Positions 1 through 64,000 of a DNA stretch of 64,000 bases are shown piece after piece. A program made the translations under genes and the position numbers. The number at the start of each line of letters is the position of its first letter. The stretch's first letter is position 1. The notes beneath the pieces were generated by a model. It worked only from the letters and a program-made list of their open reading frames with translations, did no database searches and was not told the DNA's origin. This stretch comes from Iphione sp. A-MEVVRFRX5 (taxonomy: Eukaryota). The stretch is taken from the NCBI GenBank assembly GCA_976226885.1, contig OZ320316.1, forward strand, positions 76,632,001-76,696,000. The letters are read 5' to 3'.

Positions 1-956
1 AACCATTACTGGGTTGGTAGCAGATGAAAGATGTAAATCCGCCCCATTAGGATATAACACTTCTTGTTGCAGGTACATTTTCATTACAGGCTTAAAATCA
101 CTCGGAAAGGCCAGCGGTGAAACACGACAGCCATATTGGATTATAAATATCGGAACACAGCAATCTATTGCATCCAAACAGAGGAGCGGTATCCACTTTT
201 CACTATAGGTGCCATAATTTCGATGACAATCTCATTGTGTAATTTCGATGTAAGGCTTCTCTGTTCACTAAGTGTAGTCCGGTGTCGAAATAACCTCATT
301 TCAAAACGACTACTCAGACCCCCAGAGCGAATTGCAAAATTTCGATCTTGGTCAGATTGAATGCAACCGCGGACTGGCCGACTTCCGAAAACGGGTGTAA
401 CTGGGAGATGACAACCCCCCCCCCCCTATGAACCTGTGATAGGTATCCTGACCTTGAGAACTGACATGACGTTATCTTAGGGGAAACCATTTCAAGACCA
501 GCTCGCCATTTAGGTCGTCTTAGAGGAAGCTATTTTTGTATTCCTAGAGAGAAAAAACGGTATTTTAGAAATATTCGTAGCATGCATACGTGTACACCTT
601 ATATTTACCGCCAATGTACCATACGAGGCTACATAATAAAAGTGTTGTTTTCTTCGTAATATCCTCAGTTACAATGCACTGACAAGTATGGTTTTGGCTC
701 AAACAACGGTATCTGCCGCAGCAGCAATATGATATTTTAATTCTTAAGCTGTCCTAACACGTCGCCACCTAAATTAGGAAACGTCTAAAGTAGGCTGGCT
801 ATCGATCGCCAGAAACCAGGCGAAGATCGATCTAATAATAACAACACCACTCGCAGCTTCGATTGCAGTCGAATCCCAACAAAGTCACGGACCGGCTAAT
901 GAGGGCCGCGGGACGGGCAGCGGGCGGCGGTTAAACACGTGCACCTGGTGAATACA

Positions 957-1099
957 NNNNNNNNNNNNNNNNNNNNNNNNNNNNNNNNNNNNNNNNNNNN
1001 NNNNNNNNNNNNNNNNNNNNNNNNNNNNNNNNNNNNNNNNNNNNNNNNNNNNNNNNNNNNNNNNNNNNNNNNNNNNNNNNNNNNNNNNNNNNNNNNNNN
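957..1099. other. Assembly gap
   Basis: Run of N. Confidence 1.
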
Positions 1100-3579
1100 T
1101 TGAAAATACAACACTTATGCAGACAGGAAGACAGATGCACAGACTGACTGAAAGGTCCGACAGGGGTACGTGGTTTTTTGAACAGGGTGTGTAGTTTGGC
1201 GGCCCCGTTCCTCTTCCTCCTTCCCTGGGGTGGGCTTCTGTTTTTGATTGGGTCTTGCGTCTGGAGTTATTCGTACTAGGCGAGCTCTTTGTCTAACAGG
1301 GGAAGATGGGCGGATTCAATCTCTGCCTCTTGACTTATTGTGAAAAGAAGAGCTAGGAGCTATTGCTGCTGTTCTTCTGCAAGTAGGATCCTTGCTATCA
1401 CGTGTATCTGAATGCCTGCTATCACCCAAAGGACTACGCGTGGACGTATTTACGTGTTTGACACTAGGAGGCTCTTGCAAGATATGAAACTTATGCATGT
1501 TCCCAAACTGTACATGCCAGCTAAGAGAAAACTACCGCCGTTTTGTGCTGTAGTTTACCACAGAGAATACATGGTTTGTTTCGATCGTCGTGCAACCTCA
1601 GATGTGCCAGAATTGAAGCCTTCTTCGGCCTGTCGACACAACCGCGAAGCAAATGCCTACCTATTGTTGTTCAGAATTCCAGTGTGTGACGGCCACCAAT
1701 CTACATGTACATATACCAATTACAACGAGCATCTCTAAGCGGAGAAGAGTTAATGCATCCGTAAGTGACCCTCACCATGTGGTCGGTGGAGACGTCAATG
1801 GGACTGGAGCTGACGTCCAAGAGGTAATATGCGTTGCTGCCACACGCCGAAACGCCTCCTAACGTCGGCAAGGTAATCAGGGCGAGCGCACTTCAACCTC
1901 CGCAGACGCAAACGTCCTGCGATTCTATCGAGAGCTTGGCTGTTCTGTAGACGCCCATTCAAGAGAGGCGTGTAACAAGTGGTGAACAGTCCAGAGAGGT
2001 TAGGAGCAGACCTACAACCGACTCTATCCCTAGCTTTGATTGTTTAATAGAAACGCAATGAAAGTCGCATTGCTCCATAAAAATCGTTGGAGGTAGACGG
2101 GGCGAATTTCGACATGCTTACTCAGCATCGTGTCTTTCACAGTACCCAACGGATAAGAGTAAGTTACCTCGACGTATACCAATACGACAGGAATGGCATG
2201 TGTCACGGCATAAAATAGATATACATGGCCCCCGAGGCATACACACTGTCTTCAATTCTCGACGAGAGTTTCTCGGAATAGTCATGACTAAAGCTTAGCA
2301 GGGGCGTATATCATATAGCATCAGAGGAACTAAAGAGATCTATATAAGCCAAACATACGAATTCTCTCTCATGTGAATAGTGCAGGGACGCATGTCTGAG
2401 TGGTCCGTCACTGTACACTGACAAGAACATCGGAGAGCGGCATTCATTCGTTCAAGGAATCGCACCGCAAGATGGCACCGGGACATTGGAAGCAAACAAT
2501 GCACCTCCTGAGTGTTACAGTTACTAAATGATCTTAAAGACATGCCCCTAGTAGTTTCTTTTATCACAGCCCCCTTCTTAAAAAAATCAATAAGATTTCA
2601 ATCTTTCCGCTTTGAAACTCAAAAGAGCTAGGGTTTCACATAGGTTCAGCTTTCTCATATGGGGTGTTCGTTGTTCTGCTTCTCAAAAATATTCCTCTGT
2701 AAAATAATCTCTACGGAGATAGACAGCTGTAGATGAGTTCATCCTGTGACAACAACAGTTCGGTCCACTATACTGCTGGAAAACATTTCATTTTAAACCA
2801 TACAACCTAGATTTATTGATATTTATTCTAGACCCACGCTGCCCAAAACTAATTGTCACTTTTTAACGTAGGTGATATCATCTCCTTTTATTTTATCTAC
2901 ACATAATGGAGAGCCTGTATCAGGGACATCCCCGGTTCTTCATAAAACGGGCTAAATTGAAATGTGTCCCTATTAGAAACTGTAAATTATATAGAGGATA
3001 TTCCATTGTTCCAAAAAATGTCCTTATCTGAGACACGAAGACATGCTCTTGAGGTGGCTTTTTCCTGTACTAAATGTTTAAATGTAATTCAAATAGTTTC
3101 TTTTGAGAAATATGCTGCGATACAGAATCCCTTCCTCAGAAATTCAGTAAATGAGGGGCGGGGGGGTCAACTATTTTGGTGAAGTGTTATTGAGTGCTCT
3201 GAATTCTTGGTGATCTGCTATTTACCATCTAAATTTTGCGTGAAACACTATTTAAAAATTACTAGCAAAACGCTACCAAAGTATTCATTCTTGGTGAAGC
3301 GTTATTAGCTGTTTTTAAGCATTATGGTGGTTCTGAATTCTTCTGGAAGCGTTATTGTATACCCCATGACTCCCCAGTTAAATGCAGTGTCCTTTACACT
3401 GTATATCCCAAATCTCTACAGGCCACCTCTGCTCCAAATTATTACTGAGACTGTGTCCACAGTACATGGACGATTTCAAATATTGTTGTTAAGATAAAGT
3501 AAGAGGTACCCTTACCCTGAATACAGTTTTCAATCTTTCTATTTGTTAACACCTAGTACATGACCCTCTGTTTCATGAT

Positions 3580-3717
3580 ATTTTGTCTGGTTAATGAAAA
3601 ATATCCGGATAACTTAAACATTAAATAACAGAAAAATTAACATTTGTTTCCTAAAATGTTTCCTGGATAACGCAGTATTCCAGTTAATGGGTCTCCGGAT
3701 ACCGAGGTTCGACTGTA
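3580..3717. mobile_element. One end of a Tc1/mariner-type MITE
   Basis: Ends in GAGGTTCGACTG-TA (reverse of TA-CAGTCGAACCTC) with internal (C)GGATAA sub-repeats. The partner TIR was not found. Confidence 0.4.
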
Positions 3718-4598
3718 CATGTATATCACACTGATAGTATATCACACTACAGCACCACTCCCTGGATGCAGCCTAGCTTCTCTTAGTGCTGTATGTGGTA
3801 TTATGTGGCAGGCATAGAAGCATATTCATCTACTGCAACACGAACCGTGGTGATTTCATGATATATCAATCTATCCTTTGTCCTTTGTTCCCATTCTCCT
3901 CATAAGTGAGCACTGCAGTAAACGATCAGTGCATTCATCTGCTTGTAAGTAGAGACTCATTAATATACTCTTGTATGCTCAGTGAGGCCATGCTGTCTAT
4001 GGTAGGAATTGCGTATGTTAGGTAACAATTTAACTAGTATTTACCATGTCTCCATAGTATAGCACACGCCAGACAGCCAGCAGCAAACAGTATATCTGAA
4101 GGCAAGTGTACATCGTTTGATGCAACCTAGGAGCTGCAATTTTAGTTCCGGAGGACGAAAGCATAAAAAGCGACGACCACTGGCGAACAATTTCATTTTG
4201 ATCGTGCGATATAAACCAATCGATGAATCATCTATTAACTATAGTGTTGGTAAATGCACTTACTGACGAGCAAAAACGCACGCTACTAGATGAGCATCAA
4301 CGCCATCTAATCTATAAAAATCTCAATGGAATGCATCGTAATGATTAAAACGTATGAATGTTAAAAAAAAGCATCAAACCTTCCAGTCTTGCCGACAGCG
4401 CCAGGTATTTCAGCGACACACTTTAACTGAACTGCTCTGAGCAAATCCCACACGGCTAGAGTTGCAGAATGGGTCGTATTGATTTACGGGGAATCAATAT
4501 GTCGGGAATGGGGCGGAGTGGGCGATCACCTTCTGGGGCATGGTATGATAATGACACGAACTGCTGGCTACCGGACAAGCCCTCTGTTCATCCCATAT

Positions 4599-4726
4599 NN
4601 NNNNNNNNNNNNNNNNNNNNNNNNNNNNNNNNNNNNNNNNNNNNNNNNNNNNNNNNNNNNNNNNNNNNNNNNNNNNNNNNNNNNNNNNNNNNNNNNNNNN
4701 NNNNNNNNNNNNNNNNNNNNNNNNNN
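4599..4726. other. Assembly gap
   Basis: Run of N. Confidence 1.
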
Positions 4727-5324
4727 GGTATAGACGGAGCTATCTCTCTCTCTCTCTCTATCTCTGCTTAATTCGATTACTCGCCGAATATGTGGCAAGT
4801 TTCTTGACATGGGTCCCCGGATTACTGCTGGAGAGTAGGTCTCCCGAGCTGAGATAATGGAGTTATTTATTGTGACGCCGAGGCCGTGCGATTCTGTACT
4901 CAAATATAGAGGGTGTCGAGTAGGGAACGTATTGCTCCGTCCTCCCTGATATAACGAGCATCAAAAGTACATTCTTCTCACATTTCTTCGATTTGAATTG
5001 ACCTTTTTTAATGCGGTTGTGGACACAAATATGTTTACCTGCTGTACATCTATAAGCGGATGTGAAAAATCTCTTAAGATACTGACAATATCATGAAAAC
5101 GATGAAGTTAAGTTTCCAAGCAACGCACAACATGTATTGGCAAATGTACCTGACAGTGAAGCGCAGGTAAGGTGAAGGTTACCACTGTTGGTTGTTCAAA
5201 CATTGTCTGCCTCGGAAAGTTATGCAATTTTATAGTTAAAAGACCGCCCACTCTCCATTTAGTACCCTGAGAGCAATGTGACTATTACAAACACCCATGC
5301 TAAAGCATTTAGTCAATCAATTCC

Positions 5325-5469
5325 CAGAAACCTATTGGGAATAAGAGTATTCTGGTCTCTCAATTCTCAATAATAGATGGTAGTATGCTACCCCAGGAGG
5401 ATATGGAAGAGGCCTGTGATATGATAGGTGAATCTCTAGTTCCTTGTAAAAGATGCAATGAAATGAAAT
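5325..5469 (+). mobile_element. 5'-truncated copy of the same SINE
   Basis: Shares CAGAAACCTATT...TTCTCAATAATAGATGGTAGTATGCTACCCCAGGAGGATATGGAAGAG...AATGAAATGAAAT with the reverse complement of about 13488-13660. Confidence 0.8.
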
Positions 5470-6265
5470 TATGTTGTCCATAACCATTATACCTATGAGT
5501 GTAAGCAGTTTTGTAGCATCTAGTTATACAGTTCGAGTTACACGTTTGGTCTCTTAGTAGACTAAAATGTACGAAACAATCATGTACAACTAGCAGTCTA
5601 GTCCAATGCAGGCTCTTCTTGTACGATACCCATCGAGTTTGTATTGGAAACGATCATTGGAAACATAGATGACACAACTGACGAGGTAGAATGGCTGGGG
5701 TTAGTCAATAAAGAATGCATGGAGGTAAAAGAATTACACAAAAATGCAAGCAGCTGTACTGCAAATTATTAATAATACAATACATCTATAGGTCCAGAGT
5801 TTGAAAACTGCTCTCAGAAGTTCTGCTTTTAACAAGGGGCACTCCATGACGTCCAGACTCCGAGCGAAATTTCAAAGTTTTCATTGCATTCTCCAGCACA
5901 TTCATCTTCTCAAGTCAAATTTCTTGGCACTTCTAACCTCAACCCTCTGGTCAAATGAGGCTGGTGGTAGACAGTATCCCGATGTCTAGGCGTACATGAG
6001 AATATCAAATAATCTCGTCTTCCGTTTGGAGTTGTCCTTAAGGGGCGCGCGCCTGCTTCGCTGGTGAAAGCATGAAGTCATGAATTAGGCACAACTGCCT
6101 GCGGCCGCGGTAAGAGATGGATTACCACCATATCCACCCTGGCTGGACTATGCCCGAACAACGGTGCTTGTTTCAAGGAAGCCTTCGATACTGGCTATTT
6201 GAAACGGAAATATTTTCCTCGGAACATTGTGTATCTGTATCAGCAAACTAAAATATTTTGTTATA

Positions 6266-6979
6266 CAGTGGAGTCTCTATTACCAACCGCATCGATTACC
6301 GACCAAATTTGTTATTGTGACCATTTGAGCTTGGAATGGTAATTCTGTCTATATACATAATCAATATGAGAGGTGATCGATTGCTGACTGAATTGATTTG
6401 CGACTGTTTTCATCCTATGACCAAGCATCTAAAGGTCTTTTTCGGTATATTTTAGTAGTGATTTCCGACCATGTATGTATATGTATTCAGGTACGCTTCC
6501 AGTGGTTTATGAAAAATACACTGAGTTCAACCCATATAATTGTTATTCTTTTAAGTTTTTTGTTTGTATGTGGAGGTACAATACATTGTCTGAGGCATTG
6601 GTAAAGGTGAGAGAGGGACCACTACTCCCTAACAGAGCATTTGGAGGGTTATTCATTGTCTCAGGTGTTGATAAAGGTGTTTTGAGGGGTATTCATTGTC
6701 TCCAAGGTGTTAGCATGACCCAAATTCACCACTTTTAGCACTTTTACCTCTCAAATTGAGCACTTATAGCACTTTTACTCGTCGAATTCACCACTTTTAC
6801 TTGTCAAATCCAGCACTTTTTGGACTCTTACTAAGTTACTTGTAAAATTCACAATGTAGTATGTAGTAACATGCAGTAATAGTACACATGTAGTAATGGT
6901 AATTGATTTGTGACCAAATTTGCTATTGCGACCATTTGAACTCGAACCCGACCTCTGGTAGGAAATAGAGACTCCACTG
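6266..6979. mobile_element. Tc1/mariner(pogo)-type MITE
   Basis: Perfect 16-bp TIRs CAGTGGAGTCTCTATT / AATAGAGACTCCACTG flanked by TA on both sides; no coding capacity. Second copy at about 46375-46910. Confidence 0.9.
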
Positions 6980-9900
6980 TAACAAGAACGGTACTGACAC
7001 ATTTTTGGAGGGTGGGTGGGGATGAGAGATTTTTATATTTATGTCAAATAATACGTAGCATATTTTTTTGAACGAAATGGATAAAATACTATTTTATTAA
7101 ACGAAATCCAAGCTTTTCATATTTATTTCAACTGGAGCTTAACTGCCTTCACCTGAAGCCAATTCCCGTGATGTGTGTGGTGAGATCTGACATTCAGATG
7201 AATAAAATGTTAATTCTAGATTTGCAGCCTAGAACCATGCCACAATTACATTACGCGGGGCTCGCCTGACGATACTAAGTTTTTCTTCCCATCGTACCTT
7301 TTCCTATCCATATTTAATATCCTTCTTCAGGACGTGAGACACCATCAATGTAGACAAGCTATCCTAAGGTCACATCATTTATCATACACATAAGTATGTA
7401 CTTTAAACGGACTAAGAAGTACTTCTACCAATGTTCTTTGGCTTTATTTTAGGTGCTGACCTTTTTTTGTACACAGCACAGAAATCGCGGCATTTTACGA
7501 GACTTACTCTTCTGTTTTTGTTGTCAGCTTTATCTATAAAAAGACCCGAGTCCGCGTTGACATTAGACTGTAGTATGAGTAATAAGTACCTACACACTTC
7601 CACTGCGCCATGTGTTCCCCACTGAAGGGAGAGTGAGGTGGGTAGCCAGGCGCTCTAGGTCGCTTTTTACCATGCTTTTTGTGGTACTGATACAAGCCCG
7701 TAAGCCTGGGTGTTGTGTCCTCCTATGCTTGTGTTTTGTGTTGGTTTGACTCTGTCCACTCCAACACATAGGTGGATATGGGGAAAAATGAACCAACTAC
7801 AATCACTGCTTCCCCTCCGCCGTAGGCAACTGGCCGTGTGCCTCGATCGTGTGGCAAAAGTCAGAATCCCTAACCGGGGGTCGTCACTTTCGCTGGGACT
7901 CAACGTTTTCCATGTAAAATGCGGTCATGTATTCATTTTAGAAACTGGACCACCTGAAAGGGAGGAGACTATTCCAGTGCAGGCAGTGATTTCTAGCTGA
8001 CTATGCTTTACTCTATCACGTTTATATTTAGACGTTTTGCATTTATGTACCAGTATGGTGTTAGTTCCTTTGTCATCAGCAGTATGTCATAGCATAAGTC
8101 ATCTGACCCCAAAAATATATGCCGTAACAGAGAGAAAGTGACCAAAAGATATCTAGCATCTAGAAAATAAGCCTGTTTAATGAGTTTCCTGTCCCAAAAC
8201 GAGGGATACAACGGATTCTAGCCCACATTCTAAGGCTTGAACCTCGGTAACTTAGTAGTTGTCATGTTCCCCACACTAGCAGTTTTATCTTCTTGACAAG
8301 TACAGTGGGAGCTGCGGGCGAATACTCCTAGACTTTGACTGCAAGGCAATACGTTAAGGCCAATCTAGCCAGAAGGGATAGTGGTGTCAAATAAGCCCGT
8401 TAAAATCCTTGCACGAGGCACTTACCACCTTTCAGATGCAAGAGGCTTAGACTTCGTCATTTTGAATACTGAAAACCTTGTCCGTAGTTTGACTATACCA
8501 TGTACATGTATGCGGTATTCTTACGAAGTACCTGAATTATTCCTCTTTGATGTCAGCTTGTATTGGCAGTACAGTGGCGAAAAAGCACGCATATGGAGTC
8601 TTGAACGCGAGCCAACGTAGAAAATAAACATCACAAGAGACATTTGATGGTGAACACAGATAGGGGCTTGCACTGCGGGAAGTACATTCTTTCACAACTA
8701 TAATGACGGCATGTGACTACTGTGAAGGGTATCTAACTAGCGACGTTAAAACGGAAATTAGCTGCAGTTTCTCAGAGCCAGGATTACGTTGTATTTGTCG
8801 CAAACTATCAAAAAGTGCACATTTATTAGGAGCAAAAAAGTTGCAATGTTGGATCTGGTCTTATTTCTGAAGGATCGGATATCAAAACGTTGATTGGCAT
8901 TTTAATCAGTTCTCAGATTAAAGGATTTTAGAGGGCGAGGCTTTCACTGTGAAGGTTGCTTTTCTGAACATATTAAAAATGGCAAATTTCCTCTCCTTAA
9001 ACCGGCCACGACTGTCAGGCGCTGTCTACACGGAGGCCGCAGTAAGGTGAGACTAGGCTGAGGGAAATGGACGGGTACGGTTATAAATCAGTAACGGAGG
9101 GGCGTGTTGATGACAGCATATGAAAACGTGAATTACTGTGTATTGTAAGAGCATGGCGTTTCCTGTCGCTAGTACGCCTTGCAGAATTTTACTCTAGAAA
9201 TGTTATATTTCTGTAAGGCTTAAGAAAAGGTTCTTTGTTTCCAGTAGCAAGCTGAATATCTAGAGGGTCACTAGGTCGGTGGTATATTTTTTACTTTTAA
9301 AAAAATGTTAATTCATATCCAAAGATGGAAATATATATGGTAACATATTGGACGAAACTTATATTAAATAAAAAATAACAATGTAAGCAACACAATGGTG
9401 TATTGCATATGTCTCTATCATTATTCATTCCAAAGATAAAAATATTAACAAAAACATAATAAAACAAAGTGTTCCAGTGGGGCAAAAAGCAGGGTCAGTC
9501 GGGTTACCCGATACACAGATGTGCTTTGTTTAGGCATAAATAATGTGATAGTGGTTTTATTTGACAAAAGGGTTGGTATAAGAAGGATTTTAAAAATGTA
9601 CAAGATCGAAGATATGTATATCTAATCCAGACATCTGGAGTAATATTTCCCATGCCTATAGTGATGTTTTTTCCCAAAAAAAACATCTCCATCGAGATGT
9701 ACTGTCTACGAGCTTACTTGTAATGTCTCGTGGAGCATTTGCCCCATGCCTTTTATCAAGTGTGCCTGCAGAGATGTACTGTGTGCTTGCAATGCGCACC
9801 CAAATGTCACTCACGTTCGTGTATCAGCTGCGTCTGGATCCGCATTCACAGATAGCCAAGCTTCCGCTGGTGGTCTATGCGCCCCCCCCTCCCCCCACCA

Positions 9901-10633
9901 CCACCCTCAAGGGCAACCTGCTGACGTACACGCACATACATACACTCAAAACACGCAGTGAGACATAAAGATACGCGCACACGCTCGTGCATTTAGTAGC
10001 TTGCTCTATTTCAATTTCCAGTCAGCTTCAAGACAAACTTGATATAATTCACACTAGAAATTGAACAATTACAACATGGTGAACCAAGGGCAATAAGGTA
10101 GACCCCAAATTCCAGAGACTTGATTCCATCACGCTGTACTAGATAAAGGGCGCATAACATATGGTCTTCCAAAGGTCACCAAAGAAGTACTAGCTGTGTG
10201 ATATATTTGCTACCCACGGGCAAACTGAGAGGGCAGAGAATGACTAGAAAGGTAGAAATGGTGAAGGGCAGTGAGTAGGTGATGAGGAGATGTCACAACG
10301 GGGGAGGGGGCAAGAGGCTAAAGGTTTGGGCCAGACGGCCACGCTTGAGATCTGGGCCACCTAACTAGATTACCAGACCAATATCTATACAAATACGCTG
10401 AACCGATACCACACTTACATCTGTCTGGATGTCGGTGAACATATATAATAACGAGGAGAAGCAATTCCGAAGCCACTTTCATGGCTGATCATTCTGGGGT
10501 TTTTATTCTTTCTCCTAACAACTCTTGATGATGGATACCGCTTTGAAAAGTGCTGGATGTAGTGTAATCATTTATACCGTAGTAGTATATTGAAAACACT
10601 CTCTAAAGTAGTAAAACAAGTCTCGCTGGAAAG

Positions 10634-10863
10634 TGTAACACAAAAGGACGGATTCAACCCAGGTTCTTAGGTATTCTGCTTTATTCTTCTTAGAAGCACA
10701 TGGTAGTACAGGTACTCTGTGTGGTGGTCAGCTTCCTTCTGGCCAAGGGGCCTTTGTTCTCTGCCCCTGCTCTGTCTCCGGTGTTCTGCGCACACTACCT
10801 CGCTGGAGGCGTTCATTTATACTGACCGGGAGTGACGCTAGTCACGCCACCTTAAGGTTTACA
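10634..10863 (-). mobile_element. Possible solo LTR or LTR fragment
   Basis: The minus strand reads TGTAAAC...TATAAA...AATAAA...GTGTTACA, i.e. TG..CA ends with a TATA box then a poly(A) signal. No convincing target-site duplication, so the boundary is uncertain. Confidence 0.35.
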
Positions 10864-11233
10864 TTTCTGGGGGCGTATCCCGCTAGTTGTGGTTGACTAT
10901 GTTTTCATTGTTATCGGGCCGTATGCCTCCCGATCAGTTTCAGTGATACCCCTCGTCAGGTTCCACCCATTATGTACCTTTGCGCTAAATGTTAATATAT
11001 GTAAATGAGTACACGCTACGAAAAGATATGTAAATGTAATGGAAGGGCATTGTCTATCACGTACCTTTTGTACCTGATACTAATGTACGTAAATACATAT
11101 GCTACATGCTAAACAGAAGGTAAGTAATAAACAAAAGGTACATATAGACTTCATAAAACACACACTGTGTTACAAAAGTGTGGCCATGGCCATGTACGAT
11201 ACCACTTTTGATGTGTGTCTGAATGTGCAGGAC

Positions 11234-11246
11234 TGTGTGTGCGTGC

Positions 11247-11284
<38 letters not shown>
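11234..11284. repeat. (GT)n/(GCGT)n microsatellite
   Basis: Direct inspection. Confidence 0.95.
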
Positions 11285-11286
<2 letters not shown>

Positions 11287-13487
11287 AGGAGCTCAATATA
11301 TGCCAAGGGAGGATGCACCGCTGTTCAGGTCGGACCGATATTGCCCCTTAAGGAGTATGGATTTGACAGGCCAGGTAACAAAAATATTTCACTACTACAC
11401 GCCGAACTCAGTCGGTAGTTTCATTCCGATGATTACTGTTGACAGATACCACAGGAAGGAGACTCATCCCTTCTACTTCATAGGATCCAATGAAAAATCC
11501 CCGAACCGTCTGGCCGTATTGCTTGAAATAAAAGATAGGGGCAGGAAGGACCCATTCCACGGTCTGCCTATGAAACAAATAATCAGGAATTATGTAACAA
11601 TTAACGCAAATCGTTATTAGTATACACACCATATTTCGTGGCTATTTTCTTTGGTGCTAACCCTAAATATATAAATGTATATCGAGCGTACACACACAAC
11701 TACTGCAGCAAGATCATAACTAATTCTGGGGAAATACGCAGAGACAGGAAAGGACAGGGAGACAGCGAAGCACAGAGAGAGAAAGCATGAGAGACAGGAA
11801 GAGGAAGGCGAGTGGTTCTTATGGCAGGGGGATGGGATCGAGAAAGATGGGCTGCAGATAAGGCAACATTTCTCTGACGCTGGTTCTAGGTGTTCTCGGT
11901 GAAAGTGAACATGGTACCTTCGCTCGCCAGGAGGTGTGCATAATACAAAAAGGAGTACTGCAGCTGGATAGAGTTCATCTGTGAGCAATAGGTGCGACTG
12001 CACTGCCTGCCTTTGACAAACCTGTGTGCAGCTCGAAGGAAGGGCGGTGTCAGCACTGAATAACCTTCGTCCTGACACTGCGTGAATGTAAGGTCCACTC
12101 GTCTCTCGTCTCCCAAAATGCACCCTGACTGCCTCAGTCCGTTCCTCCGAGACTTCTTAGAGATAGCTGGATGATACGATCGTTGCGATGGGGCCTCTTT
12201 TCGCTGGCCGCATCGACGGCCGGTGGAGGGGTGCTTTCTGCGGCATACCCACAAGGCATTGGTTGCGGGAGTCGGCTGCAGCGCCAGAAAAGTCTGGCCC
12301 ACCCAGCCTTCAGCCGTACACGGAGTAACAAAGACAGAGGGCACGAGGCGAGATGAGATGCGGGAGTGGCACAGGGGAGAGCATGAGATAGACGGACAGA
12401 AAGACAGACAGATAGACTGACGGACAGAGTCAGGCAGATTGACAGACACAGACAGAGCACTGAGGAACAGGTGGGAGTGTTGGAAAGCTGGGGGAGAGAT
12501 TGGAAGATTACATGCAGGAGGAGAGCGGCGGGAAGTGGACGGAGGGCCGGGTATGGAACCAGCTCTAGGCTGATGGCCTGATCAATACTGCGTACAGTCA
12601 TGTATAGTCATGACAGCGGAGAACGCCGCAAGCCACCTACATCCAACCTGCACTCCTTTACCGAGTCTTTGCCTCCTCCAGTCTCCCCAGCCAACAATCA
12701 CCAACAACACTGGACCACACACCTGCCAGAGCTAATCGAGGCTTTTGGGGGTGGGTTCATTATTTACGATTCGGCTCCAGTGACCGCAACACTGGACCAT
12801 GACGGGACACCTACCTTTCGGATGATGTAAACAGGTCTCCTCCTCATGGCACTGAGCGGTGCGTGTGTTAATCACACTAAGACAGCCATACCAGGGATCG
12901 TAAACATTCAAGAGAGAGAAGCAATGATGAATACGTGTATGATCCTGGATGCCAGCACTGGGTTGGAGCGGTCAAGGCCGTGACCCCCACCGCTAATATC
13001 ATTACCCATAGGCAGGCGGCGCGTGTCGCTGGGGTAGGGACCATTCCGGCAGTTGTAAGTACCAAGCATTCGTTGAAGTAACCCAGCCACGTAGGATAGA
13101 CGCAATCTTTACTCCGAGGCGGTGTCTGTGTGTGGAATTCTCCTGAGGAGTACTCAGCAGCATATCCACAGGTTTCTGGTCGGTCTAGCCCTGATCGCGC
13201 CCTTCCAGGGACCACTGCTGAAGGATCAATTCTGCCCGGGGGGATGACTTAATGATGGCAGTGGTGGAGGAGTGAAGGGGTGGAGGATGGGAATCAGTTA
13301 TACTCAGCTAGTTGTTCTTGTTTAATCCGTCCTCTGTGTGAATGTCTTCCCTGCTTTTGCTTATTTCTACTAGTAGAGTGACATCAAATAAGGCTAAGCA
13401 TCCTTGATTGCAGCTCGAGGAAAGAGCAGGGCAAAACGAAAAGATAGAAAAAAAAAAGAAATAGGTGACTAGAATACAATCGATCTA

Positions 13488-13840
13488 TTTCATTTCATTT
13501 TTCATTTCATTGTATCTTTAACCAGGAACTAGATATTCTCTATCATGTGACAGAGCTCTTCCATATCCTCCTGGGGTAGCATACTACCATCTATTATTGA
13601 GAATAGAAAGACCAGAATACCCGGGATTGTCCCCTACTCTTATTTCGAATAGGTTTCTGAGGTCTTTTTGTGCATAGGGGACAGAATCCTATACACCCAC
13701 AGCCTTTTTACGAGTTGTGGACCACTCTGGGTTGGGGCTACAGTAAATCTGTCTGGTCATAATCAAGAGTCCCAAGGCCGGGATTGAACCTGCGACCTCT
13801 CAATCAGTGGACCAGTGCTCTACCACTGAGCTTTATTCCC
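13488..13840 (-). mobile_element. tRNA-derived SINE, full length
   Basis: tRNA-like head at 13840-13767 with A box (AGCTCAGTGGTAGAGC) and B box (GGTTCAATCCC) but an irregular anticodon arm. About 280-nt body and (TGAAA)n tail. The 3' half is repeated at 5325-5469. Confidence 0.85.
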
Positions 13841-16800
13841 TAATAAAGTCTTTGCTATATCATTCGAAGGAAAATTTGCTTTAAGACCATTAGAGACAAG
13901 CCATCTAAACGGAGGAAATATCAAATGGAAGACTTTTTTATTTCCTTTTTTTTCCAATGTATGTCATGTGAAATTTGCCTGTTACAGGCTCTCCCTCGGG
14001 ACACTGACATGTTGAGAGGTTTGATGAAAATATGAAAACAATTCTTCATACGCATTATTTACCAAGCTGAACACTGATAGCCATCTTAAAACAGAATAGC
14101 ACGAATTCACTGGCGGGCAAACGGTGGTATAATGCCAGGGGAGTGTCATCGACCACCCCAAAACCCAAAGACTCTACAGACATGCCAATGATAGACCAAT
14201 GATTGACCAGGCTATATTGGTGAATGCGATCAGCACGACATATACTCTGCTAGTAAAACCGTGTATTTCTCTAGTGAGAATAGAGCGTGCCATTCAGTAT
14301 GATAATGTCTGTTGGGAACTCTCTTTCTAGGCCAAGTTCAAAAATATATACCCCTTTAAAATATGTGAGAACTATATCTGCGAATGTATCTATATACGCT
14401 TTCTGCCCATCAAATCGATAAATGGCTGGTTATTATTCTTCCATTCGATCAAGCATTTAAATGAAAATATTATAGCAAGTGAGGCTACATTTTCTTATAC
14501 ATGTAACAAGTGAGACTATATTTTCCCATACGTGTGCATGTATAAGAAAATGTCATCAACTGTATTCCTCTATTCCTCTTCTCATACAGATATGAGTATA
14601 TTCAAACGTTTATGTTCGATCATTTGGCGGTTGAATGCATGTACCAGGGCTTCAAATTTAGATCGAAATCACGTGGTAGTTTCCTACGGCCTACGGCCGC
14701 AATGGACAAAGCATGTACGTTCAACCAAAGCCGTATCTACCATGGGCAGAAAACATAATTTTAAACCTATCGTGCCCTTCAAAATTAGAAGTCACGCAAT
14801 TACGCTGTTGCTACCGAGACACGACTTTTACACATAAGGATAGCATCCGACTGCCTTTACCACCGACAAGAAAGCCTAACTCAGTTCATGGTCTCTGCTA
14901 GAGAAACATGAGCCGCATTCAATGGACCCTTGGCATAGGGGGTAAGGTGGGGGTTTATGTCAAACGTTGTCGACGGAAACAACTGCCACGCGCTATAATA
15001 TCAACTTTGTACTGCGGAGATTGATGACGGACCTCTCTCGAAGGCCATCGACTGGCGCACATGCACACCAGCAGAAACAAGTTGTTTGTGGCCAGTCGCC
15101 GCCTTCTTGGGCCGCGGCTTTTTCGTCGGTGACAGATGAAAGAGCGCAGCACGCATGACTACCTACCTTGATACAAAGGGTGTCCTCGGCAAGCAGTTTG
15201 GAATACCACACGGGTTGTGTGGCGATCAGAGACATATTGGTGACCTGTGGCAGCTTTACTCGTAAGTGGCGGCGCGGCCGAGAAGTATACTCTTTTGGAC
15301 TAAGCGGGCGGCAATGCTTTATCCTGCCGCTGGCGCTGAATCCAGGGCATGTACTGTTCACACAGATCTCAGCTGGCTGCTGCTGTTGCTGCTGCTGCTA
15401 CTCTTGCTGGCCTTGGCGACGGCGCTCCTGCAGTATCAGCAATAGAAGCAGCAGCAGCAGGCAGCGTGTGCAGGAGCAGCAGGGGCAGGCGCCTGTTCAG
15501 TTCAGGCCTGACTCACCAAGCCCACTCAGTCACCGCCCACTACCAACACGCCCACTGCCTTCCATGCTGCCATCGTGATGGCCTCTCTCTCTCTCTCACT
15601 CCAAAAGTAGCCTTCGGGAACAGGAACAAGTAACACCCGTTGCGGTTGCTGCCAACAGTAACCAGAGCTCGAGACTACAGCTGAAGCAGCTTGCGTTACG
15701 ATCACAGGAAACCTATGGTTCGGCAATGTCCACTTGCTACATGGGCAGTATACTAGCATGGAAGTTGCAATGAAATATGCATCAAGGCCCGCCTGTGAGC
15801 GGGTCAAGCGCTCATAAAACGTGTAAATAGCAAAAACCATTGGATAACGACATCGGTGGACTCAGTATAATATCGGTGTAAGTGCGATAATTGAACGAAC
15901 GTTCTTCACCCCTTATTCTAAGTACATGTGCGTGCAGATTCACATGTATGTAGCCTTAACGGGAGAGTATTGAAACAGTACATGTATAGCAAAACGAAAT
16001 ATTTCATTACCGTATGCACTTGTATATACTTGGGGGGGGGGGGGGTACGCACAGAATAGTAGAACACTTCAAATGTTTTGGTCATCATGTTTTTGGATAG
16101 CTTTTAAAAACCTCTTTGGAAGAAAGGGTCGTCTGATTCATTTGATAAATGAAACGTTTTGACGAGAGTGTGACATATTGTTACATTTAAGTTTGAAAAT
16201 ACGTTATGAAGCGTTTAAGTTTACATACCCTTAGATGGTCAATGTTCGTTGAAATTTGCATGTTAATTACATGTATTTGCTTTGCTTGAGAACCATGTCG
16301 CCGCCTAGTAGCAATTTAAAGTACTACATGTAGGACGTTTTAGACTCCCCCTGCTGGAACACCGTTACATCAACGCTACTAAAAGCTCATTCCCTCTCCT
16401 CAATGGAGCAACGCGTCACTTAGTGAGGAAGTCATTGAAACTTTGGGGTACCTAATCTGACGAAGGGTAAAAATCAGCTATTCGCTGCTAGCTAAATCTG
16501 TAAAAATATAAGTGACAGGTGTACATGTATGTAACGTGCGTGTACAAAGACATGTAGGTAAATGTTGTAGGGAATTAACATCAGTGAGTAGACGGTAGAA
16601 GGCAGACTTGGGGACAATCTTTTTTCACACCTTGAAGTGCGCGTGCTGTAGAGACAAACCAGATGACCGCATTGCCTGTAGACGTGTACTAATACCTACA
16701 TACTTATTCTAAGTTTAATCTCTTCTTTTCCCAGGTTAAAGCAGAGCAAATGACATCAAAGTAGAAAGAGTTTTTATACTGCAACAACATTAAAACAAAT

Positions 16801-17399
16801 CTGTGCATTTCATCAGATGGTTTGGAAGTTAAAAGACCCACAAGATCATGAGAGAGGGTGGGACAGCCGGACAGCAGTATTCCTAGAGTCTCCTCCCCTC
16901 CTACACTCGTGAGCAGTGGGTTTTGTAAAAAGATAATTTCAGGTATTAAAAATTTGTTTGTTTATTTGCCAGGGGGAATTCCTTGACTACACGAACTAAT
17001 TTGGAGCCACCTGATTCAGCTTAACAAAGGCAGTTACAGTAGACGCTTCCCCTTTCATATTTCAAGGTAGTATCTGTTGCTTTATTTTCCTATTTACTAG
17101 TAACAATACACTGTAGGGACGTCCATAAATACATGTTTAAAAATGAATAATCAGATATAACAGCTTTTTGTATGGAATAATGTGAATAAATAAATGATTG
17201 ACCCATTCCAAACGAATAAACATGTCCGTTGATAAAAAAAAAACTAATAACACAGTAATACAACTGACTAATACGTGCAGTAATAAGCTTGACGTCGTGC
17301 AGCTTCTTCGTCTGGAAATATAACGGTTGATTCTGTTCCGAGGAATAAATGTGCTCATAGTGACCCAACACCTTTAAGAAACATGACATGCCTGCTTAC

Positions 17400-20195
17400 C
17401 TTGGCGTCTTTTTCGTCTTGTTTCACAACGTCGACAGCCGCTGACATAACGTCGTCGACGAACTTGCGCGCCACATCCATGTGCACGGCCGCCTCCACCA
17501 AGTCGTCCGAATTTCCGGACACCATCGATGCCCCCGTGTCACTGCGCATGCGTGAGACAAAGTCACGCGTCGTCTGAGAGAGGTCACTATCGCCGGATGC
17601 GTAGGACGTGTCCGAAAAGTCGGAGATCTGGCTGTCGCTGTGCGGCCGGCCAGTAATGTCGGGGATGAGCAACTTTTGACGCTGGTTTTCTGATGTCTCT
17701 GGCAAAACAAACGTAACTGTACTCTCTCTAGCCACCTGACCGATTTGCTCACTTGGTGCGGTTTGTTGCGGTTTAATTTGTTGTAAGTCTATACGTTCGT
17801 TGACGTCTGGCATATCGGATGAATCTACTGAAACGCCGGTCGGTCCTGTTCTAGAAGATGAGTCCTCCTCAGTATTGGCAGTGACTGCGGCTCCTGTGGG
17901 CCTTTCGCTACTTGCATCAAATGCTGAAGTGGCCGAGGCCTTTTGGTGAGCACTCTCCTTGTGAACATCTCTTAAGGATTCTCGGTACGACGTTTCTTCC
18001 GCCTGCGCGAGCTCCTGTTGAAGAGATCCTTCGAGCGAGATTAACTCTTCTCTGGCTTTCTGGAGCACCTCCTGAACGAGTTGCTCAGCCACGTCCACCT
18101 CGTCCTCGCCAGTGAACCTCACAGTATTTGACTCCCAGATACACGGTGCATCCATACTAGCTGTCGGATGGCTTATGTCCCGTTCACGCATTTCTTGTGC
18201 AATCTTATAAGCAATGACATTCATATCATCTGAACGTGCGTATTGTTCGCTGTCGGTGGCCATGTTCGCTTCCCCTTGTGTCGTTTTTTGTACATTTTCG
18301 GAGTCTGGATTGACAAGTTGGTCAATATCAGCTGGCGGATTTCCCTCCCTTTGCTTCATTTCTTGTGCAATTCTTTGAGCAACGACATTACTAGAGTCTG
18401 TGTCGACAACTTGTTGGTTGACATCGGCGGATTTACGTTCCTCGCGTTTCTTCATTTCTTGGGCGATTCTGTTGGCCACTACATTACCAGAATCAGGAGT
18501 ACCTAATCCAATGGCATTTTCCTCTTGCTGTTTCATTTCTTGTGCGATCCTGTGAGCAACTACATTATCCGAATCCAGATTGAAAGGTTTGTCCCTATCA
18601 GTGGGTGCATCACGCTCGCGCCGCCTCATATCTTGAGCTATTTTATATGCTACTACATTACCGGAGTACGGGTTGACAACCTGTTCTATGTCTTCGTCAC
18701 CTTGTGATGCATCCCCTGTATTTTGCGTCAATGTACTACTGAGATCGGCTGGGTAAATGTGCCCTGGTAATGAATCCATATCTTCATCTTCCTCCTCAAA
18801 GGTGTCTAAGTTAGATCTCGGTGGACGCTTGCTCATGTGGGCAGCGAGCTCCTCTTGGAGCAGCTCCGGAGGGGCACCCAGTTGCTGCAGCTCGGCAAAC
18901 GAGCTGTCCACAAAGCTGTTGGGCGGCGTGAAGGGGAACTTGAGCGCCTCGGTGTCGGCCACTACCTCAGTGCTGCCACTGGACTGGAGGCCAGATCTCT
19001 TGTTCTGAATGGTTTTCACCATTTCCGCGTTATTGAAAGGGGACAGGATGGACTCCCGCGTCAGGTGGGCGAGGGAAGAGTCGGACACACTGTTTTGTGG
19101 CGTGAAGGGGAAGTGCTCCACTGACTCGCTCAAACTGTGCCCACCGCCGCCGCCGTCGCTGGTACTACTCTCGCCATAGTCGGCGCCGTCCTGACCGACC
19201 CTGGCGTCGGTAAACGCCGCCTTCTTGGCGTGAATACGACGCACCATGTCGGCGCTCATGAAGGATGGCAGGTCCTGCTGGCCGGACCAGCCCGCCAGGT
19301 TCCCCGCCGCGTTGGCCGCCCCTTCGGGGTCGATGTAGCTGTTTGGCGGCGTCGCCGGATAACTAGCGTTGGGCGGGCTCGTTGGCTGGCTACACGCTTC
19401 CGGTGTAGTCCCCGGGTCGGGAGTCTGGCCCTGCAACGGCGATGACTCCATCAGCAATCCTTCGTGTCCGTCAAACAGATCACGCGACGATTCGGAGGTC
19501 GTCCTCGCCCCGGTCCGCCTCTTGGCGAGCAGCTCGACAGCTGCGGCAGACGGCTGCACCGGGCTTTGGCTATTATCTTCTAACAGGGCGTCTGATATGA
19601 GATCGACCAACTCTTGCTGAGATTTGGCTGGCAGCTCCTCCTTCGGCTCGGCGTCGTCCGCATAGTCCTCCAGAGAACTGAGCGTCCCAGATTCTGAGCA
19701 GTTCTCCTCCTCCTTGGGAGCAAATAAGTCTAAGTCTAGGAGCCCACCAGGCTTAATACTGTCCGGCACACAATCTGACTGGGGTTTCAAGATCGGCAAT
19801 TCCGCGCTACCACTACTGAGAGCAGCTGCTACCTGCTCTCCCGTGGTGGGTTGTAGCGGCTCACTCCAAACCTCAGGATTCTCAGAGCTGACGCCACTAG
19901 CCTCGGTGGCGCCAAAAGGATCGGGAACCTCGCTGGGTGTTTCTATACTGGATTTACTGCCACTAGCGCCTTCCCCGGACGGGCTCTCCAGCAGGAGTCC
20001 GCTATCCTGCGACACAGTAGTAGGCTGTTGCACTACTGTCGGGTGACAGTCAAGCCAGGCTTTTAACTGTGGCAATACACTTTTCCTGGAGGCTTTGAAG
20101 TTGCCCTGTCGAAAGGCGGAGATAGTCGGCGTCAGCGTCGTGAGAGGTGATAGCTCCAGTGTAGGCTCCGTGCTCGTCGTTAAGACATCGGACAC
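17400..20195 (-). CDS. Very large internal coding exon (932 codons): acidic, Ser/Glu/Asp/Pro-rich, largely disordered; PRUNE2/BMCC1-linker-like or part of a downstream gene
   Basis: Stop-free for 2796 nt. Acceptor gtatttttag|GTG at 20195 and strong donor AAG|GTAAGC at 17400; phase 0 at both ends. Same strand as and downstream of prune. Assignment to prune is inference. Confidence 0.85.
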
Positions 20196-22272
20196 CTAAA
20201 AATACAACATTGAAATGACGCGCATTAGAGGCAATCCATCAAGCCACTTAAAGTGAAAAGATAATGAAAGGAGGAAGGACTTCAAGCAGTCGTCTGGTTA
20301 GATCTCCGAGTGACTTCGAATTCCTATGATATTTTACTCGACGTCAGAATAATCTTATTACGGGATGGGTCTGATCATTATTATCGGAATTAGAACCATA
20401 TTTTCATCATAATTTCCTTCGTTATGAAGCATACATTATCTTATTAATTATGCTACGAAGGAGGATTCTTCAACGGGTACATTCATCATTCAATTGTGAT
20501 CTATGTTACTACAATAATACGATCAAGTGAATGCATCGCATTAAAATAATATATATGTGTTAAAAAATGGGTTAATCCTATGACCGTAAATACAAGAAGA
20601 ACGCATTGTGGAGATGAAATCAAGTCTGTAGACAATAATGGATACCACTTCCCCTGAAATGAAATTCTACGAGAGTATAAAGCTGAAAATATACTCACGA
20701 GCAGGTAGTGTGTTATGAGTTTTAAATGTAGACACTTTAAGGACAACACCGAATAACGTTTAATAAAGCCGTTTTGTTGGTTATTTTCTTTCTTTACCTT
20801 ACCATAAACTTTGATATAAATGTACATGCATAGAAAGCAAGGTAGCAGAGAGGTAAAAACACATGTGTTGTCTATGGCTTTAAACCACAGTTATAAATAC
20901 CACACCTACATAGTACGTACGCTAACACGTGCACTACATGTTTATAAATACCATCTGCTTTGAGACTGAGATGAGAAATAATGAAGAACGAACAGTCATA
21001 AAAAAATGACGGCGGTAATAAATGCTAACATGAATACAGAGTTAACAAAATCATCGATGCTACTGCTGTAAAATCCTTCCCAGCATGAAAGGCAGATTAA
21101 GGCAAAACCTAAAAAAAAAGGAAATAAATTCCCATTAAGTAGAAGAGAACACTGACCAATCATCCTGCCACACAGTGAATCGTATCTTAGCGTCCAGTGT
21201 ATGGCTGGTAATCTACTTTACTCGCTATGCACTACAAATGAAGATAATCACCACTACGGACCATTTTCACCAACTTCGCTCTCAACTGGAGCAGCTGGAG
21301 ATAACTGCAGATACAGAGATTCATATACTTGTTCACTACGCACACCATCACGCATGCATCAGTCTGATGACGGTATATAAAGGAGAAAAAACATTCAAAT
21401 GAGGCTGATATAAAAAGTATTGCTAAAGTCAGAAAATAACAAAACCTACAACATGCATCACTTCGGTGAAAATATGAAAATAGGGTGAAAAGACTTTTAA
21501 TGCTATAGATGAAATAATATTGACAAGAAAAGCAAAAATCTTAATTAAGGAAAAAACAAACTAGAAATTGAATTTACCTCACAATGCAGGTAGTCATTAT
21601 TCCTATAAAATGCCCAAATTGTTATTTACATAAAATTCCGATCACAGGAGTGCTTGGGAAAGAAAAGTAAGTCGGGTGTTGATTTTCGTTACAAAATTGT
21701 ATTTTGAGTGTTCATGAGAAGCCTGATCATAGAGTCTCCACTTGGATGAATAACAGGTAATGCATAAATCCTAAAGCGACGTATACAGCACATTTTCCGA
21801 TGCAGAATGTCAAAGAACCTACATATAAGTCAAAATGAAGATCTATTTGAAGGAATCGCTTTAATTAATGAACGCTTAAAGAGATTGAGTAGAGATTTGT
21901 GCCTTTTGAAATACACAGAATAAAGGCACAGTGCGAACATGGAGCATATATTTAACTTTTAACATAAATAAATGCGACTGTATTTTACATGCCTCCCAAA
22001 GAACCATCATCTGTAAAAATAAGGTGCATCTTGTTAAAGTTAAGCTTTCGCATCAAAACTTAAGACTCGGTATAAGCTGCTGTCTTCGTTTCCACATAAA
22101 ATGTGATGACTGCTTTGAATTGCATTGCGGCATTGTTTGACAGCAATGAGTTATTTAACACACCTATTAAATCAGTTTTTGATGAAAAAAATTGTTGAAT
22201 GAATCAAACAAATTTACACGTACATAAAGAAAATACTTCTTTCTTTCCTCTATTCCTCCCTTCTAACCCTCT

Positions 22273-22733
22273 CAACTTCATGTACTTTTCTCTCCCGCTT
22301 CTATTTGTTAATTTCCCTGTCTCACCCATATGCCGTTCTCCTTCTCTCCCACTACTCTCTTCCATCCTCGCTTAAAACCTCTCCCCTTTCCCTACTTTCT
22401 GACGTACACCTCCCTCCTTTTCCCCCTCTATCTTCCTCCCTCTTTCTCTCATATAAATCTACCTTTAATCCTGATTCTGATTTTGCTCACAGTCTCCCCT
22501 GTCTTATATAAATACCAATATTTAAGTTGTTTCTTATCTTACCTGCTAAACCTCAGTTCAAAAATAACACTTCAAACATAGACATTTCTAAAGGTAAACT
22601 CTTATATACACTACTCATCTCATCAACTAAGAATCGAGGATGGAAGGAACCGAGTAAGAAGGGAGACAGTGGAACAAAAGTGAAGTAAAGACTGGAAGGT
22701 AACACGAAGAGGGAGAGAGAAGTACAGGAGTTG
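22273..22733. repeat. Degenerate inverted repeat (foldback) with pyrimidine-rich and purine-rich arms
   Basis: Arm 22273-22373 (CAACTTCATGTACTTTTCTCTCCC...TTCCATCCTCG) aligns to the reverse complement of 22632-22733; spacer about 258 bp. Confidence 0.55.
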
Positions 22734-23249
22734 GTAAGTAGTGGAAGAATGGAAAGAAAATGGAGGAAAAGAAGGAAGGAGAGGTACAGCTAACGGGAAG
22801 GAGAGAATGAAAGCAAAATGGTTAAATCCATCTTCACACTTTTCCATTTCACTGTTATTTTGTCCATTAGCATTTTCCTACTGATATTTCTCTCTGGATA
22901 CTAAATCAGCTGCATGTATACTAGATATTTCAAAGAAAAATGTATCAGATACCGTACTCAAATATAATCGTATGGAATGCAAACATTTATTTGGGAGGGA
23001 ATAATGTCAAGGTACATTTTTCTTGCTATCTTTATTCGTACAGATGTTCTAAATTCACCGGAATATAAACTAACACACCAGTTGCCTGCGATACAAGACA
23101 TGTACCTAAATGTCTCAATCAGTCCATATGACAGAGAACAGGCTTTCAACTTATTCACATACTTATAGCAATAAGAAATGTGTTAAGAAGACAAAGGACT
23201 TGAATTATCCTTAGCGTAGCAAAGGCCACAAAATTGGCCAAGTAACGCC

Positions 23250-24170
23250 GTTTTCCCAAATAATCTGTTTCCTAAACTTCAGCACGTAGTGATAGGAAGC
23301 GACAATGCGAAGTAATGGAGTTGGCCTTTCTGGCCACTTAATCACGACAACCAGGTCCGCCCAGCAAACGTGCCCTCTCAGTGACCACTCAAGGTCTATT
23401 TCGAAGTCACTCAACAGGTGTATGGTTGAGGTGTTGAGGCTACACGGACGACGTGGCCACTTTCTGTGGAAGGTGCTGACGACCTCTTAATGTAGATTGA
23501 CGATGAGGGAATGCGACCTTTACGGATCTACATGTCTGGGTTGCCTGACTCAATACCACGATGCATCTACAGACCTGTCTACTTCACTGTGCTCTCAGAA
23601 CCTACACTGGCCACACCGTCATGAAGCTTGCAGTCATATAATGGCCAACATTCCACCACTGCCTCCTTTTTGCTTGACAGGACGGTTGAAAACCCTCAGA
23701 TTATTTGTTACTAGTTAATACGACAATGCCTCAAAATGCAGGTTATTTGCTTGATTAAGACAATCTGTCCCCAATTCAGTATGATTAATTTGTCAGAAAA
23801 TGGGTGCTTGTTTTGCGCATGAGCGCTACGGCCCCGGCTGTAAGTGGCGCATCCTTGATTACGCCCACCCTGTCAACACAATAGCCACAGCCGCGGTGGC
23901 GGCAGCCTTGTGATCTGGGGTGATGGCAGGCCATCCAGGACCAAGACACCAAAGAGGAGGCTTCCTAAATGCCTCCGGCGCCATATTGAGTCCGTGCGTC
24001 AGAAGGAACGACGTCAGCGGGGAGAGTCGACAATTGGATTGCTCGGTGGAGGCGTGCCATTCTCCATCTCTCTCCACCTCGTCTGCACGAATGGCCACCT
24101 TTCTGCCACCGACCTAATTGGGATGGTTTCATGTGGCACGGCTGCCCTTCATGCTCACAAACTATGATCC
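23250..24170 (+). mobile_element. Highly decayed non-LTR (Tx1/L1-like) reverse transcriptase fragment
   Basis: In shifting frames: NGVGLSGHLITTTRSAQQTCPLS (cf. RGVRQGCPLS), GYTDDVATF (cf. YADD) and IWGDGRPSRTK (cf. FIWxGK). Confidence 0.45.
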
Positions 24171-25993
24171 ATTTCTCCATACTTCCATCTAAATCTGGTT
24201 GAAAGCATTAAGGGCCAACTGGGAAAATAGCCAGAGCGCTTTGCGCAAAAAGGATGTCATTCCATGTTACTGGGTAAGTGTAGGATTAAATACATGCTTT
24301 TTCCTCTTTTGCATGTATCCCCCTCGGGACGTAAGGCAGCGGTGCACAGCAGATTGACACATTTTAAAATATCGTGCACGTTCAAATTTGTTTCGTAATA
24401 CTTTTTTTCCTGAAAACAGTGCCTAAAGCCTAGAGATACGAAATATAAAGGAAAGGGCGGCTTTCACACAGATCATGGCATCCAATCATCACACGGTAAG
24501 GGGTTGTTCACATGGAGCCCGATTTATCCGTTCCGTACCCGCCCACGGGGACGGCTATTTCTCCAGGCCTCCTTGACTATTGAACCCATTCACATATATC
24601 CTGAAATATCTGCACTCGTGTGCGGGTGCATATGTCAAATCATCTGGGATGGGTTTGGTCTGCACACAGACGCGGATTCCCATAGACGCCAGTGGTGAAG
24701 ACACATCGCCAGACCATATGCTGGCAATTAAAATCAGGAAACATTGGGGGTTGGGGGATGCCTCTGGACCTGCGTCCAGGGACGGATCTGGCGTCAGGCT
24801 GCATGTGTACAGGCCCTAACAACCTGGGAACCAGTGTCTTCCTCCTCTTCTTCTTCGCTCTTCTTCTGTTATCGGTTGCCCTACGGCGAACAGAGACGCC
24901 CTGTTCCCTCATTATCTAAGTCCCAGTGATGTGCAACTGCGTAAGTCAATATGTTCTAACCAGGACACATCGAGCGATATGGACGCGACTACACGAGGCA
25001 TATTCTCTACCTGACGGAACTCAGCTCAACCTCAGGTACACTTCATTTCTCTACAGATGGACAATTGTACTAGTCCAAATCAGGGCTACAAGTCAAACTA
25101 GGGCTACGGAGGAAGGAGCAGTGGCCTTTCAAGATTATGTATGGTGACCTGAACAATCAGACGGCACAAATGTAATTACCATTAGTCTGAATGGGTAAAT
25201 AGCTCCAGTCCCACTGTAGTACACTTCTCGCGACTGGCAGAGAATGACGTTGCACAGAGACATCAGTAAGTGGGGGACAGAAGTAAATACTTATCATCAC
25301 TCGTGGAGAATATTTAGGATGATCAGAACGACGAGACGGCTACAAAACTCCAGGGAACATTTTACATTTGATGATTATTCCAAAGAACAAGCAATTACAT
25401 ATAAAGGTTTTCTCAAGGGATTAAGTATACATTTAACCATATATCATGGTACGTCCCTTCATAGGTAGATATTTTGAAGCTGATTATCCCATCTCTGTTC
25501 AAAATTACAAATAACTTGTTGCAGAAAATCAGTACAGCTTAGTTTGGCGTCCGGGTTAGCTGGCATGCTGCTAGCTTCTAGCGACGGATAGTTACGTCGC
25601 CAAGAGCCTTCAAGGGACACTTCACTTGGGCTGGATGAGGGAATCGTAGGTTTCTAGGGATCAATTTGGTTAGGTAGGCATGTAAGACACTGGAGGGGGG
25701 GGAGGGGGTCTAAGGTGATTGCCTAAAAGGTGAAGAGTCTCCAGGGGTTCATTAAGGTGACCCTGGTATGTACGTAGGCTATTTAGAGGAGAGATCAATA
25801 CATTTACATCCACCAAAACGACGTGATATTGTCCAAGGCTCCAAATGTCAAATACAACATAGATTACTATCGTTTCGTGATCGTGGTTCAATCCTGGTAC
25901 AAGCTTCTCACTTGTGACGGGAAATTGCACACCACTACTTAAGGTATACACCTAAGAGTCAGCAAAGGATCTATAACGCCTAGAAATCATCAC

Positions 25994-25999
25994 TTTATT
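25994..25999 (-). promoter_or_regulatory. Candidate polyadenylation signal (AATAAA) of the short prune transcript
   Basis: AATAAA on the minus strand about 450 nt downstream of the prune stop codon. Positional inference only. Confidence 0.3.
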
Positions 26000-26449
26000 C
26001 ATTCCCAAAATCAGTGTACAACTATCGACTGCCCATCTGTTCGCCTATGTACTCAGTAGGCAGGTAAAAAGCAAGTAGTGTTCTTGTGGCCAACTGTACT
26101 ATACCAACATTTCGTTTACAAAAGGGCCTGATAATGTGATTGTAGGCCAGGTATTTCTATATCAACACTCGATTCTAGCTGATTGATTCACCGAAAGAAA
26201 TTATCACTCGTACTGCTTAACACGACAGGATTACTTAAGTGTTATTTAGCAACTGCGGGAAATAAATTAACGCATGTACTTTGGCGCTAATACCACACAA
26301 CATGTATTTTGGCTGAATTCATAGACGTGATAGAACTAATTTTTGTTTTAGTAATGCAAAAACATCAAACTCGACAAAAACACTAACATGTTCGCTACTA
26401 TTACTGGAATGCTCCTTCCGCTTTCTGTATATGTATTTGAATATTGTAA

Positions 26450-26689
26450 CTAAGATGAACATTCATCAGAGGGTCCTATGGATGTACATATCGCCTCTCG
26501 CGCATCTAGCTCGCTGAGACCGGATAGCAGAAAGTCCTTGACTAGTGGTAGGACCTTCTTGCGTGAGGCACGGCTGTGGCCTTGTCTATAGGTCCTTAAA
26601 GTCGGCTTATGGTCGGTCGGATGAGTGGCCACTGCCAGGGGATGAAGCTCAAGGCAGGGCGTGCTGGCCCTCTCTAACATATCACAAAC
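26450..26689 (-). CDS. PRUNE: Prune last coding exon of the short (PRUNE1-like) form (human exon 8 equivalent)
   Basis: Acceptor tttgcttgcag|GTT, phase 0. Encodes VCDMLERASTPCLEL...YRQGHSRASRKKVLPLVKDFL (end of DHHA2, SRKKxLP). In-frame TAG at 26450-26452 and no strong internal donor. Confidence 0.85.
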   Translation of the reverse strand, partial: VCDMLERASTPCLELHPLAVATHPTDHKPTLRTYRQGHSRASRKKVLPLVKDFLLSGLSELDAREAICTSIGPSDECSS

Positions 26690-26928
26690 CTGCAAGCAAA
26701 CAAGACAAGGAAATAGGGAGCGGAGGAGTAAAAGGCGATACAAACGGTGCCACCAGAGGAGAGATTCGTGCAAGGTTCTCCCTTGATCTAGTGCTAAACT
26801 ATTAGGGAAGGGTAACATATGATTCCTAAAACGGATGAAGGGAAGGCGGGAGATGGAGTGGGAATGATAGTAGACAATAAAGGAGAGAGACAGAGAAACA
26901 GGGACAAAAAAAGAGCTGGAGAGAGAAG

Positions 26929-27064
26929 NNNNNNNNNNNNNNNNNNNNNNNNNNNNNNNNNNNNNNNNNNNNNNNNNNNNNNNNNNNNNNNNNNNNNNNN
27001 NNNNNNNNNNNNNNNNNNNNNNNNNNNNNNNNNNNNNNNNNNNNNNNNNNNNNNNNNNNNNNNN
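26929..27064. other. Assembly gap in a GA-rich tract, inside prune intron 7
   Basis: Run of N. Confidence 1.
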
Positions 27065-30000
27065 AAAGAGTCAGGGACAGAAAGAGTCAGGGACAGAGAG
27101 GAGAGGATAGGGTAAGGGATGGACAGAGAAGAAGCAAGGGCCGACATGAAGGCCGGCATGTAGAGATAGGAGGTAGCAGACACAGCTAGACAGCGAGGGC
27201 AGCGACTGAGTGAGACAAGACGTGTACTCAAAGATGATCACTCCACATAGTCCAAAGATAGGGCCCAAAGCACTGAATAGCTGAGACTTCATGGCTCGTT
27301 TGTAAGTTTAAACCTGAAATATATCTCTTGCTACAAATATATGGGTTTAGTAAAGGTGCACTAGATGAGGAATTGACAGTATTTTTACTTTTCATTATTT
27401 TTATGCGTCCGTGTGTTTATGCTAACCAGTGTCAGTGTTGAAAAGACAAAAACACTTCGTGGATACGGACCGAACAACCAGGTAAACGTGCTGATTTATG
27501 TCAATGCGAGTCGCCAAATACGTTCTTTTGTAGCTGTAACAAAAACGACGAAATCCGAACTGATTCATATCACTGGTTAGTAATGGAAATATCAGTTTTC
27601 TAAGTAGAGTGGCTAATTATGGACATGAAGCTGGGTGAGAGCAGCTCGAATTTCGTAGGCTGCTATTTTCATACCGTAGGCGGAGTACAAGAAAGGGCAC
27701 CACACTGACAGTCTGTTGGAGAAATAAATTCGTTTCGTCATTCCAAGCTTTCAGCGGGATGAACACTAATTACTGCGTAAAATGCATTATTCTTCTTCAG
27801 CCGAAAAATAATGCAAGATTGCAATGTAAAATGTCGTGCCTCCTAGTTTGTGGCTTAATCAAGCATCATGAGGAGAGCACATCTAGCGATTAAGATAAAA
27901 AAAATAGATAATTAGTAGGACCTAATGGAGAAGATGAGCATAATGAAGGTCTTCATATTGGGGCCTCTGTGCGGCTGATTCCTCTGGTTATAGCCTGACT
28001 TTTAGATCTGCTCCACCGACGCTACATTTTCTTAAAACAATCTTGAAGCGAGTCCCTGCAGCGAGGGCTCAAAATCACGGCGAGATTACGTGGTGGTCAT
28101 ACAAGTCGACAGCCGTCACTAAATAATGATCTGTGTTTTAGTCTGGGCCGCTTCTCAATTACCACAAACTATACAAACTGTAGAGTATATGTACCTACTA
28201 AATACCCTACAAAAAGAAATCTAGTTACGCTTAAAAGGAGTTCAGTGACCGATCTACAGGTGCTTTGTACATATATAGGATCAATCAAAGACGTTGCACC
28301 AACATTAAGGAGGTAGGATTTAAGGACGCATTCAGATTAATGGCTACAGTCTAGCGGGTAGCTGATAGTTCCAGAGTGGAAGGTAAGGTACACTGGATAT
28401 GCTACCATTCACCCGTGACGAGTCCCAGAATAAATAAAACAAATGGTACACATTCACTTTCAGGTCGCAGTCTCGGAGAAGCAATTTTACGTATATATAC
28501 TGACTACAAATAGGCGCTGTCCGTCGACACTAACCCCTTTCCCGGGCGGCTCACCGTCAAAGTGATCCCATTTTACATCCATCACACTAGCAGTGCTTCA
28601 CGAGTGACCAGATAATATCCGGCGATAATATCTCAAGGATGAGGATGATTTCCGTCGCAGAAAGGACGAGCAGCAAAGGGAAACTGACCAGAACGACACT
28701 TTATTGGCATGGGCGAAAGGGCATGGTTCTATGTTCAGTTCACAGGCGTCATAATACCATATGCATGTTGTATTTGGCTTATATTCCGGCGTGTGCGTGT
28801 GGACATGCAGCGGATACGCACTGGCAAAGCCCGTCTGTATAAAGATGGTGCAAAGGTTCCACTGCTTAACAGACGAGAAGCATCCAAAACACAGTTCAAG
28901 AGGTGCTTCTGGAACCATGCATTCAGGTCATACAAATATTCTGAGAGGAGTTGACAGGCAACAAACCCCCCAACTGAATCCTATCCCCCCAGTCAGCGAA
29001 ACCGGACGCACCCATGATGGAGGGGGGGGGGGGGGGGGGCACGACTGCAGTTAGCAGTTGCGATAATTTATGGGAAGTCATCCCACAGGGAGAACTATGC
29101 AGCAAGCCCTGACTGTTATGTCAAGACGGGCTCGTACGAGGGTTTGGTCAGACGCGCTAGCAATGAAGACGATGAAATGTGCTTTAAGAGACTATACGTA
29201 CAGGACACCAAAGGCTTTAGCAGTCATCTCTACATAGAGTGTTGCGACGTAAACTACCCAAGCGACCTGACTGACAGTAGAGGGAAGCCAAATACATGTA
29301 CTAGTCGCAGACATCAATGGAGGGAGCAGACGTAAGATAAATGTGGCGTGTTGAACCCCCCCCCCCCCAACCCCTTACAGGGTTATGGTACCTTTGTGGA
29401 TGATGATACATCTGGAAGACCACAAAGTGAAGGACTGATGGAGAGGATGTGGATACATAGAAAACAGTTACAGTATGAGACGACTCTGCGGCTGTCGGGA
29501 TCGTTCTGTTTCACTCTATCCTCCTGGCCGTGAGAGTCTTGGTTGTACATAAAGATGTCTCTGTCTGCCTGTCTGTCTGTCTGTTTGTCTGTCTCCTCTC
29601 CACACACACACAAACAGAGCACAAATACATCCTGCCCCTACACCAACGCGCACACTCACATTAACTTGCAATTACGTTCTTTCGTTCCTTTTCAGACATT
29701 GACGGCATCATGGATCATTTGGATATATGTACAATAAACTGCGTGTATAATCGACGATTAATATATCTTTCTGCCCTCATCGTTAAATAGTCTACACAGG
29801 TACAAGCGTGGTACTTAACTAAAGCACGATATATAATGAAACTGTCCCCAATTAAGCCTATTAAATCTCGTCAGGATATCACCCAGTCAAACTAAGCGGG
29901 CTTCGTAAGGTTAAGTAACGTTGAACAGATTATACTCTGCATATTCGTGTATACTGTGCGGGGCGCATTATAAAACAGTTAATACCTTCTTCTTGCCTTT

Positions 30001-32707
30001 CTTACACCTTAGCTACAAAGCGATAAACTATAATAAAACCATCGGTGTGACACCTCACAGGTAGTGATACTGTACTCGATATGAAAATGGTATTAACAGT
30101 TACATCCCAATTATGGAGCGAAAGAACTTACATAGCCACCACATACATATAGGCAATTGTTTACCTTACATATCATTAACCGATGATCAAAAACAGATGA
30201 GCAAGTTGCGTTTGTGAACCTGTGGACAATTTATGGGTAACAAACGTGCACCCATCTTAAATGAATTGCTGTAAATACTGGACATGCTGAAAATTAATCT
30301 TTTAGCACTTGCACTGGGGGAGTTTTGTCAGGGAAGAGTGGTCCTTTTACACACAGAAAGTATACCTGTAACTCCTTCCTTCTTATGTCGAGAAGGAATG
30401 GCTACCATCCATGCCCAAATACAAACCAGGCTTTACTGAATACTTGTTACAATCTGTTGGTGAGATTTCGGTCCTTTTTCATAGCATCGTTGTTTCATTT
30501 GAATTAATAAAATAAATAATGTACCTTTTTTATATACACATCAGTACAAGATACTTAAAGTAAGGGCAACTACTTCCCACGATCAAACGTCTCATGGGTT
30601 TTCAGCAAGGCAACATGAATAAGCTTGTTGGGTTAATATTTCCCAATATAGACATACATGTAGTTTCATTACGTTTAATTAATGAGCTATTACAACTGTT
30701 TTTTGTTTTTGTTTGTTGTTTTTTTTTAAATTATCAACAACGCAATTCCTTTCTTAGACAACTTTCCAATGATGAGGTCTTTCTGACACTCAGGACAAAT
30801 TGTCATGAGAGGCACATCCATTGGAGAACTGAATACATGATGATCTCTAACATTCCAATTACGAGGCCGATTTGATAGTTCAGAGCCATAGAAAAATACA
30901 AAATATATATCACACCGATGGGTACACATCGTCTTATCTGGACCAAGTTCAACTCGTACGGTGTGGTGAGAACGGCTGAAAGGATAAAGACTCGAACTAA
31001 CTGTGCAAAGCTCGGCACGACTGTCAGATGTGTCCTACAGGGAATCATCTATCGTCAAACGACCCAACCGCAGGCACGTCTTCTGATTGAGGGTAATCAT
31101 TCTGTGCAGCTAGCAAATATCACATTGGAGAGTCTTGATGAAGTGCTCCAGGGGCAAGCGAAACCATCAGTTGTAAACTATCGCTGAAGAGTCACTGATC
31201 TTTAATATAACACCTGTGTTAACAATATAACTTATACTTATGAGATATGATATTGGGCACAGGCTCTTCTGAAAACCAGCCACATGGCTGATGTCGGCGT
31301 TTGCATGAAACTGCTATAAAATAAAATGCAAATTTGGAGATCAGGACTGGTGTAAGCATGGACCAGTGGGCACCAGTTCAATTTTGTGTCAAAACTCCCT
31401 GTCAGTTAGCAAGTAAAACATAGTGGGAATAAACACTTTCAAAAGTTAGGCCACCGCATGTTACGATGACAAGGGAGACTTTTTTCCAGGACTGGAATTA
31501 ATGGCAATCAGCCTGATTGAAGATAACGGGCTTTGCTCAGTTTTGAGCTCGGCCTTTCTCCAGACCGATACTGCAAGCTTCACCGTTTCACACGTTTAAA
31601 TGTACTAAATTTCCTCACTTATGTTAATGTTCATGTGTTCATGTGATAAAGTGCCTGTGCATGCCAGTACGGCCGGGAGCTAACACCTCTTCCCACCTAC
31701 CTACCTCTTCCCTATCCTACCCTAAGTGTACTTTCTCTACCAGATCCTTGTTTCCTGACAGCACTTCCTGCCTATAATCCTCGCAAGTCCGTGAAACTAC
31801 ACATGATGATTTCCCTGCTCAAACGGTATTTTGTGATTTCCAGAACAGGATAACTTGTAGGCGGGGAAGGAAATTCGGTGTGGAAATGTTAAATTAACGG
31901 CCTCTAAGCTACTCTCATCAGTTTTTTTTTCAAAGAGAAAGAATTGGGCAAAAAACTGTCTATGCAGAAAGCCAACGTGATATACTTTCTGTTTTGTTTC
32001 ATCAACAGGAGATTACGGATCTGCATATTTATGTCAGATGAAAATTTCTCGAAAGAACCTGACGGATTAATATAACGTTTCCGTGGATTTATGTCCTTAC
32101 TATACATGGCGAAGTCGGGTTTAAACTGCTGGGGACGTCTAAGTAAACTTTTATATTACATTTATGTATACATAATTGTATATATATGGGTGAAACGGGG
32201 CTATGTTCTCTCCCATGAAGTGCAACCAGGTACTTGTATAAATATATACTTGTAGACATACATGACATTTCGTGCCGACTCTGAAAATTTAATTACTGGA
32301 TGTCGTCCCAATACATACATGTATTACATATTCTAATGGAAGTTGTAGGGAAGTAGTCGGGAAACCTATCTTCCGGCATGCCACCATGCCTGCGGCCACC
32401 TGCTCTACTAGCTTGTATTCTAAAGCAACAGTGATCCGACTGTGTGCCGACTGCTCATTGGGCTAATTGGTTGCAACACCACATGATGGTTTCTGGTGGA
32501 GATGGACTCACTGCTGTGGCTTTTAGGTTATAGCATAGGGCTGTTTTATTAATAGCTCCGGGAAAGAGAGCGAAGTATTACAGTAGTATCTCACCGTGCA
32601 ATATATGTGCGAGAAAGCCACCTGTTGGTGAGCATGCAACCATGTTTTGTTTGTGTGCGTATGTGCGTGAAGTTACCTCTGAAGGTTGAGCGAGTGAGTC
32701 GCACAGA

Positions 32708-32718
32708 AAGATAGATAT

Positions 32719-32751
<33 letters not shown>

Positions 32752-32754
32752 TAG

Positions 32755-32788
<34 letters not shown>
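32708..32788. repeat. Compound (TAGA)n(CAGA)n(GA)n microsatellite
   Basis: Direct inspection. Confidence 0.95.
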
Positions 32789-34096
32789 TGAGTCACAAAC
32801 CAAAAAATGAAATGGAGCATAAAAGGAAGAATGATATATGAAGAGAGAACTAATGGGAAAATTGAAAGAGCTAACAAGACAAGAGTGTTAGATGTACAGT
32901 GTAGTGCTGTCCTCCTCGATATGAATAATGAACGTGGCTGATATCAATACGTAATCACCCTCTAGATACGTTAGAAACGTCAATAACATGGAGCCCAGAG
33001 TTTGCCATCTTTCAGGCATCTACAAGTTACCAATGCCACTTACCGTGCTCATGCAGAGAACCAATCACAGCAGGTCAATGACTGAAACCACGGAAATTAG
33101 CATCGTAAGACAGGTGAGCATCTATGGCCGAGGGCTAAAGATGACGTCTTGGAAGCTATCAGATGGGCACAACCTGGAGTGGGTTGGGCCCGGCATGCTC
33201 GCCTCTATAGTACCGCGAGTAATCTAGTAAGGAAACGCTCTCTCGCACAGATGGTGTAGGTTTTGTGGAAGCCAGAGATCCCCAGAGTTTCCACCTTAAA
33301 AATGCAGCTTCTCTCGACCTTAATCTCCCTGCTTGGAGAGAGTTGCTCGCAATATTCCCGCCTAATGGTTAAGAGCTGCGGCCATCAGGGCTATGAGCAA
33401 CTCGCAGTTGTCACAACGTTCTCCCGCTGAAGCTGCACCTTGTCAAGCACTGCCAGTACCGTCGCCTCTGTGACGTCGTCACGGTAGTAGGGAGACTGAC
33501 CGCCGCAACCTGTGCGTGTGTGCGACGACGACAACGACGCTCCGCCGAGTGGCAGCGACGGGTCGCCACCCAGTGACCACCTGAATCCCAACCCACAAGC
33601 CCGTCCGCTATGCGACGCGCAACTGCACGCCACGGTTCCCGGGCAGGTCATTATCTCCGGCGGCACCAATAAGGAGTGGGATCCTAATGAGCGCCTCATT
33701 AACCCGAAAGGTTAACCTGGAAAAAGGCACCCGGGATCAGGAAGAGATGCCCGTGGAAATGGCGGTATTCGCCCGCTGATTGGGGCCACTTAAGCCAGTA
33801 TTAATAACGGCACTCACAAGATAAAATGGGCAGCAAACAGGCGACTACACACGGGCCAATGCTGGTCTGCAGCAGGTGAAAGCATGGGTGACAATCTGCT
33901 TGGCAAGCGATTCACCGGGTAGTGAGTACTAGACAAACTTGCTGCTCCCCCGATCAACCACGTGTAAAGGGCAGGGTCACTGCCTGTTTTTTGTATTTTC
34001 TTTCTTTCTTTTTTTTACTTAATTACAACAAAGTGGCATCTAACTGCACATAGGAATGTATAGTATGACTGTTTAATTCAACAAAGCTCACAACAA

Positions 34097-34138
<42 letters not shown>
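34097..34138. repeat. (CA)n(TA)n microsatellite
   Basis: Direct inspection. Confidence 0.95.
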
Positions 34139-34142
<4 letters not shown>

Positions 34143-34941
34143 ATGTGTTGTTCGCCACGAAAGACACGGATCTACATGTATATAGCAGATGCACGTACTA
34201 TGTAACCTGCTCTATGTGGAGATACCGACGTGAGAGGACAGAAAAACCATTCTCGAAGCAGGTATCGAGCGACTCATAGTTCCCCCTCCTTATATATATG
34301 TACATGTATTTGTTGGGCTTCGTTTGAGGTGATTAGGGTAAAGTGAATCTTAATTAATATCAAGTTCAAGGTGATTATAAATGTACGTGTAGACACCCTT
34401 ACACCACTTCAAGCCAGTGATTTAATACACTCTATACTTACTGCTTTGAATCGCAACAGTCAAGACGAGGCCCACCCACGCCTCACATTTTGCTAAATAC
34501 TGCTTGCAGAAGATATCCATGTAAAGCAATCCGCAAGGATTTCATAGAGCGCTTTCAGTAAAGGAAGAAACCGTGGGTGGATACAGTGTTATCCTACATA
34601 ACCTGGCTGTCAGTACTCTGCAGTTCTTATGTTGGCAGGCGCCTGCTTGCTGCCGGAGGGTTCTCCTGCTTAACTGCCTTATGACAGTCAAATTCATAGC
34701 AGATGGAAAATGGATGGGAAAATTTGGCCAATTACAACTTCTTACACCTTACTGATCAATATTTCCACCAGCAGAACAAAATTAAGAGCACGTCAAAAAG
34801 ATATAAAAATATGATAAAAATGATTATGATTTTATCTTCTATATTTCTACATTCGCTCTGTCAGAGGATAGATGTTGAATAAGACATCTTCTTAGGTACA
34901 TTGGGAACGAATATATTATCCGTTTTTCATCACAGATGCAC

Positions 34942-34943
<2 letters not shown>

Positions 34944-34993
<50 letters not shown>

Positions 34994-35010
34994 GACAGAC
35001 AGACAGATAG
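34944..35010. repeat. (GA)n plus (GACA)n microsatellite
   Basis: Direct inspection. Confidence 0.95.
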
Positions 35011-36466
35011 ACACACATACAGACAGATACAGCAGACAGAGACAGGTAGAGGTATTAAGGAAGATAATGGAAGAGACGGTTTCCCCGAGCAAATGCTTGA
35101 GGTTTTAGCTGATATGAAGTAACATCACATCATAGACCACTCCACTGGTTGCTTGAGAGGCAATCCAAGTTGGAATCAAATCAGAACATAATGTTCATCA
35201 TAAGAGATCATCCTATGGCATAGCCTGCGACCCGCCCCCGCCGACCCCCCTCTTCCCTCCTTTCTTTGTATAGCTGTAAAAGACTCCATGGTAGGGCATA
35301 CAACCACCACCACACGCTCCTGCAGGATTTGCTTTATCTACCTGGAGGAAACAGAAGTCGCATGGTTGGATTGGTGTGCATGGCGACTGATATCAAGATC
35401 ATGACCAGCGAAGCCGCTTTATGGGCTTTTTTTAATGGGAACACACAATATAACCACCACATCCTTCGTGGTGACAAAGGTGCTAAGAGTGACTACAGCC
35501 TTGATGGAATAAACAATGGTGCAGTTATTTAGCTGGCATCAAGCATCGGGGATTAGGAAGGACGAAGGGGATCTGTTGTGATGGAACTTCTGGTGTCAAG
35601 GGTATTTAGGGATGCGGGTTTGCGAAGCCTCTGGGGTAAGCGCGACTGATATGTTCAAGCTGCTTACGGCAAGTTATTGTCTAGGGCGATTTATCTGTAA
35701 AGCAACTCGTTGCTGTGGTACCCGCGTCTCAATCAATGTCGTCTGCTACTCACTGTACCACCGATCAGGAGCTAGAGGCACTACAGGCCCGCATGTTGCG
35801 TAACTCCGAGTAGTAGAGCTCCAGGTAGAAACATGTGGGATGGACAATTACACGCAAGGTCGCTCACGGAGATATCTGTGACACCAACCCATTCCGGTAG
35901 AAAGCTCAGCATGGAGCTTCGCAAAGCTGCCTCTTCGGTATGCCTACTATAAATGCATGTCATCATCGAAGTTCATTATAAAGTCGCCTTTCTCATCGTT
36001 GTATGAAATATGCTACCTTGCTGCTGAGAAATTGTATTGCAATGGTCAACTGAGCTGGTGCAAGTTACTCACTTTAATGTATGCAAGTCAGTGATCTAGC
36101 CAATTGGCACATTGAGGTAACAGAACCTCCACTGCCCTGGGGCATCAAGAAACAGATATATATCCCTGGCAGCCAAAGGCCTTAAAATTAGCAGTTGTAG
36201 CCGATTGTTCCTGCGGCTTCTACCTAAGTAGCAGCTACAATTTTCGTGATTTAGAACATACTGCTTTAACTTTGCAGTATCGTTAAATTTTATGATATAC
36301 ATTTACATAATATCTTTAACATTCTGAAGATGATATAGCAACATTAAATGTCTTTAGTACAACACATTTTTAAAGCTATCTATTAACTATATCATCTAAA
36401 TATTAGGTGATCGCGGTAACCCGAATGCTTTTAGTATTTAGGATTAATAAATTAAGAACGGCAAAA

Positions 36467-36537
36467 ATCTCTCTCTCTGTCTCTGTTTCTCTCTCCCTCT
36501 CTGTCTCTGTCTCTCTCTCTGTCTCTCTCTCTCTCTG
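36467..36537. repeat. Interrupted (CT)n microsatellite
   Basis: Direct inspection. Confidence 0.9.
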
Positions 36538-37217
36538 CACGCACACATGCACACGTACACATGGAAAGCACCTGTTCAGAGAGTCTCCTTTATACCTTTA
36601 GACCTTTACAAATTAGATTCTTTCAAGCAGCGCGTCATGTTCAACCAAACCAGAAGTTGAAGTTTTCATGTACTATGCATGTCGGAACCGACCCAATGCA
36701 ACTGAACAATCAAAATCCCCCAAAAAACAAAAAAATATTCCTTAAATATCATATGAAATCTTTCATACATCATTACTTATTTTGAGATCTTGCAAGATTA
36801 GATTATAAGTACCTATTGATCTGAAAGTATGATACAAATCGAGTAGACGTTCTGTTGGCGAGCACTACTGGTTGAGATTAGCGAAAAAGAAATCATTCCA
36901 GCATGATGTACAGTTTAGAGGTTAGTCCAAACCTAGAAGCCATAAGAACCTATTGGTGAAAACTGTTCTACTCATCACCTTTACAGATCTATTTCCACAG
37001 GTGCATCCATTGTGGTATTCCCGTTAGAATGAACAGTCTTCAAAGAGAAACTAAGACTAACCATATAAAAGTGTTCCTTATTAAGCATTTCATAACTCGA
37101 ACATAATTTGCACTATCAACAAGAGAACACTTTACACACTATGATCTCTTAACTGGGAACAACGTGGTTCTGTTAACCTAACTTGTCACGAAAAATCGTT
37201 TGAAAATTAAAACTGAC

Positions 37218-37376
37218 CCGTTCTCTGAGCGCATCCCTCTCGGAGTAAACTCCTATCTGTCGATGTGGTTTGCCTTCGCTGTCCAGCGTCAGCGACATGA
37301 TTATAACTGCTGGTGCCATCTGTTGGCTTGCAAATGAACTAAGTGAGTTCAGCACGTCGTCACGTTTGGCAAATTC
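37218..37376 (-). CDS. PRUNE: Prune coding exon (human exon 7 equivalent)
   Basis: Acceptor atttcctag|GAA and donor CGG|GTCAGT; 159 nt, phase 0 to 0. Encodes EFAKRDDVLNSL...EGKPHRQIGVYSERDALRER. Confidence 0.9.
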
Positions 37377-37688
37377 CTAGGAAATAACATGTTAGCACCT
37401 TTTAGAGTTGTTGCAAGCTGTAATAATAAACTGGTTTCTCTATAATCATCAGTGTACATTATTATGCATGTCTAATATCAAATTGCCACCACCCATCTCA
37501 TTCTAAGAAAACCCAACAGAAAGAAAGACGCAGCAAAAAGTACACTGGGTTTGCTTTTTCTTAATAAAAGAAAACTATGTATTATCGCTTTCCTGTTACC
37601 AGAGCCGTTTTATTTTCTGTTGATAGCAGTGACAGAGAAGTGTGACGACATTAAGGCGATGCATATTTAATAAAATGGTAAAACTTGC

Positions 37689-37783
37689 CTCTACATCTTG
37701 CCGAATGGAACTGAAAACCACCTTTACGTCTTGAGACGCCAGTGTTTTCATGTCTTTTCGTAACATCTCCATGGTGGTGAAAC
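37689..37783 (-). CDS. PRUNE: Prune coding exon (human exon 6 equivalent), GC donor
   Basis: Acceptor catatccag|GT and donor GAG|GCAAGT; 95 nt, phase 1 to 0. Encodes FTTMEMLRKDMKTLASQDVKVVFSSIRQDVE (DHHA2 MLRKDxK motif). Too short for the ORF track. Confidence 0.9.
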
Positions 37784-38222
37784 CTGGATATGAAATGTTA
37801 ATCTAGCTTATATGTTACATAAATGCCCCCCTAAACAAAGGGGAATGCGTCAAACAGTTCAAATCCAAACATTCAAGTAATAGTCGAGATTACTTAATAC
37901 ATTTTGGAACACGTATCGAAAAGTTTACAACTGGAAGGCACACAACAACACATATCAAACTACTAGCCAAAATAAAAGCTCGATTGCTAAATATTGCCAG
38001 TGACTCCACTATGTTCAACTTGAAGAAGGTTGAAACCTGAAACGCTCCATGTCATACCAACACGGTGCGTGTACATGTACTCCGCACATTTTCAGAAAGA
38101 CTTCATCTGGAAATGATGCGGTCGCTCTGCTTTTCTCTACAAGGTTTTACCGTAAATGGTTAAACTGACCGAGTACATCTATATATACAAATATGAAGGA
38201 TAGACTAGAGAAGATGGCCGAC

Positions 38223-38384
38223 CTGAAATGTCTATCTTGGCTTTATTCAGGTCGGCGTACACCTGGTCCCGGGGTGGCGCTCCCTCGGCGCGTAACTTAG
38301 TTAGCTTATCAATAATGTCAACGTCTTTGGCCGTCATTGTGCCACCATCCTCGGACAGGTTGAACGTATCCAGGACCACCGTGC
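38223..38384 (-). CDS. PRUNE: Prune coding exon (human exon 5 equivalent)
   Basis: Acceptor ccttacag|GC and donor TCAG|GTCGGC; 162 nt, phase 1 to 1. Encodes (G)TVVLDTFNLS...TAKDVDIIDKL...LNKAKIDISG. Confidence 0.93.
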
Positions 38385-39267
38385 CTGTAAGGACAGACAA
38401 CGAAATCAACGAGGGCGTGTACTGAGTACTGACATCGAGCTCCTGGACCCACACGTATACACCGTGTGCAATGTATACATGTATCCAGCTTATAATAACA
38501 CAAGTGCAGTGTACAACACGTGGAGAGGGACAATGGCATGTAAAATATTAGTGACACATCTATTAGTTATTGACAGTGCCTACTGACTGCATTGGGGCCA
38601 TGCACCTTCTCGCGGACGAACCCCGACTACTTTCTCCCGCAATGGGAAAAAGCCGACAAAATATCTGCGGTCTAAAATTTCCAGGAAGGCTCCTACTGAT
38701 AAAAGCACTCAGAACCAACTTTTAATTTCTGAGCAATAAATATAATCTAGTTCACACATTCCATAGGTATTTCCATCTAGATTTCTATGTTACCGTGCTG
38801 AAAATGTCTTTTTTTTTAACCCAAAGGGCATATAACCCCTAATCTAGACATTACAAATGAATTTTGCATCATTTGCATAATCACTCAAAGTAAATATGGC
38901 CAGAAAATAAATTTATAGTCACTTAAATGGACGATAAGATGTATGACGGCTGGTGAGCCTGGAAGGGCGAAACCCTGATAAGCCCCAAAAGAATATTATT
39001 CAGACTATAAAATGTAGGAACTATTTCCCACTCAAAGATACCCCATGCACAGAATTTTGACAATTTGTAGGAACTACTTTCTGTCAACAAATCTGGGAAG
39101 GGAGTGGCAATAGCAACATAACAAGAGGCATGACCACATTCTTTTAGTCACTTCAGGGTAGCATCCTTGGTCCAGTGGTTGTGTCTATAACGTTTTCTCG
39201 TTCCTGTTCCATTAGTACCGAACATTATGGCAGTTTAGACATACAACCGCAAGCCAGGAAAGGACGG

Positions 39268-39269
<2 letters not shown>

Positions 39270-39320
<51 letters not shown>
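39270..39320. repeat. (TA)n(GT)n microsatellite abutting a prune splice donor
   Basis: Direct inspection; it starts 6 nt into the intron. Confidence 0.95.
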
Positions 39321-39326
39321 ACGAAC

Positions 39327-39436
39327 CATATAGCAATTCTGCAACCTGGTGATCGATGTCGAACTGGGCGTCATTGATAAGTTTTTCGGCTACCAGAGTG
39401 CAGCAGGATCCAACAAGCTCTATCGTCTGCGACTTC
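39327..39436 (-). CDS. PRUNE: Prune coding exon (rest of human exon 4 equivalent)
   Basis: Acceptor ttgttgcag|G and donor G|GTTCGT; 110 nt, phase 2 to 1. Encodes TIELVGSCCTLVAEKL...VAELLYG (prune VGSCxTL motif). Confidence 0.93.
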
Positions 39437-39944
39437 CTGCAACAAGACATGTTGGAAAATAAGGTCCAGCACTGGTAAGCAAATGACCAAATACGTGTAT
39501 ACAAAAAACAAGGCGAAGCCAACTACTACTGATTAGCTTAGCCTCAGCTTAAAAACAAAAGCAAATGATCCCATATATTGCATGCTTTTCCTCAGATGGA
39601 TTTCTTATCCGATACCTACCTTATACACCGTTTGTAATATAGATGTTTTCCGTTTCCTATCTAGAGCGATAATGGTTATAATCCGAAAAGAGTACGCTTG
39701 ATGTGATACCGAGTGGGCATGTTCTCTTGTCTTCAACATGAAATTGTTTCCCCTGGTATCCAAATAATCCCTTTATACATACATGCCTGATTAAGCAGTA
39801 CATGTACTTTAAAATATTTTTACTCTTTTGCATCATATGAATACTGGATATGCCCCCTCCCCCTCCCGATTACTTAATGTCGCTAGTGTATCAAATGTGA
39901 ATATGCTCCCCTCCCCTGCCGTTGACATGGTAATGGTGACGTAC

Positions 39945-40228
39945 GGCTTGTTTTCCGAATGCTCACTCCGATGATGGTCGATGACCTCTACGACCGCGTC
40001 CTCCAGGTCAAGGTCAGAGGGCGACAGCACGTTGTGGTCGACCAGACTCAAAGACAGCCGCGACTCGGTATGTAGCTGCTCCAGGCTGATCTGGTCACGA
40101 AATGTTAACAATTCGCTGGTAATGTTAGCGGCCCGGGTTAAGTGGAAACATGCCTCAGAGCGGAGGCGGAAGTCGACGCTCGGGATGTTGAGGACAGGCA
40201 CGAACTTCCGGTGGTCACCATCACGCGT
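39945..40228 (-). CDS. PRUNE: Prune exopolyphosphatase (DHH family), internal coding exon (about human exon 3 plus start of exon 4)
   Basis: Acceptor cag|ACG at 40228 and donor CC|GTACGT at 39945; 284 nt, phase 0 to 2. Encodes FVPVLNIP...FRDQISL...LVDHNVL...VVEVIDHH, the classic prune/PPX1 DHH-domain motifs. Confidence 0.93.
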
Positions 40229-40396
40229 CTGAAAAGTGAGACAGACATATACCTGACTAATATGCCAAGCAGCGTTTGATTATTTTTACTGAGTGAAATT
40301 TTGAAAAACTGGCGCGCGAATCCCTCCCTGAGTATGCCCATCATAACGCGGATTCGTGTTCAACAATGTCCTTTCCGGAGAGATGAAAGAACGGGT

Positions 40397-40850
40397 ACAG
40401 AGGGATGCCATCTAGGGGGCATGTCTCAGATCAGGAGACATCTCGAATAAGGACAGTTTGGAAAAGAACCAAAATCTATTGCTCTATGCATCTCAGAGCT
40501 GACACCCTTCCCTTGTCCCTCACTGGCCAACTGAAGTCGTCATATAGTCCAAGGGTTCTCTTACATGGGAACCCATTCTTAATCACTAATTTTTATTTGT
40601 ACGCGTACCAATAAATACTTGGAGTGTGATAACACTGTATACAAGTACTTTGGATTGGTATCATTTATTAAGTATTTCCTATCTTGCACATCTCTATGCA
40701 AGCTTTTTCATGTTATCAATCAAGTATCAACTTCAATTAGAAGATAAGAAAGTGGCCTTAGGCCACAACATCCTGAACTGGGACACGTCTCAATAAGGGA
40801 CAATCTGGGAAAGAGCTAATGGTGTCCCAATTAGAGGCGTCCCACTCTAT
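40397..40850. mobile_element. Decayed Tc1/mariner-type MITE
   Basis: Imperfect TIRs: TA-CAGAGGGATGCCATCTA on the left and TAGAGGCGTCCCACTCTA-T on the right. Confidence 0.45.
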
Positions 40851-43819
40851 CTATATGAATAACCTACATGCATTTTCTTCACTTCTATGGTGAACGTTAA
40901 CAGGATACCTAAAGTAAGCTCTTCTGTTTCCAGTTATGATATTCCCCAGTTTGTGAATGTTTCAGTAAAATCAAAATGTTAAACAAGTTTTTATAAACAG
41001 GCAAGTATATCATGTACGTTTTACTCCCCCCACAAGAAAAACATGAAGCAAGCCAACTGACGACCATCGTTTGTTTAGCACAGAATAAGGAACATATAGC
41101 TGTTCTTATATGTTTTCTCTGCTAAAAGAGAAAAAAGAGAATAAGTTTTAATGGCATGACCTTTGGGGCGTGACGACCAGCACTCAGCCAGTTAATATAA
41201 GGGATTGAACGAGGGGAGTATCCTGTGGGTGGATAATTTCGAACTGTAAACGAAAAGTATAAACAAACAGGGAAATTTGTAGTCATGTACTGACGGAACA
41301 ATTTCGTGAGGTTCAATCTCAGCCCAGTTTTTTCACAAGGCATATCCTGTGACAGTCATATGGCTTAATGCCATGCCCTGCTTCTTGAAGCATTCACCTC
41401 GCTAAGGTCCGACAATCAGAAAACCAAACAATTCTCTACACTGGTAAAGAATATCTAAGGATATCAATAACCACTCCCACCAACCATCAATATAAGTTAC
41501 GAAGGAATGAGGTGATTAATATACTTCACTATTAAAAAAGGTGATCTGTACATAATTGTTCAAGCTATTAAACGTTAAGCATGACCCTGGTCACGGCTGT
41601 GATCACTCGCAGTCCAAAATCAAGTGTACATGTGCACTGCACGAATGACTCATTCCCTGTAGCTGCGGTTAAAACACGCAGGTAGAACCTGGGCCGAGGT
41701 GGAGGGCTACAGCCAATTCCGACTGAACTTCCTCACTAAAGCTATCGGACCCTTGCGCTGTACATGAAGTACATGTACGTAAAAAAGAACTAAGAATCTG
41801 AACGGTTCTATTTGAATGACTAAATGAGATATGAAGTCAAACCATGATAGTTATCTTCTATTACTGCATATTTTATGTACACTACAAGCCCCAAAGAAAC
41901 GCAAACTACATCCATTCCGAAGAGGCACTTTAAGAAAAAGGACACCGACTAGATGATGTCATTTTCCTTGGTATTCTACCAGATAATTACCGCCGCAAAA
42001 CGATGGTTAACAGCAGGAAAATACTTCCAGACAAGCACACGACTGTATAGCTCTATTTAGAAGTATTTCACGTTTGAAAAGCCGAGAGTCGAAACTGCAT
42101 AAGTTGAGCCTTCAAATGATACCTGGACAATAACACCTGCCTTGTTGTTCATACAAGCGTCGGTTGACACTTCCTAAGGAAGTTCGTTGGCTTACTTTAT
42201 GAACGCACACTTCCCTGACAGATTTACAAACTAACTGAGAGCATCTACCCACAAGAAAGACTTTTCTTCTTCCCACCGTTCTCCACAATAGGGATCTGTG
42301 TTGAAAATTCTTTTGTTACCCCAGTTATTCACACTAAAGATGTTACGCCTACATGGACAGATTTTCGCAGTCAGTGATACCTTTGACCACGAATGTATTT
42401 CTTGCAGTTAATTACACATATCAGAAATTTTTTTTACTAAGCACAGAGAATTATACACGTATGTGTATTTCGACTACATACTCAAGTACACGTGCTTGAG
42501 TACGGTGTAGCGACCACGAACTCACCCTCGTGCACACTTATCACTAGCTCGGCTGCAGAGCTGGGCTACACTATTAAGTCCAGCTGTCGTTTCGATATTC
42601 CACCTTTCCTTTACTAGTATAGTGCAAATTACGGCTTACAAAGACTGGGAATCACTTGGGAACACCAGTAACGTATTTCCTGCTCATAACGGTCAAAAAT
42701 CTCAGTGCCATTCCGGCTCACGAGTCCTGGTATGAACCACATTGGCTTGCCACGGACGACATTCTCTCACAAAATATGTCTATGGTAATCTGATGCTCCT
42801 TTTCTTGAGGGAACCGTGCATATTAACGTTTGTTACTGGTATATAGTGAATTATTTATGTATTGACATATATGGTATATTAGAAAGTGACGTCTGTATTA
42901 TAAGAGATCAGAGCTCTTCTTTGATTTAGGAAGTTCGTCTCTACACCAGATTGAAAACAAAGTCTAAGGAAACGAAAATGGCTTATCCTAATGCATGATA
43001 CTAATACTTTTGTCCCGGACCAGTAAAATTTCACCCTGCAAATCTGATGGCGAAATATGCAGACGTAAACTTGGGAAAAAACTGTGCATTGTTGTGTGTG
43101 GCTGATAGCTGCACAGAGAGGCTTCTGCTAAAAAATATTCTCTCCTAAGCTGCCCTTAATTGAACTGTGATGCTAGGTCATGCTGGGCAAGGCCAATTAG
43201 ACGAATGGTTTAATCAATAACATAATATTATCACAAGAAAAGCATGCCAAAGAGTATGTAACAGAGATCCATCCTTTACTAACCCGGCGAGCTGATCATC
43301 ACGAGACAATGTCTTGTTTAGTGCAAACAAAACTTGAAAATTATGAAACCCTGGGGAGGAAAGTTCAGGAAACATGAACAGTCCTGGGGAGTGGAGGCCA
43401 AGGTTAGATCTGGAAGCCTATTGTAATAAGCATGTTTAAATTCCCACTTCGTAAATCTGACTATTAGAATATCCAGCTATGTTAATCCAGTTAGTCTTCC
43501 ACTAAGGTAATCCAACTGTCAGAATTAAATCCCTGGCTTAGCTATGTTAATCCAGTTAATCCTCCCTTAATGTAGTCCAAGTGGGTATGTGTTTCTAAAG
43601 ATTACCCTGAAGAGACAAGTTTCACAATGAAATCCAAGTGCAGGCTGGTTTATTGGCCACACAAGGCCCAGATTTAGAGCAGGCACACATATCAAGTGAC
43701 CAGATCAATGTATCAAAAGATGGAATAAAACAGATACATTACTCTTGTCTGTGTCTTCATCCAATCAGATTCTCTGCAGCAGTTACAAAGTAGCTAGTGC
43801 CTGGGACACTGAGTACGTT

Positions 43820-43960
43820 ACTTGGATCCTCTGCACAAAATGGTTGGGCCCTTTACTAACTGCTTGGGCCCTCTTACTAATTGCTTGGGCGCCCTGCCCA
43901 AGTGACTGGGCACTCTTGTTAACTGGTTGGGCCCCTTACAATATTGGTTGGGCTCCTGTT
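43820..43960. repeat. Minisatellite, about 20-21 bp unit (TGSTTGGGCCCY...) x about 6
   Basis: Visible tandem copies of TGGTTGGGCCC / TGCTTGGGC. Confidence 0.7.
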
Positions 43961-44577
43961 CCTGACAGGTCACAGAGTGTAGTCTACAACTCTGAAGAGT
44001 GGGGCAGCACCACCTGTACAATCTCAAGTGGATCATATCTCAGCACAAACAAAAGAGTGTTTTTATCAGTCACACTGCACATACACCTGCTCGAAAACTA
44101 TTACAAGCAGCTTTTTGATTTCTTCGTACATCCCTAGTCGTCTTCAGAACAGGACTGTTGGTGTGACATATTCTCTGTGAATAAATCATCATACACTCAC
44201 GGATAGCAGCCCAACAAAAACTGACTGGAGACATATATTGACGTAGTCTTTTTACAATGTGTTATCAGTATTCCCATTACAGATTTGGATACAATAACGT
44301 CTAAGTTGGGTCCAGTGTTTCCATGAAACCAACAGTGTACTTTTTTCAGATATGTGTAGAACTCACTAATAAAAATTACTAATATAATGAAACTTTGGGC
44401 AAAACTGTACGAACTATACATAAAGGCACATTTGAATTACTGGGGATTATGCGGGTGATTCAAAAGTAATTGTATTGTCGGTCGAGATATATAACATTAC
44501 TGAAGAGTGTAAGTCTTACTTTCACAAAAAGAGCATCAAACATAAATTCTTGCGTGGCATCAGATGTCAGTCCAATA

Positions 44578-45215
44578 CAGTACACTCTCTCCATTCCGGA
44601 CACCCTCTGTTCTGCTTCAAATCATCCACATTGGAGACGCGTCCGCATTGGAGATCGGACCCAGGGGGTCAAGCCTGGAAATATCCCCTTCTACCTCTCT
44701 CTCTATACATTAATAGAAGTGCTGAATTTGATGACTTTAAGTCCCAAAAGTACTGAATTTGATGCTTGAGAGTCCCAAAAGTGCTGAATTTGATGACTAA
44801 AAGTCCAAAAAGTACTGAATTTGATGACTTAGAGTCCTAAAAGTGCTGACTTTGATGACTATATCTACCTTTGAAAAATGACTTCTGGAGCCTCCCTGGA
44901 GCCCCAAATTGGTGCGACAGCACCTCGTCTATAGGGGTTATTCATATCTACCTTTGAAAAATGACTTCTGGAGCCTCAAATTTGCATGACAACACCTCGT
45001 CCACAGGGGTTGTTCGTATCTACCTTTGAAAAATGACTTCTGGAGCCTCTCTGGGGCCCCAAATTTGCGAGACAACACGTTGTCCACAGTCTAAACCCGC
45101 CTATTAGTGGTCTAAACCTGTGAATTCACAGTCTAAATGTGCCGATTTTACAGTCTAAACCTGTCCGCAGGCAGACGCTCTGCTAAAATGGGTGTCCTGA
45201 TTAGAGACGTACTCT
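44578..45215. mobile_element. Tc1/mariner-type MITE with internal tandem repeats
   Basis: Imperfect TIRs: TA-CAGTACACTCTCTCCATTCCGGACACCC and GGGTGTCCTGATTAGAGACGTACTCT-TA. Contains about 5 copies of a 31-bp unit (GTGCTGAATTTGATGACT..AGTCCCAAAA, 44719-44860) and 3 copies of TATCTACCTTTGAAAAATGACTTCTGGAGCCT. Confidence 0.55.
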
Positions 45216-45337
45216 TATAATGCTTATCTATAGGAAACATTTCGGTTCTTTTTCAAATCATCCACACTGGAGACGCATCCGCTTCCGAGACGTGTCCGCA
45301 GGCAGGCAGTGTACTGTATATATTATTGTTAGATTTA

Positions 45338-45915
45338 GGGCCAGTTTCCTTGTGCATGGAGATTTTTCCTGGACTGCCGACAGTCCAGAAAAACCAGCTG
45401 TTTTCCAGACAAGCCCGGAGACCCGGTTTCCCTTGTGTCCAGAGATTTTTCCCAGACCACGCATGTATGTATGTATGGATGTATGTATGTATGGAGGTTG
45501 AGGCATATCAGTCGAATTTGTGTATTTTTTCATGGAGGTTGAGGCATATCTGATGCATATCAGTCAAAATTGTGCATTTTTTCATGGAGGTTGAGGCATA
45601 TCAGTCAAAATTGTGTTGTTTTTTTTATGCAGATGATATGCAAATTACATAATAATTCACAACATCTATGATGTGATAGACAGTGTCTTATCAGGCTGAA
45701 AACTTCTATATCTCTACCTAACTGTGTCCGTGGTCTGGAAAAACAGTAAATTTACGGAGAATGCTTGTTTTCGGGCCCCGTGTTATTCCCCTGGTGCTGC
45801 AGGAAATATCTCCAGACACATGGATCTCCCTCTGTTAAAATTAGTGAGTTCGTTTTTTCCCGGAGCACAGACTGCATGGTCCGGGAAAATTTTCCAGACA
45901 CAAGGAAACCAGGCC
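45338..45915. mobile_element. PIF/Harbinger-type MITE
   Basis: TIRs of about 35 bp, GGGCCAGTTTCCTTGTG... / ...CACAAGGAAACCAGGCC (27/35), flanked by TTA and TAA. Has an inner duplicated TIR-like pair, (TGTA)n and 3 copies of TGGAGGTTGAGGCATATC. Confidence 0.7.
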
Positions 45916-46169
45916 TAAGACTCCTTTTCAGTTAAGTCTGACATTTGGAGGTATACATATGGTGAAAAAAAACTTCTTTTCTCACTTTTTAATACTGACT
46001 TTCCGAAAGAAGAAGTGTAGTAGAATATGATTTCAAAAAAATTAGGACTCAGACTAAAGAATATTTTTCTTACTGTATTTCTCATATGTTAAGTGAAGCT
46101 CATGACGTAAATGACACAACATCTGCAATTAGGGGTAGTCCATACATTGAGGCTCTTACCTGTGATGGC

Positions 46170-47520
46170 TGATTTGTGTTCTTGTTTCAATTCTGGATGG
46201 TAGTCCACTTTAAATAGCTCTTACTAGAAAATTCGATAGATTCTGCACCCTTCTTAGGCCTGTCTTTGTCATATAATGTTTTTGTTTTTTGAGCAGTTGC
46301 CAGTATGTCACAATTGGATCTGGCTATAAGTTTTGGGGCATTGTCGCTATGGTTATATGTGCTGACTAGTATACTAGTATAATCTATATGATTGATTATC
46401 GATTACCGACCACATCGATTTACAAGCAATATTACCATACGACCCCTCATCAAAGGGTCGTCTTTGATATATTTTACATGCGATATTCGCACTAATCTAG
46501 CTGAGTTTTCCTAATTTTCCTAACACTACTCTCTAACAAAGCGTTTGGAGGGTTATTCTTTTTCTCAGGTATTTGCAAAGGTGTGAGAGCGACCACTACC
46601 ACCTAACAAAGCGTTTGGAGGGTCATTCATTGTCTCCAAGGTGTTAGCATGACCCAAATTCACCACTTTTAGCACTTTTACCTCTAAAATTTATATGCTT
46701 CAATAAATGAACACTTTTGTCTGAATTATTTTGGTGATTTCGTTTTTACGTTTTTAATTTTTTTTATTTATTGAGCTTTGATTGACTATTGAACACTAAA
46801 CAAAGTGATTTTTACATGCCCACCCCCTACTCATTGATTTCCGACCAAACTTGCTATTACGACCATTTGGGGTCGGCCCCGACCACTGGTCGGAAATCAA
46901 GACTCCACTGTAATTGTTTTTTTCTCATTATCTTTTTTTTCTCCGAACCTTATTTTCTGGAAGTTTGGATGCCTTTAATGTGGCCTCAGGCACTTCTGGA
47001 TACCTCTATACTAGAAGTGCTTAGCTAGAATGGTAGCTTCTTTGACATCTTTTTTGGCAAATTCTTCTGTCTTAAGAACTGGCCATAGGGGATGCCCCTC
47101 TTGCAATGATAGAGCTGTGCTGAACTGTAAGAGTTCTTTTTTGCATCTGTAGGTTTGACATATAGAGACATATAAAGTTAGCTATCCTTGTTTTTCATCA
47201 CTTTTATATCCAGAAAGATACAGTTTTCCTTGGAAATCTCTGTAGTAAATTTATTTTACTGTGTGCCGCATTTAGGTGTTGTATTCATGAACTTATTTAG
47301 TTCAATGTCTCCATGCTGCCATAAGACAAAAATGTCGTCTATAAACCTGACCCAAACCAAGGGTTGTTTAGGGTAGGTGTAGACATGCATTCCCTCGAGG
47401 GTGGCTGGTGATAAAAATATTTCTCAGAGTCGAGACAACCCTGGTATCCAGTCACAGCCATGGATATTGAGATTGAAAGTTGTTGTATTCCAGAACCATT
47501 TTTAACAACAAAAAACTCTT
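46170..47520 (-). mobile_element. Penelope-like element reverse transcriptase relic, interrupted by a MITE
   Basis: With frameshifts and stops: LKMVLEYNNF, PLVWVRFIDDIFVLW, HLNAAHSKIKFTTE, IFLDI, LYVKPTD, KRGIPYGQFLR; after the MITE, LVSTYNH and RRVQNLSNFLVRA. This is the typical PLE RT/thumb succession. Confidence 0.85.
46375..46910. mobile_element. Second, decayed copy of the 6266-6979 MITE, inserted in the Penelope relic
   Basis: Right TIR AAGACTCCACTG-TA. Internal match to 6600-6750 (...CCAAGGTGTTAGCATGACCCAAATTCACCACTTTTAGCACTTTTACCTC). Left TIR degraded. Confidence 0.8.
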
Positions 47521-50125
47521 TGTGACTCTAGTCTAGATGGGCCTGAGGCATTTGATCCGGAGGTTTCTGGGCGCCTCCAGTTCAGACCGTTCTAGAGGTC
47601 CAGTGTACCTCCCATCCGTACGCTTCTGAAAGTTCACCTACTGTGTGCAGGGAGGGTAGTTAAGAAAGCTGGGATATATAATGAGAAGCATTCGCTTGGC
47701 TCTGTTATGCTCGTCTTGAACATTCTTGTAATGAAGATCTAAGCTGACATCTCAAGATCTCAAGTAAAACAAGAAAGTGAACCTGCGAGGTCTAGTGTCC
47801 CCTGCCGTAAAGTGTCCATTTCATGCTTGACTGACAGCAGACCTTCAAGTAGCAATCAAACAGACTAATTGAACACTCTGTCATCCACTCTCTTACAAGT
47901 CAATGCATTGAATGAATCTGATTGTGTACGGATTCAGGCAATGAACAGTCTTCAACACCGTGTAACACATTCTCAAATGTCCTACATATTACAGATTTAG
48001 TTAGCTTCATTTATGTTCTGTATTGGCATAGCATGGCTCAAGACCTAGCAATAAAATTTAATTCTGTGACATGAATCACAAACATGCTTTGTGGAAAACG
48101 ACAATTTCTGGTTCACTCTAACTTACTGAAAAAGGTCACATGTTCAACCAGCTCAATCAGCTGCATCTTGAGAGTGAAGAGTAAAATAAGCGTAACTCAA
48201 CCGGCCAAGTTCACGAATAAATCACTAAATCAAAGGTAGTGCAGATGATTTGGCAGTTTTCTATATAAAATTGACATTGATGGGACCAACCACTTCAGAC
48301 ATCCTCAGGGACACTTTCTGCCGTTGGTAACCACTATCTGCCTCTTTCAGTACCCAAGTGTTGCTAGACTATACATGATAAGGTTATCGTCGAGGTCAAA
48401 CCTGGTTGAGATAATTTTTTTACGCGAGGAATGGAAGCCCTGTAAGCGAGGAGAGCTCATAATTTAACAAACAAAGGGTACTCTGACAGTGACGACAGCT
48501 ATTCCTGTGGCACTATAGACAAATTCATACTGTATGATTACTTTTGTATTCACTGCTGCTCTTGCTTGTAATGAATAGCGTTCCACATTTCTCTTAACCT
48601 ATGTCTCATGATTTGTGAAATTTACGGACAGGGTCTGAGTCAATTTTCTAGAGATAGTTTTACCCCCACGATCTTTGCTGACTCTGGAAGAGAAATGGGG
48701 GGGGGGCAAAAAGAAAAGGAGAGGATGAAATGATAACAAGAAAAGATAAAGAAAGAAAAAGGAAGAGGGTATGTAGTGAGAGAGATATAGAAAGAGACTA
48801 CATGTAGTTGTAAAACTGTCCTTCTTCAGTACCAGTTCAGTCATACACAAGACCTCCATGATAAAGCGACCTCCTCCTCTGAACATCAGGATTTTGACAA
48901 TATTAAGTAGCCCACATTGGGAAAAGATTGACCAATGATAACAGGGTGAGTACTAATTTCGAAACAATTCATAGTAACTAAACTGTTGTGTAGCCAATTT
49001 AGTTGGGTTGGGATAGTTATTTTCCGTACTACATGTACAGGGGCCCTGTGATCTCTTACTATTTAAATACTCCTCCCATGCAACTTGACCACTATTTCTT
49101 TGGGATGACATGGTAAACCAAAAAGAACCGTTGCGGCAGGTCAGGAAGTTTGGTCACTGTTATAAAATGCATTCAGGGCTGAGGATCAATGCATTTCAGC
49201 AGTGGTGACCCCCCAAAATCCAGTGATCTGCAATGTCAGCCTTAGTTGATAAAAATATCGCACAGACAAACAACTATGGCCAGTAGCTAAACTACATGTA
49301 TTTCATACTAAATGTAGTCCCTAAGTCCTCTGCTGTTTTGGCACGTGTAGGAGAAAGAATATCTCTACCATAGATTTAATATTACCTGATCTGTGTTAAT
49401 CTATGCGAAACAAGGAGCACTCTGGCAGCATCCATACGGACCCGTCTCAAGTATACAGAATAGGCCCGCGGAACCCTTCAGATTAGAACCAGTTTATCTT
49501 TGTATCTGCTCTAGTATTGCTTTTTTTCGACGGAAATCATCCTACATTCAGCAGAGATACGTCCCTTTTCCTCCTGTCTGGTTTTCTTTTCTTCTCTTTT
49601 TATGTATCCAGTCGCCATGTTACGCAGAGGGCAGGTCACCTGGAGGTATCCAATCATAGGAACTCACCAAAACAGCCCAGTCGTGACATAGTTCAAGGGC
49701 ACTCCGACGACCAGGTGATGTACTGGTTGTCATGACAACCGCTTACCACCACCTGCGGCAGGTATCAATCACTTCACTGTGTGGCCTGGGATACGCGTGA
49801 GAACTAGACTCCAGGTAGACGCACCCTACACCCTTCTCTCACCGCCATTACAGGCTCTAGAAATCGTATCTCTAGAATAGTGTTCGTCTATGGTTGGGCT
49901 CGGCGCAGGAACTTTACACGCCTGATCCAGGAGGCCATTACACCGTGGATAGCTTGGTTCTAGAGGAGCATTTCATGCAAGGAAAATCACAGAACTGACG
50001 ATGAAGTAAACTATTGATTTTATGACTTAATAATAGTTGATAAGTGTCCAGCTGATGACTGCCTCATAAAGGTCTTGGCTAAAAGCTGTCACACACTGCA
50101 CACATACAACTATCAATACACACGC

Positions 50126-50156
<31 letters not shown>

Positions 50157-50824
50157 AAATGGGAAGACGTGGCTAGAACATTCCTCCTATGAGTGCTACC
50201 AGTTCCTGTCACATTGACTGAGTTTTTTTTTTATTAAATGATGATGAAGCAGATTACTTTTACGTGGCATTAATGTAGCAACCAAAGTCCAGTGTGAGCC
50301 TAGAATGGCAACCTGGACGCGCACCTAATGAACACCCCGCAACAGAGCACCTGGAGCACGATAAGCTGTCCAGAGATTCTCCAAGATCTGAGTCAACACA
50401 GTCCTGACTATCATGTGATGACAGCATGTTTACCTATCATAACGACCCAGTTATCTGCGCTAATGCTTCAGTGATAAAGACGTGCAGTGAATCTACAATA
50501 CAACACAATCCCAGCCCGGATAACCGACTTGTGCAAAGAAATACAATGTTGTCGTGTCCCACGGCTAGATAGCTGAGCAGACCACAGGTGCTCTTTTGTG
50601 TTTCAGACTGCGGCCTTTCAACCCGAGACTGATTAGTTCATCTATGCTGACAGAATATAGTTAAGGACTGGATCAATGACGATATGCAGAAAGACATCCA
50701 AGCTGCATGAATCGACAGTATCTGATGTGATGTAACAGACCATTCATTACATGAACAGATTGCACCACAAATGACAGCATTCCTTATGTCAACTCTTTGA
50801 CAGTTACTATTTACTGATGTATTA

Positions 50825-51432
50825 GCCCCGGTTTCCTTACCTGCGGTGCTGTCCGTGTACGTTGCTGTCCGGTGAATTACATAATTATTGGCATATAAGC
50901 TAACAGTGAAGGGTGTTCCTTACCTGCGGTGCTGTCCGTGTGCGTTACTGTGCGTTCCCGTGCGTTGCCCGTTTTCGGTCCCTTCCCATAAAATTTCCCT
51001 CACCCGGACAGCAACGCACAGCAACGCACTGTTATTTCCTTTTTTTTGGCCACTTTTGGTCATTTTGGATGTGGATACCGCACATTTCCGCACAATGTCA
51101 TTTTTTTCTCGAATTTTTCTGCACATTTTTGCCGTTTTTTGGCCGAATTTGCATGAAATAAGCCGGTTTTCGGCCGATTTTCATGAAATTTGCCATTTTT
51201 TGGCCGAATTTGCATGAAATAAGTGTTTTTCGGGACAGTTTGCATGGAATTTGCCGGTTTTCGGCGTTTTTTGCCGTTTTTCGTATATTTTCCCATCATT
51301 TCCCGCACTCTCCCGCATACTTTCTCCCGCAGGTATGGAACACCCCTCTGCGGGAGGGTGCGGGAAAAAAATAAACGCACCTCGCCGCACCCGCGTTGTC
51401 ACACACATCACCGCAGGTATGGAAACCGGGCC
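50825..51432. mobile_element. PIF/Harbinger-type MITE with nested double TIRs
   Basis: 23-bp TIRs GCCCCGGTTTCCTTACCTGCGGT / ACCGCAGGTATGGAAACCGGGCC (21/23) with a TTA target duplication on both sides. Inner pair GGGTGTTCCTTACCTGCGG / CCGCAGGTATGGAACACCC; central degenerate tandem repeats of about 30 bp. Confidence 0.9.
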
Positions 51433-51729
51433 TTATACAATAAATTGACTGTCTATGGCAGTTAACTGTATCATACGAATTAATAAGCGTGTATAACATT
51501 GCTTCTTGTTACCGATAATGGTTGCAGGTCAAAGGATTTGGTAAAAATATCCCAAATACATCGCGGTGCTAAAATTCATAGATGTTTAGTTGCAAAGGCA
51601 AACCTGAGAAAAAAATTCTTTTAACGTTAGTGGACTTGGTAATATGTTAATTTATCTAATTAATTCACAACTTCTATTTGATCACAGTTTAAATTTAACA
51701 TAGTGAAGCTTCGATTTTATGTCGACCTC

Positions 51730-52011
51730 TCAGCTGTTACAGTTGGTAAGCCTTGTAAAATTATGTCCATGATAGGTGATCCGACATTGATAAATGACTT
51801 TCGCGTGTGGTTCACTTTTTCCTGGTTTTTGGTGTGTCTCTTTGCAAATGCAACAGTCTTTACCTCTTGAAATGAAACCTAGCGTATAATCTGAAGAAAA
51901 TGGTTTTGAAAAATGAGTACCATTCACTGCGGTATCCTGAAGGCAGGACAAATCTTGACTGATAAAAGTGACATTGTTTCGGTGAGGGCGGCCGAGTGGT
52001 TTACGCTGCAA
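51730..52011 (-). mobile_element. Relic of a piggyBac transposase C-terminus (cysteine-rich domain)
   Basis: GRP...NGTHF...KDCCICK...VIYQC...YH resembles the GxHF / CxxC...YxC...YH end of piggyBac (PGBD4-like) transposases. Degenerate. Confidence 0.45.
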
Positions 52012-52598
52012 TATTTAGGACAATAAGACAATAAACACCTCCCCGTGCTTTGAAAAGATCACTGAAGTATGGAAACGTGCAATGGTTTCACTGGCGCCAG
52101 CAATAAAATAAGTACATGTTATTGTATCAACTGTCCCCTGTTAAACGGTATTTTATTCTGATCTTGTGTTGGATCTTGGCGTCACGCAGTATCGCACTGG
52201 TCTAATCAACGTCAGCTGTCAATTAAAGTATGTATGACAGCTGCCATACATCTACAGTAGCATCATTCGGTCGTCTATAGCCACATCTCAACCAATCAAT
52301 TACACTTTGCTTTTATGATTGATAACATTGCTGTTTTTTAAAACATTAACTAGCTGTGAGTGGTGCAGCTGACAATTGGATGGCAGACGTCTCTATCAAG
52401 ACAGGACAAACATGGACAAAAACATAAGCAGTCAGACACCAAAACCATTACATAGGGCAACTGGCCATTGAGCTAATGAGAAAAAAATTGAAGAAGCGAA
52501 GGACACACTTAGAGACATGTGGGAATCCTCAGTAATGATGTCGTCACAAGAACAAGCCTGTGTGAAGTCAAACAAACCTGATGAAAGCAATGTACCCC

Positions 52599-52603
52599 CT
52601 CTC

Positions 52604-52671
<68 letters not shown>
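52599..52671. repeat. (CTGT)n(CT)n microsatellite
   Basis: Direct inspection. Confidence 0.95.
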
Positions 52672-52674
<3 letters not shown>

Positions 52675-54428
52675 ACTCTCTTCCCCTCTCTTTTTCCCTC
52701 CTTCCGTCCCTTTCTCTCTCTCCCTTCTACCCTTTCTGTATCTTTAGCGAGGGAAAAATTCACATCAATCAAGACGTGCCATAAAATTCACCTGCCCAGC
52801 TTAATGCTACCTTAAGAAATGGAAGAATTCCTTCCATCGGACTGCAGTTGACAGAATAAAAAAAATGTGATACAGGAAAGCAGACCTGCAAGGTCTAGTG
52901 TCCCCCACCATCAAGTGCCAATTTCATGCTTACTACCCACCCAAACTCAGTAGGCCTGGCCACTACTTCCCTGCTGCAGGGCACCTCCTTTGGTCAAACT
53001 ACTACGAGGTCGTACTGGCAGAAGGGAGATATAGTTAGTGTGTGGATGTGTGTGTGCATGTGAGTGCATTGTCAGACCTAGCAATCCCTGAACTGGGTAT
53101 GTATGTTTGTGGGTGTGTTAGCAAAGGAGTAAATTGCCATAATTTCACATTTAGAATGCTTGTATTACTACCAAAATCATCCAGTATTAGGAGTCTCATG
53201 TTCATAAATTTAACATATTAAAATCAATTTATTGACTGAAGGGTTTGAGAATTATAAGACCCACAAGAGTGTGACAGGTCGGACAGTCTGCCAGCAGCAA
53301 TCCTAAGGTCCCCCTGTCTATGAGGCAGGGGACAGTAATATCATCACTCTCTTGGTAACTGTCTTGTATAGGAAATTTATTGTTGACAATGTTTTGTGGG
53401 AGATAAGAAGAGTTTTGAAAAAAATCTTAATAGTGCTATTCTCATCAGGCATGATAATGTATATGGTGTCAAGGTATTTAACAAGTGTTGATTTTCTTCT
53501 ACCCATATTACCATCGTGTTAGTGTGGTGATTTTACAAGAGACAAATTTGGTGTGATGTACACTGGGTTGTGGGCAGGGTTATTGACTTGTAAATAGAAA
53601 ATTGATCGTCCCCCTGCCATGCCAATGTTGTACTATAAAAAAAATGGGAAACACGAAGACTGAGTGTGTACATGTGCACAAGTATACATGCTATTACGGC
53701 CCCAACATAATAAAGACATACTCGGAGATTGGGAGAGAAGGTGTAGTACTTGAGTCAAAATCCAAAAGACAAAGGGCCCTTGGATATTGGACATGGACTT
53801 GTTTCCCAAATTGGCGACATGCCCCTTGGATGTTGGACATTGGTCTTGGTTCCAGTATTGACGACCTGGGGCCTATGCTGATGAGACCGGCCGTTTCTTG
53901 AGTTTCACGGCCTTCTGTGCTGGGTGGTGTCATGGGGTGGACGGCCTGGGGGTGGGACATAACAACATGCCCTAGGTGGTGTGACGCCAATGCAGTTGGG
54001 GCAGAAGGTTGTAGATGAGCTGTGGGTTGACCTGTGCAGACAAGATAGCCACTTCATGTCCCACCACAAACGGCCCTCCTCTGATCCCACGTATATAGAT
54101 CAGAGGAGGCCCGGGGGCGCATCCACCGACCAGGAAGCCTGTACTGTCCCTCTGGTTACATATTCGATTAGAGGAGGGAGCCATCGACTGTGCCTCCCCA
54201 ACAGGACCGTACTGTCAAAGGAGGGAGGGATGGAGGGACTGTACTGTCCTGTCCAACAACACATATATACATATTCACCCGCAGCTGCCACCAAGGGAGA
54301 GAAAGGCACATACTGTCTAAGCTGTGTATGACAGTCCTGGTAACTATGATGCAATCCTAACGCCATCCCATTGTGACATCATGACCCCCTTGCAACTACG
54401 ATTCCCTCCCCTTCAACAGTAATCATAG

Positions 54429-54589
54429 TGTTGGGCCTGTGCCCAAGATTTGCTCAAGGTTAACACTGACTATGTAAGGGACTGAGCTGAAGGGGTTTGT
54501 TGCCATTCTTGTCTGCTCCTTCTTGAAATAAACTTCAGTCAAATTGCACTACAAAGAGTCATGTCACTTCGTTCGTTTCGGGGCGAACA
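54429..54589 (+). repeat. 5' LTR (161 bp)
   Basis: TGTTGGGCC...GCGAACA with AATAAA at 54527-54532, followed by a 2-nt spacer and the PBS. The first 26 nt match 63961 onward at 21/26. Confidence 0.85.
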
Positions 54590-54591
54590 TT

Positions 54592-54609
54592 TGGTGGCAG
54601 TAGTGGGAT
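54592..54609 (+). promoter_or_regulatory. Primer-binding site, tRNA-Leu type
   Basis: TGGTGGCAGTAGTGGGAT directly after the LTR, near-complementary to the tRNA-Leu 3' end (...ATCCCACCGCTGCCACCA). Confidence 0.8.
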
Positions 54610-54902
54610 CCTCTCCACTGAAGACCTGGCGGAGTTCCGGGCAGAGTCAAGGGCCGAGACGGGTGGAGTCAGAGAAGCCCACAGCCTTGGCGGAGTTGCT
54701 GGCGGAGATGCCAGGCAAGCTCCAGGTGGAGTTACCCTTATGCTTACCCTTGCCAATGGAGACAGAGGAGACCCAAGTGACTAAGGGTGACTCAGGTTTA
54801 TGGAGGTCAAAGTCAGCTACTCTTGCCAGCCAGACCAAGGGGAGAAAGAGCTGAGAGAGGGAGGAATCACCACATTTGGGTGGGACTGGGGAAGGCTTGT
54901 AG

Positions 54903-55910
54903 GTGGCTAGTCTGGTGCCACCCATGGGCGAAGCCTCACCTGCGCCAAATCAAATAGATCCAAGAGAGGAAGTCAACAGACAAGAAGGCCAGGACTCCCT
55001 TTCTGGGGAGGAAGGCAAGTCCCACGCTACCAGCAATGAGGACAATGAGGAGGTGGCCGAGACGGCTGAGGCCATTCCGCTGTGGCATGGGCTAGTTACC
55101 GAGCTGAAGACGGCACTGTGCCCTGGCGAGGCCCCCAGGTGCTCCCAAGTCAAACCCGATGTGTATGATGGAAGCACATCATTCAGGAATTTTCTCCAGC
55201 ACTTCAAGCTGGTGGCCGCTGCTAACCGGTACAGTGAGGAGGACAAGGCCATACAGCTGGGGATCACACTGCGCAAGTCACCACAGGGAGTGCTGCACAG
55301 TGCAGATGTGGATATTATGAAGGCTGGCGCCTACCAGCGGTTAATGGAAGCCCTCACCAAGCGGTTCAAGTCCCGGCACCAAACTGATGCCTACATTCAA
55401 CAACTTAAAGGCAGGCGCCAGAAGGACAAAGGATGAAGGACGAAGGACTTAGAGATCTAGCAGATGAGATGGAACACCTAGTCCAATTAGCCTACCCAGA
55501 GGCTAAAGGGATGTGGAAGGACCACATGTGTAGGGAGTACTTTACAGGACCCCTGCGGAACGAGAAGGTGCGGAAGTGGGTCACACAGGCCCAAGTGTCC
55601 ATATTCCGTTGGGCCCTATCATCGGCTCAGGTCACTGAGTTGTACTATGGCAGCAAGAATGAGAGAGTCGGCCCTAAGAAGATTCACCAACTGGAGGCTA
55701 CTCCTGCTGCTGGAGCTGCTGAACAGAAGATGGCTTCCGCTAAAGAGGAGGCATGAGCAATGGGCTGAATCAAGAAGTTACTTCAGTACATGTAGTTGCT
55801 TGAGGAGAGTAGCATGGCTCAGAAGGAGACGAGAAAGTCTGGCCCGAAGAAGTGCTTCCAGTGTGGCAAAGTGGGCCACTTCTGGCACGATTGCCCAAAG
55901 TTGCCTGTGG
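54903..55910 (+). pseudogene. gag: Gypsy gag, frameshifted and with premature stops
   Basis: KPDVYDGSTSFRNFLQHFKLVAAAN...LADEMEHLVQLAYP; CCHC knuckle CFQCGKVGHFWHDC at 55853-55894. Confidence 0.9.
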
Positions 55911-56029
55911 AGTGTACGACACTGTCCGGAAACGGGTTGGCGGCTGCCCCTCAGGTCTGATTCGGGTGGCCACCATTGTACCGCCAAGGAACCAAACACC
56001 CGAGCCGGAAAGTTATCTTTGGGTGTTGC

Positions 56030-59000
56030 AGCTGGAGATCGGAGAGGAACTTTGGTTGGAGGGAGAGCGTTTTCCTTCCTCTAACATTGTTTTGACCAGT
56101 CGAGTCTGAGGAGAGATGGTTCCCTGGTTGGTTGACACAGGAGCGTCATTGACCCTGATAGCCACGGAGGTGGCTGAGCGAGTAGGTTTAGGGCAGCTTG
56201 AGCCAGTGGTAGGGCAGATCCTATATGCTGATGGGAACCCACTGCAGATACAGGGCAGGAAGAGATTCTATGTCATGTTCAGAGAACTGGAACTCTGGGT
56301 GAAGTCGTGGGTTGCCAGTATCGACTGTCCGGCAATCCTGGGCCTCAACACCCTGAGGAGAAGGAAAGCGCAAGTAGATACCGAGAGGGCAGCCCTCCGA
56401 GTAAGGATGCCTGAAGAGGAGCAGGTCGGAAGCTGCAAGGTGATACTGGCTGAGGACTGCCAGCTTGAAGGAAGAAGCGCCAAGGGGGGCCAGGGTGACT
56501 TGGCCAGAACTGAAGGGCATCGGAGGAGTGGTGCTAGTGGAGGCTGCCCCCGGGTGGGCAGGCTGTTCTGGGCTGAACCTGGCAAGGACACTGCGCGGTG
56601 TGGGAGCAACTACCGGAGTGGTGGAGTTGGCTAACCCTGGACACTTGGGTTGCTGTCTGCGGCAAGGAACTATAGTGGGGCAAGCTTGCTGGCGAAACTC
56701 CCGGAGAGCTTGACGGGGGAAGAGCACGGCCTGGTGGGCCAGATGCTGGAGGAACATCAGATGTGCTTCCAAGAGAAAGGAGAGCCACTTGGTAGTACTG
56801 AAGAGGTGTAGCACAGGATTGTTGTCCAGGGGCATGTGTAGATATATCAACAAGTTCATCGACTGCCCCTGGCCAAGTGTGTGGCCGTGCAGCGGGAAGT
56901 CTGGAAGATGCTGGACCGGGTTGTGCTGGAGCTGTCGACCAGCCCCTGGACATCCCCTGCCATTCTGGTGAAAAGGAAGGACCAGTCATGGCAATTCTGC
57001 ATCGACTATCATGCCCTGAATAGGATCACGAAGAAGGAAGCCGACCCACTCCCCAGGATAGACGACACCCTGTATGCCCGAAGGGATGAAGTATTTCTCA
57101 GCCTTGGACTTGGCCAGTGGGCACTGGCAAGTCCAGATGCACCCTGCGGATCGCGAGAAGACTGCTGTGTGTACTCCGGGAGGCCTCTACCAGTTCAAGG
57201 TAATGCCGTTGGGATTTTGTAATGCCCCGTCTACCTTCGAGCGGCTCATGGAGGTAGTGCTCCGGGGCCTCATGGGAACTACCTGTTTGGTCTACCTGGA
57301 CGACGTCATCGTGATAGGACCTTCAGTTACCAAGATGGTTGATCGGTTGGCAGAGGTGTTCCGGCAGCTGAGGGAGGCAGGATTGAAGATCAAACCGGAG
57401 AAGTGCCAGCTGTTCCAGATTGAGGTGGCATATCTGGTAAGGTTTGGGTGGTAGAAGACTGGCCGACGCTACAATGTCTTACAGAGTTGAGGAGCTTCAT
57501 TGGGCTGTGTTCGTACTACTGCAGCTTTATCCATGGATTCACCATCGTTGCCAGCCTGCTGCACCGGTTGCTGGAGAAGGGGGAGGCCTTTCGCTGGATG
57601 TTGGAGTATGAGGACGCTTTCCAGACCCTCAAGGGGAAGTTGATGACAGCCCCCATTCTGGCCTAACCATGACCGGAAGGGAAGATGACCTTGGATACCG
57701 ATGCCTCGATGCAAGGAATCGGGGAGGTCCTGTCTCAGGAGCAGGGCGGCAAAGAGCGAGTTCTAGCGTACACCAGCTGCAGCCTCACCTGACCTGAGCA
57801 GAACTGCTGCGTGACCTGCAAGGAACTGTTGGCGGTCATCTTCGGCCTGCAAAAGTTCAGGTATTATGTGGGCGACGTGCGTATCATTATCAGGACGGAC
57901 CACAGCTCTCTCAGTTGGCTGTGTAACTTCTAAGAGATGCAGGGGCAACTGGCGAGATGGCTGGAAGAAATTCACTGGTACGCTTTAGAGATCGTCTACT
58001 GGCCGGGCAGGAAACATGGCAATGCTGATGGGTCATCATGCATGGTCTGCCCCCAGTGTGGCCGCAACGGAGTGGAGGAAGAGGAGGAGGAGGAGCTACA
58101 CGGGACCGTAGCCATCATCCGAATGGTGGCCGGAGCTGCCGAGGACCTGAAGCAGGTGCAACAGGAGGATGGGACAGTGGCAGAGCCATGTCATGCGACT
58201 TGAGTTCTTCTGGCCCGGATTAGCCCGAGATGCAGAGCGGTGGGGCTGGGCTTGTGAACAGTGTCAGAAATGTCAGGACCCGGCGAGGAAACATCGGACG
58301 CCATTGCAGCTGAGGGTGGCACCCTGGCTGTGGGAGATGGTCGCTGTGGACATCTGTGGGCCGTTCCCGGCACCGCTACATCTTGGTGGTCGCTGATCAT
58401 TTCACCACGTGGGTGGAGGCTTTTCCGATGGAGGAAGTGGGGCCAGAGGCCATCACTCACGTGCTAATGAGAGAGGTGGTCTGCTGCTTCGGCCCCCCTC
58501 AGATCCTCCATTATGACCAGGGACGAAATTTCGAGGCCACCACTATGAAGGAGTTACTTGCGCTGCTCGGGATACAGAAGATGCGCACGGCACTGTATCA
58601 CCCGCAGAGTGATGGGGTCATCGAGCGGTTCAACCAGACATAAGCAGGGATGCTGTTAAGGAGGATCAAGCGAATTGGGACCAATGACTGCCCTATGTTT
58701 TAGCTGTCTATCCGGCTACCCCCCACCGGGCCACTGGATTCACCCCGAACTGGATGATGTTGCAACAGGAGACAACGCTGCCGACTGAAGTGATGGTGGG
58801 GGCGGCTCCAGCCTCTGCGGTGTCCTGAGTGGAGTATGTGGAGCTGACAGAACAGCGCCTAGTCAAGGTTTACTGACAAGTACATCAGCAGTTATAGAGG
58901 CTAGCCAAGCAACAGGAGGATTGGTATGATCGTGGCGTCAGAGAGCAGAGCTATTCCTACCAGTGAAGAAAAGAGGAAGATCTCCAAAGTTACAGAGCCG

Positions 59001-59379
59001 CTGGTAAGGACCATGCACAGTAGAAAGCAAGCTTTCGGAGGTAATCTACCGCATTAGCCTGGGCCACAAGTGCCGTGTAGTGCATGTCGACCTGCTTTAG
59101 CATGCCCACAAAGATCCAGAGGAAGACACATTGATGCAGACCCCAACATCAGTTCCACCACAAGAACCTGTGATCGGGCGACTCTGCATGCTGCACTGGA
59201 GTACCAGCAACCCCAAGACCCCAGTAGGATTCCAGGCTGAGAGGAGGATGGGCGAGGGGCGCTCCCCCAGAAAGAAGGAGGGGAGGATGCTTCCCCCACC
59301 CCATTGGCTTAGGCCCCCAAGACCGACAGCCATGAGACCAGGAGGGGGGCAGCAGCCCACGGACCAGGCCGTTCGATGA
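56030..59379 (+). pseudogene. pol: Gypsy pol (aspartic protease, RT, RNase H, integrase), disrupted
   Basis: LVDTGAS (protease); SPWTSPAILV, FCIDYHALN, LDLASGHWQ, MPLGFCNAPSTF and YLDDVIV (RT); LDTDAS (RNase H); FFWPG..CEQC, VAVDICGP, DQGRNFE and YHPQSDGVIERFN (integrase). Confidence 0.95.
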
Positions 59380-60290
59380 CGGCTGATATCTGAAAGCAGG
59401 AGGAAGGAGAGACAGGTGAGGAGCTACACAATTCATGATGTCCCGAGGGGGTGGGTCAACTTGATACAGGAACAGCTGGAGGAGCTGTTACGACAGACCC
59501 GCCAGACCTTAAGCCCCCGACCATCAGCTGTGATCAGCGAAAAACAGCAGAGGAGAAGCACTGGTGGGCCGCCGAAGTGGCAGTTGAGCAGAGCATTGTG
59601 GAAGCTCCAAGGAATCAGGACCAAGCTGACCAAGCGCTATGGAAATGCAGTGGTGGAGCGATTGATACGGGTGCTGTGGAAACAGTTGGTCACTGCCTGG
59701 ATGCCCCACCCCAACCACACCAGAAGTCATCGTGAGATAGCATGTCGCCAGCCAACCCTGGATGGAGCACGGCGGAGTTCCCATTGGCCTCTGGGCAGAA
59801 TTCTAACAGTTGTGGCGGACTCCGTCAGGGACCGGCCAATCAGAAGGCGGCACACGAAAGTTTGACTTTGCTGGAGTGACGCCACTGGGACTATAAGGAA
59901 ACTTGGGGCGGGGGTCGCCCGATACCCGTCTGCGAGGAATCCACCACGCCAGGAGCTGCATTACTCTGCCTGAGAAGAAAGATGAAGTTTTATCGCCGGG
60001 AGAGTAACATTGAGAGTGGGGCTTGGCCTGAGCCTCCCTCCCTTCGAAGAGCAGCGGAAAAGCCATCCCTGCCTGAATCTTGGCAGTCGCCCCCAGGGTC
60101 AACAATTTTGATGCATTGAGTCCAAGTAGCTCTAACGGAGCTAGTGGCAAGCCAGGACTCAGCCGGAGGGTGCCTGGGTTCACTACAACATTTGCCAGAG
60201 CAGGGCCGGGTTGTGGGCAGGGTTTGTGGCAATGTTTTATCAGAGAGGACTGGGCAGAGCTCTATGGACAAACAGACCTCAGCAGAGACG

Positions 60291-62180
60291 ATGGCCTCTA
60301 GGGGATTTTTCTGCACTCAGTGTCGATTCACCTGTACACGCTACCCCAACCTGGATACGCACCAGGACTTGGAGGTACCATGCTGTTGCCCTGATCCAGC
60401 GTGTGGGGGGAGGGTGCATTTTAAGCACTGCAAGGACTTTAAGCAACACCTGGAAAAGAAACAAAAGAGGGAGGAGCACTGGCTAACCGTGGGTCAGCAG
60501 GCCGACATGTGCTTCATCAACTACCAAACAGGGGAAGACGTGGAGGTGCCCCCGGAGTATGATGCCGAGGTGGCGCTGGCCAAGTGCAAGGAGGAGCATG
60601 AGCGACAGAAAGAGCTGGCCATCATGAAGGGGTAACCGGCACCATCTTGGCCCCAGTTCCCCAGGCGCCCAGCTAGAGGTTGGCTTCTGGCCAAGAAGCG
60701 GGAGCTGCCCACTCCGGAGCCAACCGCCGAGGAGGACGAGCAGGAGGATAGTGAACAGGAGGAGGAGCAAGACCAGTCTGCTGGCCCCACCTTGCAACCC
60801 CGAGAAGGACGTAATGGACTTGTGACTTTGACCTCCCGCAGCAACTCCCGGAACCAGCAGCCACCGTCCAGGCGGGGTCTCGTCCTAAGCCCTCCCCGAT
60901 GACCCCCAACAAGTAGTGGACTTGTATGGATTGGACAGTTCCCCCTCAGAGAGGGGCCTGACCCCAAAGTTGCAGAAAGCAGCCAGAGTGAGTGAGGCTT
61001 GACAGCGACTCCAGCCTCCTTCTGCAGTTCCTGGACCCTCTGGAGGCAAGACCCGGGCGGGCAAGTTGCCAGCCAAGCGTGCCTGTGGGGAGCAGCCAGA
61101 CATCACCATCAAGCGGGACCCGAGGCTCTGGGAGAGGCCAGCCCGTTACCAGCCCATGACCTCCCTTATTTCGCTGGTGGGCACCCCCAACCGCTGTCAT
61201 CCGTGCCTGGCTGTGTGGGATCTTTAGTTGCAATGTCTCCCCTAGTGCGGGGGGTGCTCACCTCAGGAATAGCGGACCCCAACTTACCTGCTTCTGCCAG
61301 ATGCCCAAGCTTGCTGGAATTGGACGTCCAGCTTGGAGCTAGCTGGATTAACGTGGAAGCTGAGGAGAAGGGAGTGGCCCCTATCGTATTGGACTCAGAT
61401 GAAGGCGAAGAGGACCACAAAGACCTAGGGCACCAGGAGGTGGATACGTCCGGACAGGGTGAAGACCAAGGCACCGTGGTGAGCATTGTTCGTTATGCCC
61501 AGACCGAGGTTGAACGCAGTGGGGGAGACCAGCCCTCCCTTAACACCCCCCAGTTTGAGGATCGCCAAGACAGTGGAACCCTACCCATGCTCGCCACGCC
61601 CTCGGAGACTGAGCTAGTGGCCGCGCTGGCCACCCTAGCAGAGGTAGTGGAGGTAGGCCCTGTGGATGAGGGAAGAGAAGTTCCACCGACCGGAGACCGG
61701 CCGGGGATGGCCACGGACCCCGCCAGGGGTCTGGCGATGATTCCGGCAGCAGCTCCGCCCATGTCCCGGGTGGAGGAGGAGAGACCGGCTACCCCTGCCC
61801 AGCCTCTGCCGACCAACCGGGTGGAGACCGGCGGGGAATCTTCGGTTGGGGCCACTACCACACCAGAGCAGGAGGCTGAATCCAAGACAGCAGAGGGAGG
61901 AGGAACCCCCCAGTGCAAATTGGGATGACAGTCGGTGCCCCACAAGCAGGGCACCGCATTGGCATCAGCAAGGCCAGGGACCCCCCAGGTGGACCTGGGA
62001 CGGCGGTTGGCGCCCCATGAGCTGGGCGCCACACTAGTCACTGCCACTGTGACTACCAAGACTACCCCCCTTCTGGCGACATCAACTCCAGCTGGGGACA
62101 CCAGAACCACTGTAGCGGCAGCCCCAGTAACAGACCGAGGGACACATATCCAGGCAACCCAGGGGCTGCCCCCTGACTGA
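60291..62180 (+). pseudogene. Accessory ORF3 of the gypsy element: N-terminal C2H2-like zinc fingers, then a long acidic Pro/Thr-rich region
   Basis: A single frame from ATG 60291 (MASRGFFCTQC) to TGA 62180, 630 codons, broken only by point stops at 60633, 60900, 60993 and 61926. It joins track ORFs 60144-60635, 60999-61928 and 61935-62180. Confidence 0.75.
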
Positions 62181-62190
62181 CTGCACGCTG

Positions 62191-63642
62191 ATGGTCCGGA
62201 CCACCAGGCACCAGCTGAGGTGGGCTGACCCCAAGGTACCAGCCGCGGTTTGCTGGTGGGCTGGAGGACTAGTGCTTACCTTGACAGCAGAGCCACCAGT
62301 TGGGTGGCACCTGGCTACAGTGGAGGGAAGGACTGAAGTGGAGATCATCAAGGGGGGTTCCCTAGTATCACACTGGCAGACTACCGAGTTGTGGCTCCAA
62401 ACTCCGGCACCACAGGACGCAGCAGGACTGGAGATCTGGGCCTCACAGCAGCAAAGAGACAAGCCAGGAGTACACTTTAACCCCTTACCGTCCATGTTAA
62501 TTGATGTTTTTGAAAGGGGGACCAGAGGTATGAGATTAGCTATCCTTGTGTGAGTAGTATTCTGATAGAACTGATATTATACCATACATCCCTGGAAACC
62601 TTAGGAATTGCACTTTAATTTAGCATCAATTTTGTTCTTATAATTCAGTTGCCATGGCAACAGAAGAGCCCTGAGTGTAGTTGATTTTTTAGGAAAATAA
62701 TCAGAAATTTCTACTCATTGACAATAAATCTCTAGAAAGAGTTATAAATATTGTTTTTAGAGAAAAACTTACTATTGAGGAAATATTCAGCAAGCGTTTT
62801 GCAATCTTTTGATGCCTCATTCGTTATTGTGCATAAATTTAGTATATTGTATCATAATCTGGCATTTTGTATCTATTACCCAAAAAAATGTTCCATCACA
62901 TTCATCAGCTGCATCACTAATGCTGCATATGCAACCTTGAGGTGTTACCATGGTAACAAATTAAATAATTAATCAATGATTTAGCTGGTTCTAAACTCCT
63001 ATCAGGTAGTCCAGGCCTTTGTATGTAATTTTTATAGAAAATACAACACATTTTCAAAGAATTTGGCAGATGTTATGTAATACCTCTCATCATATATATG
63101 CCCATTGATATTGGAGGTGTAATGGATATTGGTGTATCATATTTTATGTAATCAAATAAAAGAGAGTGCAAACTGAAACAAAGTTTCTCAAAATCAAACA
63201 TCAGCTCCAATTCTGTAGTATTATTTCAAAATAGAATGGAAATCTATATATTACTTCAAATATTCAAGGGCTTGCTTTCCTCATAACACAAATGTGCAGC
63301 CTAAACATAACACTTGCTCAAATTTATGCAAATGAGGAAGGTCATGTGATCAGTTTTAGAGGCTTCCTTGTCAGAAAAGGTGAAAGTTCTTGTGCAGCCT
63401 GAGAAAAGGCCCATAGTCTGGGCATATTTAGAGAAAAATGGATAAAATCCCGTTAAAATTAATGGTTGTATATTCAGACTAACTTCTATCATACATATGT
63501 GTATGATTTTACCATTGTTGGACGGTAAGGGGTTAAGAGCTGCTATTGGCAGTTCGGGGCAACCCAGCTTGATGAGATGAGGACGACTGTGTGGTGGGAG
63601 GTGGATTACGTTATCAAGTTGGCACCCACCACGCATACCTAG
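62191..63642 (+). pseudogene. Accessory Trp-rich ORF (131 aa) of the gypsy element, split by a MITE; may be the frameshifted C-terminus of ORF3
   Basis: 62191-62480 joined to 63537-63642 gives a stop-free 132-codon frame ending ...KPGVHFKSCYWQFG...VWWEVDYVIKLAPTTHT*. Confidence 0.75.
62481..63532. mobile_element. piggyBac-type non-autonomous element (1052 bp) nested in the gypsy element
   Basis: Perfect 14-bp TIRs CCCCTTACCGTCCA / TGGACGGTAAGGGG with a TTAA duplication at 62477-62480 and 63533-63536; AT-rich non-coding interior. Confidence 0.92.
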
Positions 63643-63948
63643 GTAGAGGTAGCTTGAGGTCCTGTAATGGATCCTCCTTGAAGAAATGTTGGGGTCTGTA
63701 CTGACCCCAGTTGTTAAGGATCTCAGTTGGGTGACCTGTATTGGCCCCTCTGTTCCTTTCACATGTAATCTCTGTTGGCCTGTACTGGCCCAGTTATTGT
63801 TGTAGTACTTTTTCAGAATAATAAGCAAAACATTTTGGCCTGTACTGGCTTTGATGTAGGATCCTTCTTGCAAATAATAAAGGAAACAGGGGTACATGTG
63901 TTGATCACATTTATTGTCATTATTTGGGCTCAGGGTCTGAGCCAACCC

Positions 63949-63960
63949 AGAGGGGGACGG
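63949..63960 (+). promoter_or_regulatory. Polypurine tract
   Basis: AGAGGGGGACGG immediately before the 3' LTR. Confidence 0.75.
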
Positions 63961-64000
63961 TATTGAGCCTGCACCCAAGATTAGCTTAACTCCAGCTGGA
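63961..64000 (+). repeat. Start of the 3' LTR
   Basis: TATTGAGCCTGCACCCAAGATTAGCT versus 5' LTR TGTTGGGCCTGTGCCCAAGATTTGCT. Confidence 0.75.

Follow-up and report, generated by a model that had tools for sequence, protein, structure and literature searches.

A decayed Ty3/Gypsy retrotransposon with a probable third gene downstream of pol that may encode a zinc-finger regulator

The window, by which we mean the whole stretch of 64,000 nucleotides analysed here, contains a decayed Ty3/Gypsy (Metaviridae) retrotransposon in animal-type DNA. Downstream of pol, a nearly open frame is very probably a real third (accessory) gene borne by the element. Nine related elements have two-finger genes in the same place and, therefore, these elements probably encode their own regulator. 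We tentatively propose that the decayed third gene encoded a nuclear, DNA-binding zinc-finger regulator of the element's own expression and was probably spliced; we hold this at a little under an even chance because it combines a very probable accessory gene with a regulator role to which we give about one half.

The element, all features of which lie on the plus strand unless stated otherwise, has gag followed by pol in the order PR-RT-RH-IN. PR, RT and IN were recognised by Pfam (E 2e-05, 1.7e-26 for RVT_1 and 8.1e-09 for rve), RH reached E 0.089 but aligned with 71 pol relatives. The 5' LTR (54429-54589; 161 bp, TGT...ACA, with AATAAA inside) ends 2 nt before a primer-binding site (PBS) of tRNA-Leu type (54592-54609), which is two mismatches from the PBS of the related element L091; a 12-mer of the L091 PBS is typed as Leu in the supplement of PMC13524379. 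The broken gag (54903-55960), assigned from the sequence, has a CCHC knuckle near 55853-55894, and tblastn with the relatives reaches 55149. The broken pol (56110-59330), delimited by Pfam and the relatives' alignment, contains PR, RT, RH, IN and a GPY/F-like region, and the pol relatives align up to about 59100-59307. Related pols mostly stop within about 100 residues past the GPY/F-like region and many have an R.PP.W-like end; such a motif is present in the window near 59300. The following 177-codon frame with one stop (59332-59865), in frame with the integrase tail, is unexplained; it may extend pol or be a second accessory ORF. It is basic and helix-like, with an ESM recognition of 2546, gave no ESM match and had no convincing match in the 71 pol relatives (best E 0.37).

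At the 3' end, an untranslated region (63643-63948) with three exact copies of CTGTACTG(A/G)C is followed by a polypurine tract (63949-63960) directly before the start of the 3' LTR (63961-64000), which runs off the window after 40 nt. The first 29 nt of the 5' LTR recur only at 63961, with 6 mismatches (23/29 identical), while the next best site in the window has 10; given these mismatches and no closer site in the window, the insertion is old. Across the element, CpG is reduced to 0.4-0.5 relative to 0.73 for the window's first 50 kb, a depletion that methylation by the host would account for. A longer LTR common to 53601-54428 and the 3' untranslated region was rejected, with 65 of 200 shuffles scoring as high. 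All five exact matches of the pattern CTGTACTGDC in the window are on the same strand, two just upstream of the 5' LTR (54139-54253) and three in the 3' untranslated region (63696-63849); the pattern was picked by eye, the regions holding it have no colinear homology to each other, and it is a candidate binding motif. Elsewhere in the window, a host 946-codon acidic exon with internal repeats lies at 17355-20195 on the minus strand, and what we take to be a Prune-like host exon lies at 39833-40279, also on the minus strand; the retroelement may lie in or beside the host gene of those exons.

The post-pol frame at 60291-62180 has 630 codons and translates as described in an earlier sequence-only reading. 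It has four internal stops (60633, 60900, 60993 and 61926) in addition to the terminal stop, compared to 20 and 27 stops in the other two plus-strand frames. Base shuffles had 19.8 +/- 4.2 stops, and none of 2000 had five or fewer. Because four internal stops in 630 codons stand against about 20 expected, the frame is real, as the sequence-only reading held. Moreover, the codon bias of the finger frame matches that of the element's own pol in the codon model described below, and the GC content and CpG decay of the ORF also match pol. No membrane segment was apparent by hydropathy: the highest 19-residue value was 1.48 in the main frame, the N terminus is hydrophilic, and the remaining gene pieces reached at most 1.29. 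Likewise, neither a signal peptide nor a membrane anchor of the errantivirus env type was apparent by hydropathy across the whole gene, and the whole frame had no match in Pfam. Because it lacks a membrane segment, the ORF is not env. The same reading held that the gene took the place of env; however, in 11 related elements (L005, L019, L031, L081, L083, L085, L088, L092, L093, L094 and L113) the LTR directly follows pol and, therefore, nothing indicates that env was ever present. In total, the stop depletion, the codon bias, an acceptor with a start context and the nine relatives bear out a non-env accessory gene on the element, with a zinc-finger-like N terminus.

The gene probably differs in extent and integrity from what had been described. 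A codon model trained solely on the element's gag/pol frames (679 codons) was used in place of a G1-G2 periodicity score, which was rejected as confounded by G-rich third positions. The model favours the reported frame at 60130-60800 and 61090-62050. Its preference shifts weakly to another frame at about 60850-61090, a stretch that contains two of the four stops, and clearly to another frame at 62170-62480 (10.2 and 10.8 versus at most 2.1). Thus, contrary to the earlier statement that no indels interrupt the frame, indels are probably present. Similarly, the end at 62180 is probably wrong: the frame preferred from 62170 continues to an insertion and reopens beyond it, and its stop ends at 63642. 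The gene probably extends past 62180, through a frame change and this piggyBac-like insertion, to about 63642 and, therefore, probably has roughly 750-770 codons. The insertion (62481-63532, unstranded; 1052 bp, 33% GC) is a non-coding MITE that is flanked by TTAA, has perfect 14-bp TIRs and occurs only once in the window; we presume that it is piggyBac-like from its TTAA target site. Upstream of the insertion, the probable C-terminal continuation in the different frame (62131-62478; 116 codons without a stop) scores 10.2-10.8 in the codon model and is richer in hydrophobic residues; downstream, the last 35 codons and the stop (63535-63642) are in the frame of 62131-62478. With stops, indels and the insertion, the window copy is dead; dead and single, its value is therefore as a pointer.

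At the 5' end, the frame is open from 60120 and has in-frame ATGs at 60264 and 60291, of which the latter has the better context (A at -3, G at +4). A candidate splice acceptor (TTTTATCAG; 60233-60243) has the top pyrimidine score of the 42 YAG sites in 59331-60291 and lies 20 nt upstream of ATG 60264 and 47 nt upstream of ATG 60291. The encoded protein begins with two degenerate C2H2-like fingers (60291-60470; C8-C11-H24 and C33-C38-H53, without the canonical fourth His). They are followed by a predicted charged helix (60560-60632; residues 92-111 in a low-confidence single-sequence model with a mean pLDDT of 40, at which the model of the window protein is unusable). The next region (60636-62130) is acidic, rich in Pro/Ser/Thr and probably disordered, as judged from composition, the codon model and a three-frame reading, and its frame is ambiguous at about 60810-61230.

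The Cys/His motifs are present as described, i.e. C-x2-C-x12-H in finger 1 and C-x4-C-x14-H in finger 2. Finger 1 matches the C-x2-4-C-x12-H core exactly; finger 2 has x14, as does finger 1 of the relatives L082, L090, L091 and L146. Full C2H2 status is not borne out, as neither finger of the decayed copy has a His 3-5 residues beyond the first His. The best Pfam C2H2 score was below threshold (15.4 bits versus a cut-off of 27), matches in the ESM Atlas were to unnamed or generic C2H2 clusters, at 0.90-0.94 and with few shared features, and the ESM recognition of the N terminus was 2288, just below the 2300 mark.

We used the 114-aa N terminus of the window ORF as the query in searches for homologues. 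It had no match among 29 candidates (proteins of 201-2000 aa), nor among 1.84 billion representatives, a set whose animal share may be small or large. Two stretches of viral contigs passed the filter. None of 59 metagenome stretches matched, none was found in phage records, and a further search gave none of five. Matches in 5 of 380 genomes at E 0.001-0.007 were taken as chance. Because the protein, viral, metagenome, phage and genome searches yielded no close homologue of the window protein, relatives were sought via the integrase.

The integrase-anchored set comprised the 71 pol relatives and 127 loci. A pattern screen covering the higher-scoring loci (tblastx sum of 150 or more) detected three loci with two canonical C2H2 fingers just after pol, i.e. 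L082, L090 and L091, which ranked 2nd, 9th and 3rd, respectively. Profile searches of 380 genomes around the assembly of L091 added six (L130/L142, L145, L146, L147, L173 and L176), giving nine related Gypsy elements with a C2H2 ORF directly after pol; in L176, the contig stops beyond the first finger. The matches L144, L174 and L175 were rejected, as they do not adjoin a Gypsy pol, and the contig of L144 as well as L175 carry polB/ATPase-type genes; also left out were L133 and L139 (control fingers only) and the weak L134-L137 and L150-L154. A 654-aa post-pol ORF in L029 was rejected as an ORF3 and is the gag of a tandem copy. Eight of the nine elements are in assembly G001 and one is in G258; therefore, host breadth is narrow. 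The G001 and G258 loci are evidently, by inference, animal-host contigs inside symbiont MAGs. G001, G002, G258, G382 and other prokaryote MAG contigs contain many eukaryotic transposons (Gypsy, and polB-type elements carrying C2H2 arrays), which are evidently DNA of the hosts that was binned together with symbionts.

Where the contig reaches, the layout of the nine ORFs is constant, with fingers followed by a disordered tail. The tails are RS-rich and basic in L090, L091 and L146, and acidic or P/S/T-rich in L130, L145, L147 and L173. Complete ORFs have 325-430 aa and start at most about 1.8 kb after the pol stop, mostly under 300 nt. A pyrimidine-rich YAG precedes the ORF in 8 of 9 relatives and, in 7 of 7 checked, lies 0-7 nt before the ATG; L173 has two acceptor-like sites, but its frame lacks an ATG within the first 32 codons, and L176 has a TATA-like box in place of an acceptor-like site. 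In the finger regions of L082, L090, L091 and L146, pN was 0.24-0.44 versus a pS of 0.79-0.96 in all six pairs, and pN was 0.38 versus a pS of 0.75 in the C-terminal domain; pS is saturated and, therefore, these values give no exact pN/pS ratio. The comparison indicates purifying selection on ORF3 in the four elements close enough to compare. Finger 2 of four relatives has the pattern R-x-D-N-x-x-R-H, which we take to be that of DNA-reading C2H2 helices; finger 1 of the window retains its R and N.

Four of the five members in which the ORF end was seen have a conserved C-terminal domain of about 75 residues (GAPS...DG..Y.L...W). This domain had no match among 14 candidates, in viral contigs or in five further assemblies, no Pfam family, and no sequence match in the PDB (best E 0.87). 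Its model (pLDDT 66), which has one helix and three strands, matched no known fold clearly (none in Foldseek at E 0.001; best Z 4.4). Several chains of the dsRBD type reached Z 2.9-3.6, no more than a weak lead. TQT motifs, which we presume to resemble the LC8 dynein-light-chain sites in the zinc-finger factor ASCIZ, occur near the ORF3 C terminus in L091, L173 and L010, and none is present in the window pieces, L130 or L145.

Other post-pol regions in the set are of different kinds. L010, a related Gypsy element with a Leu-type PBS, has a post-pol region (7989-9540) with a C-x2-C...H...C start, a T-rich acceptor and an acidic disordered frame; this coding region had no Pfam match. In the tandem Gypsy copies L029 (9612-10439), L086 (5921 onward) and L062 (6444-7703), an ORF separates pol from the next gag and by eye looks SGNH/GDSL-esterase-like, as in rotifer ORF3s. 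The distant Gypsy element L111 has a 979-codon post-pol ORF (3955-6894) that is env-like: its start resembles a signal peptide, and a hydrophobic segment lies in its C-terminal part.

The window element resembles the nine-element family (L082, L090, L091, L130, L145, L146, L147, L173 and L176) in its broad pol clade, the sense position of the ORF between pol and the LTR, the pyrimidine-rich acceptor before it, the N-terminal fingers and the disordered tail; where a PBS was seen (L090 and L091), it is of the Leu type, as in the window. The two differ in that the family has canonical His-His fingers and shorter proteins, whereas the window ORF is longer, with degenerate fingers in an apparently swapped order. 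At the level of sequence, any homology of the window ORF to the family is weak. The family N-terminal finger HMM gave 4.0 bits on the window, a score reached by 15 of 1000 shuffles; the C-terminal profile gave 0.2 bits, reached by 31 of 1000, and no GAPS motif is present. The hhalign probability was 34% for the fingers (E 4e-4) and 0.4% for the C-terminal part. With ligands and core fixed, random filling was as good as window finger 1 on the family finger-2 model in 4 of 2000 cases and as good as window finger 2 on the finger-1 model in 27 of 2000. Scored together with 25 genuine, unrelated C2H2 fingers, window finger 1 ranked 5th of 26, i.e. four unrelated fingers outscored it, supporting a genuine C2H2-like finger rather than orthology. 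In a pol tree of 58 rows and 416 columns, the window lies on a long branch inside a clade with support of 99.8/100, its nearest node having 56.6/47, and a second tree without most distant loci (47 rows, 544 columns) gave a similar placement. The 99.8/100 clade holds both ORF3-bearing and ORF3-less elements and gives no resolved sister to the window.

Zinc fingers with an acidic disordered tail are the usual build of a transcription factor. In the mechanism that we propose, a spliced RNA from the LTR or gag region would join the acceptor before the ORF, and the protein would act in the nucleus. Its N-terminal fingers would bind zinc and may recognise the element's own DNA, thereby regulating its transcription, and the long acidic tail would serve as an activation or recruitment surface. 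The protein may thus activate the element, or keep it active, in a methylating host. Counting against a DNA regulator are the degenerate fingers, the absence of a close homologue of the window protein from the searches above, the weak scores against the family, the apparently swapped finger order, a pol tree that does not set the window and the finger-bearing elements apart from those lacking fingers, the origin of eight of the nine relatives from one assembly, the basic RS-rich tails of three of them and the presence of only two fingers, which would read only about 6 bp. A broader version, in which the spliced third gene of a widespread animal Gypsy clade encodes a sequence-specific C2H2 transcription factor that recognises the element's own motifs and drives or protects its expression, with the window as an ancient diverged member, strikes us as somewhat unlikely; such a factor would mirror the zinc-finger repressors of the host.

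The main rival is that the gene encodes an RNA-export factor, made from spliced RNA and binding the unspliced genomic RNA like HIV Rev or CERV of the C. elegans element Cer1, a reading that we consider unlikely. With an internal acceptor, the element must export unspliced RNA; the acceptors in eight of the nine relatives and the RS/SR dipeptides of L091 (33) and the L090 tail (18) agree with this, and the basic RS-rich tails of L090, L091 and L146 point to RNA rather than DNA work. However, the acidic tails of the window, L130, L145 and L173 have few RS (2-7), and the second finger of the relatives has a DNA-type recognition helix by the C2H2 recognition code. CERV, a nuclear accessory protein with a Cys finger and a spliced mRNA, is required for unspliced RNA to be exported (PMC10309623), but it is encoded in the gag region and not after pol. 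It is quite unlikely that the frame is a passenger, i.e. a host zinc-finger gene or transposon piece captured by the window lineage alone and unrelated to the nine-element family. Family homology is not significant, a single copy was examined, and C2H2 arrays on other transposons in the same contig sets are possible donors; by contrast, no host or transposon homologue was detected among the 1.84 billion representatives, in which animals may be poorly covered, the base composition, CpG decay and codon bias match pol, and the position and layout are as in the relatives.

Very unlikely, in our judgement, is a very long C-terminal integrase extension whose fingers steer integration like the chromodomain in chromoviruses. 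The frame of the integrase tail stays almost free of stops up to 59865 (3 in 311 codons), as does the finger frame from 59880, and, unlike in the relatives, no AT-rich spacer follows pol. Against this, the R.PP.W-like motif that ends many related pols is already reached near 59300, no frame rises much above zero in the codon model at 59770-60130, the finger ORF is separate from pol in all nine relatives, and an acceptor and start context are present. Finally, we find it hardly credible that the gene is env or an env-like fusion gene, or that the frame is open by chance in GC-rich DNA: the location after pol and the GC content of 60%, which lowers stop density, would allow it, but this reading is already largely refuted by the lack of a membrane segment and of a Pfam match for the whole frame and by 0 of 2000 composition-matched shuffles being as open.

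A C2H2 factor of their own would equip LTR retrotransposons with a regulator of the viral type, be it a transactivator, an anti-silencer or a Rev-like exporter. The question of how such elements stay active in methylating hosts would become testable, and intact natural genes (for example L091, L130, L145 and L173) provide ready material for binding and reporter assays.

Post-pol accessory genes are already known, and the described animal ones are mostly env or enzymes; animal Gypsy examples with post-pol genes include env-carrying elements (PMC13524379). A zinc-finger ORF after pol does not appear in the available portions of mollusc, annelid, fish and Troyka surveys (PMC6238403, PMC8556966, PMC8220671, PMC8672886, PMC11117352 and PMC12440569). 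Full-text literature, a scope outside which most subscription papers fall, contained no published description of a Gypsy post-pol C2H2 ORF that we could find, and a curated Repbase/Dfam/GyDB entry may exist. The set of intact tandem-C2H2 ORF3 genes in the related elements is apparently undescribed.

Sense additional ORFs between pol and the 3' LTR (aORF-3S) are established (PMC7264820), and the window gene resembles them in position, orientation, probable spliced expression and presence across related elements; the aORF-3S are from plants and insects and env-like, some with membrane segments, whereas the window ORF is animal, soluble and zinc-finger-like (PMC7264820). CERV is likewise an animal LTR-retrotransposon accessory protein from a spliced mRNA, nuclear, with a Cys-rich finger and flexibly linked folded domains, a likeness by description; by contrast, CERV has exons common with gag, a putative C4 finger and a G-protein-like domain, while here C2H2-like fingers lie downstream of pol (PMC10309623). 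The LTR elements of bdelloid rotifers are also animal, Gypsy-like and equipped with a non-env ORF3, but their ORF3s are GDSL esterases and DEDDy exonucleases and not zinc-finger proteins (PMC5408684). Finally, VANC21 and VANC6 of Arabidopsis VANDAL elements are transposon-encoded accessory factors that act on their own family through a short repeated element motif; they belong to a plant DNA transposon and their anti-silencing has been shown, whereas any such role here would be an analogy (PMC6719617). In the window element, a 10-mer repeated near both ends would be the counterpart of that motif, as a binding candidate only.
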